Source: Minisyncoccia bacterium
Lineage (GTDB): Bacteria > Patescibacteriota > Minisyncoccia > SW-4-49-11
Reading direction: 5' to 3'
Assembly: GCA_044356725.1 (NCBI GenBank)
Contig: JBIKVS010000001.1
Span: 36,873-100,872, forward strand
DNA: 64,000 nucleotides
The position numbers were made by a program, and so were the translations under genes. Shown here one piece after another: positions 1-64,000 of the stretch. A model generated the notes under the pieces. That model was not told the origin of the DNA and ran no database searches. It saw nothing but the letters and a program-made list of their open reading frames with translations. Within the stretch, counting starts at the first letter, position 1, and every line of letters begins with the position of its first letter.

Positions 1-221
1 GATAAGATTTCATCTATTTGTTGCTGATAATATTGATTAAGTTTAGTAATTACGTTCTCTAAAGAGATATCTGATAATTGAAATGAATTTTGAATTAGAT
101 TTAATAAGCCCTCTATATTGTCTATATCCAAAAACCTCTTACTATCATTGGATGATGGTAAATTGCCTAGTCTTGAGACATATCTGCTTGTAACACCGAT
201 TAGAGGTACTTGTAAACTCAT
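1..221 (-). CDS. V/A-type ATPase subunit C, putative (N-terminal part; runs off window)
   Basis: ATG at 221-219 overlaps the stop of the subunit E gene (ATGA); frame MSLQVPLIGVTSRYV... is open to the window edge; identity inferred from operon order I-K-E-C. Confidence 0.5.
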   Translation of the reverse strand, partial: MSLQVPLIGVTSRYVSRLGNLPSSNDSKRFLDIDNIEGLLNLIQNSFQLSDISLENVITKLNQYYQQQIDEIL

Positions 222-754
222 ATTTCCTTCATTACAGAGGTTAATGTTTTTTGCTTTACGATATCAATAATATCTTCTATAGTGATTTCTAAGTGCCCTG
301 ATTCTAGCTGGGCTTGTACTGTGCCTAGAATTTGCTTATTGTCTATGAGTTGGGTTTTATATCCCAAATTAGTAATAATTTGCTCTAATTCATTACTATA
401 TTGTCCTACAAGAGTTAAAGTTATAGATTTAGGAATATCTTGTAATGTCTTTTGGATTAATTCCTTTACAAAATTAGATTTTAATATTTCAGGTATAAGA
501 TCTGCATAAATATCTGCTAATTGAGTTTGTAAAGAATATCCAAGCTCAAATTTAGTAGTTTTACTTTGCTGGAATTTTTTGAAATTAATCTGGGTAGAAA
601 CTGCCTCATCAATTTTCTCAGAATGTAGTTTTTTTACTTCAGATAAAGTAAAGTTCCAATTATTCTTGACATCTTGTAAGTCAGATTTATACTGAGTTTC
701 TAATTTCTCAAGATCTTTATCTACCTGTGCTTGTATAGAATCAGCTAAAGTCAT
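218..754 (-). CDS. V/A-type ATPase subunit E, divergent
   Basis: 178 aa, charged helical N-terminus, directly after subunit K. Confidence 0.6.
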   Translation of the reverse strand: MTLADSIQAQVDKDLEKLETQYKSDLQDVKNNWNFTLSEVKKLHSEKIDEAVSTQINFKKFQQSKTTKFELGYSLQTQLADIYADLIPEILKSNFVKELIQKTLQDIPKSITLTLVGQYSNELEQIITNLGYKTQLIDNKQILGTVQAQLESGHLEITIEDIIDIVKQKTLTSVMKEI

Positions 755-755
755 A

Positions 756-1235
756 TTATCCTACAGATACTCCATTAATAATCAAAATAGAAACCAAAAG
801 TCCAAAGACAGCAAAAGTCTCTACTAAAGCGGCTAAGATAATTACTTGTCCAATCTTAGATTTATCTCTAGCGATCAATTGAACTCCACTAGCAATTACA
901 TCACCCTGATATTTTCCAGAAGCTAAACAAGTAAGTCCTACAGGAATTCCAGCAAAAGCTAATATCATACCATTTTGCCAACTAACATTTGCAAACTCAC
1001 CAGATAATACTCCAGTATTTTGCAGAATTAAAACAGCTGCTAAAAGACCATAAATAGCTTGTGATCCAGGCAGAGCTGATAATAAAAGTATATTCCCAAA
1101 TTGAGAATCATCCTCAGCAACTAACCCAGCTCCAGTTTTACCAGCGGTAGAAACTCCGATTGATGAGCCAGCTCCAGCTAAGCCGGCAGCTAGAGCAGCA
1201 CCTAATACTGCTAAACTTATACCTAATACTTCCAT
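756..1235 (-). CDS. ntpK: V/A-type ATPase proteolipid subunit K (4 TM)
   Basis: Gly/Ala-rich duplicated hairpin; LPGSQAIYG and LVETFAVFG motifs. Confidence 0.92.
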   Translation of the reverse strand: MEVLGISLAVLGAALAAGLAGAGSSIGVSTAGKTGAGLVAEDDSQFGNILLLSALPGSQAIYGLLAAVLILQNTGVLSGEFANVSWQNGMILAFAGIPVGLTCLASGKYQGDVIASGVQLIARDKSKIGQVIILAALVETFAVFGLLVSILIINGVSVG

Positions 1236-1338
1236 ATATTCAACTTTAACTTTTAATTAGGGACAGAGATTCTTACCACTGCTATCCTTTTCGCTATACT
1301 CCTAAATTTTTAAGAATATAATGAAAAAGATAACAGTA

Positions 1339-3375
1339 TTATTCAATAACACTATAATCTTGAGATCGAGAAACCTCCTGTAAGGGTCTTCCTCCAGATT
1401 GGAAGAATTTACTAAAGAATTCTACAAAGTGCAATCTACCTACATTGATATAAGTACCTAAGACATTCAGAGCAATATTAAATATATTTCCTGCTACAAA
1501 AATAACAATCATAATAATATATCCAATAACAATCCAAGCACCACCTTTTTCTACTAATCCGCTACCAGCTAGGTTTGCTAAGGTTCCTACTACTCCAGCA
1601 ATAATTCCAGTTGCAAGACCTAGAGCAACTAACCTAGTATAAGATAGTATATCTGACAAATATCCTACTACTCCAAAAAATACATCATAGGCTCCTTTAC
1701 CAAACTTAGCAAATATAGACTTCATATCTCTACCCAAAAGATATATCATTGTAAATACATAGCCAATATATATATATATCAGAGGATCAATGAGTAATTG
1801 AAGTCCATTTCCTAATAATCCAAAATTAATAAGCAATAATAATATTCCAAAGATCAAAGCTAAAGCCCAAAGAATAGAATCTAGACTAGCATCCCAGAAT
1901 GACTTTTGATTGAATGCTTGTACAATGTTGAGAGATAACCCAAATAAAAGATGAATAACTCCAAGTACAATAGTGAATCCCATCAAAGCAATTACACTGT
2001 CCATAGGATTGATAACTTGTAATTGCTGTAAGAAAGGAATTAAACCAATAGTAATTAAGAATTTCATATGGGGTGATGCTGTATCAGGATCAACTCCATC
2101 GGGAGTAATTCCAAACCAACTACCAAATAAAGCTCCTACAATCAAAGTAGAGATAGAAGCAATAAACACTACTGCAAAAATATCTCTTACACCTGATTTT
2201 AATCTAGAATTTAATAATCCAAGCCCAGTCAAAATAATTAGAATCAGCGCATATCCAGCCTCAGATAAAGCTAATCCGAACATAAAGGTGAAGAATATAG
2301 CAATAGATAAAGTCGGATCAATTTTGCCAGCCTGCGGATAACCCATAATTTTTGTTACAGTTTCAAAATGTCTTACAATAGGCAAGTTTTTGAATATAAC
2401 TGGAGTGTCTTCAGATACAGATGGTAATTCTACAATTTTAATATCATTTGAAATGTCTAAAATATCTTTTTTATATAAATTAAACTTTTCTTCATCTACC
2501 CATAACTTTATAGAAGAATTTGTTTCAGATTCTGGATTAAAAGAATGTAAATAAGAAATCAAATTTAGTTGAGAATTTAATACATCTGCTAAAATAGCCA
2601 AATCCTTGAGCTGAATAGGGGATTTTTTGAGCTCAAGATTTATTTTATTGATGATTTTGGCATTAACACTAAATTCTTGTTTACTTTTATGATAAATATC
2701 ATAAAAAGATCCTGTAACTTCAGCTGGAAATTGAATGAAGGTAGCTTGATTTTGAATTATATCTAGTCCAATTTTAACCTGATTTTTTGAAACGGCTAAA
2801 ATATAAACATAATCAGTCCCAATTTTTTTAACAGACTCCAATACAATAGGAGATAAACTTTGCTCCAACTGCTCTACTAAATAATGGGCTCTAGATTCAT
2901 CAACTAAAAATGGTAAAAATTTAATATAAGAATAGGGTTTAAAAATATTAAGTTCGATGTCTTTTAGAGGTTCTGATTTAGCAATAATATCTTGTAAAAC
3001 TTCTTGTCTAGTTGTTAAATCATCTTTCAGTCCAGCTTTTTCTACAATCTCTTGAGCTTTTTTGATAATTTCTCCTTGCTCTGTATTATAATGTTCAAAA
3101 ATGTCTTCAGTGATTAAAAATCTATCATCTAACACAGCTGAGAACATGGATTTTTTAACAGTATGATACCCTTTGTATATATCCAAAGATTTATTTACTA
3201 TATCTAGATTTTCTAATAGATCCTCTTGTTTATGTAAATAATTTTTAGCTAAAGGAGTTCTTTCTAGTTTTTCTATAATTTCTCCAACTTGACGCTTTTG
3301 AATATAAGCTAATAAGTTTAATTGAGTATTGTTTGGAACAGTGATTTGAATTAGTTTAGACGCTTGAACTCCCAT
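1339..3375 (-). CDS. ntpI: V/A-type ATPase subunit I
   Basis: Soluble N-half, hydrophobic C-half; IDPT, SDILSYTRLVALGLAT, RLHFVEFFSKFF. Confidence 0.95.
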   Translation of the reverse strand: MGVQASKLIQITVPNNTQLNLLAYIQKRQVGEIIEKLERTPLAKNYLHKQEDLLENLDIVNKSLDIYKGYHTVKKSMFSAVLDDRFLITEDIFEHYNTEQGEIIKKAQEIVEKAGLKDDLTTRQEVLQDIIAKSEPLKDIELNIFKPYSYIKFLPFLVDESRAHYLVEQLEQSLSPIVLESVKKIGTDYVYILAVSKNQVKIGLDIIQNQATFIQFPAEVTGSFYDIYHKSKQEFSVNAKIINKINLELKKSPIQLKDLAILADVLNSQLNLISYLHSFNPESETNSSIKLWVDEEKFNLYKKDILDISNDIKIVELPSVSEDTPVIFKNLPIVRHFETVTKIMGYPQAGKIDPTLSIAIFFTFMFGLALSEAGYALILIILTGLGLLNSRLKSGVRDIFAVVFIASISTLIVGALFGSWFGITPDGVDPDTASPHMKFLITIGLIPFLQQLQVINPMDSVIALMGFTIVLGVIHLLFGLSLNIVQAFNQKSFWDASLDSILWALALIFGILLLLINFGLLGNGLQLLIDPLIYIYIGYVFTMIYLLGRDMKSIFAKFGKGAYDVFFGVVGYLSDILSYTRLVALGLATGIIAGVVGTLANLAGSGLVEKGGAWIVIGYIIMIVIFVAGNIFNIALNVLGTYINVGRLHFVEFFSKFFQSGGRPLQEVSRSQDYSVIE

Positions 3376-3408
3376 ATAAATTTATAGATTTACAGATATA
3401 AGTATTAA

Positions 3409-3672
3409 TTATAATTGACTCAAAATAAGGTTTTTGATTTTTTGACGATTTAATTTAACCTCTTTTTTAGAATCATCTTTAATATTTTCATAAGAGGCTA
3501 ACTTTGCATTCACAATCTGATTCTTATTTAAAATCTCTTTGTTTAGACTGTCTATGGTCTCTTTAGTCTTAGAGATATATTCTTGGGTTTGTAGATTGTA
3601 GTTCTTTTGTAGTGATTTCTTTCTACGAGCAAAAGACTTTTCAATTTCAATCAATTCAACAAGTTGTTTCAT
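3409..3672 (-). CDS. small charged protein, possible V/A-ATPase subunit G/H
   Basis: 87 aa, Lys/Glu-rich, first gene of the ATPase operon. Confidence 0.45.
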   Translation of the reverse strand: MKQLVELIEIEKSFARRKKSLQKNYNLQTQEYISKTKETIDSLNKEILNKNQIVNAKLASYENIKDDSKKEVKLNRQKIKNLILSQL

Positions 3673-3693
3673 AGGTGTTTATAAATACAATTC

Positions 3694-3722
3694 ATTATAG
3701 TCTAGAGAATTTAATTTGTCAA
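3694..3722 (-). promoter_or_regulatory. sigma70 promoter of the ATPase operon
   Basis: TTGACA-17 nt-TATAAT on the minus strand. Confidence 0.8.
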
Positions 3723-3880
3723 TTATTTTGGCCAATTATCTGGATGTAGGGAGTCTAATTGCCAATTAATAGGGTTATTTATAATATAATTTTGAACTCT
3801 CAACAAATCAGTTTCATTACGAATAATATGGTCATAGAAAGATTTTTGCCAAAATGTATTATATTTATTTATTATATTTT

Positions 3881-3907
3881 TCGTAGAGTCGGCGACCTCG
3901 CCGACAT
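3881..3907 (+). repeat. GTAG-type REP (class A) inside the RAYT CDS
   Basis: TCGTAGA GTCGGCGA CC TCGCCGAC AT. Confidence 0.9.
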
Positions 3908-4162
3908 TATGATTATTGTATTTTTTTACATTCCTCAATGATATTTGTTTAAAACTAGAGATTATGTCTCCCAAAGAAACTTTTTTATTAGTAGCTAAAG
4001 AATATGAATTTTTGTCTATACCAATTATTCCATGAAAATGATTTGGCATTAATACATATCTATCTAATTTAATATTAGAATAATACTTTGGTATATCAAG
4101 CCAAGTACTTTCTACAATATTTCCAATATTATTTAATTTAAATTTATAAACATCTTCGATAT

Positions 4163-4190
4163 ATGTCGGCGTGGTCGCCGACTCTACGAA
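4163..4190 (-). repeat. GTAG-type REP (class A) inside the RAYT CDS, inverted relative to the 3881 copy
   Basis: Reverse complement TTCGTAGAGTCGGCGACCACGCCGACAT; one mismatch to the 3881 copy. Confidence 0.9.
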
Positions 4191-4295
4191 AATACATTTC
4201 ATATCATAGACACATATAGTCACAAAATACCAATAACCCCCAAGATATAATTCTTTTGACAATCTGTGTCGTTGTCTTTTCATATAAAGTACTTT

Positions 4296-5741
4296 CTACA
4301 CAAAGAATTTTCTTCGGATTTCTTCGTCTTGGGCTTTTTGCTTTTCTTCAATTAGGTTTATAGCCTTAATTTTGAGGTCTTTTAGGTCTTGTGTGGCAAG
4401 TGCTTGGGATTGTGATTTTAGATATTCAACATTATTTTTAGTAGGGTCTTCTAGTATTTCAGCTAACAGTACATTTAGAATCATACCAATCAGTGGGCCA
4501 GGTTTGATATTTAGTTCATTTATCAAAATATTCCCATCAATTTTGAGCATAGATAAATCTATTGGGTCTAATAAAACCTTTTCAGTCATATATTCAAAGT
4601 GACGTAGGCGATAGGGACGGGCCTTCGGGGTTCCTGATCCTATACGGTCACATTCTCTTAGTTTAATCAAATCTTTGATATTTTCTACTCCTACATTACG
4701 AATTAATTTGCGAATTGAGGCTTCTGTTACTTCATTAGTATCATAGTAAAACATATGGTATCTGACCAACTTAGAGATTCTAGCTGCAAGCTTTTTGGGA
4801 TAATGTAGTCTATTCAAAATCTCATAGGCCATACTAGCTCCTACTATTTCATGATTATGAAAGGTACAAGTTTTCCCAGTCCCTTCTTTAGTTCGTGGTT
4901 TAGCAATATCGTGTAGTAAGCCGGCCATTCTAAGGTCAAAACTCCAATCCATATCACAAGCATGTTGCATAGTGCGAAGTAAATGCTCCCATACATCATA
5001 AATATGATGTCCATTTTGTTCTACTCCAATACCTTCTTCTAATTCAGGCATAATAGAGGGGAGTAGATGGCTATTTTTAAGTAAAACATACCCTTGCATT
5101 GCTCTTGGGGCCTGTATCATTTTGGTGAGTTCGTCGCGAATTCGCTCTTGAGCAATATGTTCTAGATTAGGAGCTAGATTTTGTATTGCTTGTAAGGTGT
5201 GAGGTTCAATTGTGAAATCTAATTGGATGGCAAATCTCACTGCTCTCATTAATCTCAAGGCATCTTCATTGAATCTATCTTGGGGTTCTCCGACGGTTCG
5301 GATAATTTTAGCGTGCAGGTCATCTAATCCTCCAAAAAAATCTTGAATTTCACCTTGTCTATTCATTGCAAGAGCATTGACTGTAAAGTCTCTACGAGCT
5401 AAATCTTGGGATAGTTCGGATACAAACTCGACTTGTTCAGGATGGCGATTATCTGTGTATTGAGATTCTTTACGATAGGTAGTGACTTCAATTATCTCCA
5501 CTGATTCGTCTGGTTTGCGGTATTTGACTCCCACTGTTCCAAAAGTATTCTCATATACAGAGTCGGGGAATAGCTCTTGAATTTGTTCAGGTAGGGCATT
5601 GGTAGTAATGTCCCAATCTACGGGAGTTTTATTCCCCAAAAGTAAATCTCTAACACTACCACCGACGATAAAAGCCTCAAAGCCAGCTTCCTCTAAGGTA
5701 TGGAGGATAAAAAGTATATGATTCGGTATATTATAATTCAT
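4296..5741 (-). CDS. cca: CCA tRNA nucleotidyltransferase with HD domain
   Basis: VGGSVRDLL, DWDITT, DLARRDFTVNA, RFNEDALRLMRA, LLHDIAKP; start moved to ATG 5741 because the TTG at 5768 lies within the tRNA. Confidence 0.9.
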   Translation of the reverse strand: MNYNIPNHILFILHTLEEAGFEAFIVGGSVRDLLLGNKTPVDWDITTNALPEQIQELFPDSVYENTFGTVGVKYRKPDESVEIIEVTTYRKESQYTDNRHPEQVEFVSELSQDLARRDFTVNALAMNRQGEIQDFFGGLDDLHAKIIRTVGEPQDRFNEDALRLMRAVRFAIQLDFTIEPHTLQAIQNLAPNLEHIAQERIRDELTKMIQAPRAMQGYVLLKNSHLLPSIMPELEEGIGVEQNGHHIYDVWEHLLRTMQHACDMDWSFDLRMAGLLHDIAKPRTKEGTGKTCTFHNHEIVGASMAYEILNRLHYPKKLAARISKLVRYHMFYYDTNEVTEASIRKLIRNVGVENIKDLIKLRECDRIGSGTPKARPYRLRHFEYMTEKVLLDPIDLSMLKIDGNILINELNIKPGPLIGMILNVLLAEILEDPTKNNVEYLKSQSQALATQDLKDLKIKAINLIEEKQKAQDEEIRRKFFV

Positions 5742-5759
5742 AAAATTTTTGCTAAATTG

Positions 5760-5836
5760 TGGAGCCAATGGTGGGGATCGAACCCACGACCTATGCGTTA
5801 CGAATGCATTGCTCTACCAGACTAAGCTACATTGGC
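5760..5836 (-). tRNA. tRNA-Thr(CGT)
   Basis: GCCAATG acceptor stem, D arm, anticodon loop TTCGTAA, GTTCGATCC T loop, encoded CCA. Confidence 0.95.
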
Positions 5837-5882
5837 GCACTTTTAGTATAGTCTAAAATGGCTACAAGAGCAATATATAAAT

Positions 5883-5911
5883 AAAAAAGCCCCGCTTAAC
5901 TTGGCGGGGTT
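5883..5911 (-). terminator. intrinsic terminator
   Basis: CCCCGC/GCGGGG stem followed by a T6 run on the minus strand. Confidence 0.7.
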
Positions 5912-6213
5912 GAATGAGTATGATTTGAGGGGTTCAATCTAGATAATTGATTTATCAATGAAAATATATTTTCACTTAATATAACTTTAACTTTGTTATC
6001 ACCTTTATTTATAATGCAATTTCTTTGAATAGCTCTTATTGCTGAATTAATGCTATTAACATCAGCTCCAGTATGACATACTCTATATATAAACTCATTT
6101 GATCTTTTTTTCTTATGACCTTTTAAATTTTTTCGAGATTCTTTCTTAAATATTTTAGCTTCTTTCAACAAATGTATTATATGCTGCCATTGTCTATGAG
6201 AATATTCACACAA
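5896..6213 (-). CDS. hypothetical basic protein, possibly frameshifted at the 5' end
   Basis: 105 aa ORF between a promoter and a terminator; the SD-linked ATG is out of frame. Confidence 0.35.
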   Translation of the reverse strand: MCEYSHRQWQHIIHLLKEAKIFKKESRKNLKGHKKKRSNEFIYRVCHTGADVNSINSAIRAIQRNCIINKGDNKVKVILSENIFSLINQLSRLNPSNHTHSTPPS

Positions 6214-6250
6214 GTAATTGTCATCAAAAACTCCTCACAAAGTGGTGTTT

Positions 6251-6279
6251 AGACTATCAAAATCTATGTTTTATGTCAA
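6251..6279 (-). promoter_or_regulatory. sigma70-like promoter
   Basis: TTGACA-17 nt-TAGTCT, bracketed by an 11-bp inverted repeat. Confidence 0.55.
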
Positions 6280-6339
6280 ATTGTGAGGAGTATGGATAAA
6301 TGTAGGATAGCACTTGTTTCTATACAATGCTCAAGTACA

Positions 6340-6527
6340 GTCCTCCTCCGTCACCTACGGTGCCACCTCCCCCAAGGGAGGACAGTTCTTATTTTGTCTC
6401 CCTTTTTAACTGCCGTAAGTAGTTGGAGGGAGTACCCGTGGGGGGCAACAGAAGGTCGCCCCTACGAAAATTATGTCGGCGTGGCGCCGACTCTACGAAT
6501 AGTGCAAGGATAAACCCTCCGCTACGA
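6340..6527. repeat. GC-rich palindrome/REP cluster 1
   Basis: Hairpins at 6340-6440, then three tandem minus-strand REPs ending CTACGA (6444-6468 class B, 6473-6499 class A, 6508-6527 class C). Confidence 0.85.
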
Positions 6528-6534
6528 GAAAAAG

Positions 6535-6561
6535 AAAAAAGCCCCGCTGAGTGCGGGGCTT
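6535..6561 (-). terminator. intrinsic terminator
   Basis: GCCCCGC ACTCA GCGGGGC TTTTTT; same stem as at 5883-5911. Confidence 0.8.
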
Positions 6562-6577
6562 GGGTGAGTGAGAGCGA

Positions 6578-7162
6578 TCAGTAATCAATGAGGATTTGGA
6601 TTATCCTTAGCATGGGTCCGATATGAGAGAGCAGGAAGCAACTAACCTGCTGGGAAAGAACATCATAGGCATTGAGGTGCTCCATGCCGGAGAAACCCCA
6701 ACCACCCTTTTTCTTGTCCCTCCGCTGTTTCCAGTATGAGACAGAATGGGTAGGTATACCATAGATGTCATAGATGTCATAGAGTAATACTCGATCTTCT
6801 GTGACTGTTTCCCCCCTCTTCGTACGATTCCAACCGTACTCACTTCTGCCTGCGTTGACGAAGTGAATCTGAAGCACCTCCAGTGCCTCGATCAATAGGG
6901 TGTATTGCCCCCAATTGACAGTCTTGAAATCCTTGATGAGATCACGGATTTCGCCGCTTCGGTCGTGCCACCTTGACACTTGGTCAAAGAACGGTACGAT
7001 AGCACATATTGGATCAGATTCAGATGCTCGCTGTAATCGCTGTAGTTCGTTGCTAAGTTCCATTAGCTCCGGAACCAGCTTCTTAAGCTTATCTTTTGGT
7101 GAAGAACGTAGCATGCTGATCCGCTTACGCAGGTGCAGGGGGCTTTCGATGGTGATAGCCAT
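6578..7162 (-). CDS. hypothetical protein, GC-rich, likely foreign
   Basis: 194 aa ORF, ~50% GC, AAGGAG SD, own promoter and terminator; no family recognised. Confidence 0.75.
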   Translation of the reverse strand: MAITIESPLHLRKRISMLRSSPKDKLKKLVPELMELSNELQRLQRASESDPICAIVPFFDQVSRWHDRSGEIRDLIKDFKTVNWGQYTLLIEALEVLQIHFVNAGRSEYGWNRTKRGETVTEDRVLLYDIYDIYGIPTHSVSYWKQRRDKKKGGWGFSGMEHLNAYDVLSQQVSCFLLSHIGPMLRIIQILIDY

Positions 7163-7195
7163 TTGGGCTAACTCCTTGTGAAATGAACAAAATTA

Positions 7196-7224
7196 ATCAT
7201 ATCACAACATAAATAAAATGTCAA
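7196..7224 (-). promoter_or_regulatory. sigma70 promoter
   Basis: TTGACA-17 nt-TATGAT. Confidence 0.75.
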
Positions 7225-7239
7225 TAGATGTGGGCAATT

Positions 7240-8658
7240 TTATTTTGTATTTATAATCACACTTTGGCCATCTTTATCTTGGATAGTATAGCCAAGATTG
7301 GACAACTCTTGTCTTAATTTGTCAGCTTGTATGAAATCTTTATCAGCTCGGGCTTGATTTCTTTGGTTAAATAAATTCATTATCTCAGCTGGAATTGAGG
7401 TTTTGGTAAGGGGTAAATTTAGGGCTAGTACTCGTTCTAGTCTTTGGAATAATTTGAGTATATGCCTACGTGGGATTGGTTCACCAGTATCTATAGCTGT
7501 ATTAACAATTTTTATAAAATCAAAAATATAGGCAATTGCCTTAGGAGAGTCAAGGTCATTGAATAAGGCTTTGCGGAAATTATTATAAGTATCTCGAATT
7601 TGCTTTTGAATATCTAGATTTCTCTGATGAGTTTTGATTAAATTGACTCTATTTACAAAATCTATAATTCTCTGGCGAGTTTGTTTAGCTTGGGTAAGAG
7701 CATCCCAAGAAAAATCTATATCGGAGCGATAATGTGCCATCAATACTAATAATCTTAAATCTAATGGGGAATAGCCGTGAGTAATAATATTATCTAGGGT
7801 TATAAAAGTCCCAGCTGATTTAGACATTTTGGCTGTATTGACGGTAAGGAAATAGCTATGAAGCCAATAATTTGCCATTGTCTTGCCAGTATCTGCTTTG
7901 AACTGAGCTATCTCATTAGTGTGATGAATTGGGATATGATCTTTGCCTCCTGTATGTATATCGAATGGTGCGTGAAGCAGAGAATCAGCCATTACTACAC
8001 ATTCAGAATGCCAGCCTGGGAATCCAACACCCCAAGGGCTTTCCCATTCCATTTGTCTAGTCTCTACTTTAGGTGAGAACTTCCATAGAGCAAAATCTGA
8101 GGGTGATTTTTTCTCTCCCATCTCGACTCTAGCTCCAGCCTCTTGAGCTTGTAATTTTAAGTGAGCAAAGTCAGCGTATTCCGGTAATTTGGTAGTATCA
8201 AAATATACTCCATCACTAGTAATATAGGTGTAGCCCTTTTTTTCTAATCTTTTGATTAAATTTATTTGCTCTCTTATATATTCAGTCGCTTTAGGGTAGT
8301 GATCGGAGGGGACTATATTCAGTTTAGCTAAATCTTCTTGCCAGAGTTTAGTATATTTGAGTGCTATTTCCTGAGCTGTGAGATTTTCTCTTTTAGACCC
8401 CTTTTCTAATTTATCCTCGCCTGTATTCTCATCGCTGACAAGATGCCCTACATCAGTAATGTTAGTAACTGAATAGACATTATATCCATGTAATTGCAAA
8501 GTCCTTTTGAGTAAATCATCAAATAAAGCTTTTCTCAAATTTCCAATATGTTGTCTGTCATACACGGTTGGACCACAACTATAAATAGAGACTCTTTTAG
8601 GGTTAATTGGCTTGAAGGGAATTAATTTCTTGTCTGGAGTATTATAAAGTTTAATCAT
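7240..8658 (-). CDS. cysS: cysteine--tRNA ligase
   Basis: CGPTVY, HIGN, DFALWK, PGWHSEC, KMSKS. Confidence 0.97.
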   Translation of the reverse strand: MIKLYNTPDKKLIPFKPINPKRVSIYSCGPTVYDRQHIGNLRKALFDDLLKRTLQLHGYNVYSVTNITDVGHLVSDENTGEDKLEKGSKRENLTAQEIALKYTKLWQEDLAKLNIVPSDHYPKATEYIREQINLIKRLEKKGYTYITSDGVYFDTTKLPEYADFAHLKLQAQEAGARVEMGEKKSPSDFALWKFSPKVETRQMEWESPWGVGFPGWHSECVVMADSLLHAPFDIHTGGKDHIPIHHTNEIAQFKADTGKTMANYWLHSYFLTVNTAKMSKSAGTFITLDNIITHGYSPLDLRLLVLMAHYRSDIDFSWDALTQAKQTRQRIIDFVNRVNLIKTHQRNLDIQKQIRDTYNNFRKALFNDLDSPKAIAYIFDFIKIVNTAIDTGEPIPRRHILKLFQRLERVLALNLPLTKTSIPAEIMNLFNQRNQARADKDFIQADKLRQELSNLGYTIQDKDGQSVIINTK

Positions 8659-8665
8659 AATACAA

Positions 8666-10309
8666 CTATTGTAATGGGTTAGAAGTCACTTTGTTTGGTG
8701 GGCGATAGGTAGAGTAAAAGGCATCTCTTTTTATCATCACATCTCCTTCATATATTTCACGATAAGCTACTGTTTTCATTGAACCATCTGGACTGGATTC
8801 TAAGACAACAGGCTCAATTGTTTTAGCGGTACGACCAGTGGAGGTACCATAAATTTCATAATATAGAATTGTCCCTACAATATAATGTTGAATTAAGATA
8901 TGATGATTAGTGTCATTTTGAAATCTAAAGTCTGGCTTTGGTAGGTAAATTGTAGCATCAAGTCCTGGTTTTCCATAATAATCAACTACATAAGAGTGGG
9001 CTCTTCGCTCAGTAATTGGGAGTCCCGCATTCAGAGCAGCTCTAAATAGGGTAGTGGATACTTGGCAAATTCCTCCTCCATATTCAGGTATGGTTTTATT
9101 TCCTTTAATTACTAATTCTGGTAAATATCCATTACGAGCATCTACTTTACCCAAAGTATTTACAAAAGAAAACTCCTCTCCTGGTTTCAATAAAGTACTT
9201 GAGATTTTATTAGCAGCTACATTTATATTCTTAATTCTACTTCTACTTGATCCTCTAAAGTTAGACTCTCCTTTTCCTAATAAAGTTTTCACTCCTAGAG
9301 CGTCAAATTGTGACTCATCAATCAGAGGTGAGGTGACTGCTACAAATAATTCTGTCTTAGTTTCTCCTTCTAAAATATCATTTCTAATTCTCTTAGAGCT
9401 TTCTTCCATCATCAACTTAGTTCCTTCTTTGCCTGGTTCTAAAATTTGAATCTGTTGGGTTTCAGGGTCAAATCTTAATTTGGCATTAACTGGTTGGCTG
9501 GTCAAAGTTTTTTGTACTGATTCTAAATACTCTTTGATGATGTCTTGTGAGATATCAATCTTTTTGGTAGCCTGATCAATGGTAATCCAGGTGATGATTT
9601 CTTCAGGAGCAATTTTTATAATTGTATCATTAAAAAATATAATATGCTCTCTTATCATAGAGTCAAGTTCACTCTTTTGAGATTCCCAAGAAGCTGTTGT
9701 AATAGCAGGAATTTCTTTATTAAGTGGAATTTCTAATCTAATTTCATCTTTATCTAATTGGGAAGCAATAGCAGGAGCTATTTTTTCTATATTTAAACTT
9801 TCTCCAGCTTGTTCTGGAATTATTATAATTTGGCTATCTTCATAATCTAGTTTGGAGTCCGTAAGAGTTTTGAGGGCTGGATTTACTTTAGCCCCAAGTG
9901 AGGATTCCAAGAATTCATTATCACTTGTATATAGCCAGGTCACATTAGTTTCTTCAAATAACTGGCTTAAACTAGCTAGAATATTGTTTTTTCTTTTTAC
10001 TCTATAAGCTTGCACTAAAGTCTCATCAGTATTTAGTTTGATACCTAGTTCCTCTAATGTAGTGGGATATTCTTGCTCTCCGTAGGTTAAAATAATATTT
10101 TTAGTGCTCAGCTCTTTGTTTTTTTCATCTAATATGTCAAAAGCTTCTTTTAAATTTTTAGAGCCAATATCTATACCTTGTACAGATATCTGTGGATAAA
10201 CAGAGTCACGATAAGCATAAGCAACGCCACCAAGGGTAATAGCTAGTATCACTAGTATAGAGCCTAGTATTATAAATGGTAATTTAACTTTTTTCCAAAA
10301 TGATTGCAT
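8666..10309 (-). CDS. VanW family protein with peptidoglycan-binding region
   Basis: N-terminal TM; GGGICQVSTTLF, ERRAHSY, GLDATIY. Confidence 0.88.
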   Translation of the reverse strand: MQSFWKKVKLPFIILGSILVILAITLGGVAYAYRDSVYPQISVQGIDIGSKNLKEAFDILDEKNKELSTKNIILTYGEQEYPTTLEELGIKLNTDETLVQAYRVKRKNNILASLSQLFEETNVTWLYTSDNEFLESSLGAKVNPALKTLTDSKLDYEDSQIIIIPEQAGESLNIEKIAPAIASQLDKDEIRLEIPLNKEIPAITTASWESQKSELDSMIREHIIFFNDTIIKIAPEEIITWITIDQATKKIDISQDIIKEYLESVQKTLTSQPVNAKLRFDPETQQIQILEPGKEGTKLMMEESSKRIRNDILEGETKTELFVAVTSPLIDESQFDALGVKTLLGKGESNFRGSSRSRIKNINVAANKISSTLLKPGEEFSFVNTLGKVDARNGYLPELVIKGNKTIPEYGGGICQVSTTLFRAALNAGLPITERRAHSYVVDYYGKPGLDATIYLPKPDFRFQNDTNHHILIQHYIVGTILYYEIYGTSTGRTAKTIEPVVLESSPDGSMKTVAYREIYEGDVMIKRDAFYSTYRPPNKVTSNPLQ

Positions 10310-10357
10310 ATATAATAAATTCTTCCTAATATAGTTTACTACAGCTTAATTATATTA

Positions 10358-11359
10358 TCAAATAGATTTGCCTCTTAATTGCCGAAATATCTTATATAAA
10401 TTGAAAATAAATTTTTGATGAATATAAATTTGGCTATTTGGGTAATCAATAGTTTTGCCTCCAAACTGTTTCTTGAATCTGGAAATTCCTTGCCAAGATT
10501 TTTTGGTATTAGATATTCCCCAAAAGTCATAAATTTTCTTACCTAGTTTTTTTGCTTCCAAAATAGATTCCCATTGTAATAGAGGAGGAGCCATTAGATT
10601 TCTGAACTGATTACTGGAAGCTCCGTGTAGATAAACTCTTTGGTCTAATGTATCTAGAATAATATTGGTAGCTAAAACTTTCTCTTCGTGCTCGGCTATA
10701 ATTAAGGATACTTTGAGTTCTGTGGTACTATACTTTAACAAATGTTTATAATGTGCTTTTGGATGGACGGCAAATTTGCCCCTTTGACTAGTTTCCTGTA
10801 TCAAATCAAAGAATATATCAAAGTATTTATTAAATTCAGGATCATTGACAGATATATTTTTAATTGCAATTCCTTTTTTTTGAGCTAATCTAATATTATA
10901 TCTCATTTTGGAGTGCATATTTTTTAGTAAGTCTTCTTCTGATAAAGTAAGGTCTAAAATTTGAGTCTGATGTGGTAATCTCTCTATAATGCTTTTCTCA
11001 GTATATTTATCAAAAACCTTAGAATAATTATTAAATATATCTTCAGTTGGCTCAAACAAACTAAAAATGGCAGTATGTTTCTGAGCTATTTCTTGGACAT
11101 TATCCCAAAACTCTTGAATTTGACTTTTTGAGATATTATCTGAATAGATAATAGGACCTCTTGGGATATATAGCTGGGTATATTGTGAAATTAATTTATA
11201 AACATAAATTTGGGCAAAGATTATTATATTATCGTTTGTATCTTTTATAATAATTCTCTCTAAATTTATATAATCCTTACTGATTAACTCTGCCCAATCT
11301 AAGAGTTGATAGTACTCAGGTATATTCTCTGGAGATTTTTGATTAGGAGCTATTATCAT
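10358..11359 (-). CDS. FemABX-family peptidoglycan bridge peptidyltransferase
   Basis: YIPRGP, KMRYNIRLAQKKG, YDFWG, GISRFKKQFGG. Confidence 0.9.
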   Translation of the reverse strand: MIIAPNQKSPENIPEYYQLLDWAELISKDYINLERIIIKDTNDNIIIFAQIYVYKLISQYTQLYIPRGPIIYSDNISKSQIQEFWDNVQEIAQKHTAIFSLFEPTEDIFNNYSKVFDKYTEKSIIERLPHQTQILDLTLSEEDLLKNMHSKMRYNIRLAQKKGIAIKNISVNDPEFNKYFDIFFDLIQETSQRGKFAVHPKAHYKHLLKYSTTELKVSLIIAEHEEKVLATNIILDTLDQRVYLHGASSNQFRNLMAPPLLQWESILEAKKLGKKIYDFWGISNTKKSWQGISRFKKQFGGKTIDYPNSQIYIHQKFIFNLYKIFRQLRGKSI

Positions 11360-12315
11360 ATTAGCTGAGGTTCTAATGTTGTGGCTATGTCAATAATTTC
11401 TTCCATAGGACTTAATCCATTCACAGATCCTATTTCTCTTAAAACGGAAGATGACTGTACAATACCCCATTTTAAAGCTTGTGATATATCATTAGACTGA
11501 ATAAAAGAAGCTAAAAATCCAGCTGCAAAGGCGTCTCCAGCTCCAGTAGTTTCTTTTTTTTCAACCATTCGGGCTGGCAAGTAAAAAATATTAGTATTGT
11601 CACTGACATAAGCTCCATTATTGCCATCAGTTAATCCAATAATTTTTACTCCCATATTATGCAATGCCTGAATCAGGTTAGGGATATGTTCATCAGAAGA
11701 ATTCAATATATGCTGAGCTTCTTCTTTATTTATAAACATTACATTAGTTTTTGGTAAAACTTGATGAATGAAATTCATATTATGTTTGAGTAAATATGAT
11801 CCTGGATTAAAGGCGATTTGATGAGGATAATTTTGAGTCAATAATTGCTCTAATAACTGTTCACTACCTTTACTTAGAGATGTAATATATAGCCACTCAG
11901 TTTGTGGAATGTCTAAATTAGCATAATCTTTATCTTTATGATGAGATAACACAACTCTTTCTCCATTGATTGAAAGAATAGTAGATTGATTAATTCCAGA
12001 TTTATCATTAGGAATAATATGTTCAGTATTTAAATTAATATCTCTAAGGGCTTCTAGTACATATTTAGATATATCATCTGTTCCTACTGAAGCTATAAGA
12101 GCAGTATTAATTCCTAATAAACTAAGTCCATAAGTTAAATTATAAGCATTGCCACCTATATATTCATGCATTTCGGAGATTGGTATTTTGTGTCCAATTT
12201 CCAAATTAACTACAAAATTACCAGGATTTATATCAGATGGATTGATGTCAAGCGGAGGTAATACTAAAAACCTATCTAAGGTTATATCTCCAATCACAGC
12301 ACATTGATAAGACAT
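11356..12315 (-). CDS. PfkB family carbohydrate kinase
   Basis: GGNAYN, FNPG, ETTGAGDAFAAGF. Confidence 0.92.
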   Translation of the reverse strand: MSYQCAVIGDITLDRFLVLPPLDINPSDINPGNFVVNLEIGHKIPISEMHEYIGGNAYNLTYGLSLLGINTALIASVGTDDISKYVLEALRDINLNTEHIIPNDKSGINQSTILSINGERVVLSHHKDKDYANLDIPQTEWLYITSLSKGSEQLLEQLLTQNYPHQIAFNPGSYLLKHNMNFIHQVLPKTNVMFINKEEAQHILNSSDEHIPNLIQALHNMGVKIIGLTDGNNGAYVSDNTNIFYLPARMVEKKETTGAGDAFAAGFLASFIQSNDISQALKWGIVQSSSVLREIGSVNGLSPMEEIIDIATTLEPQLI

Positions 12316-12320
12316 ATTAA

Positions 12321-12755
12321 TTATGGGTTAATATTAATAATTCTTTCATTTGAGTTAATAACTTCAAACTCTATTTTGGTATGCGGAATATTTTCCCATA
12401 GTTTTGGGGTTTTGCTAGCCCATTCAATTAATAAAATATTTTTGGGATTTTGAATCATATCCATAATACCTAAATCTAAGACTTCCCAGTCTTGATTCAA
12501 TCTATATAAATCAAGATGATAGATTTTATAGTTAGAATCGGGGATAGAATAAGGTTTCATAATGACAAAAGTAGGGCTTGTGACAGGTTTATCTACTCCA
12601 AAGTTAGCTAAAAACCCTTGACTAAAAGTTGTTTTACCTCCACCAAGTTCACCTTCTAGTAATACTACATTAGATCTTTTATTAGCTATAATATCCTGAG
12701 CTAAATCTCTCGCAATATTTTGGGTTTCCTCCACAGATTTTGAAATTATTTTCAT
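12321..12755 (-). CDS. tsaE: tRNA t6A biosynthesis ATPase TsaE
   Basis: LEGELGGGKTTF, VTSPTF, HLDLYRL, IEW. Confidence 0.95.
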   Translation of the reverse strand: MKIISKSVEETQNIARDLAQDIIANKRSNVVLLEGELGGGKTTFSQGFLANFGVDKPVTSPTFVIMKPYSIPDSNYKIYHLDLYRLNQDWEVLDLGIMDMIQNPKNILLIEWASKTPKLWENIPHTKIEFEVINSNERIININP

Positions 12756-12759
12756 ATTT

Positions 12760-15759
12760 TTATAATACTTTTAACCCCAATACTCTTTCTAATTCTGCAA
12801 AATCAGTGGTATGGTCTAATACCTTTAGAATACCAGAAACTTCTAGAGTTGTCATCCCTTCCTCAATAGCTAGGCTCTTGATATTAGCAGTTGAGGCCTT
12901 AGATATAATGATCTCTTTGATTTTAGGTGTCAGTACCAATACCTCGAATATAGCAGTGATGCCATTATATCCATTTGGATGCTCTGGGCTAGAATTAGAC
13001 TCGAGAATTGTATCAGGTATTATGCTATGATATCTCTCTGGTAATTTAGATTTGATTATATCTTTCTGTTCATCAGAAAGTTTAACAGAGGTTGCATTAG
13101 TGGGGTCTATTTTTCTTACAATTCTTTGAGCAATAGTCACATTTACAAAAGTAGCTATCTCAGATAATCCAACTCCTAAGTCATATAATCTTAAAATAGC
13201 CGAAGCCGCATCATTGGTATGTAGGGTTGATAATAGTAAATGTCCAGTAGCTGCTGTCTGCATCGCTACCTTAGCAGTCTCTCCATCTCTTATCTCGCCA
13301 ATTAAGACAATATTAGGGTTTTGTCTTAATAAAGCTCGAATAGCATTAGGAAAACTATACCCAGTCTCTTCATTGATACTGGTCTGTAAAATTCCAGATA
13401 ATTTGTATTCAATTGGATCTTCTATAGTGATAATTTTGACTCCAGGTTGATTGAGGGTATTAAGAGTCGCATAAAGAGTAGTAGACTTACCTGCACTAGT
13501 AGGTCCAGTTACCAAAATGAGTCCAGTAGTTGCCTGTAATTGTTCCTGCAAAAGATTAATATTATACTCATCCATCCCAAGATCTTGTAATTTGAGCTTA
13601 GCAATGTCCGATCGTAATATTCTCAGCACAATAGTTTGCCCATAACCTCCAGGGATAATCGACACTCTAACATCAAAGTTTTTATCCGCAAAAATAGTAA
13701 ATCTACCTTCTTGAATTTTATTTGCAATATCTAAAGGTAGCCCAGAAAAAATTTTAATTTGAGTTAAAATTTGAGGATAAAGTGACTTCGGAACACGAGC
13801 TTCTTCATATAATACTCCATCAATTCTAAATCTAATTATAAGATCAGACATATCTGGCTCGAGATGAATGTCCGTAGCTCTTTTAATCAATGCAGTGTTA
13901 GTAATAGCTGTTAATTGGTCATTGATAGACATAGATTCAGATATATGTGCAATTTCGGGTAGAAAATCACCAGATTGCTTGATATGAATTCCTCGAGATA
14001 AGGCAGAAGTCAAAGTAGCCTCATAAATTTCATCTATATAGGATATATCTCCCGCTACAGATAAAACTTCTTCAAGAGAAGTCTCTCCATTTACTGCATG
14101 CAATACTCCGTCTTGAAACAGAGTCACCATACCATTTTCAACAGCTTTTCTAAATATTTTAAACTCTGGTATATTATTGACAATTAAGTCTTTGATATTA
14201 TCTCTAGTTTCGAATAATTCATATAGAGCAAATCTACCTTTATATCCAAGTCCATAACATTTAGCACAGCCTTTAGGTCGATATAATCTGTTAATTTCTT
14301 GGGGAATGGTTAAATTAGATTTAGGTGAAATTATAGCCAAAGCTTTTTTAATGAGATCCAACTCCTTTTCTTCTGGAATATATTCTTCTTTACAATCACA
14401 AAGTTTTCTTACTAGTCTTTGAGCCACAAAAAGATTCATCGCTGAGATTATTAGCTGAGGGCTAGAACCAAATTCTTTTAGTCTAGTTACTATACCAACA
14501 GAATCATTAGTATGAATAGTAGAGAATACTAAATGTCCGGTAATGGCAGCGTTTACAGATATACTAGCAGTCTCATTATCTCGAATTTCTCCAACCATAA
14601 TCACATCAGGATCTTGTCTTACAATCGCCTTTAATCCGTTAGCAAAAGTGTATCCTTTTTTAGTGTCTACTTGAGTCTGATTTATATTTTGCAACCTATA
14701 TTCAATAGGGTCTTCAATAGTAATAATATTAGTCTCAGAGCGATTTACATAATTCAAAAAAGAATAAAGACTAGTAGTTTTACCCGAACCAGTTGGACCA
14801 GATAACATAATCATTCCTTGAGGTTTGTCTAGATTCCTTACAATAATATCCAAAAAAGCCTCTCTAATGCCAAAACTATAAATATCCAAATTATGAATCT
14901 CTGTATTAAGTAATCTCATCACAATAATTTCCCCGGTCTTACTAGGCAGAATTGATACCCTTACATCAATAGATTGTTTTATATTCCCATTATTTTCTTT
15001 GATAACAATACTAAATCTACCATCTTGAGCAGTAGTTTTAATATTCAAAACAAGAGAAGCTAAATTTTTGATCCTTGAAATGAGTAATTTATACATTTCA
15101 TTATCAAAATTCAAAATATCTTGCAAAACTCCATCTATACGATATCTAAGACGTGTAATATCTCCTTTTGGCTCAATATGTATATCACTAGCAAAAGCTG
15201 TTATAGCCCCAGCACAAATTATTTGAATCAATTCAGAGGTATCCATAGCATCAATTTTGCGAGCGAAATCTTCCAAAGACACAATACCTTCTTTGAATTC
15301 TTGTAACATTGTAATTGGCACTATTAACCTATCCTTCACCACTTCACTTCTTTCCTGTAGAAAGTCATAAGCTGCATAACCTTTTTCTAAACTATATTTT
15401 GATATTATATATAAATCTAATTCATAATTACTTTGATAGAGTTTTTGCAATATAGTTTTAGCGATTGGATTGTCTAAATCTTTTAGAGCCACTTTAAGAT
15501 TTAGTCCAGATCTTTGAAAAATTATCATTTGGGCTTTTTTAGACTGTTCCTTAGTTAGTATTTTTAAAGCGTCTTGGTTTATTGGAATAAATTGCAGGTT
15601 TAAATAAGCCATACCAAGACTATCTGCCAATTTTTGAGTGTTACTCTCTTCTTCTTTTTTACGAATAGTAGATAAATTCATATCTATCGCATTATTAGAA
15701 TGCAATTTGTCTCGAAAGCTTGGACGATAAGATTTTTTTTGTTTTAATATTGAACTCAT
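12760..15759 (-). CDS. PilB/GspE-family ATPase with two tandem ATPase modules
   Basis: ASDIHIEP/GPTGSGKTT/EDPIEY/RQDPD/GHLVFSTIH, then ATDIHLEP/GPTSAGKST/EDPIEY/RQNPN/GHLLLSTLH. Confidence 0.92.
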   Translation of the reverse strand: MSSILKQKKSYRPSFRDKLHSNNAIDMNLSTIRKKEEESNTQKLADSLGMAYLNLQFIPINQDALKILTKEQSKKAQMIIFQRSGLNLKVALKDLDNPIAKTILQKLYQSNYELDLYIISKYSLEKGYAAYDFLQERSEVVKDRLIVPITMLQEFKEGIVSLEDFARKIDAMDTSELIQIICAGAITAFASDIHIEPKGDITRLRYRIDGVLQDILNFDNEMYKLLISRIKNLASLVLNIKTTAQDGRFSIVIKENNGNIKQSIDVRVSILPSKTGEIIVMRLLNTEIHNLDIYSFGIREAFLDIIVRNLDKPQGMIMLSGPTGSGKTTSLYSFLNYVNRSETNIITIEDPIEYRLQNINQTQVDTKKGYTFANGLKAIVRQDPDVIMVGEIRDNETASISVNAAITGHLVFSTIHTNDSVGIVTRLKEFGSSPQLIISAMNLFVAQRLVRKLCDCKEEYIPEEKELDLIKKALAIISPKSNLTIPQEINRLYRPKGCAKCYGLGYKGRFALYELFETRDNIKDLIVNNIPEFKIFRKAVENGMVTLFQDGVLHAVNGETSLEEVLSVAGDISYIDEIYEATLTSALSRGIHIKQSGDFLPEIAHISESMSINDQLTAITNTALIKRATDIHLEPDMSDLIIRFRIDGVLYEEARVPKSLYPQILTQIKIFSGLPLDIANKIQEGRFTIFADKNFDVRVSIIPGGYGQTIVLRILRSDIAKLKLQDLGMDEYNINLLQEQLQATTGLILVTGPTSAGKSTTLYATLNTLNQPGVKIITIEDPIEYKLSGILQTSINEETGYSFPNAIRALLRQNPNIVLIGEIRDGETAKVAMQTAATGHLLLSTLHTNDAASAILRLYDLGVGLSEIATFVNVTIAQRIVRKIDPTNATSVKLSDEQKDIIKSKLPERYHSIIPDTILESNSSPEHPNGYNGITAIFEVLVLTPKIKEIIISKASTANIKSLAIEEGMTTLEVSGILKVLDHTTDFAELERVLGLKVL

Positions 15760-15920
15760 AATATGTAGTGTATATTATATATTATATCATAAAATACTAA
15801 AAACAGCAAATGCATTTTTAAGATTTCCTTATCCCACACATAAATTTGTCAAAAAAAGTAGAATATAGCATAATATATTAGTTGTATAAAGTAAAAATAA
15901 TAAATATGAATGGCTCAAAT

Positions 15921-17300
15921 ATGAAAAAACAGAGTAAAGGTTTTACACTCCTAGAAATACTTTTAACTATAATGCTAATTGGGATATTAGCAACAATAGT
16001 ACTTGTAGCAATAAATCCTAATAAACAGATCTCACAATCAAGAAATCTTGTTAGAAAGGCAGATATAAATAGTATATATAATGCTTTGCAGCAATACAAC
16101 GCTGTTAATAGAGGGGTTTCAAATTTCAATATATCCAATAATTATACTGAGATATGTGATACAGGAAGTCTTACTACAGAAGATAGTCTGCCAAGTACAA
16201 ACTATTGTGATGGTAAAATTGACTTAAGAGCATTAGTTCCTACGTATTTAATTGAAATTCCAAAAGATACTGATACTTCATTAGGTGGTACCGGATATGA
16301 ACTAGCAAAGGATTCTAATAATCAGACTAGCTTAAGGTCTAATAAAGAAGAGCTGTCTCAGATTGTAGCAATAAATCCACTGCCAACCCCCGAAGAATTA
16401 ATTCAAGCTCAGATAGCGGCAGGGACATTAATACCAACAGGGACACAACAATTAGTCTTAGATAGATTAGTATATAAGAACAATGCAGGAACTCAGACAT
16501 ATATAGATAAGTCCACAACTACAAGAACCTGTCCAGCTAATTATATTCCAGTCCCAGGGAATAGTATGTATGGAACTAGTGACTTTTGTGTAATGAAGTA
16601 CGAAGCTAAAACAGGGTCCGCCACAGTTTCAGCCACAACACAAACAGCAGGAAACCCACAAGTAAATATAACTCAACCAAATGCCATCACAGCCTGTAGT
16701 TTAAACGGAGCAGGATATGGACTAATCAATAATAATGAATGGATGACCATAGCCAGGAATATAGAAGGACAAGGAGTCAACTGGACAGGAGGAGCAGTAG
16801 GCAGTGGAGGTTTATGGCGAGGACATAGTGATGGAAGTCCAAATAATGTATTAGCAGCAAGTACAGATGACAATGATCCATACTTTGGAACAGGAAACAC
16901 CAGTCCAAGCATAGAGAGAAGAACCCATACCTTAAGTAATGGAGGAGTAATCTGGGACTTAAGTGGGAATGTCTGGGAATTTACCAATAATACCATATTA
17001 GGAAAAGACCAACCAACAGGAACTACTCCAGGATTTAATTGGAGACAATATACAGCAATAACTAATTATGGAACTTTAAGTTATGACCTAACCCACCCAA
17101 GTAATACTAGATGGAACAGTAGTCAGAATATGGGACAAATATACAGTGATGGAACAAGTACTAACAATACAACTTTCGCCTTCATCCGCGGTGGTGATTG
17201 GGATGGTGCTGATACTACTGCAGGAGTATTTACTCTTCGCCTTCATCTTACTCCCGCCTCTACGTTTACTAGTATTGGCTTCCGCTGCGTTCTGCGCTGA
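15921..17300 (+). CDS. type IV pilin fused to FGE-sulfatase/C-type lectin domain; candidate DGR target
   Basis: KG/FTLLE prepilin site; FCVMKYEA, WDLSGNVWE, RGGDW, IGFRC; alternative ATG at 15906. Confidence 0.88.
   Translation: MKKQSKGFTLLEILLTIMLIGILATIVLVAINPNKQISQSRNLVRKADINSIYNALQQYNAVNRGVSNFNISNNYTEICDTGSLTTEDSLPSTNYCDGKIDLRALVPTYLIEIPKDTDTSLGGTGYELAKDSNNQTSLRSNKEELSQIVAINPLPTPEELIQAQIAAGTLIPTGTQQLVLDRLVYKNNAGTQTYIDKSTTTRTCPANYIPVPGNSMYGTSDFCVMKYEAKTGSATVSATTQTAGNPQVNITQPNAITACSLNGAGYGLINNNEWMTIARNIEGQGVNWTGGAVGSGGLWRGHSDGSPNNVLAASTDDNDPYFGTGNTSPSIERRTHTLSNGGVIWDLSGNVWEFTNNTILGKDQPTGTTPGFNWRQYTAITNYGTLSYDLTHPSNTRWNSSQNMGQIYSDGTSTNNTTFAFIRGGDWDGADTTAGVFTLRLHLTPASTFTSIGFRCVLR
17175..17300 (+). 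other. putative DGR variable region (VR)
   Basis: Abrupt A depletion (17 A in 17176-17300); NNT/NNC codons between RGG and IGFRC. Confidence 0.65.
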
Positions 17301-17306
17301 GGGGCA

Positions 17307-17347
17307 ACTGGCTCCTCTGCCTAAGTTAGACAACTCTGGGAGCCAGT
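17307..17347. other. GC-rich hairpin 6 nt after the pilin stop codon
   Basis: ACTGGCTCC ... GGAGCCAGT 9-bp stem; loop contains a 19-nt insert-like sequence. Confidence 0.7.
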
Positions 17348-17365
17348 GAGCTCAGTAATTCGTCA

Positions 17366-17428
17366 TTCGTAGAGTCGGCGCCCCCGCCGACATTTACATT
17401 TCGTAGGGGCGACCTGCCAGTCGCCTGC
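17366..17428 (+). repeat. REP cluster 2 (class A and class B in tandem)
   Basis: TCGTAGAGTCGGCGCCCCCGCCGACAT and TCGTAGGGGCGACCTGCCAGTCGCCTG. Confidence 0.88.
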
Positions 17429-17505
17429 ACTTCTTACCACACCTACCCAAATTAGAACAGAACTACAATTTATATTTTTCTAAATCTATGGTATAATAAT
17501 TTTAT

Positions 17506-18576
17506 ATGAGATATATCAAAGATTATAAAAACCTATTAAAGGGTAAGCGAGTTTTAGTTAGAATTGATGTCAATGAACCTGTAGACGCACAGGGTTATCC
17601 TCAAGATACTTTTCGTATACAAAGATCTCTAGAGACTATTAATTTCCTAAGAGAGGCGGGGGCTAAGATTGTTCTGATAGCTCACTTAGGAGATCCACAA
17701 GAAAAAGGGCGAGAAAGTTTGTCTTTAGAGCCAATTTCTAAAGTACTGGGAGAACTTGGTGAATTTGGGGTTAAGTTTATGTCTGAGAATGTTGATAGCA
17801 TAGATATGAATATAGTCAATAATTTGGCAAATGGAGAGGTTGTCCTTTTAGAAAATCTTAGATTTGATTCTAGAGAAGAAGAGAATAGTCTTGAATTTGC
17901 TCAAAAACTAGCTCAATTTGGGGATTTATATGTGAGTGATGCTTTTTCAGTGATGCATCGTCAACATAGCTCAGTAGTAGCTATTACAGAGATTTTGCCA
18001 TCCTTTGGTGGGATAGTTTTGGAACAGGAGTTAGATGCTTTGAATCATATATTAGATAATCCAGCTAAGCCAGCAGTAGCTATTATTGGTGGGGCAAAAA
18101 TAGCTACTAAATTACCAGTTATCCAGACTTTAGAGTCAATTTTTGATTATATTCTTGTTGGAGGTAAAATTGCTAATGAATATATTGATGAATATGGTGT
18201 AGCTCAAAGTGAGAAAATTCTTTTGCCTGTAGATTTTGTTGAGACAGAGCGTTATGATATTGGACCTAAAACTATAGAACTATTTGCTGATTATATCTCT
18301 CAAGCCTCGACTGTTATTTGGAACGGCCCAATGGGTTGGTTTGAGAAAAAACCTTATGATGAAGGTACAAGATATATAGCTCAATCTATTGCTAAAAATG
18401 AATCTAGTTACTCAGTTATAGGTGGCGGGGAGACTGTAGATGAGGTTCATAATTTACATCAAGAGTCTAAAATAGATTTTATTTCTACTGGTGGTGGAGC
18501 TATGTTAGAATATATAGCAACTCGAGGGCAGTTGCCTGGTGTTATTGCTTTGCAAAATAATATATTAGAAATATGA
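17506..18576 (+). CDS. pgk: phosphoglycerate kinase
   Basis: RIDVNEP, AHLG, LLENLRF, GGAK, WNGPMG, STGGGA. Confidence 0.96.
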   Translation: MRYIKDYKNLLKGKRVLVRIDVNEPVDAQGYPQDTFRIQRSLETINFLREAGAKIVLIAHLGDPQEKGRESLSLEPISKVLGELGEFGVKFMSENVDSIDMNIVNNLANGEVVLLENLRFDSREEENSLEFAQKLAQFGDLYVSDAFSVMHRQHSSVVAITEILPSFGGIVLEQELDALNHILDNPAKPAVAIIGGAKIATKLPVIQTLESIFDYILVGGKIANEYIDEYGVAQSEKILLPVDFVETERYDIGPKTIELFADYISQASTVIWNGPMGWFEKKPYDEGTRYIAQSIAKNESSYSVIGGGETVDEVHNLHQESKIDFISTGGGAMLEYIATRGQLPGVIALQNNILEI

Positions 18577-19691
18577 AAATAGCTGTACATGGTTCGCATT
18601 TATGTCAGGAAAGAGAAGATGGCAATCAGACCTATATTTTGAATTTATTTCGAGCAATTCGAGATATTGATACCGAGAATAAATATACTTTTTATTATAA
18701 TAGAACCACTAATAAAAAAGTTGAAGCTACCAATTTTGAACATAAAATACATCAAGCTCCTTTTATGTGGACTCAGAGAGTCTTTCCATTTTTATTGCGG
18801 CAAGATAAACCAGATATTCTGTTTATGCCGATTCAAATGTTGCCTTTTTTGAAATCTCGCAAACAAAAATCTGTGGTTACTATTCATGATTTAGCTTTTC
18901 TTTTATACCCAGAAACTTTCCCCGCTAAGGATGCTTTCTTACATAAACTATATGTAAGAGAGGCTATTGCTAAGGCTAATCATCTGATTGCTATTACTGA
19001 GGCTACTAAGCAAGATATAATTAAATTTTATAAAGTTGACCCAGACAAGATTACAGTGGTTTATCATGGGGTGGATAAGGATAGATTTAGATTGATGCAA
19101 GAAGGAGAGGAAAATCTAGTTGTAGATGTTAAAACTAAATACAATATCACTAAGCCTTATATTTTATATATTGGGAATGTGCAACCTCGTAAAAATATTC
19201 AAGGTCTAATCAAGGCTTATCAAAAACTCAGAAGCACGACAGATCATAATTATCAATTAGTGATTGCAGGCGCCAAAGCTTGGTTGATCGAAGATGTGAT
19301 GAAAGAGATTGGAGAGGATTATAGAGAGGATATAATTTTCACAGGTAGATTTCAGGATGAGGAGTTAGCACCTCTTTTATGGGGTTCAGACTTATTTGTC
19401 TTACCTAGCTTTTATGAAGGTTTTGGTTTGCCAATTCTAGAAGCTATGGCTTGTGGAGTGCCTACATTGGTGTCTAATACTCCTAGTTTAGTAGAGGTTG
19501 GGGGAGAGGCATCTTTATCTTTTGACCCTCATAGTGTTGACGATATGGCAAAAGTATTAGACAATGTAATAAGTAATCCTGATTTAAGACAAGAAATGAG
19601 ACTAAAGGGATTGAAAAGAGCAGAAGAATTTTCTTGGAATCGTTGTGCTCAAGAGACTATAAATGTAATTAAAAATACTCAAATATTATGA
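18573..19691 (+). CDS. GT4 family glycosyltransferase
   Basis: VTIHDL, PRKN, PSFYEGFGLPILEAMACG. Confidence 0.93.
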   Translation: MKIAVHGSHLCQEREDGNQTYILNLFRAIRDIDTENKYTFYYNRTTNKKVEATNFEHKIHQAPFMWTQRVFPFLLRQDKPDILFMPIQMLPFLKSRKQKSVVTIHDLAFLLYPETFPAKDAFLHKLYVREAIAKANHLIAITEATKQDIIKFYKVDPDKITVVYHGVDKDRFRLMQEGEENLVVDVKTKYNITKPYILYIGNVQPRKNIQGLIKAYQKLRSTTDHNYQLVIAGAKAWLIEDVMKEIGEDYREDIIFTGRFQDEELAPLLWGSDLFVLPSFYEGFGLPILEAMACGVPTLVSNTPSLVEVGGEASLSFDPHSVDDMAKVLDNVISNPDLRQEMRLKGLKRAEEFSWNRCAQETINVIKNTQIL

Positions 19692-20740
19692 GAAAAATTA
19701 TACCTAATGACAATAAAGGACAAAAAAAGAAAATGAAGCCTTGGAAGAAACGGCTACTGATTATTGTAGGTATTTTATTTTTAATAGGTGGGTCTGTCTT
19801 TGGATACTTTGCATATAAGGCGAATCAGTCAATCAATAATATTACTGGAGAGAATCAATCTATTTTTGATACAGCAAGGTCATTATTATCTGGAGCCTCG
19901 AATAAACAATTAAAATCAGATAATGGTAGAACAAACATAGTATTATTAGGGATGCGTGGAGAAAATGACCCTAATGGAGGGCTTCTAGCTGATTCTATAA
20001 TGATTATCTCTATGCAACAAGAATCTAAAAAAGTAGCTATGGTGTCCATACCAAGAGATTTAAGGGTAGAGATTCCTGGAACTAAAGGTTATAGTAAATT
20101 AAATGCAGCTCATGCAGTTGGTTTTAGAGAAAAACCACCACAAGGTTTACAGTATACTATGCAAGTCTTAGAAGAAGTTACAGGTATGCCTATGCATTAT
20201 GGAGTTAGTGTAGACTTCATTGCATTCAAAGGTATTATCGATGCTTTAGGAGGCATTACAATTAATGCTGAGAGTGACTTTTATGACCCTAATTATGATG
20301 GAGGAATTAGAGTTAAAAAAGGTTTGAATGATTTAAATAGTGATAGAGCTTTAAAGTATGTTCAAGCTAGATTGACTAGTAATGATTTTGATCGTTCTCG
20401 ACGTCAAAGAGAAGTGATGACCGCAATAAAAGATAAAGCAGATAAGAATGGGTCTCTTAGAAATCCAATTTTTATGCTAAATCTTTTAGAAAATTTTGGA
20501 ACTAATGTAAGAACTACTATGACAGTTGAAGAGTTACGAATAGCTGCTGATACAATTGGTACTTTAGATATGAATAATATGATTCAAAAAGGTTATGATA
20601 CTTCTGCAGATGGACCTTTTACATCCCAAACATTACCTAATATAGGCTATGTGATTATTCCAAGAAGTGGTAATTTCACTGCTTTTCAAAAAGATATACA
20701 GAGTATATTTGATACTGAAACAACTGTAACTAATCCGTAA
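19688..20740 (+). CDS. LCP (LytR-CpsA-Psr) family protein
   Basis: TM anchor; ADSIM, SIPRDL, KLNAA, DFDRSRRQ. Confidence 0.93.
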   Translation: MRKIIPNDNKGQKKKMKPWKKRLLIIVGILFLIGGSVFGYFAYKANQSINNITGENQSIFDTARSLLSGASNKQLKSDNGRTNIVLLGMRGENDPNGGLLADSIMIISMQQESKKVAMVSIPRDLRVEIPGTKGYSKLNAAHAVGFREKPPQGLQYTMQVLEEVTGMPMHYGVSVDFIAFKGIIDALGGITINAESDFYDPNYDGGIRVKKGLNDLNSDRALKYVQARLTSNDFDRSRRQREVMTAIKDKADKNGSLRNPIFMLNLLENFGTNVRTTMTVEELRIAADTIGTLDMNNMIQKGYDTSADGPFTSQTLPNIGYVIIPRSGNFTAFQKDIQSIFDTETTVTNP

Positions 20741-20743
20741 AAT

Positions 20744-21571
20744 ATGTATAAATATAAAGTAGCTTTGACAATTGTCAATTATAATACAAAAGATCTACTT
20801 TTATATTGCTTAAAAAAAATTTATCAAGCTAAAATTACTGTCCCATTCCAAGTTATAGTTCTAGATAATGCCTCTCATGATTCTGATGTTGTAGAAGAAG
20901 AAGTCAAGGACAAATATCCTTTAGTAGAATTTTTGAAACAGCCTAAAAACTATGGATATACTAAAGGTGTAAACATTTGTGCTAAATATGCTCAAGCTGA
21001 CTATATATTTAATTTAAATACGGATGCTTTTCTGGATGCTGGAGTTGTTGAATCAATGGTTAATTATTTGAATAAAAATCCATCAGTTGGATTGATTGGT
21101 CCACAGTTGTTAAATTTTGATAGTTCAATACAAGAGTCAACTTATCATTTTTTAACTCCATTATTAGCACTATATCGTAGAACCCCAATAGGGTTACTAC
21201 CTTTTGCCAAAAGAGCAATTGATAAATTTAAGATGTCAGATTGGGACCACAAATCGGTTAAGGAGGTGGATTGGGTTCTGGGGGCTGCTTATATGTTCCC
21301 CAAAACTATAATCGAAAAAATTAATTATCTTGATGAAGATATGTTTCTATATTTATCAGATACTTATTTTGCTTGGCAAGTTTGGTTGAACGGGTATAAG
21401 GTGGTATATTATCCTGAAGTCAAAATGTATCATTATCATCGCAAATCAAGTCAAAACGGATTTATATTCCGCCTCTTGTTTAAAAGAATTTACTGGATAC
21501 ATATTCAGGATGGAATTAAGTTTTTTAGTAAAACATGGGCTAAACCTAATCCTCACAAACAGTTAATTTAA
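20744..21571 (+). CDS. GT2 family glycosyltransferase
   Basis: IVNYN, DNAS, LNTD, VDWVLGA. Confidence 0.92.
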   Translation: MYKYKVALTIVNYNTKDLLLYCLKKIYQAKITVPFQVIVLDNASHDSDVVEEEVKDKYPLVEFLKQPKNYGYTKGVNICAKYAQADYIFNLNTDAFLDAGVVESMVNYLNKNPSVGLIGPQLLNFDSSIQESTYHFLTPLLALYRRTPIGLLPFAKRAIDKFKMSDWDHKSVKEVDWVLGAAYMFPKTIIEKINYLDEDMFLYLSDTYFAWQVWLNGYKVVYYPEVKMYHYHRKSSQNGFIFRLLFKRIYWIHIQDGIKFFSKTWAKPNPHKQLI

Positions 21572-21581
21572 AATATAAATT

Positions 21582-22763
21582 ATGAAATTATCTAACTTTT
21601 TATTCACAGCTCTTCTATTAATTATATCTTTTATTCTAGGAGGATTTTATTTTCAAGACTATGTATATAGTTTTATTAACTCCAATTCTAAACTATCTAA
21701 CAATTTAGAGACCAATTCTTTACAAAAAGTATATAATTTTTTAAGAGAGGAATATCTTTACCCTGATAAATTTGAAGATAAAACCACAGCAGAATTAGGG
21801 GCAGTGAAAGGATTGGTTGAATCTTTGGATGATCCATATACAGTTTATTTTTCTAAAGATGAGTATAAAGATTTTTCAGAAAGTTTGGATGGTAAGTTCC
21901 AAGGAATTGGAGCTGAAATTGGACTTAGAGAAGGTCAATTAATAATTATATCTCCAATTAAAGGTACTCCCGCTAGTAAAGCGGGATTATTGCCAGGAGA
22001 TGCTATAATTACTATTAATGGTGAGAGTACATTTGGCTTAAGTGTGGATAAAGCAGTTACAAAAATTAGAGGGGAAAAGGGAACTGAAGTCAAATTAGAA
22101 ATTGCAAGAGAAGGACAGACTGGAATACAAGAATTTGTTATAGTTAGAGATACTATAGATGTCCCAAATATTAAAACTCAAGAAAAAGATGGAGTTGGTA
22201 TTATTTCTTTAGCTCAGTTTCAAGTAGAAAGTGCCCAAGAATTAGACCAAGAGATAATCAAGTTACAAGAAAAAGGTATTAAAAATATAGTTCTAGACTT
22301 AAGAAATAATCCAGGAGGATACTTACAAGCCGCCGTGGATGTAGTGGAATTATTTACTCCAAAAGGATCAGTCGCAGTGATAGAAAAAGGTAGAGAATCT
22401 AATATGGTAAAAGAGTTAAAAACTAAAAAAGCTCCCAAATATGAAGAAATAAATCTAGTAGTACTAGTCAATCAAGGTTCAGCCAGTGCTTCTGAGATAG
22501 TAGCAGGAGCCTTGAGAGATTTAAAAGAGATTAAATTAGTTGGCCAGCAGACCTTTGGTAAAGGATTAGTCCAAAGCACTAAGGATTTTTCTGATGGTTC
22601 AGTTTTGAAGTATACTATAGCTGAGTGGCTCACTCCTTCAGGACTAGCTATTAATAAAGAAGGAATTAAGCCAGATTTTGAAGTAAAATTAACACCTGAT
22701 GACATTAAAGCAGAAAAAGATCCACAATTAGATAAAGCAATAGAAATAATAAAATCAAAATAA
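21582..22763 (+). CDS. S41 C-terminal processing peptidase with PDZ domain
   Basis: DPYT, GIGA, DLRNNPGG, SASASE, TFGKG. Confidence 0.95.
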   Translation: MKLSNFLFTALLLIISFILGGFYFQDYVYSFINSNSKLSNNLETNSLQKVYNFLREEYLYPDKFEDKTTAELGAVKGLVESLDDPYTVYFSKDEYKDFSESLDGKFQGIGAEIGLREGQLIIISPIKGTPASKAGLLPGDAIITINGESTFGLSVDKAVTKIRGEKGTEVKLEIAREGQTGIQEFVIVRDTIDVPNIKTQEKDGVGIISLAQFQVESAQELDQEIIKLQEKGIKNIVLDLRNNPGGYLQAAVDVVELFTPKGSVAVIEKGRESNMVKELKTKKAPKYEEINLVVLVNQGSASASEIVAGALRDLKEIKLVGQQTFGKGLVQSTKDFSDGSVLKYTIAEWLTPSGLAINKEGIKPDFEVKLTPDDIKAEKDPQLDKAIEIIKSK

Positions 22764-22767
22764 ATAT

Positions 22768-23982
22768 TTATATTTTATCAAAGGACATTATATTACCATC
22801 AATTTCTACTCCGTTTTGGGCAAGAGTTTTAGAGCTAATAATAATTCTTTTATTAATTCCGAGTAAATCAGCTTCTGCAAATTTTATCCCCGGTCTTTCA
22901 TCTCGGTTATCGAATAAAACCTTTCTATTTTCATTTTGTAGTTTTTGATATAATTCTTCGGCTTTTGTCATCACTTCTACAGAATCTGTATTCAAGGCAA
23001 TTAGGTGAATATTAAAAGGACTAACTTCCTCGGGCCATATCATTTTGGATTCATTTTCAGCAAAAACTTCTACTAAAGTTCCCATTAATCTAGAAATTCC
23101 AATTCCATAACATCCCATAATTACCGATCTATTTATACCATTCTCATCAGTAAATTCTAAGTCAAAAGCTTCAGAGTATTTGGTTTGTAATTTGAATATA
23201 TTACCAACTTCAATAGCTTGCTTTTGGATTAAATCTGGGTTATTACATTCAGGACAAGTTTTTTGTTCTTCTATAATCTCTTTATTAATAGCAACGTTAC
23301 ACTTTTCACATACAAAAATAGTATCTTCTCCAATATCAGATATGGTTTGAAATTCATGAGAATATTTACTAAAAGTACCTCCTGAAGCATAAGTCTTAAG
23401 AGTAATCTGACCAATGCCAAGTCTTTGATAAATATTTAGATAAGCTTGAGTGACCAGCTCATAATATCTATCTAAATCTTCAGAAGAACTATGAAAAGAA
23501 TATAAGTCTTTCATAATAAATTCCCTACCTCTTAAAACTCCTGATTTAGCTCTTTTTTCATCTCGAAATTTAGTTTGAATCTGGTAAGCAGCCAGTGGTA
23601 AATCTTGATATGATTGAATTAAGTTTTTAGCAATAGGTGTAATAATTTCCTCATGAGTTGAACCTAATGCCAATTCAGTTGAGGTATAATAAGAGGTGAA
23701 TTTATATAACACATCCAAACTATCCCATCTACCAGTTTTTTCCCAATAAGATTTTGGCTGTAAGGCAGGTAATAATAGTTCTTGAGCTGATATTTTATTT
23801 AATTCTTCTCTCACTATATTTTCAATATTTTTTAATACTCTATAACCCAAAGGTAAATAGGCATAAACTCCAGCCATAACCTGCTCAATATAACCTGCTT
23901 TGATTAAAATTTTAGCATTAAGTGATTCCTCTGATTTAGAAATATGTTTTCTAGTTTTTGAAATTAGTTCAGATTGATACAT
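22768..23982 (-). CDS. proS: proline--tRNA ligase (short form, no editing insertion)
   Basis: THEE, QTKFRDE, RGREFIMKDLYSF, EVGNIFKL, MGCYGIG. Confidence 0.95.
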   Translation of the reverse strand: MYQSELISKTRKHISKSEESLNAKILIKAGYIEQVMAGVYAYLPLGYRVLKNIENIVREELNKISAQELLLPALQPKSYWEKTGRWDSLDVLYKFTSYYTSTELALGSTHEEIITPIAKNLIQSYQDLPLAAYQIQTKFRDEKRAKSGVLRGREFIMKDLYSFHSSSEDLDRYYELVTQAYLNIYQRLGIGQITLKTYASGGTFSKYSHEFQTISDIGEDTIFVCEKCNVAINKEIIEEQKTCPECNNPDLIQKQAIEVGNIFKLQTKYSEAFDLEFTDENGINRSVIMGCYGIGISRLMGTLVEVFAENESKMIWPEEVSPFNIHLIALNTDSVEVMTKAEELYQKLQNENRKVLFDNRDERPGIKFAEADLLGINKRIIISSKTLAQNGVEIDGNIMSFDKI

Positions 23983-23990
23983 ATTAGAAT

Positions 23991-24452
23991 TTAATTATTA
24001 AGTAATTCAATGATTTTATCTTGAGAAAAATATTTCATGACAATATGCCATACAGGTTTACGATATTCATGTAGAAACTTATCAATTTGGTTTTGAGATA
24101 CCCATAAAAACCCTCCCAATTCTCGGCGATCTACTCTAATTGATTGAGTTCCACCATTGAATTTTAATAGAATAATAGTTTGTTCTTGTCCTAAATTTTC
24201 ATCTCTAATTAATCTTTTAGGAAAATAGAAAGTGTGTTTTTCTGGACATTTATCTAAAATTGTAAAGTCAGTAGTGTTTAATTCCTCACCCAACTCTCGA
24301 ATTATAGCTTCTTCATGAGTTTCATTGTCATTGACTCCCCCTTGAGGAAATTGCCAATGTAGCGGATCATTTGCTCTTGATACAATTAGTACATTTCCAT
24401 CTTTATCAAATATTATTGCTAGTACATTTTTCCTTAGTTTACCATAGGACAT
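23991..24452 (-). CDS. Nudix hydrolase, RppH-like
   Basis: WQFPQGGVNDNETHEEAIIRELGEEL. Confidence 0.85.
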   Translation of the reverse strand: MSYGKLRKNVLAIIFDKDGNVLIVSRANDPLHWQFPQGGVNDNETHEEAIIRELGEELNTTDFTILDKCPEKHTFYFPKRLIRDENLGQEQTIILLKFNGGTQSIRVDRRELGGFLWVSQNQIDKFLHEYRKPVWHIVMKYFSQDKIIELLNN

Positions 24453-24591
24453 ATATTTTTAAAATTAGGCTATTATCATAATTATATATATTATAGCCTA
24501 TATTTAGTATTTTGTACATATAAAATTTTTATTGGACAAAAATTTTAAAATATGATATAATAATATTATATTAATATAATATAGTATAAAT

Positions 24592-24831
24592 ATGAGTAAG
24601 AAACTATTAGAAAAGCACCCAAGTCACAAAGAGTTTATTTACAAGACTGAGATTATAGCAAGATATGCATTAAAAGCTATGGTAATATTAGTAGCTTTTA
24701 CTTTGGTGCTTTATCAGGTTTTGTTCGCACTTTCATACCTTGGTTTAACAACCTATCAAGAATATAAGCAGGAGCAGCAACAAAAACAACAGCAAGAAGC
24801 TCTAGAGAAACTTCAAGAAGATAAGAAATAA
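24592..24831 (+). CDS. small single-TM hypothetical protein with Gln-rich tail
   Basis: 79 aa ORF with upstream -10 motifs and a downstream terminator. Confidence 0.6.
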   Translation: MSKKLLEKHPSHKEFIYKTEIIARYALKAMVILVAFTLVLYQVLFALSYLGLTTYQEYKQEQQQKQQQEALEKLQEDKK

Positions 24832-24852
24832 TAGAACTTTGTTTTAGTTTGA

Positions 24853-24889
24853 TTACAGTAAAAGCCGGTAAACCCGGTTTTTATTGTAA
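24853..24889. terminator. intrinsic terminator, probably bidirectional
   Basis: AAAAGCCGG TAAAC CCGGTTTTT. Confidence 0.7.
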
Positions 24890-24947
24890 ATATATTCAAT
24901 ATAGTATAAACTAAATATAGTTTAGGAAATTACATTTTTATTTAAAT

Positions 24948-26009
24948 ATGAACATCATAGAATTTAAGGCTGAGTTTCAGTCCGTATTAGCTCAAGCTAT
25001 TGAATCCAAATTTGCAGAATATAGTCAGTATACTGATGATAAAGAGATTTTAGAGATAATAAATTATACTAAATCTATAATAGGTGGGGGTAAATGTATC
25101 CGTCCTTATATGGCATACACTATGTATGAAACTTTGGGCTGTGAAGATAAAGAGGTTATTATGGATTTGTTAGTCTCTTTAGAAGTCTTTCATGCTTTTG
25201 CATTGATACATGATGATGTAATTGATGAAGGTAAAATACGTCATAAGGTGGATACTCTACACACTTTCGTATCAAAAAGAATACAAGATAATCACAGAAC
25301 TTTTGCCAACAGAGTTCATTATGGACATTCTCAGGCTGTATTGGTAGGGGATTTGATGTTCTCTTGGTCTATTAGTAGATTTAACCGGTTTAACCATTTG
25401 CCATATTATGCCGAAGCCTGGAAGGTCTTTGAGAAGATGATGGATGAAGTAGCTATAGGTCAGATGATAGATGTCAATGTAATGACTAGAGATGAGATTA
25501 GCTCTCAGTTGATAGAAACTAAAATGCGACTCAAAACAGCAGGATATACCTTCGTACGACCGATGCAGATAGGAGTTGCACTGGCGGGGAAGGAAAAAGA
25601 ACTAACACAATTTTGTTTAGATTTTGGGGTAGCTTTGGGGCTTGCTTTTCAAACACAAGATGATATTTTAGATATTATTGCTGATCCAAAAACAATCAAA
25701 AAATCTATTCTCTCAGATATAAGAGAGCATCAACATACTTTTTTAACCCAATATGTGCTTGAAAACGGTACAAAGCAAGATATTTTAGAATTAGAACAAT
25801 ATTGGGGAAAGTCTGAAGTTAGTGATAATGACCAGACTAATATCATCAAGCTTTTTGAAAGAACTGGAGCTTTATCTTATACTAGATCTAAAGTTACAGA
25901 ATATTTGAATCAGGCTAAGAAAATAACCTCAGAAGAGATAAATATCACTGATAATACTAGATTAGCTCTTAATCAATTAATTCAATATATTGAAGATAGA
26001 GGGTATTAA
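24948..26009 (+). CDS. polyprenyl diphosphate synthase (CrtE/IdsA-like)
   Basis: GGKCIRP, HDDVID, KTAGY, FQTQDDILD. Confidence 0.92.
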   Translation: MNIIEFKAEFQSVLAQAIESKFAEYSQYTDDKEILEIINYTKSIIGGGKCIRPYMAYTMYETLGCEDKEVIMDLLVSLEVFHAFALIHDDVIDEGKIRHKVDTLHTFVSKRIQDNHRTFANRVHYGHSQAVLVGDLMFSWSISRFNRFNHLPYYAEAWKVFEKMMDEVAIGQMIDVNVMTRDEISSQLIETKMRLKTAGYTFVRPMQIGVALAGKEKELTQFCLDFGVALGLAFQTQDDILDIIADPKTIKKSILSDIREHQHTFLTQYVLENGTKQDILELEQYWGKSEVSDNDQTNIIKLFERTGALSYTRSKVTEYLNQAKKITSEEINITDNTRLALNQLIQYIEDRGY

Positions 26010-26013
26010 AACT

Positions 26014-26874
26014 ATGGATAAATATACTCAAGCAGTAGAGTCTATAACTAAACAATTTGGGACTAGCTATTATTTTGCAACCAGATTTTTACCCAGTGAT
26101 TTGAGGGAGTCAACCTATGCTTTGTATAGCTTTTTTCGTATTCCAGATGAGATTGTGGATAATTCCATTCACGAGAAAGAGGATGATATCTTGGCCGAAC
26201 TAGAAGATTGGGAAAAAATGTGGCATAAAGCTTATAAGGGGGAAACAACAATATATCCAATTTTAAATTTAACAACTCAAGTTTTTAGAAAATATAATAT
26301 ACCTTATCAATACAGTCTAGATTTTCTAAAAGCTATGAAACAAGATGTGCATATCACAAGATACAATACATATAAAGATTTACAAGATTATATGTATGGT
26401 TCCGCCTCCGTTGTTGGCTTAATGATGAGTTATGTTATAGGTTTTAATAATGAAAAAGCTTTAGATTATGCTCCATATTTGGGGGAAGCTATGCAATTAA
26501 CTAATTTTATTCGGGACATAGGAGAAGATTATAAAGAAAGAGGTCGAATTTATTTGCCACAAGAAGATATGGATAAGTATAATGTGAAAGAAATAGACAT
26601 CAAAGATAATCAAGTTAATGATAATTTTATTAAACTAATAAAATTTGAAATTAAAAGAGCAAGAAATTTATATAGACAATCTGATAAAGGTATTAAATAT
26701 CTCAATAAAAGAGGTAGATTTGCCGTCATAATGGCAAGTCGTATGTATGAGGCTATTTTAGATAAAGTGGAACAAAATAATTATAATGTTTTAACTAAAA
26801 GAGCCAGAACTTCTAAAAGAGAAAAAATATATATATTAGGTAAATCAGCTTTGGAATATGGATTTCAGGGCTAA
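26014..26874 (+). CDS. crtB: phytoene/squalene synthase
   Basis: SYYFATRFL, DEIVD, YMYGSASVVG, AMQLTNFIRDIGED, GRIYLP; ATG start at 26014. Confidence 0.88.
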   Translation: MDKYTQAVESITKQFGTSYYFATRFLPSDLRESTYALYSFFRIPDEIVDNSIHEKEDDILAELEDWEKMWHKAYKGETTIYPILNLTTQVFRKYNIPYQYSLDFLKAMKQDVHITRYNTYKDLQDYMYGSASVVGLMMSYVIGFNNEKALDYAPYLGEAMQLTNFIRDIGEDYKERGRIYLPQEDMDKYNVKEIDIKDNQVNDNFIKLIKFEIKRARNLYRQSDKGIKYLNKRGRFAVIMASRMYEAILDKVEQNNYNVLTKRARTSKREKIYILGKSALEYGFQG

Positions 26875-26941
26875 AATTATTTGCATTTGAACATAATCAA
26901 TCTATATGGTATAATTAATTTAATATTAAATAATAAGTAAT

Positions 26942-28015
26942 ATGGCAAAGAATAAATCCAAATCCACAGACAAGATTAGTAAGAATGATAAAATACAATC
27001 AGTATTAGAAGATATAAAAAGTAAGTTCGGAGATGAGTCAATGATGAAATTGGGGGATGTCAAAAAGGTTGACATCAAAGCTTACTCGACTGGATCTATT
27101 TCTCTTGATAGAGCTCTTGGAATTGGAGGCATGCCACAAGGTAGAATTATAGAGATTTATGGACCTGAATCTAGTGGTAAAACAACTATTTGTTTACAGG
27201 TTATTGCCAATGCACAGAAAGAAGGGGGAGTAGCAGCTTTTATTGATACTGAGCATGCATTAGATCCAGAATATGCCAAAAAGTTAAAAGTAAATACAGA
27301 TGACTTGTTGATTTCTCAGCCAAATACTGGAGAAGAGGCCTTGTCTATTGTAGAAGCATTAGTGCATTCAGGGAATGTAGACATTATCGTATTAGACTCA
27401 GTGGCAGCTATTGTTCCTAAGGCAGAAATTGAGGGGGATATGGGAGATTCTCATGTTGCTATTCAAGCTAGGTTGATGTCTCAAGCTCTTCGTAAATTAA
27501 CAGCTATTTCAGCTAAAGCCAATACCACAATTATTTTTACCAATCAGACTCGTATGAAGATTGGAGCTATGGGATATGGTAGCCCAGTTGAAACTCCAGG
27601 AGGAAAAGCTTTGAAATTCTATGCCTCAGTTAGAATAGAGATTAAAAGAGTAGCTCAGATTAAAAAAGGTGAAGAGGTGATTGGAGCTAGAACTAAAGCT
27701 AAAATTGTTAAAAATAAAGTTGCAGCCCCATTCAAGGTCGCTGAGTTTGATATTATGTACAATGAAGGAGTGTCATTGGAGACAGACTTGATTAATCTAG
27801 CTCTAAAAGTCGGAATATTGAAGAAAAAAGGCACCTATATTCAAGATATGGAAGGTAATACTTTAGGTCAAGGTTTAGAGTCAGCTAGAAAAGCGTTAAG
27901 AGATAACTCTGAGCTATTAGATAAATTATATTCTGATGTATTAGCTAAGGAGGATGCCAATATTGAAGGTACTGATGAAGCTGACAGTATTATTGCTAAT
28001 TCTATTGAAGAGTAA
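26942..28015 (+). CDS. recA: recombinase RecA
   Basis: [39 protein letters not shown]; no intein seen. Confidence 0.99.
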
Positions 28016-28017
28016 AT

Positions 28018-28776
28018 ATGGCTTACACTTTAGTCCTGATGAGACACGGAGAAAGTGTTTGGAATCAGTTAGATAAATTTACTGGTTGGACTGATGTTGA
28101 ATTATCTGCTAAAGGTATTCAAGAAGCAAAAACAGCAGGTATAATGTTGTCACAAAATGGTTTTGAATTTGATATAGCTTATACATCTATGCTAGATAGA
28201 GCTATAGATACTTTGCAATATGCATTAGAAGGAGCTCATATGACATGGATACCTGTTGTAAAAGATTGGCATCTAAACGAAAGACATTATGGAGGTTTAC
28301 AAGGTAAAAATAAAGCTGAATCTGTAGATGAATTTGGAGAATATCAGGTTAAAGTTTGGAGAAGAGCATTCGCTATTAAACCACCTTTATTGTCAGAATA
28401 TGATGCTAGATATCCTGCCAATGATGATAGATATGAAGATATTTCAGAAGAAGATTTACCTATTGGAGAGTCTCTGAAAGATACTTTAGATAGAGTGCAT
28501 CCATATTGGAAATCAGAATTAAGGCCAGCTATTTTATCTGGTAAAAGATTAATTGTTTCAGCTCATGGAAATAGTTTAAGAGCTTTATTAAAGTTTTTAG
28601 AAAATATTTCAGACAATAAAATTATTGATATAGAAATACCCACAGGTAACCCTCTAATATATGAATTAGAAGAAAATACTTTAAAGGTTTTAAACAAATA
28701 TTATTTAATAAGAGATAATAATGAAAGTAATAGAAATATATTTAGTAAATTTAAATCTATTTTTAAATTAAATTAA
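28018..28776 (+). CDS. gpmA: 2,3-bisphosphoglycerate-dependent phosphoglycerate mutase
   Basis: RHGES, FTGWTDV, LNERHYG, AHGNSLR. Confidence 0.95.
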   Translation: MAYTLVLMRHGESVWNQLDKFTGWTDVELSAKGIQEAKTAGIMLSQNGFEFDIAYTSMLDRAIDTLQYALEGAHMTWIPVVKDWHLNERHYGGLQGKNKAESVDEFGEYQVKVWRRAFAIKPPLLSEYDARYPANDDRYEDISEEDLPIGESLKDTLDRVHPYWKSELRPAILSGKRLIVSAHGNSLRALLKFLENISDNKIIDIEIPTGNPLIYELEENTLKVLNKYYLIRDNNESNRNIFSKFKSIFKLN

Positions 28777-28779
28777 AAT

Positions 28780-29457
28780 ATGTCAAAAATTATTTTAGTA
28801 AGACATGGAGATAGTCAATGGGACCAAGAAAGTAGGTTTATAGGTTGGACGGATGTCCCTTTACTAGAAAAAAGAGATACATTAAAAAATATTGGTAATG
28901 TATTGCTAAATAATAATACAGATATAGATATTGTAATAACTTCTGTGTTAGAAAGATCAATTGTGAGTGCTTGGACTATTATGAATAGTATGTATCATTC
29001 ATGGATAAAAGAAATACATGATTGGAGGTTAAATCCAAGACATTATGGAGTTATACAAGGCTTAACTTATCAAGAAACACTTTTAGAATACGCTAATATC
29101 AATGACATTAATTTTAGTTGGGACAAAACCGTAAACCCAATCTCTTTAGAAGATAAAAATCATCCTAGATATGATAGGAGGTATTCTAAAGTATCTCCAG
29201 AACACTTACCTTCAGTTGAAAGTCTCAAAGATGTGTATGAGAGAGTAGAGCAGTTTATTATGGAAATTTTATTACCAATTTTGAAGCAAGATGAAAATGT
29301 TCTATTAGTAGCTCATCATGATAGTATTAGGTCTATATTAAAATATTTTCAAAATTTATCCATTGAGGATACTATTGCGTTAAATATTAACCCTTCTCAG
29401 GCTATAGTATTAGAGTATGATAATAGTACTGGCATATCAAATCAATCTGTACTATAA
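28780..29457 (+). CDS. divergent GpmA paralog (histidine phosphatase family)
   Basis: RHGDS, GWTDV, LNPRHYG, AHHDS. Confidence 0.85.
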   Translation: MSKIILVRHGDSQWDQESRFIGWTDVPLLEKRDTLKNIGNVLLNNNTDIDIVITSVLERSIVSAWTIMNSMYHSWIKEIHDWRLNPRHYGVIQGLTYQETLLEYANINDINFSWDKTVNPISLEDKNHPRYDRRYSKVSPEHLPSVESLKDVYERVEQFIMEILLPILKQDENVLLVAHHDSIRSILKYFQNLSIEDTIALNINPSQAIVLEYDNSTGISNQSVL

Positions 29458-29505
29458 ATAAAATGTAAAATTATGCTATAATAGGATAATTAATTTATTA
29501 GGTTT

Positions 29506-32481
29506 ATGTATAATCATAGAGTTATTGAGCAAAAATGGATTCAGAAATGGGCTGAAGGATTTGTAGATTATAGTGTTGCAGATAGTTCTGATAAAGAATC
29601 TAAATATATTCTAGTAGAATTTCCTTTTCCTTCAGGGGCAGGCCTACATGTAGGACATATCAGAAGTTATGTCGCTCAGGATATAAAGGCAAGAATGTAT
29701 AGAATGCAGGGAAAACAAGTTTTATATCCCATAGGTTGGGATGCTTTTGGTTTACCAACAGAAAACTATGCTATCCAAAATAATATATCCCCAGCTATAG
29801 CTACAGCTGAAAATATAAAAAATTTTAAAAAACAATTAGCAGGTTTAGGCTTGTCTTTTGATTGGAGTCGTGAAATAAACACTACTGATCCTAAATACTA
29901 TAAATGGACTCAGTGGATTTGGTTGCAAATGTTTAAGGCAGGACTTGCTTATCAAGATACCACTCAAGTTTGGTGGTGTGAGGAGTTAAAAACTGTCTTA
30001 GCTAATGAAGAGGTGATTGATGGTAAATCAGAAAGAGGAGGACATCCTTGTATCAGAGTTCCACTTCGGCAATGGATGTTAGCCATTACTAAATATGCAG
30101 ATAGATTAGATAAGGATTTAGAAACAGTAGATTATTTACCAGTTATCAAAACACAACAGAGAAATTGGATAGGACGTAGTGAGGGAGTTGAGTTGAAATT
30201 TCAAGTGCAAGATATAGATTATGATATAGAAGTATTTACCACTAGAATAGATACTATCTTTGGAGTGACATTTTTAGTACTAGCGCCAGAACATCCACTT
30301 TTAGATAAAATTATAACAGTAGAATATAAGAATCAAGTTAACGAGTATCAAGAGCAAACAAAATCTAAAAGTGATTTAGATCGACAACAAAGTAAAGAGA
30401 AAACAGGGGTATTTACTGGAGCTTATGCTATACATCCAATTACAGAAGAACTAATCCCTATTTGGATAGCTGATTATGTATTGGGAAGTTATGGTACTGG
30501 GGCTGTAATGGCAGTACCCGCTCATGATGAGAGAGACAGAGAGTTTGCTAAAGAGTTTGGATTACCTATTAAACAGGTCATTGCTCAATATACTACTCTT
30601 ACAGGGCCAGATGCTCCAAAGAGTGATGAAAATATTGTGGAGTTTAATTCAGTTACCGTAATTGTTAAACATTGGGAAGAAGAGTTATATTATGTAATAC
30701 AATTTAATGATGGACGAAATGGTTTTGTCGGGGGACATATTCAGAAGGAAGAGACTCTAGAAGCAGCAGCAATACGAGAAGTAATAGAAGAGTCTGGATA
30801 TAAAGACATTAAGAGTATCGATCGAATTATAGATCATGTATATAGTCGTGGTTATAAACATCGTAAATTGAGAGAAGAATTATGTCATGATTCTCTATTT
30901 GTAGTAACATTAGGTAGTGACAAACAATTAGAGGTGATTGATGAGGAGACACAAAAAGGTCGTTGGGTGACTGCAGAAGAAATTACTAAATCAAGATTAG
31001 TAGATGATATCTATCTATTTCAAACCTTTTTTGAATATTATCTTAATCAAAAACCATTTACAGGATATGGAAAAATTGTAAATTCAGGTCAATTCGATGG
31101 ACTATTTTCACAAGAAGCTAAAGAAGCTATTATTACGGTATTAGAAGAGAAACATATAGGACAGAAAAAAGTTCAATATAAACTTCGTGACTGGGTTTTC
31201 TCCAGACAAAGATATTGGGGGGAGCCATTTCCTATTGTTTGGATAAGTGAAGAGCATTATAAAAAAATATCAGGAGAGATTGCTAGATTTTTACCTGGCC
31301 AAGCAGTAACTAGAGAAATAGATGGTGTATTGCAGTATGCCACCCCACTTGCAATAACAGATTTACCATTAGAATTACCAGAAGTAGATTCTTATGTCCC
31401 TCAAGGTTTAGGAGAAGGTCCATTAGCTCAGGCTAAGGATTGGGTAGAGGTTTGGTACAATATTTATACAGGACAAACTATATCCAGACAAAACCCTAAG
31501 CCAGATAGTAATTGGGTAGAAGCTGTACGAGAAACTGATACAATGCCTAATTGGGCAGGAAGCTCTTGGTATTATCTAAGGTATATTGATCCTAATAATG
31601 ATGAGAAATTAGCCGACCCAGAATTATTGAGGCAGTGGCTACCAGTAGACTTATATAATGGAGGCATGGAACAGGTCACAGTACATTTATTATATTCCAG
31701 ATTTTGGCATAAATTTTTGTATGATATTGGAGTAGTGTCTACTATAGAACCATATCAGACTAGAATTAAGCACGGTATGATTTTAGCTGAAGGTGGTGTG
31801 AAAATGTCCAAGTCTAAAGGGAATACTGTTGACCCGATTGAAATGGTAGAATCATTTGGGGCAGATTCTCTGAGAGTTTATGAAATGTTTATGGGACCTT
31901 ACGACGAAGCTATCTCTTGGGACACTAAAGGATTGATTGGATGTAGTAGATTTTTAAAAAGAGTCTATCAATGGGTAAGTGATATCAAAGAGCAAAAATT
32001 ACAACCCAATAATGATAAGGCTAATCTAGACTATGAGACACATTCCTTAATCAAGAAAATTACTCAAGATATAGATAATCAGAAATATAATACTTGTATT
32101 AGTAGTTTGATGGAATATCTGAATCTATATAATAAGCAAGATATAGGTATAGATAACATAAAAATATATATCCAATTATTAGCTCCATTTGCCCCACATT
32201 TAACAGAAGAATTATGGGAAATAGTAGGGGAGACGAACACAGTTCATCTATCCAAATGGCTAATTTATGATGATACTAAATTAGTTCAAAACCAGTTAGA
32301 TTATCAAATCCATATAAATGGTAAAATGAGAGATATAATAACAGTCTCACAACAATCCACCGAGGACGAAATACAAATTCAAGCCCTCAGTTCAGACAAA
32401 GTTAAACATATCCTGTCAGATAATACTCCCAAAAAAATCATAGTCAACCAAGACAAAAAAATAGTGATAATAATTGTATAA
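29506..32481 (+). CDS. leuS: leucine--tRNA ligase with inserted Nudix domain
   Basis: FPFPSGAGLHVGH, GTGAVMAVPAHD, RDWVFSRQRYWG, KMSKS; Nudix box near 30730-30800. Confidence 0.97.
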   Translation: MYNHRVIEQKWIQKWAEGFVDYSVADSSDKESKYILVEFPFPSGAGLHVGHIRSYVAQDIKARMYRMQGKQVLYPIGWDAFGLPTENYAIQNNISPAIATAENIKNFKKQLAGLGLSFDWSREINTTDPKYYKWTQWIWLQMFKAGLAYQDTTQVWWCEELKTVLANEEVIDGKSERGGHPCIRVPLRQWMLAITKYADRLDKDLETVDYLPVIKTQQRNWIGRSEGVELKFQVQDIDYDIEVFTTRIDTIFGVTFLVLAPEHPLLDKIITVEYKNQVNEYQEQTKSKSDLDRQQSKEKTGVFTGAYAIHPITEELIPIWIADYVLGSYGTGAVMAVPAHDERDREFAKEFGLPIKQVIAQYTTLTGPDAPKSDENIVEFNSVTVIVKHWEEELYYVIQFNDGRNGFVGGHIQKEETLEAAAIREVIEESGYKDIKSIDRIIDHVYSRGYKHRKLREELCHDSLFVVTLGSDKQLEVIDEETQKGRWVTAEEITKSRLVDDIYLFQTFFEYYLNQKPFTGYGKIVNSGQFDGLFSQEAKEAIITVLEEKHIGQKKVQYKLRDWVFSRQRYWGEPFPIVWISEEHYKKISGEIARFLPGQAVTREIDGVLQYATPLAITDLPLELPEVDSYVPQGLGEGPLAQAKDWVEVWYNIYTGQTISRQNPKPDSNWVEAVRETDTMPNWAGSSWYYLRYIDPNNDEKLADPELLRQWLPVDLYNGGMEQVTVHLLYSRFWHKFLYDIGVVSTIEPYQTRIKHGMILAEGGVKMSKSKGNTVDPIEMVESFGADSLRVYEMFMGPYDEAISWDTKGLIGCSRFLKRVYQWVSDIKEQKLQPNNDKANLDYETHSLIKKITQDIDNQKYNTCISSLMEYLNLYNKQDIGIDNIKIYIQLLAPFAPHLTEELWEIVGETNTVHLSKWLIYDDTKLVQNQLDYQIHINGKMRDIITVSQQSTEDEIQIQALSSDKVKHILSDNTPKKIIVNQDKKIVIIIV

Positions 32482-32483
32482 AT

Positions 32484-34109
32484 TTAAACCTCACTCTTAT
32501 ATCCCTTACGGATATATTCTAGTACCATTCTTTGGGTATTATAATAGCTTCCAATTAGAGAGATAGCTGACCTTTGCATTTTGCTAAATTTATCTCTATC
32601 ATTATAAAATATATCAATAGCATTGTTAATATTATCATACATACTATTAATCTCTTGATACTCATCACTTCCAGAGATTGTCCATCCATTGACATTATGT
32701 ATTCCACTTTCTGGCCACCAACCATCATAAGTTGAAATATTCAAAACTCCATTTAAGGAGGCTTTCATCCCACTTGTTCCAGAGGCTTCATAGCATATTC
32801 TTGGGGTATTCAGCCACACATCAACCCCGCTAACTAATAGTTTTGACATTTCCATACTATAATTTGGTAAATAAATAATTTTCAGATATTCATTATTATA
32901 CTCTTTGGCAATAGATAATATTCTTTTAATGATGTCTGCCCCTACTAAGTCTGTATGATAAGCTTTCCCTGCAAAAATAATATTAATACCTTTATACTTT
33001 TCAGCTAATCCTAGCAATCTTTCAATATCTGAAAAAATTAAATGGGCTCTTTTATATTCAGTTGCTCTTCTAGCAAACCCAATAGTAAATGCATTGGGTA
33101 GAAAATCTATATTTGGCTGTTGTCTTAAATAATTAGCTAAGTTGTCTTTATTAATTTGATGAGCTTGCTTTATCTCTTCAGCTGGAATTCCTTCCACATA
33201 TCTTAATATTTCGGGATGCATTTGCCAATTGGGGAAATATGATTGTAAAACTTGATTGATTGAACTCGAAACCCAAGTAGGGCTATGGATTCCATTGGTA
33301 ACATAGTCGATTGTATGTTCGGGGAACATAGCAGATGAGACTTCTTGATGTTTAGATGATACGGCATTAGAGTAATCAGCTAATGCAAGAGCTAATCTAG
33401 TTAGATTAATTGTATCTTCAGCTTCAAAGGCTTCCTTGGGTATATTTTGTAATTGCTCTGGCTTGCATATATTTGTGAGCCAGTCCATTGGTAGTCTAGT
33501 ATGTCCTCCAATCAGAGGGGTGTGGGTGGTAAAGACAACTTGTGCTGTTGGATGATTGATTTCTAAAGCAATCAAAGCACTATGACTTTCATTTAGATGG
33601 AAAGTATTAATTTCATGGCACCCAAGGCTATTGAGAGCATATTTACTACCAAGCCCCAAGACTAATAATTGCCTTCTGAAGATTTCTGAATCGGGAGAAT
33701 AAACTTTATCTGATACAGCTCTGAATTCGGCTGAGTTATCTTCTAAGTCTGTGTCTAAGAGAAGAATTGAAACTGTTTTATTAGATAAGGGAGAGGTATA
33801 TATGTATTCCCAGATATTGACCTTAACTATTTCATTGGCAAGTGGTATGGTGGTTTTACCAATTAAATTTAGGACTTTAGTATAATCCCATTCTTGTGGA
33901 TGAGCGATTTGGCCATCTAGTTCATCAAGAGTTTGGTCTAGATATCCATGTTTATATAAGATACCTACTCCTACTACAGGTAATCCAAGGTCAGCAAAGC
34001 TTTTGATTGTATCTCCAGCTAGTATACCAAGTCCTCCGGTATATATTTTTATGTCATCAGATAGCCCAAATTCCATACAAATATAGGCAGTTTTTGGTGT
34101 GTAATTCAT
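32484..34109 (-). CDS. glgP: alpha-glucan phosphorylase (short form)
   Basis: GGLGILAGD, HLNESH, FTTHTP, ARRATEYKR, EASGTSGMKA. Confidence 0.93.
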   Translation of the reverse strand: MNYTPKTAYICMEFGLSDDIKIYTGGLGILAGDTIKSFADLGLPVVGVGILYKHGYLDQTLDELDGQIAHPQEWDYTKVLNLIGKTTIPLANEIVKVNIWEYIYTSPLSNKTVSILLLDTDLEDNSAEFRAVSDKVYSPDSEIFRRQLLVLGLGSKYALNSLGCHEINTFHLNESHSALIALEINHPTAQVVFTTHTPLIGGHTRLPMDWLTNICKPEQLQNIPKEAFEAEDTINLTRLALALADYSNAVSSKHQEVSSAMFPEHTIDYVTNGIHSPTWVSSSINQVLQSYFPNWQMHPEILRYVEGIPAEEIKQAHQINKDNLANYLRQQPNIDFLPNAFTIGFARRATEYKRAHLIFSDIERLLGLAEKYKGINIIFAGKAYHTDLVGADIIKRILSIAKEYNNEYLKIIYLPNYSMEMSKLLVSGVDVWLNTPRICYEASGTSGMKASLNGVLNISTYDGWWPESGIHNVNGWTISGSDEYQEINSMYDNINNAIDIFYNDRDKFSKMQRSAISLIGSYYNTQRMVLEYIRKGYKSEV

Positions 34110-34162
34110 TTTTATTAATCTTTATATGATATTTATTTATTATAACATATAATTTGAAAAAT

Positions 34163-34191
34163 AAAAAATCCCCAATTTTGGGGAGTCTTTT
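34163..34191 (-). terminator. terminator downstream of rpmA
   Basis: TCCCCAA/TTGGGGA stem followed by a T run on the minus strand. Confidence 0.65.
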
Positions 34192-34214
34192 ATCGAAGTG
34201 TAAATATATTATAT

Positions 34215-34487
34215 TTATACTACAGAAACAGTCTTCACTACTTTTCTCTTTCCAGTAAAAGATGTCTTCTTAGTGTCTTTGAAGGCAATCACTCCATTAG
34301 CTATAGAATACAAAGTATCATCAGCTCCTCTAGCTACATTTATCCCAGGATGAAACTTAGTTCCTCTTTGTCGGATAATAATTTGTCCTTTCTCTACTTT
34401 TTGTCCAGCATATAATTTAACCCCAAGGTATTTTGGGTCTGAATCTCGTCCTAATGCTGTAGAACCACCAGCTTTTCTATGTGCCAT
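34215..34487 (-). CDS. rpmA: 50S ribosomal protein L27
   Basis: [20 protein letters not shown]; start set at MAH. Confidence 0.97.
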
Positions 34488-34524
34488 ATCGAATAATATT
34501 ACTATATATGATATAATAATACAT

Positions 34525-34917
34525 ATGAAACATAAATTTGTCAAGAAGATTGAAGGGTTTTTACTAATTATGTCATCTATATTAATAGGTGGTAGTGCTT
34601 ATCTTATTGGAAATATGAATGCTCTTGAGTCTAATCTAAGTGAAATTCAGATAGTTTATCCAGATGCTATTGCTATTAATGAAGATGTGCAGATTGAGGA
34701 AATTAAGTCAGAACAAAGCACAACTAAACCTGTTGATAATACTGCCTCTACTGTAGCAACAGGCAAAATAGTAGCTAGTAAAAATGGCAAAAGATATTAT
34801 TATCCAAATTGTGGTGGGATTAATAGAATTAAACCAGAAAATCGTATATACTTTGATACAAAGGAGCAGGCAGAAGCTAAGGGATTGACTCTTGCGTCAG
34901 GATGTAAAGCATTATGA
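34525..34917 (+). CDS. membrane-anchored protein with Ada-like metal-binding C-terminus
   Basis: TM; [14 protein letters not shown]...IKPENRIYF...AEAKG...C. Confidence 0.7.
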
Positions 34918-35738
34918 GAAAAACTTATATTCCAAAAACATATCATAGAAATAAGCAAGCAAGTACTAGGTCGAAATCTAGGAATTTAATTATAGGTTTA
35001 TTAAAGTTTATAATGTTAATCTTGATACTCGGTGGGATTGGATACTTATTATATTCACCAGTTTTGAATATAATTCGTGTTGAAGCGAAGCTAGAAGAGG
35101 AGTTATTAAAGGATGAAATTATATCTAGAACACAAGATTTGGTAGAAGATAAAACATATTGGTGGTATAATAATCAGAATATACTGCTACTAAGAGCTGA
35201 GAGATTAGAAAAAGATTTATTAGAAAAGTTCCCTCAAATTAAAAAGGTTTCAATTAAAAGAAATTTATTGGATAGAGTTATAAACTTAGATATTATACTT
35301 AGAACGCCTATGTTTTATAGTTGTTTTGATGAAATATGCTATAATATTAGTGAAGATGGCTTCAATATGGGAGTTAAACAGAGTTTAGATACAAATCTAG
35401 TTGATATAAAAGGTTTGTCTACAAAGCCAGTTGGAAAAATGTTACTCTCAGAAAGGGAAGTTAGGTGGATTCAAAATATTATAGAAGAATACAATAAAAT
35501 AGATAATATTAAAGTTACTGCTATTGATATTCAGCAAAAATCTGAAGACAGTATAGTTAGTGTTTTTGTCTATACAGAAAAGGGATATTATATTATGCTA
35601 GATTTAGATACAGATATAATTTATCAGGCACAGGTGTTAAAACAAGTATTTATTTCTCAACTATCTTTAGATCAGCAAAATTCATTAGAATATATTGATT
35701 TGAGAATCAAAGATAGAGCTTATTATAAATTCAAGTAA
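34914..35738 (+). CDS. FtsQ/DivIB-like protein
   Basis: TM, POTRA-like FPQIKKVSIKR, C-terminal YIDLR. Confidence 0.7.
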   Translation: MRKTYIPKTYHRNKQASTRSKSRNLIIGLLKFIMLILILGGIGYLLYSPVLNIIRVEAKLEEELLKDEIISRTQDLVEDKTYWWYNNQNILLLRAERLEKDLLEKFPQIKKVSIKRNLLDRVINLDIILRTPMFYSCFDEICYNISEDGFNMGVKQSLDTNLVDIKGLSTKPVGKMLLSEREVRWIQNIIEEYNKIDNIKVTAIDIQQKSEDSIVSVFVYTEKGYYIMLDLDTDIIYQAQVLKQVFISQLSLDQQNSLEYIDLRIKDRAYYKFK

Positions 35739-35741
35739 TCT

Positions 35742-37532
35742 ATGTTAAATAAATTATTACAATTATATAATAAAACTCCATTATGGGTCTTTACTTTGGG
35801 TTTAACTTTAATCTTAGGAGTTTTGGCTTTTGGATCTAGTACGGGAGATTCTTTGACTGTAGATGAAAGTCCTCATATTGCTGCTGGGTATTCTTATGTG
35901 GTTGAAGGAGATTATCGCTTAAACCCAGAACATCCACCTCTTTTAAAGTTATTGTCAGGAATATCTATATGGGTAGGAGATAAACTAAATTCACAGAATA
36001 TACTTTTCCCTAATAATATACCTGCCTGGACTGAAGAGGTTAATGCTCAATGGGATATGGGATATGCTCTTTTATTCCAATCTGGAAATGATGCTGATAC
36101 CATAATTTGGTGGGCTAGATTGCCTACAATTATAATCTTATTATTGGGAGTGATATATATTGCTTACTCAGTAAATTATCATACAAAAAGTAAAAGTATT
36201 GCTATTATCAGTAGTGTTTTGTATGCTTTTTCGCCAAATGTGATTGCTCATGGCAGATTAGTGACTACGGATTTAATCGCGAGCCTAACCTTTTTAGTAG
36301 TGATAGATTTTTGGATTAGATATTTGAAAATGCCTAGTTGGCGACATATTATGTATGTAACTTTAGCTTTAGGAGTAGCCTTTTTATCGAAATTCTCAAC
36401 AATATTATTAATCCCATTGATAATATTGACTGGGTTTGGTTATATATTAATTAAATATTGGAAAGATAAAAATTTGGTTCACAAAAATATCATTTTAATA
36501 AGAGATTTTATACTTATTGGCCTTGGGGTTTTTATAATAATAAATTTAGTTTATTTTATTACAATGCGTAATATGCCTCTAGACACTCAGCTTAGATTGG
36601 TACAGGAATCTTTTCCACAAGATAATCAGATCTCTGACTTAACTAAACAAGGTTTATCTAGTATTATACAAGCACCAGGACTTCAATACTTTGGGCAATA
36701 TCTTTTAGGACAAGCTATGGTGATTCAGAGAGTAGGAGGGGGAAACACAACCTTTTTGTTAGGTAAATTTACAAATCAAAGTTTTATAGAGTATTTCCCG
36801 CTCACATACTTGCTAAAAGAGAATTTATCAGTTATTTTGATTTTATCTGCTATATTATTTGCTTCAATATTTAGTTTAGTTAATTTATTGAAATCAAAAA
36901 ACTTAGATATTAAATCTAAAATATTAAGCAATTGGTATATTATTACAATTATCGGTATGATAGCAATATACTGGATAATTAGTATTCGAGGGAATCTAAA
37001 CCTAGGAATTAGACATATTTTACCAGCTGTTATTCTGACCTATATTATTATTGCTTTTGGAATTGTGAAATTATTAATTCCTCTAAAATTTTCAAAGGCT
37101 ATACTAAGTTTGTTTTTAGGTTGGTATATTCTGGCAACAATTTTGACATATCCAAACTATATTTCGAACTTAAATATATTAGCAGGACAAAATCAAGGTT
37201 ATCAAATTTTCACAGATTCTAACTTAGATTGGGGACAAGATTTAAAAAGACTTAATAATTGGACTAAACAGAAAAATATTGATACACTGTATATAGATTA
37301 TTTTGGTACTGCAGATGTCAATTATTATTTGCCTGATACCAACATAATATCCGTTAAATCAACTGATGGTCCGCAAATTGGGTATACTGCAATTAGTGCC
37401 ACAATGTTCCAAGATTCTTTCTATAATAGAAAAAACAATCCGAACTACCAAGAATATTGGTGGTTAAAATGGAGAAGTCCAGACTATATTATAGGGAATT
37501 CTATTCTAATTTATTATAATGACAAATATTAA
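35742..37532 (+). CDS. GT-C (ArnT/PMT-like) membrane glycosyltransferase
   Basis: TVDE, NPEHPPLLK, many TMs, DSNLDWGQD. Confidence 0.82.
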   Translation: MLNKLLQLYNKTPLWVFTLGLTLILGVLAFGSSTGDSLTVDESPHIAAGYSYVVEGDYRLNPEHPPLLKLLSGISIWVGDKLNSQNILFPNNIPAWTEEVNAQWDMGYALLFQSGNDADTIIWWARLPTIIILLLGVIYIAYSVNYHTKSKSIAIISSVLYAFSPNVIAHGRLVTTDLIASLTFLVVIDFWIRYLKMPSWRHIMYVTLALGVAFLSKFSTILLIPLIILTGFGYILIKYWKDKNLVHKNIILIRDFILIGLGVFIIINLVYFITMRNMPLDTQLRLVQESFPQDNQISDLTKQGLSSIIQAPGLQYFGQYLLGQAMVIQRVGGGNTTFLLGKFTNQSFIEYFPLTYLLKENLSVILILSAILFASIFSLVNLLKSKNLDIKSKILSNWYIITIIGMIAIYWIISIRGNLNLGIRHILPAVILTYIIIAFGIVKLLIPLKFSKAILSLFLGWYILATILTYPNYISNLNILAGQNQGYQIFTDSNLDWGQDLKRLNNWTKQKNIDTLYIDYFGTADVNYYLPDTNIISVKSTDGPQIGYTAISATMFQDSFYNRKNNPNYQEYWWLKWRSPDYIIGNSILIYYNDKY

Positions 37533-37540
37533 ACAAATTT

Positions 37541-38005
37541 ATGCCAGAAATACCTAATAATACTGAAAATAATACTATTGAACAAAATCAACCCTCCATA
37601 GAGAGGAAGTTTGAGAATCTAAATACAATAGAATCTACTCAATCTGAATCTCAGATGCAGGTTTCTCAACCAGAAGTAGAACCTCCTGTGATGTATGAAG
37701 CTGAGCAACATATAAAGCAAGTTGTAGAAACTCAGAGACAAATATATCAATCTAATCCAACCACTAAACCATTATCTGCTAAAGTACAAGAGAAATATAG
37801 TTGGTTACTCAGTATTCCAGAAGAAAATAGAGTTGAGGTATCTGTGAAATTAATTACTACTAAGGGAAAAGATATCTTAGAAGTAATTCATGCCTTTTTA
37901 GAGATTGAGGATTATGTTGCTCTAGATAGGCTAGAGGAGAGTCTCAATGCAATTTACCCTACTCTAGTAAGTGAGGGTTTGCTTCCAGATGTACACGATA
38001 AATAA
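37541..38005 (+). CDS. hypothetical acidic protein
   Basis: 154 aa ORF directly upstream of the ATPase gene. Confidence 0.65.
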   Translation: MPEIPNNTENNTIEQNQPSIERKFENLNTIESTQSESQMQVSQPEVEPPVMYEAEQHIKQVVETQRQIYQSNPTTKPLSAKVQEKYSWLLSIPEENRVEVSVKLITTKGKDILEVIHAFLEIEDYVALDRLEESLNAIYPTLVSEGLLPDVHDK

Positions 38006-38013
38006 AATTTATT

Positions 38014-40437
38014 ATGCTTACAGTTCTATATATAATTCTAATCATTTGGGCAGTAGCTATGATATATCTAATTACTAATTTGATTGCTCAGCCCTTTTGG
38101 GAAAAAAGAAGAGTAAATAGAGGTCTATCAATGACACAATATCAGATTATTGTTCCTCGTAATATACCTAAGCCTGAGTCTAATATCAAAGATTTGATTA
38201 GTATAATGGAACAAGTTTATGCTAGTTTTTCTTATCTTAAGTTAGAAGATTTTATAAATAGAATTCGTTATGGTAATCCATATATATCGCTTGAAATAGT
38301 GAGTCCTACTGAGAGAGATGAAATTAACTTTTATATTGGAGTCCCAAAGGGTTATGAGTCAATTTTTGAGAAACAAATTCATGGAGTGTATCCTGAAGCC
38401 GAACTAAAAAAAATTACCGATTACAATGTACTTGTTCCAGGAGCAGAGATTCGAGCAGGTTATCTTAAGTTAAAAAAACCTTATATTTTGCCAGTTAGAA
38501 CTTATAAGGAATTAGAAGCCAATCCTTTGAATGTTATTACCTCAGCTTTATCTAAAATTCAGGAAGATGAAAGTGCTGTAGTACAAATTTTGATTCAAAG
38601 AATATCTGACAATTGGATTGATAATGGTCAGAAGGTAGTGAAGAAAATGCAAAAAGGGGAGTCTTTCAAAGACGCTTACTCTGATGTCTTTGGAAGTTTA
38701 GATAGACAGTTTGTAAAAGCTTTAGGGCAAGTTACAAAATCCAAAAACTCTTTAGAAAATGAGCCTAAAATGCTATTACCTCAAGAGTCAGTGATGTTAG
38801 AAAAAATTAGTCAAAAGACCTCTAAAGTAGCTTATTCTACCAACATAAGATTATTAACTATATCTAAAGACAAACAAAGAGCAGATATGTTATTTGATCA
38901 GCTAGAAGGAGCTTTTGCTCAATTTGCCAACGGAGATTTGAATGAATTTAAGGTTATAAAATATCCAATTTATAATGTCAAACAATTCATTTATACATTT
39001 ATATTTAGATTATTCTCTGGTAAGGAGGCTATGATTTTGAATACCGAAGAATTAACTAGTATCTATCATATACCAGCCGTTGGAGTGGAGACACCTAAAG
39101 TTACTTGGATTACTTCCAAAACCTCACACCCTCCAGTAGATTTACCTCATACGGGATTACTGATTGGTAAAAATGTATATCGAGGAGAAGAAGTTGAAAT
39201 TAAAATTCAAGATGAGGATCGAAGAAGACATATGTATCTGATTGGACAGACCGGAACAGGTAAGAGTTCCTTGATGAAAAAAATGATTCAAGAAGATTTA
39301 GAGGCAGGACATGGGCTGGCTTTGCTTGATCCAAATGGAGATTTTGCAGTAGAAGTGTTGGGTATGATACCTCCGCATCGTATGGAGGATGTTATTTACT
39401 TTAATCCAGCTGACACTCAATATCCTATGGGACTTAATATTCTGGAAGCTCGTACTCATGAAGAAAAAGATTTCCTGATCCAAGAGATGATTTCTATATT
39501 TTATAAATTAGTCTCTGACCCTAGTATGATAGGTCCAATTTTTGAGCATAATATGCGAATGGCAATGGCAGCATTAATGTCTGATGTTAATAATCCTAGA
39601 ACTTTGGTAGAAATTCCTCTAATGTTTACAGACGAAGCCTTTAGAAGAGAAGTATTATTAACTGTAGACGATCCAGTGATTAGGCATTTTTGGGAAAAAG
39701 AATTCCCAGCCACTCAAAAAGGTTCACAAGCAGGGGACACTTTAGGGTATCTTTTGAGTAAATTAGGTAGATTTATAGAAAATGAAATGGTCCGAAACAT
39801 AATTGGACAATCAAGGTCTGCTTTTGATTTCCAAGATATTATGAATTCAGGTAAAATTTTGATTGGTAATTTATCCAAAGGAGGATTAGGAGAGCAAAAC
39901 AGTAATCTATTAGGTATGTTATTAGTATCCAAATTGCAAATGGCGGCTTTTAAGCGAAATGAAATTCCAGAAGATCAAAGACGAGATTTTTATCTTTATC
40001 TAGATGAGTTCCAAAACTTTACTACAGATAGCATCTCTACAATATTATCTGAAGCTCGTAAATATAGATTATGTCTAATTCTAGCTCATCAATACATAGG
40101 ACAATTATCTGATGGAATTCGAAATGCAGTTTTTGGCAATGTTGGGACTGTGGTAAGCTTCAGGATTAGCTCAGATGACGCTGAAATTATAGCTCAGAGA
40201 ATGCAACCATATTACACGGCTGAGGATTTAGTATTAATAGATAATCTAAAAGCAGTTATTACGTTGATGATTAATGGTAAGACTAGTAAAGCCTTTAATA
40301 TGGAAGTCATCTTTGCCAATAGATCAGATTTATCTCTGCAACAAACAGTAATAATGCAATCAAGACAAAAATATGCAAAACCAGTAGCTGAAATTAGGGC
40401 AGATATTGAGAGTCGTACCCATAGTATGTTACAATAA
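38014..40437 (+). CDS. VirD4/TraG/HerA-like P-loop ATPase with N-terminal TM
   Basis: DRRRHMYLIGQTGTGKS, DPNGD, YLDEFQNF, SEARKY, AHQY. Confidence 0.85.
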   Translation: MLTVLYIILIIWAVAMIYLITNLIAQPFWEKRRVNRGLSMTQYQIIVPRNIPKPESNIKDLISIMEQVYASFSYLKLEDFINRIRYGNPYISLEIVSPTERDEINFYIGVPKGYESIFEKQIHGVYPEAELKKITDYNVLVPGAEIRAGYLKLKKPYILPVRTYKELEANPLNVITSALSKIQEDESAVVQILIQRISDNWIDNGQKVVKKMQKGESFKDAYSDVFGSLDRQFVKALGQVTKSKNSLENEPKMLLPQESVMLEKISQKTSKVAYSTNIRLLTISKDKQRADMLFDQLEGAFAQFANGDLNEFKVIKYPIYNVKQFIYTFIFRLFSGKEAMILNTEELTSIYHIPAVGVETPKVTWITSKTSHPPVDLPHTGLLIGKNVYRGEEVEIKIQDEDRRRHMYLIGQTGTGKSSLMKKMIQEDLEAGHGLALLDPNGDFAVEVLGMIPPHRMEDVIYFNPADTQYPMGLNILEARTHEEKDFLIQEMISIFYKLVSDPSMIGPIFEHNMRMAMAALMSDVNNPRTLVEIPLMFTDEAFRREVLLTVDDPVIRHFWEKEFPATQKGSQAGDTLGYLLSKLGRFIENEMVRNIIGQSRSAFDFQDIMNSGKILIGNLSKGGLGEQNSNLLGMLLVSKLQMAAFKRNEIPEDQRRDFYLYLDEFQNFTTDSISTILSEARKYRLCLILAHQYIGQLSDGIRNAVFGNVGTVVSFRISSDDAEIIAQRMQPYYTAEDLVLIDNLKAVITLMINGKTSKAFNMEVIFANRSDLSLQQTVIMQSRQKYAKPVAEIRADIESRTHSMLQ

Positions 40438-40456
40438 AATCTATTAAATAATATAT

Positions 40457-41434
40457 ATGAGTAATATTTGTCTTACCGGAATTCAGCCCACAGGAAAGTT
40501 GCATATTGGTAACTATTTTGGAGCTATGCAGCCTATTTTAGAGCTATCCAGACAATCTGAATTTGATAGAACTTTAGTATTTATAGCTAATTTACATTCT
40601 CTTAATAGTATTAAAGATGGGGAGACTCTGCGAACCTATACTCAAGAAATTGCTCTTGATTATTTAGCACTAGATTTAGATTTGTCTAAAACTAGCTTAT
40701 TTTTACAATCAGATGTGAAGTCCTTGACTGAACTTACTTGGATATTCAATAATCTAGTATCAGTAGCTTACTTAGAAAGGTCTCATGCCTATAAAGATGC
40801 AGTCGATAATGGCAAAGAAGCTAATATGGGATTATTTGATTATCCCGTTTTGATGGCAGCAGATATTTTATTATATCAATCCAATGTAGTACCAGTAGGA
40901 CAAGACCAAAAACAACATATTGAAATTGCACAAACCATAGCTAAAAAATTCAATTCTCAATATGGCCAATTATTCACCATTCCAAAACCATATATTCAAC
41001 CAAATGTAGCTATAGTCAAAGGTCTTGATGGGCGAAAAATGAGTAAATCATATAAGAATACCATTGAGATTTTCGAGGAAGCTGATTCGATTCGAGCTAA
41101 AGTAATGAAAATAACCACAGATTCTAAAGCACCCAATGAACCAAAAGACCCCGATACTTGTAATATAATGTCAATATATAGGTTATTAACTAGCCCAGAG
41201 GAAATAACAAAGATGGAGTCTAGATATATCTCAGGACAAATTTCTTATAAAGAAGCTAAAGAAATACTAGCTGAGGCAACTTTAGAATACTTCACCCCAA
41301 TACGAACTCGCCGTCAGGAATTAGCTCAAAACCCAGAATATGTAGCTGAAATATTAGCAAAAGGAGAAAAAGAAGCTAATATAATAGCAGAGCAAACCAT
41401 TCAACAAGTCAGAAAATTGGTGGGTATTAGTTAA
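40457..41434 (+). CDS. trpS: tryptophan--tRNA ligase
   Basis: GIQPTG, HIGNY, YPVLMAADIL, GQDQ, KMSKS. Confidence 0.97.
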   Translation: MSNICLTGIQPTGKLHIGNYFGAMQPILELSRQSEFDRTLVFIANLHSLNSIKDGETLRTYTQEIALDYLALDLDLSKTSLFLQSDVKSLTELTWIFNNLVSVAYLERSHAYKDAVDNGKEANMGLFDYPVLMAADILLYQSNVVPVGQDQKQHIEIAQTIAKKFNSQYGQLFTIPKPYIQPNVAIVKGLDGRKMSKSYKNTIEIFEEADSIRAKVMKITTDSKAPNEPKDPDTCNIMSIYRLLTSPEEITKMESRYISGQISYKEAKEILAEATLEYFTPIRTRRQELAQNPEYVAEILAKGEKEANIIAEQTIQQVRKLVGIS

Positions 41435-41504
41435 AATCTTAATTTGCTAAAACTTAAAATTTATGATATAATATTAATATATTAAAGTAATATAAATAAA
41501 AACG

Positions 41505-42887
41505 ATGGTAAGTATTCAATTTTGTGGAGGAGCGGGTTCAGTAACAGGGGCTAATTATGTTATAGATAATGGTAAAATTAGATTTGTTGTGGATTGTGGT
41601 CTTATTCAGGGAAATAAAGAAGCCGATGAATTAAACTATGTGCCTTTTGTGTATGATCCTAAGAGTATTGACTTTATGATCGCCACTCATACACATATTG
41701 ACCATATTGGACGTATCCCCAAATTGGTCAAAGAAGGCTTTAGAGGTGAAATATACTCCACTTATCCTACTCAAGAGTTCTCTGAAATATCGCTAAGAGA
41801 TACTGTCTCTATTATGGAACATGATCATACTCAATTACCTTTATTTAGTGGTGAAGATGTAGATCAGGCTGTATCTCAGTGGAGAGGTAGGGAATATCAC
41901 GAAATATATGAGATCAATGAGCATATGTCATTTAGATTTCAGGATGCGGGGCATATTCTAGGCTCAGCCATTACTGAAATTTGGGTGCTTGATCCAGAGA
42001 CTGGAAAGAGAATAAAGCTAGTTTTCTCTGGAGATTTAGGCAATGTCCCATCTGTTTTATTACGAAAATATGATTATATAGAGGAGGCCGATTATGTTAT
42101 TGTAGAATCTTGTTATGGAGATAGAATTCACCAAAAGTTAGCTGAGAGAAGGGAAATTTTAAAACAAGCTATCAAGGATACGATTGAAAGAAAGTCAGTT
42201 CTATTAATGCCAACATTCTCTATTGAGAGGACTCAAGATATTTTATATGAATTAAATGATATTATCGAAAATCATTCAGGACAAGGTATCCCTAGAGGTA
42301 GTGTTGGTAAAATTGATGTGTATTTGGATTCTCCTTTAGCCATTAAAGCTACAAACATACATGCCAAATATACTCAATATTATAATCAGGAGGCAAAACA
42401 ATTATCTAAAACAGATAAAATTTTTGATTTCCCATTTTTAACCTTTACCGAAAGTAGAGAAGACTCTATGCGTATTAATAGTCAGCCTCAACCTAAGATG
42501 ATAATGGCAGGATCAGGTATGTCTACTGGGGGTAGGGTTCTATATCATGAAGAGAGATATTTGTCTAACCCAAAAAACATTATACTTTTTGTAGGATATC
42601 AAGCTCCTTATACTTTGGGTAGAAGGATTTTGGAAGGAGAGAGCCCAGTATACATACATAATCATCCAGTAGAAAATAGAATAGAAGTTAGAAGAGTAGA
42701 AGGATATTCAGCTCATGCAGACCAAGAAATGTTATTAGATTGGTTATCTAAGATTAAAAATTCTAAAAATGTCTTCGTGGTTCAAGGAGAGCAAGAAGCC
42801 TCTCAAACTCTAGCAGACGCTATTCAAGATAACTTACATATTCAATCTAAAGTTCCTATAGAAAATGAAATAGTCATATTAACTTAA
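41505..42887 (+). CDS. MBL-fold beta-CASP ribonuclease
   Basis: THTHIDHIG, AGHILGS, FSGDLG, SAHAD. Confidence 0.93.
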   Translation: MVSIQFCGGAGSVTGANYVIDNGKIRFVVDCGLIQGNKEADELNYVPFVYDPKSIDFMIATHTHIDHIGRIPKLVKEGFRGEIYSTYPTQEFSEISLRDTVSIMEHDHTQLPLFSGEDVDQAVSQWRGREYHEIYEINEHMSFRFQDAGHILGSAITEIWVLDPETGKRIKLVFSGDLGNVPSVLLRKYDYIEEADYVIVESCYGDRIHQKLAERREILKQAIKDTIERKSVLLMPTFSIERTQDILYELNDIIENHSGQGIPRGSVGKIDVYLDSPLAIKATNIHAKYTQYYNQEAKQLSKTDKIFDFPFLTFTESREDSMRINSQPQPKMIMAGSGMSTGGRVLYHEERYLSNPKNIILFVGYQAPYTLGRRILEGESPVYIHNHPVENRIEVRRVEGYSAHADQEMLLDWLSKIKNSKNVFVVQGEQEASQTLADAIQDNLHIQSKVPIENEIVILT

Positions 42888-42892
42888 AATTT

Positions 42893-44947
42893 ATGCAAGA
42901 CTTATTTTATCCAGATAGTATAGCCATTATTGGGGCTTCTCGTAATCAATCTAAAATTGGATCTATAATCTTTCATAATATACTAAAGACTAATTATAAA
43001 GGTGATTTGTTTTTAGTTAATCCATCAGCTAGAAAAATTGAAGGCTACCCAGTATACTCTCATATTAATCAATTGCCTCAGGGGATAAAGGTCGCTATTG
43101 TGGTTATTCCAGCAGCTTTTGTCTTAGAAGCTGTGGAGGAATTAGGTAAGAAGGGAGTTAAATATGCTGTGATTATCTCTGCAGGATTTAAAGAATCTAG
43201 CTCAGAAGGTAAATCTAGAGAGAAGGCTTTGACCAAAATAGCTAAAATATACGGGATAAAAATTATTGGACCAAACTGTTTAGGAATAATCAATAATGAT
43301 GCTAATAGATATGCCTATAATGGTTCTTTTGGTTTATTATCTCACCTAACTGGTAATGTTTCGCTAGTGTCACAGTCAGGAGCTTTAATATCTGCCTTTA
43401 TTGACAGAGCAGATAGTTTGAATATAGGGTTTAATAAAATTATTAGTTTAGGGAATAAATTAGATATAGATGAAGTAGATGCTATTAAGTATTTCGAGCA
43501 AGACTCTAAAACTAAAGTCATTAGTCTATATCTAGAAGGTATAGCAAGGCCAATAGAATTTATTAAAGCCATTAAAAATTCTACTAAGCCAATTATTATC
43601 CTCAAGGCAGGTAGGTCAGACAAAGCTAAGAAAACCATCCAATCTCATACCGGCTCACTAGCAGGAGATGAAGTTATTATAGATACTCTCTTACAAGAGG
43701 CAGGAGCTATTATAGTCTATTCATTAGAAGAATTATTTGATACTGTACAATTATTCTCTCGATTTCAAAGTATATCTAGATTTGGGACGGCTATTATAAC
43801 TAATGCTGGAGGGCTGGGAGTTTTATCTGTAGATGCTAGCTCACAATATAATCTGAAATTAGCTAATCTAGAAGCTAAAGCTATTCAGCAATTAGATCAA
43901 GTTTTACCCTCAGCAGCTAGTACTCATAATCCAGTAGATATACTAGGAGATGCTGATGCCATTAGATATAGGGAAACTTTACAAGTTTTAGTCAAAGAAA
44001 AGTCAGTAGGCTCATTAATAGTACTAATAAGTCCACAAGTAATGACTCCACTGACAGATATAGGTAGAGTCATAAAGGAAATAGCTACTAAGTATCCGCA
44101 TAAACCAGTTTTAACAGTTATAGTAGGAGGAGATAAAACGGTTCAACTAACAAAAGAAATCAAAAATTATCCTTATTTTGATACTCCAGAAAGAGCAATT
44201 AGAGCCTTATCTAATTTATACAAATACAAGTATCAATCACGAAATGCTAAGCTTTGGGATGAACCAACATCTTATGTCAAAAAATCATCAATTCAGAGTA
44301 TTAAACAAGCTTTAGATCAAGATAAATCTCAAAAACTAATAAGTGCTTCTTGGGATACTGTTAATTTAATAGCCAAAGAATTATCATTAGAATTGCCAAA
44401 AACTTTAGATATTAAATCCAATACAGATATAAAAAAATTAGAGAAAAAACTACAATACCCAATAGTACTAAAAGATGTCAATCCCAATATATTACATCGT
44501 ACAGACTCAGGTTTAGTACAATTAGGAGTTAGTAGTCTAGATGAAGTTAAGAAATTTTATAAAAAACATAAAAATGGTCAAATCATAGCTCAAGAGCAAG
44601 CCCATAAAGGGATAGAAGTCTTCGTAGGGGTAAAACGAGACCCACAGTTAGGCACAGTTTTATTACTAGGATCAGGAGGAATATATGCAGAAATCCTAAA
44701 TGATATAGCATTTGCTAGTATGCCAATCACAAAACCATATATCCTCAAAACTCTCAAAAAAACAAAAGTTTATAAAATACTGAATGGAGCTAGAGGTAAA
44801 GAATATGACATCAATTGGCTAGTAGATACAATTTTCCAACTAAATCTATTGATATATTCAGTTCCTTTGATACAAGAACTAGATGTCAATCCAATCATAG
44901 TATATCCAAAAGGAGGTTGTATTCTTGACTTGAAAGTGATTTTATAG
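42893..44947 (+). CDS. acetate--CoA ligase (ADP-forming), fused alpha/beta
   Basis: IIGAS, GPNCLG, SQSGA, SHTGSLAG, NPVD, ELDVNP. Confidence 0.92.
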   Translation: MQDLFYPDSIAIIGASRNQSKIGSIIFHNILKTNYKGDLFLVNPSARKIEGYPVYSHINQLPQGIKVAIVVIPAAFVLEAVEELGKKGVKYAVIISAGFKESSSEGKSREKALTKIAKIYGIKIIGPNCLGIINNDANRYAYNGSFGLLSHLTGNVSLVSQSGALISAFIDRADSLNIGFNKIISLGNKLDIDEVDAIKYFEQDSKTKVISLYLEGIARPIEFIKAIKNSTKPIIILKAGRSDKAKKTIQSHTGSLAGDEVIIDTLLQEAGAIIVYSLEELFDTVQLFSRFQSISRFGTAIITNAGGLGVLSVDASSQYNLKLANLEAKAIQQLDQVLPSAASTHNPVDILGDADAIRYRETLQVLVKEKSVGSLIVLISPQVMTPLTDIGRVIKEIATKYPHKPVLTVIVGGDKTVQLTKEIKNYPYFDTPERAIRALSNLYKYKYQSRNAKLWDEPTSYVKKSSIQSIKQALDQDKSQKLISASWDTVNLIAKELSLELPKTLDIKSNTDIKKLEKKLQYPIVLKDVNPNILHRTDSGLVQLGVSSLDEVKKFYKKHKNGQIIAQEQAHKGIEVFVGVKRDPQLGTVLLLGSGGIYAEILNDIAFASMPITKPYILKTLKKTKVYKILNGARGKEYDINWLVDTIFQLNLLIYSVPLIQELDVNPIIVYPKGGCILDLKVIL

Positions 44948-44983
44948 TTTATAAATTGCAGGGCTTTAAGTAAGAGATATTGT

Positions 44984-45205
44984 GTAGGAGCGACCTTTCA
45001 GTTGCCTGCATTTTTCCTTTGGTGGAGGGAGTGCTGAGCTAAATTCCCCTCTCTGCCTACGGTAGATAAATTGAGGGGTGGACAGCTATGCTGGACGGGG
45101 TGGATTATTTTGCAACTTGAGCTAAATTCTCCCTTAGAAAGAGAAACATAAGTGCTGAGAAAACAGCACAGGCGACTGGCAGCCCCTACGAAACTCCCAA
45201 CTCCC
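44984..45205. repeat. REP cluster 3
   Basis: Inverted class B REPs (44984-45008 +, 45169-45192 -) enclose a TGAGCTAAATTCCCCTC...GGGGTGG element (45035-45103) and a partial copy at 45118. Confidence 0.85.
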
Positions 45206-45316
45206 AATTAATAATTCACTACTCACAAGACATAATTTATACTTTTTCTAATTTATGCTATACTAAATCTAATAAAAAAATTTTTTATATAAACTATAAA
45301 AGTAATTGTATAAGTA

Positions 45317-46543
45317 TTATTTATAAATAGCTTTAATAAAATTTCTCTTTCCTTTTTGGATAATTAAACCTTCCTTTACAATATTAATTTCTCTATCTGA
45401 ATTAATAATATTACCATCAATTTTTATTCCATTTTGTTCTATTACTCTTTTAGCCTCACTTTTACTTTCTACTAATCTAGTCTCAAGTAATATTTCAACT
45501 AAAGATATCTTTTTTTTACTAACTATAAATTCTTTTATTTCAGTAGGGATACCTTTGTTTTGAAAAGTATTAATAAAATATTTTTCAGCTTTCTGAGCCA
45601 ATTCTTCCCCATGATAAATTTCGGTAATTTTAAAAGCTAATTTCATTTTTACATCTTTTGGATTAACTAGATTAAGTTCTAAATCTTTTCTAATTTTATC
45701 AATATTCCCTAAACTCTCATAAGTACAGTCTACAAAAAGCTGATATATGTTCTCGTCAGGTTGAGCCATTATTTTACCATATATATCAATATGATTCATA
45801 TTTAGAAATATCCCAGTTCCAAGACTCTTGGACATCATCTTTTCTTTAGTAATTGGGTTTTCTAAAAGAGTTGTAATTATTACAAACTTTTCTTTTTGTT
45901 TATATCTTTGCAAAAGAGTTCTTCCACATAGAGCATTAAATTTTTGATCATTTCCACATATTTCAGCATCTACATCTAAGTGAACACTATCATAGCCTTG
46001 CATTAGAGGGTAAAAAAATTCGTGTACATAAATAGGTTTTTCTTCTTTTAATCTCTTTTCAAACATATCTCTCTCCAGCATTCTTTGTACTGTGAAATTG
46101 GAAGCTAAATCTATAACATCTTCAAAACTCATTTTAGATAACCAATCGTGATTATAGACAATCTCTACAGGGTTTTTGGTATCATTAAAGGAAATAATAG
46201 GACTTAATTGCTTAATCCAAGTTTTAGTATTTTCTATAACCTGTTTCCGAGTTAACTGTATTCTGGTAGCACTTTTATCAGTAGGATCTCCTATTCTAGC
46301 AGTAAAATCTCCGATTAATAATATTACTTTGTGTCCTAAACTACGAAGTTTTTCTAAAAGAATATAATTTGTAGCATGCCCAATATGTAGGGCTGGACCA
46401 GTAGCATCAGCTCCTATATAAAATCTTAATTGTCTACCAGACATCAATTCTTTTTTGAGAGCATCTTTAGATGGCAGTATTTCAACAATGCTACGAGATA
46501 ATATTTCATCTATAACTTTTTCATCTATGATAATTTTATTCAT
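45317..46543 (-). CDS. tyrS: tyrosine--tRNA ligase
   Basis: GADATG, HIGH, GDPT, YPLMQGYD, MSKS, C-terminal S4 domain. Confidence 0.97.
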   Translation of the reverse strand: MNKIIIDEKVIDEILSRSIVEILPSKDALKKELMSGRQLRFYIGADATGPALHIGHATNYILLEKLRSLGHKVILLIGDFTARIGDPTDKSATRIQLTRKQVIENTKTWIKQLSPIISFNDTKNPVEIVYNHDWLSKMSFEDVIDLASNFTVQRMLERDMFEKRLKEEKPIYVHEFFYPLMQGYDSVHLDVDAEICGNDQKFNALCGRTLLQRYKQKEKFVIITTLLENPITKEKMMSKSLGTGIFLNMNHIDIYGKIMAQPDENIYQLFVDCTYESLGNIDKIRKDLELNLVNPKDVKMKLAFKITEIYHGEELAQKAEKYFINTFQNKGIPTEIKEFIVSKKKISLVEILLETRLVESKSEAKRVIEQNGIKIDGNIINSDREINIVKEGLIIQKGKRNFIKAIYK

Positions 46544-46623
46544 ATATAATTATACTACTTCTAAGCACTACTTATATATTACATTATTTTTACATTTTAT
46601 ACTAGTTAATTTAAAATTTTTAT

Positions 46624-46652
46624 TTGACATTAACTAAAAATCAATATATAAT
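46624..46652 (+). promoter_or_regulatory. nusA promoter
   Basis: TTGACA-17 nt-TATAAT. Confidence 0.8.
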
Positions 46653-46682
46653 ATTAAGTATATGATATGGGTAAATTTAGAG

Positions 46683-46723
46683 TAGATCTGCTTTTTGGAA
46701 TAAAGAGTAGATCTATTTTATTT
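46683..46723 (+). terminator. terminator/attenuator in the nusA leader
   Basis: 14-bp AU-rich stem (2 G-U pairs), GGAAT loop, then TTTTATTT. Confidence 0.6.
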
Positions 46724-46760
46724 CATATGGTATTATGATAATAACATTAAGAATATTAAT

Positions 46761-47966
46761 ATGTTGAATGCTAAACAATTTACCTTTGCTATCACTCAAA
46801 TTGCAGAGGAAAAAAACATCCCAGAAGATAAAATTATAGAAGTTATTGAAAGTGCTATTGCAGCTGCTTACAAAAAGGACTATGGTGAAAAAAGTCAGAT
46901 TATTAAGGCTAAGTTCAATAAAGACACTGGTATATTTTCAATTTTCGGACACAAAACAGTAGTAAATGTAGATGAGGAAGGTTATATTATCTTGAGTGCA
47001 GAGCAAAACGCTGAAGATTTGGGGCCAGCTCAAGAAGAAGAATCAGAAGATGGTGTAAGAAAAATTAGATTTAACCCAGATAGGCATATTTCACTTGTTG
47101 ATGCTCAGTCTATTCAGCCAGAAATACAAGAAGGAGAGGAAATTGTTGAAGAATTAGAACCAAGGGAAGATTTTGGTAGAATTGCAGCTCAGACAGCTAA
47201 GCAAGTATTGATGCAAAAGATTCGCGAGATTGAGAGAACTACAGCTTTTGAAGCCTATAAAGATAGAGTTGGAGAAGTAATTACAGGTACTATTCAGAGA
47301 ATGGATAGAGGGATTATATTTGTAGACCTTGGTAAAGGAGTTGGTTTGTTATTCCCATCAGAGCAAGTTTATGCTGATAATTATCGTATAGGTAATAGAC
47401 ATAAATTCTTAATTCAAAGCGTAGAAACTACTGAGAGAGAACCTAATATTGTCTTATCCAGAAGAAGTACTGATTTTGTCAAAACATTATTTGCTCTAGA
47501 AGTGCCAGAAATATTCGCAGGTTCAGTAGAGATAGTATCTGTTGCAAGAGATGCTGGAGTTAGAACTAAATTAGCAGTCAAAGCTAACGGAGAAGGTATT
47601 GATCCAGTTGGGGCTTGTGTTGGGCAAAGAGGAACTAGAGTGCAGTCTATCATAAATGAATTAGGTGGAGAAAAAATTGATATTATAGAATATTCTGATA
47701 ACTTAGAAGATTATATTAAAGCTGCAATTGCTCCAGCTAAGGTAGAAAATATTACTATTGATTCAGCTAATAGACAAGCTGTTGTTATTGTTCCGCAAGA
47801 CCAATTATCTTTAGCTATTGGTGGGTCTGGACAAAATGTAAGACTAGCGTCCAGATTAACTGGTTATGATATTAATTTAAATCCAGAGTCTAAAACTGTA
47901 ACGACTCCAGTTATTGAAAAGACTGAAACTATGTCAGCTGAAGAAGTTGTAGATAATACTGCATAA
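46761..47966 (+). CDS. nusA: transcription factor NusA
   Basis: FGRIAAQTAKQ, LEVPEI, DPVGACVG, SLAIG, GQNVRLA. Confidence 0.98.
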   Translation: MLNAKQFTFAITQIAEEKNIPEDKIIEVIESAIAAAYKKDYGEKSQIIKAKFNKDTGIFSIFGHKTVVNVDEEGYIILSAEQNAEDLGPAQEEESEDGVRKIRFNPDRHISLVDAQSIQPEIQEGEEIVEELEPREDFGRIAAQTAKQVLMQKIREIERTTAFEAYKDRVGEVITGTIQRMDRGIIFVDLGKGVGLLFPSEQVYADNYRIGNRHKFLIQSVETTEREPNIVLSRRSTDFVKTLFALEVPEIFAGSVEIVSVARDAGVRTKLAVKANGEGIDPVGACVGQRGTRVQSIINELGGEKIDIIEYSDNLEDYIKAAIAPAKVENITIDSANRQAVVIVPQDQLSLAIGGSGQNVRLASRLTGYDINLNPESKTVTTPVIEKTETMSAEEVVDNTA

Positions 47967-48041
47967 GAAATAGTAGCCGAAGAAAACACTTCTAATTCAG
48001 AATCTCAAGACTAATTATTATTAAATTTAATAAATAAACAT

Positions 48042-48578
48042 ATGAATCTATATACTGATGTTCCAAGATTAGAGTCTTTGCCAGAAGAATTCAATGTAGT
48101 CATAGATATTCCTATGAATTCTACCTCAAAATTTGAATATGATGAAAAGGGAGGGTATTTTAAATTAGACCGAACCTTATATTCTCCTTTAATATATCCA
48201 TTTGAATATGGTTTTATACCACAAACTCACGGAGAGGATGGAGATGCTTTAGATGTTATCTTATTAGCTACCAGACCTACTTTTTCAGGTTGTGTAGTCA
48301 AATCAAGAGCGGTAGGAGTATTAAAAATGAGCGATGAGGCAGGCATTGACCATAAATTAATTTGTGCTCCTGTAGCTAAATTAGATCCTAGATTAGCTCA
48401 TATTCAAGACTTAGAAGATATTGAATTACATTTAGTCAAAGAAATAGAATTATTTATGGCTGACTATAAAAAATTAGAGCCAGGTAAATATGAATTTGTA
48501 AAAATTGAAGGCTTTGGGGATAAAGAAGAAGCCAAGCATATTTTGACACAAGGAGCAAAATCTTATGACAATAAATAA
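48042..48578 (+). CDS. ppa: inorganic pyrophosphatase (family I)
   Basis: YPFEYGFIPQT, DGDALD, DEAGIDHK. Confidence 0.95.
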   Translation: MNLYTDVPRLESLPEEFNVVIDIPMNSTSKFEYDEKGGYFKLDRTLYSPLIYPFEYGFIPQTHGEDGDALDVILLATRPTFSGCVVKSRAVGVLKMSDEAGIDHKLICAPVAKLDPRLAHIQDLEDIELHLVKEIELFMADYKKLEPGKYEFVKIEGFGDKEEAKHILTQGAKSYDNK

Positions 48579-48583
48579 AAAAC

Positions 48584-48970
48584 ATGAAAAAGCTATTTCT
48601 GTGGGTAAATAGCATATTACTACTAATTGCTAGTGCAGTAGTATACTATATAGTTGTTTATACTAATCCTACTGATATGCCAGCAGCTACTGTTTGGGCT
48701 TTTTTGGTATGTATTATAGTTATAGTTTGGTCTATAACCACTTATTTAGGTTATTCCATTAGACTATTTTTATCCCATAATTTATTCAAAAATAGAGATA
48801 CTAGCTATATCTTAATGAGATCGGAAAGACAGGGATTATTATTGGGTATTTTATTTGGGCTACAATTGGCATTACAAGGATTTTTGCTTTTTAATATACT
48901 TAGTGCTACAATATTAACAATAGCGATATTTTTACTGGAGTTTTTCTTTATCGCTCAAGAGAATAAATAA
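48584..48970 (+). CDS. hypothetical 4-TM membrane protein
   Basis: Four hydrophobic segments, RQG motif. Confidence 0.7.
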   Translation: MKKLFLWVNSILLLIASAVVYYIVVYTNPTDMPAATVWAFLVCIIVIVWSITTYLGYSIRLFLSHNLFKNRDTSYILMRSERQGLLLGILFGLQLALQGFLLFNILSATILTIAIFLLEFFFIAQENK

Positions 48971-48983
48971 TAAATTTTAGAAT

Positions 48984-49964
48984 ATGATATCAATTGAAGA
49001 AGTAATCAAAGAGTATAAATCAGATATAAAAAAATCTTTAGATATAGATAAATTAGAGCATAAGTACCTTTCTCGTAAAGGGTATATTGCAGAACTATTT
49101 AAAGCTCTAAAAGATATTATTCCAGAGAAAAAATCAGCTTATGGACAGCAACTTAATGAATTAAAACAAGAAATAGAAGAGTATATAAATAAACATAAAA
49201 CTCAAGATACCGAATCTAAAATAGAGATTTATCCAATACATCCTCTAGATATACAATCTACTGTAGGAGGTTTATCTCCAATTTCCAGATTAATATTCAA
49301 AATCCAAGATATTTTTGAGGAATTAGGTTTTTCAGTGGCTGTAGGACCAGAGTTAGAATCTGAAAAATATAATTTTGATTTATTAAATATCCCTGAATCA
49401 CATCCAGCTCGTGATGTTTGGGATACTATGTGGGTTCAGAATCCAGCAGGAGTTCAATCATTATTACGCACTCATACTTCTCCAGTACAAATTCATTATA
49501 TGGAGAACAATAAGCCTCCAATTAGAATTATAGCTCCTGGTAAAGTTTATCGGTATGAAGCTACTGATTCCACTCATGAAACAGTATTCCATCAAGTAGA
49601 GGGGTTATTTTTAGATGATAAAGCAAGTATAGCTACCTTTAAGGGCGTAATTAACTATTTTTTCAAAGAATTATTTCAGCAAGATATCAAAATTAGATTA
49701 AGACCAAGTTATTTCCCTTTTACTGAGCCTAGTTTTGAAATAGATATTTGGCTAGAAGATAAATGGCTAGAAATTGCTGGAGCTGGTATGGTTAATCGAA
49801 AGGTATTAGAAAATGGTGGGATTACAGACCCTAATATTCAAGGATTTGCCTTCGGGTTTGGAGTAGAAAGATTAGCAATGATACTATATGGTATTGATGA
49901 TATTAGGCTGATACACTCTGCAGACATTAGATTTACATCTCAATTAGGTAAAATACAATTATGA
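48984..49964 (+). CDS. pheS: phenylalanine--tRNA ligase alpha subunit
   Basis: HPAR, LRTHTSPVQ, FHQVEG, YFPFTEPS, GFAFGFGVER. Confidence 0.98.
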   Translation: MISIEEVIKEYKSDIKKSLDIDKLEHKYLSRKGYIAELFKALKDIIPEKKSAYGQQLNELKQEIEEYINKHKTQDTESKIEIYPIHPLDIQSTVGGLSPISRLIFKIQDIFEELGFSVAVGPELESEKYNFDLLNIPESHPARDVWDTMWVQNPAGVQSLLRTHTSPVQIHYMENNKPPIRIIAPGKVYRYEATDSTHETVFHQVEGLFLDDKASIATFKGVINYFFKELFQQDIKIRLRPSYFPFTEPSFEIDIWLEDKWLEIAGAGMVNRKVLENGGITDPNIQGFAFGFGVERLAMILYGIDDIRLIHSADIRFTSQLGKIQL

Positions 49965-52255
49965 AAATCCCATATTCAATCATCAAAAATTTTGTTCCCC
50001 AATTAACTCAATCACCCCAAGAGTTAGCAGATTTAATAACATTAAAAAGTTATGAAGTTGACTCAATTTATAATCCAGCTGAATCATTCCAGAATATAGT
50101 AGTCGGACATATACAAAAGGTGACACCACATCCTAATGCAGATAAACTAAATATTGCTGAAGTTTTGGTAGATAATAATGAAACTTTAACTATTGTATGT
50201 GGAGCTAAAAATATAGAGTTAGGACAGAAAGTTGCTGTAGCTAAAATAGGTGCCACCTTGCCTAATGGTTTGAATATTCAAGCAGTAAATTTAAGAGGTC
50301 AAGATTCTTTTGGTATGATTTGCTCCGCTCAGGAATTGGGGCTGCAGGAAGTATCAGATGGAATTTTGATTTTACCAAACACTGCAGAAGTAGGTATGTC
50401 AGTAGCTGAAGTGTTAGGACTAAATGAAGCCATTATAGATATAGATAATAAAGGTTTAGGAACTAGAGCTAGTGATTCATCATCATTCTATGGAGTGGCA
50501 AGAGAAGTTGCCTTAATTAGTAATAATGCATTGCAACCATTAGAACTATCTCCAATACCAGTTAAACAAAAACTCAAAAAACATATTAAGGTTCAAACTA
50601 ACTTATGTAGTTATTATTCAGTTTTAGAACTCTCAGGACTTAGTAAATATAAATTTGATTCTAATATTTTGAGCAAAGGAGGGTATAGAGTGGATCTATA
50701 TGTACAAACCGATATATTTAAATTGGAATCTAGTATTCATCAGACTTTATCTCTTTTAAATCAAAAAACTCATCATCCAGCTGTTGATTTGGGAAATTAT
50801 ATTTTATTTGAGACAGGGCAGCCAGTACATGTTTTTGATGCTGAGAAAGTAAAAGGAGATTCCATTATAGTGAGAGAAGCCAAAAAGGGAGAAATATTTA
50901 AGAGTTTAGAGGAGGTCGAAATATTGCTAGAAGAAGGAGATATTGTGATTTGTGATTCAGAAGAGATTATAGCACTAGCTGGAATCATGGGAGGTGCTTC
51001 TACGGTTGTGGGAGATGGGACAACTCGTGTGATAATTGAAAGTGCTCACTTTGACCATAATAGAATTCGTCAAACAGCTCGAAGATTAAAATTATTAACA
51101 GAATCAGCTAAGAGATTTGAGAGACAAATTCCAGTAGAGTTTGCTGATATTGCAATTCAGAGGATTATAAATTTAGTAGAAAAGTCAGGATTAGAGCCTT
51201 TAGGATATCTTAATTATGGTAATAATAAAACTACACACAAAAGTGTGAGTTTGGATTATAATTATGTTAGAAAATATATAGGCATAGATATTAGTGATGG
51301 AGATATTAATCAAATATTAAAATCATTAAATATAGAGTCTCATAAGTCTTTTGGTTCTCAGAAATATAGTCTAACAGCTCCATATTGGAGATTAGATTTA
51401 AATACTCCAGAAGAGTATATTGAAGAAATAGCTCGCATCTATGGTTATGATAACATTCCAGCTAAATTAGATATTAATAAAATACAAATAAATTCTGACT
51501 CAACTTTTAAATTTAAACGTACAATATCTGAAGAATTGTCTAAAATTGGATATAATGAAATTCTTACTTATCCATATAGCAAAGAGGGGACATTACAGCT
51601 TTTAAATCCAGTTGATGAGTCTCAGTCATATCTTAGACAAAATTTAATAGATTCTATGGTAAAAGCGATAGATAAAAACTCTAAATATCAAGACACACTA
51701 AAATTATTCGAAATTAGTAATGTCTTTACTGCAGAGCAACATTTGCATCTGAGTTTGGGTTGCTATCATAAAGATTCAGAAAAAATCGCAAATATTAATC
51801 AAGCTTATGCTGATTTTATTAGAGTTATTACTCAACTTGGATTTGATTATACTAAATTTACAACTCAGATTATAGAAAATAATACTATTATTAATTATGT
51901 TGAACAAGCTGTAGGCTGGGCAGATGTATCAGGAGTAATAGAAATAGATTTATCAGTTTTGGTAAATATTTTATCTCCAATGTCGGAACATTATAGTCAA
52001 GTTCCCAAATATCCAGCTGTAAAAAGAGATATTACATTAAAAGTATCAAATTCTAGTTCAGCTCAAGAAGTTTATGATAAAATCACGACTTTAGTTTCTC
52101 CAAAATGTTATTATATTGGGTTTAGAGATAAATTTCAAAATGGAGATTTCACTAACTACACCTTCCATCTTGAATTTAGAGATCAGGATAAATCTCTCTC
52201 AGATGATGAGGTTAATGTAGAAATAGATTCAATTCATCAACATTTTATTCAGTAA
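49961..52255 (+). CDS. pheT: phenylalanine--tRNA ligase beta subunit
   Basis: HPNADKL, IVCGA, GMICSAQELG, EEIARIYGY, YPAVKRD. Confidence 0.96.
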   Translation: MKIPYSIIKNFVPQLTQSPQELADLITLKSYEVDSIYNPAESFQNIVVGHIQKVTPHPNADKLNIAEVLVDNNETLTIVCGAKNIELGQKVAVAKIGATLPNGLNIQAVNLRGQDSFGMICSAQELGLQEVSDGILILPNTAEVGMSVAEVLGLNEAIIDIDNKGLGTRASDSSSFYGVAREVALISNNALQPLELSPIPVKQKLKKHIKVQTNLCSYYSVLELSGLSKYKFDSNILSKGGYRVDLYVQTDIFKLESSIHQTLSLLNQKTHHPAVDLGNYILFETGQPVHVFDAEKVKGDSIIVREAKKGEIFKSLEEVEILLEEGDIVICDSEEIIALAGIMGGASTVVGDGTTRVIIESAHFDHNRIRQTARRLKLLTESAKRFERQIPVEFADIAIQRIINLVEKSGLEPLGYLNYGNNKTTHKSVSLDYNYVRKYIGIDISDGDINQILKSLNIESHKSFGSQKYSLTAPYWRLDLNTPEEYIEEIARIYGYDNIPAKLDINKIQINSDSTFKFKRTISEELSKIGYNEILTYPYSKEGTLQLLNPVDESQSYLRQNLIDSMVKAIDKNSKYQDTLKLFEISNVFTAEQHLHLSLGCYHKDSEKIANINQAYADFIRVITQLGFDYTKFTTQIIENNTIINYVEQAVGWADVSGVIEIDLSVLVNILSPMSEHYSQVPKYPAVKRDITLKVSNSSSAQEVYDKITTLVSPKCYYIGFRDKFQNGDFTNYTFHLEFRDQDKSLSDDEVNVEIDSIHQHFIQ

Positions 52256-52385
52256 ATTATAACCTGCAGTAAATAATTCACTCTTAATCATTAAAAATTA
52301 TCTGCAATCTCAAGACTTGCCAAAAATAGTACATATATATATAATAAAATATAGATAAATAATAACAATAAATAAAGTCAAAAAG

Positions 52386-53873
52386 ATGACTAAAATAAAA
52401 CAAAACAAAGGCTTCACCCTCTTAGAAATACTTCTAGTAATAGCAGCGATAGGGATATTAGCAGCAATAGTACTAGTAGCAATAAACCCAAATAGACAGA
52501 TAGCATTAGGAAATAATGCAAGGAGGAGTAGTGACGTAGGAACTATATATAAAGCAATACAGCAATATAACATAGATAATCAGAGATATCCAGAAGCAAT
52601 AGAGAATATGCAGACAGGATACGATAATAGGAAAGAAATATGTAGGGTAGGAGAATATGGAATAAACTGTATAGATATAGATGGAGATATAGTACCAATA
52701 TATATAGCAAGTATACCAGAAGATCCAAATAGTACTACAGTAATAAGTACAAGATATAGTATAGTAAAAAACCTAAATAATACCATAGCAGTCAGAGCAG
52801 AAGGAGCTGAATTAGGAAGAGAGATAATAGCAGGAGTTATATTAGATGGAGGAGGTACATTGAATGCACCATCTGCTATAACAGATTTAAGTATACAGGT
52901 AATAGATGGTATTAGTGTAAGTTTAACTTGGAGTGCTCCAAATAGTCCATTGCCAATAGAAGAGTATGTTATTATATATAGTAGTGGACAAGGATTTAGT
53001 AGTCAAACAGTCATTGGGGAAGTATTAAGCACAAGTTATTTGGTAGAAAATCTACCAATAGGTATTTATGAATTTAAAGTAGTAGCAGTAAATGCAGAAG
53101 CCCAAGGACCAGACTCTAATATAGTAGAAGGAGTCTTATGTGGAGCAGGGACTTGTATAGATTATGCAGGAGCTGATTGGATAATAAGTAGTAATCAAAA
53201 TATATCAGGTCTACATTATAATGTAGGAATATTTAGAGTAAATACAGGAATTATGGCAAGTACGGTATTAGGAGAGAGATTTGTAGTACATGCAAATCAG
53301 TATCAGGGATTAGGAAATATAGATGCAAGTGGAAGAGGTTACCGAGGGGGGCGAGATGGGCATAGTGGAAATAATGGACTAGGCATAGGAGGTGGAACAC
53401 AACAATATGCAGGAGGAGGCTATGGAGGAGCCGGAGGAGGAAGTGGAGGAGGGATTGGATATGGAAGTATAGAGCAACCAATAGAATTAGGAAGTGGAGG
53501 AGGATCAGGCTATTATACAAATACCTTAGGAGGCCGAGGAGGCGGAGCGATCAAGATAGTAGTAAGTGGGGATATAGAGGTAGGAGGTAATATATTGGCA
53601 AATGGAGGAAATGGTGCTAGTGGAGGTTTTTACAGTGGAGGCGGAGGAGGAGCTGGAGGAAGTGTATGGTTAGAAGCAGGAGGAGAGATGAGAGGTGCGG
53701 GAGAGATAAGAGTAAATGGAGGAAATGGAGTCGGTGGATCGGCAGGCGGAGCCGGAGGGCGAATAGCAATGTATTATGGAAGTAATAGTTTTAGTGGAAC
53801 AGTAACAACAAATGGAGGTAATGTAACATCAGGTTCCGGAGGAGCTGGTACTATATTTCAACAACAGAGATAA
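52386..53873 (+). CDS. type IV pilin with FN3 domain and glycine-rich C-terminal domain
   Basis: KG/FTLLE; LTWSAP...YEFKVVAVN (FN3); GSGGG/GGRGGG/GGAGG repeats. Confidence 0.85.
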   Translation: MTKIKQNKGFTLLEILLVIAAIGILAAIVLVAINPNRQIALGNNARRSSDVGTIYKAIQQYNIDNQRYPEAIENMQTGYDNRKEICRVGEYGINCIDIDGDIVPIYIASIPEDPNSTTVISTRYSIVKNLNNTIAVRAEGAELGREIIAGVILDGGGTLNAPSAITDLSIQVIDGISVSLTWSAPNSPLPIEEYVIIYSSGQGFSSQTVIGEVLSTSYLVENLPIGIYEFKVVAVNAEAQGPDSNIVEGVLCGAGTCIDYAGADWIISSNQNISGLHYNVGIFRVNTGIMASTVLGERFVVHANQYQGLGNIDASGRGYRGGRDGHSGNNGLGIGGGTQQYAGGGYGGAGGGSGGGIGYGSIEQPIELGSGGGSGYYTNTLGGRGGGAIKIVVSGDIEVGGNILANGGNGASGGFYSGGGGGAGGSVWLEAGGEMRGAGEIRVNGGNGVGGSAGGAGGRIAMYYGSNSFSGTVTTNGGNVTSGSGGAGTIFQQQR

Positions 53874-53898
53874 TAAATTAACAATTAATAATAGAATT

Positions 53899-54414
53899 AT
53901 GAAAAAGTCAGCAATAATAGTAATAAGTATAATAATAGTAATAGGAGGTATAATATATGGGTTATGGAGAGGAGGACATTTAGAGCAAATAATCCCCGGA
54001 GTTGGAGTAGACACCTATGAATATAAGAGTGAAGAATTGAAAAAGATGTCAGAAGAGGCAGGAATAAATCTAGAGAAGGGAATGGTAGAAGAGCAAAAAG
54101 ATTATATTAATCAAAAAGAAGAAAGGATAAGGAATGAGAGAGATATAATATATAGTGGAAAGATAATAGAGAATATAGATAATAGTAAAGAATGGATAAT
54201 AAGAGTAATGATACCAAAAGGAGAAGAAGAGAAGAAATATGGAATATGGGAGAGTATAGGAGAGAATGTATTTATAAGTGAGTTAAGTAGTAGAAGTTAT
54301 GAGGAATGGGAATATGTAAGTAAAGGAGATAGAGAATTAAAAGGAAAATATATCATAGGAGAGATTGGAGAAGGGAATACAGTACAGGATATACAGTATA
54401 CTATAGAAAGGTAA
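53899..54414 (+). CDS. hypothetical membrane-anchored protein
   Basis: N-terminal TM; same purine-rich codon usage as the upstream pilin. Confidence 0.65.
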   Translation: MKKSAIIVISIIIVIGGIIYGLWRGGHLEQIIPGVGVDTYEYKSEELKKMSEEAGINLEKGMVEEQKDYINQKEERIRNERDIIYSGKIIENIDNSKEWIIRVMIPKGEEEKKYGIWESIGENVFISELSSRSYEEWEYVSKGDRELKGKYIIGEIGEGNTVQDIQYTIER

Positions 54415-54435
54415 TGTATTATTCTTAATAAAATA

Positions 54436-54464
54436 TTGACAACAGGACTAAAATGCTATATAAT
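54436..54464 (+). promoter_or_regulatory. rplU promoter
   Basis: TTGACA-17 nt-TATAAT. Confidence 0.8.
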
Positions 54465-54492
54465 GAATATCAATGTTAGATAATTAATTTGT

Positions 54493-54804
54493 ATGTTTGC
54501 AATTATTCGTACTGGTGGAAAACAATATTCAGTTGAAAAAGGAACTGTTTTGAAGATTGAAAAGTTAGATAAGGAAGAAGGATCAGAGGTTATATTTGAG
54601 GATGTTTTATTATTAGAAAATGAATCTGACATTACTATTGGGACTCCTAAAATTGAAAAAGCTAAAGTTATAGCTAAAGTTTTGTCTCAAGGTAGAGGTA
54701 AGAAGCAAATAGTCTTTAAATATAAGAATAAAACTAGATATAGTGTTAAAAATGGACATAGACAGCCTTACACTGAAGTGGAGATAACTGATATTAGTCT
54801 TTAA
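54493..54804 (+). CDS. rplU: 50S ribosomal protein L21
   Basis: MFAIIRTGGKQY, GHRQPYT. Confidence 0.98.
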   Translation: MFAIIRTGGKQYSVEKGTVLKIEKLDKEEGSEVIFEDVLLLENESDITIGTPKIEKAKVIAKVLSQGRGKKQIVFKYKNKTRYSVKNGHRQPYTEVEITDISL

Positions 54805-54825
54805 TATATACTTTTACATCTAATT

Positions 54826-55089
54826 ATGGATGTATATACACAAATACAAAATGTTTTAGAAGAAATCAGCCCTATGTTAGAGGCTGATGGTGGTGGTGTT
54901 GAGATACTAGAATTTAAGGATGGTAATCTTACTCTGAATTTACTGGGAGCTTGCTCTGGCTGTCCTATGTCATCTATTACCTTTGGAGTAGTTGTAGAAA
55001 ATAAACTGCGTGAAGTATGTGGTGACAAAATTAAAAATATATATTATAATAAAGATAGTCCAGATAATAATTATCATTTAAGTAAATAA
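54826..55089 (+). CDS. NifU C-terminal domain protein
   Basis: PMLEADGGGV, GACSGCPMS. Confidence 0.92.
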   Translation: MDVYTQIQNVLEEISPMLEADGGGVEILEFKDGNLTLNLLGACSGCPMSSITFGVVVENKLREVCGDKIKNIYYNKDSPDNNYHLSK

Positions 55090-55091
55090 AT

Positions 55092-55361
55092 ATGGCTATT
55101 AAAACCTTGGCAATAGATAGAGATCAATGTATAGGAGCTGCTAGCTGTGTAGCTGTATACCCAGATATATTTGAAATAGATGAAGAAGCAAAAGCAGTGC
55201 TTAAATTAAAGGGAGGAGAAACTACCTCAGAAAGAACAGATATTAAAGCTCTTGATGTTAGTAGTGTAGATGATGATACTTTATTGCTTGCAGCTCAATC
55301 TTGTCCGACTGCTGCAGTATATCTTTATGATGAAGAGGGGAATCAAGTATTTCCAGCTTAA
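55092..55361 (+). CDS. ferredoxin (single cluster)
   Basis: CIGAASC...CPTAA. Confidence 0.9.
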   Translation: MAIKTLAIDRDQCIGAASCVAVYPDIFEIDEEAKAVLKLKGGETTSERTDIKALDVSSVDDDTLLLAAQSCPTAAVYLYDEEGNQVFPA

Positions 55362-55387
55362 GAATACTTTAAAATATTAATTGCATT

Positions 55388-56191
55388 ATGCTCAATTTCC
55401 AATTCTTAGAATTTTTGAGTGAATACAGCTTTGAGCTACCTATCTGGGGTATAAGCTTTTTGTTTGCATATAGCTTGGTTTTAATTTTATCTTTAGAGAA
55501 AGCTACCAGAAAAGGTGTGCCTACGAAAGATATATTTAATTTGGGAAGCATTATTGCTATATCATCTATAATTGGGGCTAGGATGGTTTATTTAGCTATT
55601 CTTCAAACAGATTTAGATTGGGAGAATGTATTTAGTTGGGGAGAGATTTTTTATGAAGGTAAATTAAGTATTGTAGGTGGATATTTAGGGGCTTTAGTGT
55701 CAGGATGGTTCTATCTGCAAGGTTTTGATGCTATTAAGAGATCTGGTATGTCATGGCTAAGATTTTGTGATACCTTTTTACCCATAGTTTCAATTGGAAT
55801 GATATTTGGCTATATAGGTACATTTTTTGTTACTGTTAATAAAGGCTTAGTTACCACAATGTCATATCCATGGCTAATTATGCTGGGTGATGATTATGTA
55901 CATCCATGGGCATTATATGTAGCCTTAGGTTATTTGATTTTATTTATTACTATATCTATATTGTATAGTAAATCTTATGTCTTTAGAAAACCAGGATATC
56001 TTACAGGTTGTTTTTTGATAGGGATATCTTTAATCCACTTTATTACTGATTTTTGGCAGGTTCAAGATTTACAATATGGGACAGCTAAAATTAATGGGTT
56101 GACTTTAACTCAGGGAGTGTCTCTATTGATTATATTAATAGCTAGTTTGGGTTTAATATTTATAAAAACCAAATCTTCACATACTAAATAA
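55388..56191 (+). CDS. Lgt-like membrane protein, degenerate
   Basis: IIGARMVY, GKLSIVGG, PW...HPWALY, LTLTQ; catalytic residues altered. Confidence 0.75.
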   Translation: MLNFQFLEFLSEYSFELPIWGISFLFAYSLVLILSLEKATRKGVPTKDIFNLGSIIAISSIIGARMVYLAILQTDLDWENVFSWGEIFYEGKLSIVGGYLGALVSGWFYLQGFDAIKRSGMSWLRFCDTFLPIVSIGMIFGYIGTFFVTVNKGLVTTMSYPWLIMLGDDYVHPWALYVALGYLILFITISILYSKSYVFRKPGYLTGCFLIGISLIHFITDFWQVQDLQYGTAKINGLTLTQGVSLLIILIASLGLIFIKTKSSHTK

Positions 56192-56231
56192 ATATTTGTA
56201 GAATTAATTTTAATATATCCGTGAATTGTAT

Positions 56232-57986
56232 ATGAATAATGAGGCTAAAGATTTAATTAAGCAAAAACTAGATATAGTAGATGTTATAGGTGAATATATT
56301 ACTTTAATTCCAGCGGGGTCAAATTATAAAGCACTGTCTCCATTTCGTACTGAAAAAACACCATCTTTTATAGTAAGTCCTGAGCTTCAAATCTATAAAG
56401 ACTTTGGGGGAGATAAATCTGGAGATATATTTCAATTTATTATGGATATAGAGGGGGTAACTTTCCCAGAAGCTTTGAATATATTATCTCAAAAGGCTGG
56501 AATATCTATTAAAACTTATTCTAAAGATGCTCATAGTAATATCGATAATAAAAAAACTTTACTTCAGATTCTAAGTGATAGCGCTAAAATTTATCATTCC
56601 ATATTAAAACATATATCCTATGGACAAAAGGGGATAGAATATCTATCTTCTAGAGGGATTACTACTGAGTTAATAGATTTGTTTGAAATTGGCTTGGCTC
56701 CTCAAAGTTATCATACTTTGAGTAAAAAATTATCTCAAAAATACTCACATAATGATATTGAAGCTGCAGGTATGGCTATTAGTAGTGATAAAAATAATAT
56801 TTACGATAGATTTAGAGGTAGAATTATGATCCCAATTAGAGATACATTAGGTAGAGTAGTTGGTTTTACAGGTAGGGTTTTGCCAGAATATGATGATGGG
56901 AAAATGGGTAAATATGTAAATTCTCCGCAGACAGTTGTATTTGATAAAAGTAAAGTTTTATTTGGTTTGTCTCAGGCTAAGATAGATATTAAAAGTACCA
57001 ATAGAGTCATTATAGTCGAAGGTCAAATGGATGTTATTATGTCTCATAAGGCGGGTGTGAAAGAAGTAGTAGCAGTATCAGGGACTGCTTTGAGTGAGCA
57101 TCATATAACGACTTTATTGAGATATACCAATCAATTCGTATTGGCTTTTGATAATGATAAAGCTGGGATTAATGCTTGTCTTCGCTCAGCTGCAATGATT
57201 ACTAAAAAAGGTGGTATAGTCAAGGTTATCCATATTGAGCAGGGGAAGGATACAGCCGACTTAGTAAGAGAAAATCCAGCTTTATGGTTAGAAAGTGTAG
57301 AAAAGTCACTAGATTTTATTGAATACTATATTAATCATATAGTCTCTAAAATTGAAGCAGAAGATACTCCAGCTAAAAATCAGGCTTTACAAAGTTTAAT
57401 AGCATGGATACAAGAGATTACTGATCCTATTACTAAAAACTATTATATTAAAAGGTTAGCTGATTTATTGAATATGGCGGAAAAAGATATTTATAATCAG
57501 CTAAAATTAAGCACAGTACAGTCAACTCCCGACTCTAAACAATCTGTATTAGAAACACCTTTAGTGAAGTTACAAAAACAAATTATTGCATATCTACTTT
57601 ACAAACCCACAAATCATGATATTCTTATATTAGAGCAATCTTTATTTACTCAACCTAAATTAAGAGAGTTATTTATCAAATTAAGAGACTATTGCAAGCA
57701 AAATTCCCCACAGCAATTAAATTTAGTGGACTGTAAAGAATTTCTTTCAGATTCGGAGTATGCAACACTGGAAGAATTGCTATTGCCAATTTTTTATAAA
57801 ATTGAACAATTACAATCGAGTGAATCTCAAATACAACAAACAATTCAAGAAAACATTAATCTTTTAAAGAATCAATATAAGAGCCTTGCTCGTAAGACCT
57901 TATTAAAAAAATTAAAAGAAGCAAAAAAAAATGGAGATAATGACAAGGTCCAAGAAATTCTAAAAAAATATAAGTCATTCACCTAA
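56232..57986 (+). CDS. dnaG: DNA primase
   Basis: EKTPSF, YDRFRGRIMIPI, KYVNSP, VEGQMDV, FDNDKAG; ATG at 56232. Confidence 0.97.
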   Translation: MNNEAKDLIKQKLDIVDVIGEYITLIPAGSNYKALSPFRTEKTPSFIVSPELQIYKDFGGDKSGDIFQFIMDIEGVTFPEALNILSQKAGISIKTYSKDAHSNIDNKKTLLQILSDSAKIYHSILKHISYGQKGIEYLSSRGITTELIDLFEIGLAPQSYHTLSKKLSQKYSHNDIEAAGMAISSDKNNIYDRFRGRIMIPIRDTLGRVVGFTGRVLPEYDDGKMGKYVNSPQTVVFDKSKVLFGLSQAKIDIKSTNRVIIVEGQMDVIMSHKAGVKEVVAVSGTALSEHHITTLLRYTNQFVLAFDNDKAGINACLRSAAMITKKGGIVKVIHIEQGKDTADLVRENPALWLESVEKSLDFIEYYINHIVSKIEAEDTPAKNQALQSLIAWIQEITDPITKNYYIKRLADLLNMAEKDIYNQLKLSTVQSTPDSKQSVLETPLVKLQKQIIAYLLYKPTNHDILILEQSLFTQPKLRELFIKLRDYCKQNSPQQLNLVDCKEFLSDSEYATLEELLLPIFYKIEQLQSSESQIQQTIQENINLLKNQYKSLARKTLLKKLKEAKKNGDNDKVQEILKKYKSFT

Positions 57987-58012
57987 ATATACTAGATAAC
58001 TAACTTAATTAT

Positions 58013-59104
58013 ATGAAAAAAGCTATTACTCCATCCTTAGAAAAAGTTATTAAGTCACTAATTTCTCAAGGCAAGTCAAGAGGTTTTGTTACTGAAACCG
58101 AAATTATGTATGCTTTACCTAATATTGAAGATAATTTAGAGCAGGTAGAAGAAATATATGATGCATTAAAGGAAAAGGGTATCAAAATACAAGATGAAGT
58201 CGAGTTTTTACCATTAGTCACAGTAGATGGGATAGAGGACATAGAGTCATATACCCAACTTGAAAAGTGGGAAGAAGAATTACCAGATCCGGTTAATATA
58301 TATTTAAAAGAAATTGGTAGTATACCTCTTCTAAGTAAAGAACAAGAAATCTATATCTCAAGAAGAGTACTCGAAGGTGATGAAGATGCTAAAAAAGAAT
58401 TAGCAGAAGCTAATTTGAGATTAGTAGTTTCGATTGCTAAAAAATATGTTGGAAGAAGTCCAAATTTAACTCTATTAGATTTAATTCAAGAAGGAAATTT
58501 AGGTTTGTTCAAAGCAATAGAAAAATTTGATTATTCTAAAGGTTTCAAATTTTCTACTTATGCAACTTGGTGGATCAGACAAGCTATTACAAGAGCCTTA
58601 GCTGACCAATCTAGAACTATTCGTATTCCAGTTCATATGGTTGAGACTATTAATAAATACTCCCAAGTTGTTCGTAATTTAGTGCAAGAATTAGGAAGAG
58701 AACCATTGCCAGAAGAAATTGCGGCAGAAATGGATTTAGAAGTAGAAAAAGTACATCAGATTATTAAAATTAATCAAGATACTATTTCTCTACAAGCTCC
58801 TGTGGGAGACGAAGATGGTAGCTCTTTGGGTGATTTTATAGAAGACACTGATTCTCTAAGTCCAACTCAAACAGCTAGCCGTAACCTGCTAAGGTCACAT
58901 TTACAAGAAATACTAGATGACCTGAATGATAGAGAACAAAAAATTCTACAAATGAGATTTGGGCTAGAAGATGGAATAACTCATACTTTAGAAGAAGTGG
59001 GAGCTGAATTTAATGTAACTAGAGAGCGTATAAGACAAATTGAAGTTAAAGCTTTGGAAAAAATAAGAGAACATATCAATATTAGAAAGCTAAGAGATTA
59101 CTAA
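58013..59104 (+). CDS. rpoD: RNA polymerase primary sigma factor
   Basis: [35 protein letters not shown]. Confidence 0.98.
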
Positions 59105-59129
59105 TCTATTAGCTTGAATGCATAAAATT

Positions 59130-59158
59130 TTGACAAGATTCAAAATATAAGGTAATAT
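59130..59158 (+). promoter_or_regulatory. secE-nusG promoter
   Basis: TTGACA-17 nt-TAATAT. Confidence 0.65.
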
Positions 59159-59181
59159 TATTTGTACTATTAAAGAATATA

Positions 59182-59367
59182 ATGATAACGAAGCCTATCC
59201 AATATATCAAAGAAGCTCAAGTAGAAATTCAAAAAGTTACTTGGCCTACTAGAAAACAATCATTGCAATATACTGCTATTGTGGTTATTATATCAGTTGC
59301 AGCTACAGTAGTATTGGGAGGTTTAGATATATTATTTAATTATATTCTGACTCAATTTATTTTATAA
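59182..59367 (+). CDS. secE: preprotein translocase subunit SecE
   Basis: EIQKVTWP plus TM; upstream of nusG. Confidence 0.95.
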   Translation: MITKPIQYIKEAQVEIQKVTWPTRKQSLQYTAIVVIISVAATVVLGGLDILFNYILTQFIL

Positions 59368-59383
59368 CTTATACTTTCTCTAT

Positions 59384-59932
59384 ATGGCAAAACAACATCC
59401 TATTAGTATTGAAAAAAATTGGTATGTGATTCACAGTGTCTCAGGTTTAGAAGACAATGTTGCTCAAAATCTCAAAAAACGTATAGAGTCCTTATCTATG
59501 GAAGATTATATTTTTGACGTAATCGTTCCTAAAGAGAAAAAAATTAAGGTCAAGAATGGAAAAAGAGTAACAGTAGAAGAAAGAATTTATCCAGGCTATG
59601 TCTTTGTAGAAATGATTGTGACAGATAACTCTTGGTATGTAGTAAGAAATACTCCCAATGTAACTGGATTTATTGGAGCCGGGACAACTCCTATTCCAGT
59701 CTCTCCAGATGAGATGAATTTTATTACCAAAAAGACTACTAAAGAAGAACCTAAATACACTCTGAATGTAGATGTTGATGATTTGGTTAAGATTATCGAT
59801 GGTCCATTTAAGGATTTTGAAGGTAAAGTATCGGAAGTAGATGAATCTAAAGGTAAACTGAAGGTTTTAGTGAATATGTTTGGTAGAAATACCCCTGTGG
59901 AATTAGACTCTCTGCAGATTAAAAAAGTTTAG
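59384..59932 (+). CDS. nusG: transcription factor NusG
   Basis: WYVIH, YPGYVFV, VRNTPNVTGF, GPFKDFEG, FGRNTPVEL. Confidence 0.98.
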   Translation: MAKQHPISIEKNWYVIHSVSGLEDNVAQNLKKRIESLSMEDYIFDVIVPKEKKIKVKNGKRVTVEERIYPGYVFVEMIVTDNSWYVVRNTPNVTGFIGAGTTPIPVSPDEMNFITKKTTKEEPKYTLNVDVDDLVKIIDGPFKDFEGKVSEVDESKGKLKVLVNMFGRNTPVELDSLQIKKV

Positions 59933-59948
59933 TATATAATCTCATTCA

Positions 59949-60269
59949 ATGAGAAAGTTTGTTCGTAATAAAGAAAACTTTGTCTGTAAAAAATGTGGAA
60001 CATCTGTAGAAGGTAATGGTTATACAAATCATTGTCCAGAGTGTTTATATTCACTACATATAGATAGAAATCCAGGAGATAGACAAGAGCAATGTCATGG
60101 ATTAATGAAACCAATAGATATATTGACTAAAGGTGGCGATCCAAAATATGTAGTACATCAGTGTATGATTTGTAAAATAGTGAAGCGAAATATCTTAAAC
60201 CCATTAGACTCAAGTCAGGCTGTGATTAATGTGATGCGTGAGAAAGTACAAAGAGAAATGATGCGTTAG
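59949..60269 (+). CDS. RNHCP domain protein
   Basis: FVCKKCG, TNHCPECLYSLHID, PGDR, HQCMIC. Confidence 0.88.
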   Translation: MRKFVRNKENFVCKKCGTSVEGNGYTNHCPECLYSLHIDRNPGDRQEQCHGLMKPIDILTKGGDPKYVVHQCMICKIVKRNILNPLDSSQAVINVMREKVQREMMR

Positions 60270-60323
60270 CTTCTTGTTATATTTTATTTATGCTATAATA
60301 AAAATAAGTAATATAAAAATAAT

Positions 60324-61973
60324 ATGAATTATATAAATCAAATTATACCACTAGAAGTTGTAATATTTAGTGGTATTACCCATCTATTACTGGGAATATA
60401 TATATATTTATTTGCTTATAAATTATCTAATAAAAATTATATTGCAGCCAAATACCTGTCATATATTTGTTTTGCAGTATTTAACTGGATACTTTGGATT
60501 ATTATACAAGATCTCTATATAATACCTTTAGAAAATATTTTGACATTATATATTACTAATGTTTTAATTTATTTTTCTTTTATCACTATCATCCAATCCT
60601 TTGTCTTTTTTGCAATATCTTTTAATAATAAACAAATTTCTCAAAAATATAATTTTTTAAATTATCCATATATATTGACTATATTATTAATTTTTATTCC
60701 ACAAATTGGAATCTTCAGACTCGATACTAATAATCCTATTACGTATAACTCTATATCTTATTATATATTATTTTTATATGCTATTTCATACTGTACTTTA
60801 TATATAAAAGTATTCATTGATAAATACAATACTATACATAATAAAAATATACAAAATAATATACAGCTTTTTCTAACCTTACCTATTTTAGGCTTGGTTG
60901 TGACATTAATATCTAATATTATAATCCCTTCAATATTACGAGATACAAGCTTTATTTATTATGGGCCTATATTTATGTTAATGTTAGTAGTTACAATTTT
61001 TGTATCTATATTTAAATATAAACTATTTTATATTAATCTTCCAGTGGCTAATCTTTTAATTACTTTAATTTTTACTTTGATTCTGTTAATAATGAGATTT
61101 TCTCTAATAGATAATAGTGTATTGCGGCAATTACAAACTAATATATTATTTACCTTTATTTTTGCTTGGATTTATATATTTTTAACTAGAGAAGTTTATA
61201 TCGGGTTGAAGAAACAAATTTTATTGAATGCTAAGAAAAAAGAGTTGGAAGTTGCATTAGATTCTAAAAATAGTTTTTTACAAAATTCATCGCATCAGTT
61301 TAGAACTCCACTTACAGTTATTTTAGGATATTTAGGAATGATTATAAATAAAGAAAATCCTAAATATGAGCTGAATCAAGTAGCCTTAGAGGATTTGAAT
61401 AAAACATATATCAGTGCAAAAAATTTAAATGAAATCATTAATGATGTATTGGCTGCCAATGATGTGAATACTGGTAAATTCGGAGTAAGAATTCAAGATA
61501 GGGTGGATTTAAAGAAGCTCATACAATCTATTATTGTTGAAAAAAAAGAATTATTATATAGTAAATCAACAAAGGTGAATTTAAAAAGCAAGGGTAAAAA
61601 TACCTTAGCTAATATAGACTCTGCTAAAATCAAAGAAGCGCTTAACAATATTTTTGACAATGCAGTATTTTATGGTAAAGGTCAGGTTGATATTTTGATA
61701 AACTATGAGCTTAAAGATTTTTTCTCAATTTCGATTAAAGATAATGGGGTGGGTATTACAGCTGCTGATGCCAAGAAGATATGGAAAAAATTTGAAAGAG
61801 GTAAAAAATCTCCACAAATCAATCCAAATGGTTCAGGATTAGGTCTATACTTAGCTAAGCAAATCATAACTCAACATGGTGGAGACATTACGGTGGAGTC
61901 AGAGGGATTAAATAAAGGTAGTAATTTCATATTAACTATCCCCAAAAATATTCATCGAAATCTTAAGCAATAG
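60324..61973 (+). CDS. multi-TM sensor histidine kinase
   Basis: Hydrophobic N-half; SHQFRTPL, NIFDNA, DNGVG, GSGLGL. Confidence 0.92.
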   Translation: MNYINQIIPLEVVIFSGITHLLLGIYIYLFAYKLSNKNYIAAKYLSYICFAVFNWILWIIIQDLYIIPLENILTLYITNVLIYFSFITIIQSFVFFAISFNNKQISQKYNFLNYPYILTILLIFIPQIGIFRLDTNNPITYNSISYYILFLYAISYCTLYIKVFIDKYNTIHNKNIQNNIQLFLTLPILGLVVTLISNIIIPSILRDTSFIYYGPIFMLMLVVTIFVSIFKYKLFYINLPVANLLITLIFTLILLIMRFSLIDNSVLRQLQTNILFTFIFAWIYIFLTREVYIGLKKQILLNAKKKELEVALDSKNSFLQNSSHQFRTPLTVILGYLGMIINKENPKYELNQVALEDLNKTYISAKNLNEIINDVLAANDVNTGKFGVRIQDRVDLKKLIQSIIVEKKELLYSKSTKVNLKSKGKNTLANIDSAKIKEALNNIFDNAVFYGKGQVDILINYELKDFFSISIKDNGVGITAADAKKIWKKFERGKKSPQINPNGSGLGLYLAKQIITQHGGDITVESEGLNKGSNFILTIPKNIHRNLKQ

Positions 61974-62020
61974 CTTTTTTCTATAAGATATGTTATAATC
62001 AGCCATAGATAACATAATTT

Positions 62021-63634
62021 ATGTCTAGAAAACTATATATAGCTAGTAATTCAATTGGATTTAGAAGTGGACTAAAACATATATTGAAAGATATATCTGT
62101 GACAATTCATCAAGGAGATAAAATTGCCTTAGTTGGAGATAATGGGTCTGGTAAAACAACTTTACTCAAAATTATAGCTAATTTAATTAAACCAAGTCGG
62201 GGTAAAATTGAAGATTTAGGTACAGTGTGGTATTTTCCACAACTACATCTAGAAATGCTCAATTCAAATTTAAGTATATCAGACTATCTCTCTACTTTAG
62301 TTGAGGAGTGGTGGGATGTACTTGTAAAAGTAGAAGATATATTCAATCTACAAGTGGATCCAATGCGAACCATATCTAGTTTAAGTGGTGGGGAATTAGT
62401 AAAACTGCATTTAGGATTAATATTTTATATTAAACCACAAGTTTTATTATTAGACGAACCAACTAACCATCTTGATATAGAGGCTAAGGAATGGTTAATT
62501 AAAGGAATAGAAGAGTATCCAGACAGTGTAGTTATTGCCTCACATGATACTTCTTTTGCAGATAGAGTCGTTAATAGAGTTTGGGAATTAGAAGATGGCT
62601 ATATCAGAGAGTTTGGAGGAAATGTATCATTTTATAGAGAGCAAAAGAGATTAGAAAATGAAGCTAGATTGAGACGCTATGAAGTAGCCCTCAAGGATAA
62701 AAAAAGACTAGATAAGTCACTACAACTAGAAGAAAGAAGACAAGAGAAAAACACTCAAACAGGTATCAAGGCAAGGCAAGACAGAAGTATGTCCAGAATG
62801 GACCGAGGTTATTTGAAGAGTAAAGCCGAGGTAAGAGCAGGACAGAAAAAAACAATGTATGACTCCAGAATACAGGAAAACAAAGATTTATTAAATGAAT
62901 TAGAACCACAGATTAGAAAAACAGTTCAATATATAGTTAATCATACCCCGAGACCAAATACAGATATTATCTTAGACATAAGAGATGGAGTAGTACGGGT
63001 TAATAATAATAATGAATTAATCAATAATATCAGACTCAGCCTAAATGAAGGAGCAAGAATTGCTGTTCTAGGAGCCAATGGTACAGGTAAAAGTCAATTG
63101 TTAAAAATGCTAGCCAAAAAGCAATTATCAGCAGGCAATATTGATATTAACTCCAAAACCAATATAGTTTATATGGATCAAAACTATAGTATAGTCAAGC
63201 CCAATTTGACTATTTTAGACAATATGAAAAGTTATAATCCCAAAGCATCCTTGATGACCATAAGACAAAAGTTAAGAGAATTCTTATTTTGGGATGATTA
63301 TCAAGTCAATCAATTAGCCTCTAATTTATCAGGAGGTCAAGTAGCCAGACTAGCCTTTGCAATGATCAGTCTAAGTCCAGTAGATTTGTTATTATTAGAT
63401 GAACCAACTAATAACTTAGATATATCTACACAAGATGCAATAATCCAAGGACTATTAAATTATAATGGAGCTTTAATTGTAGTGTCACATTCTATAGATT
63501 TCCTAGAAAGAATAGAGATAGATGAAGTTTATTGTGTTTCTAAACAACAACTTATACAACATCCATATAAAATACAAGACAGCAGATTTCATGACAAGCT
63601 ATTACAAATTATAGGTCAAGGAATCATCGAGTAA
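62021..63634 (+). CDS. ABC-F family ATPase
   Basis: Two ABC domains (GDNGSGKT/LSGGE/DEPTNHLD; GANGTGKS/LSGGQ/DEPTNNLD), charged linker, no TM. Confidence 0.92.
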   Translation: MSRKLYIASNSIGFRSGLKHILKDISVTIHQGDKIALVGDNGSGKTTLLKIIANLIKPSRGKIEDLGTVWYFPQLHLEMLNSNLSISDYLSTLVEEWWDVLVKVEDIFNLQVDPMRTISSLSGGELVKLHLGLIFYIKPQVLLLDEPTNHLDIEAKEWLIKGIEEYPDSVVIASHDTSFADRVVNRVWELEDGYIREFGGNVSFYREQKRLENEARLRRYEVALKDKKRLDKSLQLEERRQEKNTQTGIKARQDRSMSRMDRGYLKSKAEVRAGQKKTMYDSRIQENKDLLNELEPQIRKTVQYIVNHTPRPNTDIILDIRDGVVRVNNNNELINNIRLSLNEGARIAVLGANGTGKSQLLKMLAKKQLSAGNIDINSKTNIVYMDQNYSIVKPNLTILDNMKSYNPKASLMTIRQKLREFLFWDDYQVNQLASNLSGGQVARLAFAMISLSPVDLLLLDEPTNNLDISTQDAIIQGLLNYNGALIVVSHSIDFLERIEIDEVYCVSKQQLIQHPYKIQDSRFHDKLLQIIGQGIIE

Positions 63635-63650
63635 ATTATTAATGGTAATT

Positions 63651-63903
63651 TCGTAGCGGAGCCGTCCCTACTGGAGGTAAACGTTTATCCCTCCACCAAG
63701 TACAGGCGACCTTTTAGTCGCTTGTAATTTTTCTTCGTCTGAGTGAGAACTGAGCTAAATTCCCCTCTTGAGGGGTGGACAGCTTTGCTGGACGGGGTGG
63801 AAAAATTATTAATTATGAATTGTAGTAGCGCCCTTTCAGTCGCCCGTATTTATATAAACTGTTTCAGGCGACTGGAAGGTCGCCCCTACGAAATTCCCAA
63901 CTC
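63651..63903. repeat. REP cluster 4
   Basis: Class C REP with insert at 63651; class B-like copies at 63701, ~63822 and 63865-63891 (-); element 63751-63800 nearly identical to 45035-45103. Confidence 0.85.
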
Positions 63904-64000
63904 ACAGTTCACAATTTAAAACCATCTCAGACAAACCTGTCTAGGATGAAACACATCGTGGAAAGAGAGAAGAGGGAGGATAAATAGGAAGAGGAGCCGT

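What the first reader, a model, noticed from the sequence alone, without database searches (positions are those of the whole stretch)
15921..17347. Type IV pilin-C-type-lectin fusion with a DGR-like variable region but no local RT or template: candidate remotely diversified pilus adhesin
Seen: prepilin N-terminus, FGE/CLec domain, and C-terminus RGGDWDGADTTAGVFTLRLHLTPASTFTSIGFRC. At ~17175 the gene switches from A-rich (26 A of 60 in 16981-17040) to A-poor (17 of 125). The non-scaffold codons are almost all NNT/NNC (gat, gat, ggt, gct, gat, act, act, act, cgc, cat, ctt, act, tct, ttt, act, agt). A 9-bp GC hairpin follows the stop. Known: DGRs mutate template adenines so AAY codons become NNY in a C-terminal CLec VR, often with a downstream hairpin; DGRs are common in CPR and can act on remote targets. 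Inference: a hypervariable binding tip displayed on the pilus, plausibly for host attachment. Predicted template translates roughly as RGGNWNN...AGVFNLNLNN.P...NNIGFRC.
Basis: partly seen in the sequence, partly recalled or inferred. Interest (0 to 1): 0.85.

Follow-up and report, generated by a model that had tools for sequence, protein, structure and literature searches.

The report
Orphan retroelement-written pilin adhesin tip
A pilus-type surface protein of a tiny lake bacterium ends in a lectin-like tip that carries the signature of rewriting by a diversity-generating retroelement, but the retroelement is not found in this genome, so the tip looks recently written and now frozen.

Summary
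Window 15921-17300 (+) encodes a 459-aa prepilin fused to an FGE/C-type-lectin domain. Its last 41 codons (17175-17297) have 16 A in 123 nt, against 39% A upstream. They rank 2nd of 681 long ORFs in the genome for A-poverty; a paralog on contig C18 ranks 1st.

The DGR reading of the variable region (VR) is strongly supported. A same-genus genome (G005) carries a full cassette: target, Avd, template repeat (TR), RT. Its TR is homologous to this VR and starts at the same codon. The window VR differs from that TR at 20 of 33 TR adenines but at 12 of 87 other bases. G005 also has a full-length prepilin-lectin target on another contig, so remote targets occur in this genus.

In this 897-kb, 99%-complete genome I found no RT, Avd or TR. 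Both loci syntenic to the relatives' cassettes are contiguous without one. Contigs from three lake-metagenome runs carry the identical VR. The C5 and C18 VRs cannot come from one TR.

Best reading: a recently orphaned DGR target, now static (about 0.55). Main rival: an active target whose cassette escaped assembly (about 0.3). New member of a known kind.

The parts
15846..15874 (+). Promoter-like site (TTGTCA, 17-nt spacer, CATAAT) upstream of the gene
   Evidence: Consensus scan, 10 of 12 matches. This is a pattern match only.
15921..17300 (+). Gene for a 459-aa prepilin-CLec fusion protein (modular type IV pilin-like adhesin)
   Evidence: ORF. Pfam N_methyl plus FGE-sulfatase. NCBIfam prepilin models. 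AF2 model with pLDDT 90.5. At least 1442 homologs at E<=1e-10, many named prepilin-type proteins and carrying PF07963+PF03781.
15921..16010 (+). Class III (prepilin) signal: leader MKKQSKG, then F+1, E+5 and a hydrophobic alpha-1 helix
   Evidence: PF07963 matches residues 3-28 and TIGR02532 residues 6-28. Weak phmmer matches to solved pilins, E 0.003-0.03. Helices at residues 10-30 and 33-62 in the model.
16617..17291 (+). FGE-sulfatase / C-type-lectin-fold domain
   Evidence: PF03781 matches residues 233-457. The best Foldseek hits of the model are DGR variable proteins TaqVP 5vf4 (E 2e-10) and Mtd 1yu0-1yu4, then FGEs and TvpA 2y3c.
17175..17297 (+). Variable region (VR): 41 codons, A-depleted, 35 of 41 codons NNY
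   Evidence: Aligns to the G005 TR over its whole length with one extra codon. Mismatches fall at 20 of 33 TR adenines and 12 of 87 other bases.
17277..17308 (+). IMH-like 3' end of the VR, running through the stop codon into GGGGCAAC
   Evidence: TGAGGGGCAAC is identical in all three VRs of G005 and in G002_C10. The G005 TR has TGAGTGGCTTT at the same place. The function is inferred.
17307..17347 (+). Inverted repeat: 9-bp stem (17307-17315 with 17339-17347) and a 23-nt loop, lying between the stop codon and the terminator-like site
   Evidence: DNA fold. Homologous to the 9-bp stem with 4-nt loop behind the remote VRs of G005 and G002 (z -3.9), with one compensatory G:C to C:G change. The C18 paralog keeps it. 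No T-run follows it.
17365..17434 (+). Copy of a dispersed GC-rich double-hairpin repeat; its first hairpin (17374-17391) is terminator-like
   Evidence: About 40 further matches across the genome. Fold z -3.6. Terminator-like scan hit. No Rfam match. Probably not part of the DGR signature.
12760..15759 (-). Divergently transcribed 999-aa ATPase with two T2SSE (PilB/GspE-type) domains; the likely pilus assembly motor
   Evidence: PF00437, E 5e-209, 2 stretches. A functional link to the pilin is inferred from adjacency only.

Best explanation
The gene encodes a modular type IV pilin. It has a prepilin signal and a pilin domain, which would let the cell's pilus machinery process it and build it into a pilus, most likely as a minor or tip subunit given its 459 aa. 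A C-type-lectin-fold domain follows, and its last 41 codons form the ligand-binding surface.

That 41-codon segment was written by mutagenic retrohoming of a diversity-generating retroelement (DGR). In that process a template repeat (TR) with AAY codons is transcribed and reverse-transcribed with random bases opposite adenines. The cDNA then replaces the VR, guided by the IMH-like end (GGGGCAAC) and the hairpin just behind the stop codon.

Shown: the fold, the prepilin signal, the A-depleted codon pattern, homology to a real TR in a congener with adenine-biased mismatches, and the conserved 3' elements.

Inferred: display on the pilus, adhesion to a host or partner cell, and the function of the 3' elements.

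In this genome the RT-Avd-TR cassette is absent. I therefore read the VR as a recently orphaned target whose present allele is frozen.
For: DGR origin
- The G005 cassette lies on contig C33: VR, then a 127-aa Avd (NF033474, E 4.5e-16), then the TR, then a 338-aa RT with YMDD.
- G005's own three VRs differ from its TR at 21/33, 21/33 and 24/33 adenines, and at 1/87, 7/87 and 6/87 other bases.
- The window VR differs at 20/33 and 12/87, Fisher p 8e-7. The 5' boundary of homology corresponds to 17175.
- Scaffold residues use A-free codons (CGC, GGT, GGC, TGC). A paralog without the signature, C9b, uses AGA and GGA for the same residues.
- The model's top structural matches are DGR variable proteins.

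Orphan state
- No PF00078 hit in the genome.
- No tblastn hit of the G005 RT or Avd better than E 0.14.
- No NF033474 hit.
- No TR by an ungapped scan at 50% identity or more, or by blastn with the G005 TR.
- G000 C14 (prfB-orf84-orf93) and C1, syntenic to the cassette flanks of G005 and of metagenome contig L059, run on without a cassette.
- Contigs of runs X4, X5 and X6 span the VR with 0 differences.
- The C5 and C18 VRs differ by a 3-nt indel and at 11 of 87 non-adenine sites.
- Metagenome contig L060 shows such a cassette decaying. A prepilin-CLec gene's VR is fused to the TR-type flank, Avd is gone and the RT is split into 3 ORFs.
- In the genus, CLec homologs occur in 9 of 11 other genomes, but a DGR RT and Avd occur in 1 of 11.

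Pilus machinery
- A prepilin peptidase, two PilC-type platform genes and a T2SSE ATPase are present.
Against: - The VR is compositionally as fresh as VRs in the genome that has the cassette: A 0.13 and third-position A 0.07, against 0.07-0.10 and 0.00-0.05 in G005. Decayed paralogs show third-position A of 0.2-0.34. Any loss must therefore be recent.
- Eleven such fresh VRs sit in four RT-less genomes (G000 2, G009 7, G001 1, G002 1; ad-hoc criterion chosen after seeing the table). That would need several independent recent losses, or it points to cassettes that assemblies miss.
- The genome is a 20-contig assembly, and paralogous pilin genes break contigs.
- The run data were contigs at depth about 5-7. 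These cannot show rare variants, and X4 may be the source sample.
- The IMH-like end and the hairpin are still intact.
Confidence: 0.55

Rival explanations
1. Active remote target. The organism still has an RT-Avd-TR cassette with a TR matching this VR, but the cassette lies on a short or strain-variable contig that was not assembled or binned. The pilin tip is still rewritten from time to time.
For: - The VR is as A-poor as bona fide VRs of G005.
- The IMH-like TGAGGGGCAAC is identical to that of G005's VRs, and the hairpin is kept with a compensatory change.
- Remote targets exist in G005 on other contigs.
- Fresh VRs occur in four RT-less assemblies.
- The cassette sits in three different genomic contexts in G005, L059 and L060, so it moves or is rearranged.
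- Pilin paralogs break assemblies: all 8 CLec genes of G009 lie at contig ends, and C18 and C6 in G000 do so too.
Against: - No trace of RT, Avd or TR at any contig end or elsewhere in a 99.26%-complete assembly.
- The VR is identical in contigs of three runs.
- C5 and C18 would need two different TRs.
- No relative of the G005 RT above 46% identity in IMG/VR, and only two above 44% among the 80 best metagenome loci.
- A 20-mer from the VR's 3' end has no relevant match in the GTDB representatives and none in IMG/VR.
Confidence: 0.3
2. Not a DGR product. The A-poor, NNY-rich end and the variable positions arise from recombination or gene conversion among the many pilin-CLec paralogs (pilS-like antigenic variation), or from ordinary diversifying selection plus a local compositional quirk.
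For: - The genome has four CLec paralogs and several more pilin genes. Upstream and downstream flanks are conserved and could support recombination.
- In G009, upstream sequence type and VR scaffold type are uncoupled.
- No RT is present.
Against: - The variable positions coincide with the adenines of a real TR in a congener, with an odds ratio of 9.6.
- The A-poor block starts exactly at the TR/VR homology boundary.
- Scaffold codons avoid A even at synonymous sites, in a genome whose genes have 43-54% A at third positions.
- Recombination alone does not predict adenine specificity.
Confidence: 0.05

Closest known systems
DGR variable proteins with a C-terminal CLec-fold VR (Thermus aquaticus TaqVP 5vf4, Bordetella phage Mtd 1yu0, Treponema denticola TvpA 2y3c)
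   Same: These are the best structural matches of the model. The VR lies in the last ~40 residues of an FGE-like/CLec fold, ends in a GFRC-type motif, uses NNY variable codons and has A-free scaffold codons.
   Different: The N-terminus here is a prepilin signal plus pilin domain rather than a phage fibre, a lipoprotein or a stand-alone protein. No cognate TR or RT is in the genome. Sequence identity to the solved proteins is only 12-16%.
The complete DGR of the congeneric genome G005 (contig C33), and metagenome contig L059 (RT 93% identical)
   Same: Same protein family and the same VR frame. The TR is homologous over the whole VR. The 11-nt IMH-like end is identical, the 3' hairpin is homologous, and G005 has prepilin-CLec targets on other contigs.
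   Different: The window VR has one extra codon and 12 of 87 non-adenine differences, so the G005 TR did not write it. This genome lacks Avd, TR and RT.
Modular type IV pilins that carry an extra adhesive module (Streptococcus sanguinis PilB/PilC, ETEC CofB; recalled, not checked in any call)
   Same: A pilin module followed by a globular binding module. Here a paralog (C9c) shares the pilin module at 69% identity over 175 aa but carries a different C-terminal module.
   Different: To my recollection those pilins are not diversified by retroelements.
DGR-diversified adhesive tips of Bacteroides type V pili (bioRxiv 10.1101/2024.11.15.621889; only the search listing and the start of the abstract were seen)
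   Same: A DGR varies the adhesive component of a pilus.
   Different: That is a different pilus class (type V rather than type IV) in a different phylum, with cassettes present.
DGR target domains listed in surveys (BMC Genomics 2024, PMC11661182; passages seen)
   Same: [quoted passage not shown] It reports that Patescibacteria DGR RTs cluster together and come mostly from aquatic samples.
   Different: The passages I saw do not describe a pilin-CLec paralog family or cassette-less VRs. The supplementary tables could not be opened.

Membership tests
DGR target gene / variable region | VR at the C-terminal end of a CLec-fold (FGE-like) domain | tested here: met
   PF03781 matches residues 233-457. 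AF2 model pLDDT 90.5. Foldseek top hits are TaqVP, Mtd, FGE and TvpA.
DGR target gene / variable region | A cognate TR in the same genome that differs from the VR essentially only at TR adenines | tested here: not met
   No TR in G000. Against the heterologous TR of congener G005, mismatches are adenine-biased (20/33 against 12/87, p 8e-7), with one codon indel.
DGR target gene / variable region | A DGR-clade reverse transcriptase in the same genome | tested here: not met
   PF00078 gives 0 matches in G000. tblastn with the G005 RT gives a best E of 0.14.
DGR target gene / variable region | An accessory protein (Avd) | tested here: not met
   NF033474 matches 1 of 12 genus genomes, G005 only. 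tblastn of the G005 Avd against G000 gives a best E of 3.4.
DGR target gene / variable region | An IMH at the VR's 3' end and a GC-rich hairpin just downstream | tested here: met
   TGAGGGGCAAC is shared with all three G005 VRs, while the TR has TGAGTGGCTTT. The 9-bp stem 17307-17315/17339-17347 is homologous to the 9-bp stem with 4-nt loop of the G005/G002 VRs and shows one compensatory change. This rests on sequence and fold prediction only.
DGR target gene / variable region | A-free codons for invariant scaffold residues and NNY codons at variable positions | tested here: met
   35 of 41 codons are NNY. Third-position A is 0.07 against 0.43 upstream. The gene ranks 2nd of 681 ORFs.
DGR target gene / variable region | VR heterogeneity within or between populations (ongoing activity) | tested here: inconclusive
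   Contigs of X4, X5 and X6 span the VR with 0 differences. X9 gave no listed piece over the VR. Contigs cannot show rare variants, and no raw reads were available.
Type IV pilin (prepilin) | A class III signal: short basic leader ending in G, then F+1, E+5 and a hydrophobic helix | tested here: met
   The sequence reads MKKQSKG/FTLLEILL. PF07963 E 4e-6 and TIGR02532 E 1.4e-5, both above their cut-offs.
Type IV pilin (prepilin) | A prepilin peptidase and an assembly platform and ATPase in the genome | tested here: met
   PF01478 on C8, PF00482 on C8 and C9, and a T2SSE ATPase adjacent in the window.
Type IV pilin (prepilin) | Incorporation into a pilus fibre | not testable with these tools
   Needs microscopy or biochemistry.
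Formylglycine-generating enzyme (catalytic FGE) | The catalytic cysteine pair and copper site | not tested
   Only fold-level and Pfam-level similarity was examined. I considered this family only as the source of the fold.

The most novel reading that the evidence does not exclude
In this genus the pilin tips may be served by a hit-and-run DGR. The cassette would not be a fixed chromosomal gene. It would be strain-variable or mobile, seen here in three different contexts (G005, L059, L060), and would visit lineages, rewrite several prepilin-lectin paralogs in trans through their shared IMH and hairpin, and then be lost again. This would explain why 11 compositionally fresh VRs sit in four cassette-less genomes (7 of them in G009, with two scaffold types), while only 1 of 12 genus genomes holds an RT and Avd.
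Probability: 0.2. Interest if true: 0.75.

Novelty: new member of a known kind. Interest (0 to 1): 0.45.

Why it matters
Candidate-phyla-radiation bacteria are thought to live attached to other cells, and how they recognise partners is largely unknown. This locus links two known features of these organisms, type IV pili and DGRs. The lectin-like tip of a pilin-type protein bears a DGR signature, and a congener shows the full machinery acting on such pilins, including one on a different contig.

The locus also gives a usable picture of how DGR targets are born and die: fresh VRs, half-decayed VRs and a decaying cassette all occur within one genus. It shows too that a VR can be recognised from its codon signature alone when the cassette is absent. 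RT-anchored DGR surveys would not find such a target. Roux et al. [quoted passage not shown]

Tried and rejected
Searches for a template or cassette that found nothing
- Direct repeats in the window.
- A DNA search of the own genome with 17100-17460. It found only the paralog on C18 and about 40 copies of an unrelated dispersed repeat.
- An ungapped scan of the genome at 50% identity or more. It found only C18 and C9a.
- blastn with the G005 TR at word size 7.
- PF00078 and NF033474.
- tblastn with the G005 RT and Avd.
- A motif scan of all contig ends for YMDD/YADD, FRC and NVWEW.

The C18 match is not a TR. I first considered it as a candidate template. It is the 3' end of a paralogous gene, and its differences from the window VR are not adenine-specific.

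The cassette on a phage. 80 IMG/VR loci related to the G005 RT reach at most 46% identity. This gives no support.

The cognate TR elsewhere. A 20-mer of the VR's 3' end gave 4 hits in the GTDB representatives, all in unrelated high-GC MAGs (Gaiellaceae, Myxococcales, Vicinamibacterales, Eremiobacterota), and 0 hits in IMG/VR.

The RT of G003. It turned out to be a group II intron-type RT cut by an IS256-like transposase, not a DGR RT.

Rfam on 17250-17520. No match.

Pilin-type ORFs next to related RTs. 1 of 172 loci had one (12 class-level, 80 metagenome and 80 viral loci). Flanks were short, so this is a weak negative.

Run X9. No listed contig piece covers the VR at identity. The output says 97 pieces and 136 differences are not shown, so nothing is concluded from X9.

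Rows dropped. G009_C12 was left out of the VR table because my pattern cut it wrongly. Homologs whose C-terminus my pattern did not catch (G010_C3, G001_C26, G014_C56 and G014_C107) are not in the table. G008_C1 was looked at separately.

Papers
- Read as passages only: PMC11661182, PMC8144416, PMC5758913, PMC10221324, PMC9938205 and PMC6642488.
- Seen only in search listings: the others.
- Paul et al. 2017 (PMC5436926) is not held and may already describe pilin-type CPR targets.
- Supplementary tables were not opened.
- My statement that no description of this family was found rests on searches only.
Full report
THE OBSERVATION

Window 15921-17300 (+) is an open frame of 459 aa. Its N-terminus, MKKQSKG followed by FTLLEILL and a hydrophobic helix, matches the prepilin methylation motif: PF07963 at E 4e-6 and TIGR02532 at E 1.4e-5, both above their cut-offs. 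Residues 233-457 match PF03781, FGE-sulfatase, just above its cut-off.

There are 26 A of 60 in 16981-17040 and 16 A of 125 in 17175-17299. In the last 41 codons, 35 are NNY, against 194 of 418 upstream. Third-position A falls from 0.43 to 0.07.

This is far beyond chance. Only 0.043% of all 123-nt windows of the genome have 16 A or fewer. Among 681 ORFs of at least 150 aa, this gene and a paralog rank 2nd and 1st for an A-poor 3' end.

A 9-bp inverted repeat (17307-17315 with 17339-17347) follows the stop codon. No T-run follows it. The terminator-like hairpin comes later, at 17374-17391.

THE GENOME

The window lies in an 897-kb, 20-contig assembly with 33% G+C and 99.26% estimated completeness. 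Sources name homologous proteins 'Minisyncoccia bacterium', a class within the candidate phyla radiation. Logan contigs of 24 lake or freshwater metagenome runs hold the stretch or a part of it.

The genome encodes a prepilin peptidase and two PilC-type platform proteins. A 999-aa ATPase with two T2SSE domains is transcribed divergently from the gene.

IS THERE A TEMPLATE OR AN RT HERE?

No. Eight separate tests found none:
- repeats in the window;
- a DNA search of the genome;
- an ungapped scan at 50% identity or more;
- PF00078;
- NF033474, the Avd model;
- tblastn with a congener's RT and Avd;
- blastn with that congener's TR;
- a motif scan of the contig ends.

The one good DNA match, on contig C18, is the 3' end of a paralogous pilin-CLec gene and not a template.

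The genome has four CLec paralogs. C5 (this gene) and C18 have A fractions of 0.13 and 0.12 in the last 41 codons. C9a is half-decayed at 0.21 (third-position A 0.25). C9b has ordinary codon usage, at 0.25 with AGA and GGA scaffold codons.

THE DECISIVE COMPARISON

Among 60 relatives, a same-genus genome, G005, holds a textbook DGR on contig C33. In order it has the end of a CLec gene, a 127-aa Avd (NF033474, E 4.5e-16), a 130-nt repeat, and a 338-aa RT with YMDD.

The repeat is a template repeat (TR). It translates to FAFLRGGNWNNTTNAGVFTLNLNNTPTNTNNNIGFRCVLR. It differs from the adjacent VR at 21 of 33 adenines and at 1 of 87 other bases.

Two further G005 genes on other contigs differ from it at 21/33 and 24/33 adenines and at 7/87 and 6/87 other bases. 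Most of the non-adenine differences lie in the last 20 nt, the IMH region. One of these genes (C27) is a full-length prepilin-CLec protein. So in this genus a DGR acts on prepilin-lectin genes, including remote ones.

The window VR aligns to the G005 TR over its whole length, and homology starts at the codon at 17175. It differs at 20 of 33 TR adenines but at 12 of 87 other bases (odds ratio 9.6, p 8e-7), and it has one extra codon. A related but different TR therefore wrote it, presumably one belonging to this species' own lineage.

Its 3' end, TGAGGGGCAAC, is identical to that of all three G005 VRs. The TR has TGAGTGGCTTT at the same place. The hairpin is homologous to the 9-bp stem with 4-nt loop behind the remote VRs of G005 and G002, with one compensatory G:C to C:G change.

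The AF2 model (pLDDT 90.5, pTM 0.80) matches DGR variable proteins best: TaqVP at E 2e-10 and then Mtd. FGEs and TvpA follow.

ACTIVE OR ORPHANED?

For orphaned:
- No cassette is present in the assembly.
- The loci syntenic to the cassette flanks of G005 (prfB-orf84-orf93, on G000 C14) and of metagenome contig L059 (on G000 C1) are contiguous without a cassette.
- Contigs of runs X4 (1563 nt), X5 (1207 nt) and X6 (1055 nt) run through the VR with no difference. A 30-nt stretch of the C18 VR is also identical in X4. X4 may be the source sample, and contigs hide rare variants.
- C5 and C18 differ by an indel and at 11 of 87 non-adenine sites, so one TR cannot serve both.
- Metagenome contig L060 (RT 81% identical) shows a cassette decaying. 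A prepilin-CLec gene's VR is joined directly to the TR-type flank, Avd is missing and the RT is in three pieces.
- In the genus, 9 of 11 other genomes have CLec homologs. Only G005 has a DGR RT and Avd. The RT hit in G003 is a group II intron-type RT cut by a transposase.
- In the 6-contig genome G008, the single homolog has a decayed end, with third-position A of 0.21.

For active, with the cassette missed:
- The VR is as A-poor as the G005 VRs, and its 3' elements are intact.
- I applied a criterion chosen after seeing the table: third-position A at most 0.10, and at most 12 of 87 non-adenine mismatches. By this criterion 14 of 36 VR-like ends are fresh, and 11 of them lie in cassette-less genomes (G000 2, G009 7, G001 1, G002 1).
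- VR scaffold sites are more conserved between species (82-95%) than the 178 nt upstream (54-85%). The non-coding 3' flank of C5 and C18 is 83% identical, against 69% for the upstream coding part.
- The cassette sits in three different contexts in G005, L059 and L060.
- Pilin paralogs break these assemblies.

No close relative of the RT is in IMG/VR, where the best is 46% identical.

I put the orphan reading at about 0.55, an unassembled active cassette at about 0.3, and a non-DGR origin at about 0.05.

COMPARISON WITH WHAT IS KNOWN

This is a DGR-type VR in a CLec fold. That is a known kind, and the membership rows say which defining features are met and which (TR, RT, Avd in the same genome) are not.

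Passages I read show four things:
- Patescibacteria DGR RTs form their own, mostly aquatic, clade (PMC8144416 and PMC11661182).
- RT-anchored surveys do not detect remote targets (PMC8144416).
- A 'G-type pilin' domain is among the scarce VR-holding domains (PMC11661182).
- Most CPR targets were uncharacterised in 2017 (PMC5758913).

I found no description of a prepilin-FGE paralog family with cassette-less VRs in three searches.

I file this as a new member of a known kind. It is of moderate interest, mainly as a clear case of a pilus-displayed DGR target and of DGR birth and death in one genus.

Noticed in passing
window 17365-17434; also 44983-45104 and 63699-63851, and about 40 further places in the genome: A dispersed GC-rich element of about 65 nt with two hairpins, in a 33% G+C genome. 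The first hairpin scores as terminator-like. There is no Rfam match. Copies also sit exactly where relatives carry the DGR cassette (G000 C14:25588-25650 and C1:9203-9251), which may only reflect that the element marks most intergenic regions.
   Followed up: partly
L060 (metagenome contig) 667-2962: A decaying DGR. A 388-aa prepilin-CLec gene's VR runs straight into the TR-type 3' flank. Avd is absent and the RT is split into ORFs of 119, 69 and 80 aa. This looks like a VR/TR recombination that deleted Avd.
   Followed up: partly
G009 (same genus), 8 CLec genes, e.g. L041, L043, L046, L049, L050, L056, L025, L037: All eight CLec genes lie at contig ends. Seven have fresh A-poor VRs of two different scaffold types, and the scaffold type does not follow the upstream gene sequence. 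No RT or Avd is in this 99%-complete assembly.
   Followed up: partly
window 12760-15759 (-): A 999-aa protein with two complete T2SSE (PilB/GspE) ATPase domains in tandem, transcribed divergently from the pilin gene.
   Followed up: no
G000 C9:40735-42613 (outside the window): Two tandem pilin genes. C9c shares the pilin module of the window gene (69% over 175 aa) but carries a different, repeat-rich C-terminal module. C9b is a pilin-CLec without the A-poor signature. The pilin module therefore seems to be combined with different tips.
   Followed up: no
window 52397-52501 and 53331-53681: Another pilin-like gene whose first 105 nt are 78% identical to those of this gene, followed by glycine-rich GGA/GGT repeats.
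   Followed up: no
L014 (G003 contig C26) 19-2193: A group II intron-type RT (230-aa open frame) abutted by a 425-aa IS256-like transposase gene. It is unrelated to the DGR.
   Followed up: no
G000 C6:1-330 and C18:61300-61503: The start of contig C6 holds a copy of the 5' end of the C18 pilin-CLec gene and then diverges into unrelated sequence. This is an assembly fork or a truncated pilin copy.
   Followed up: no
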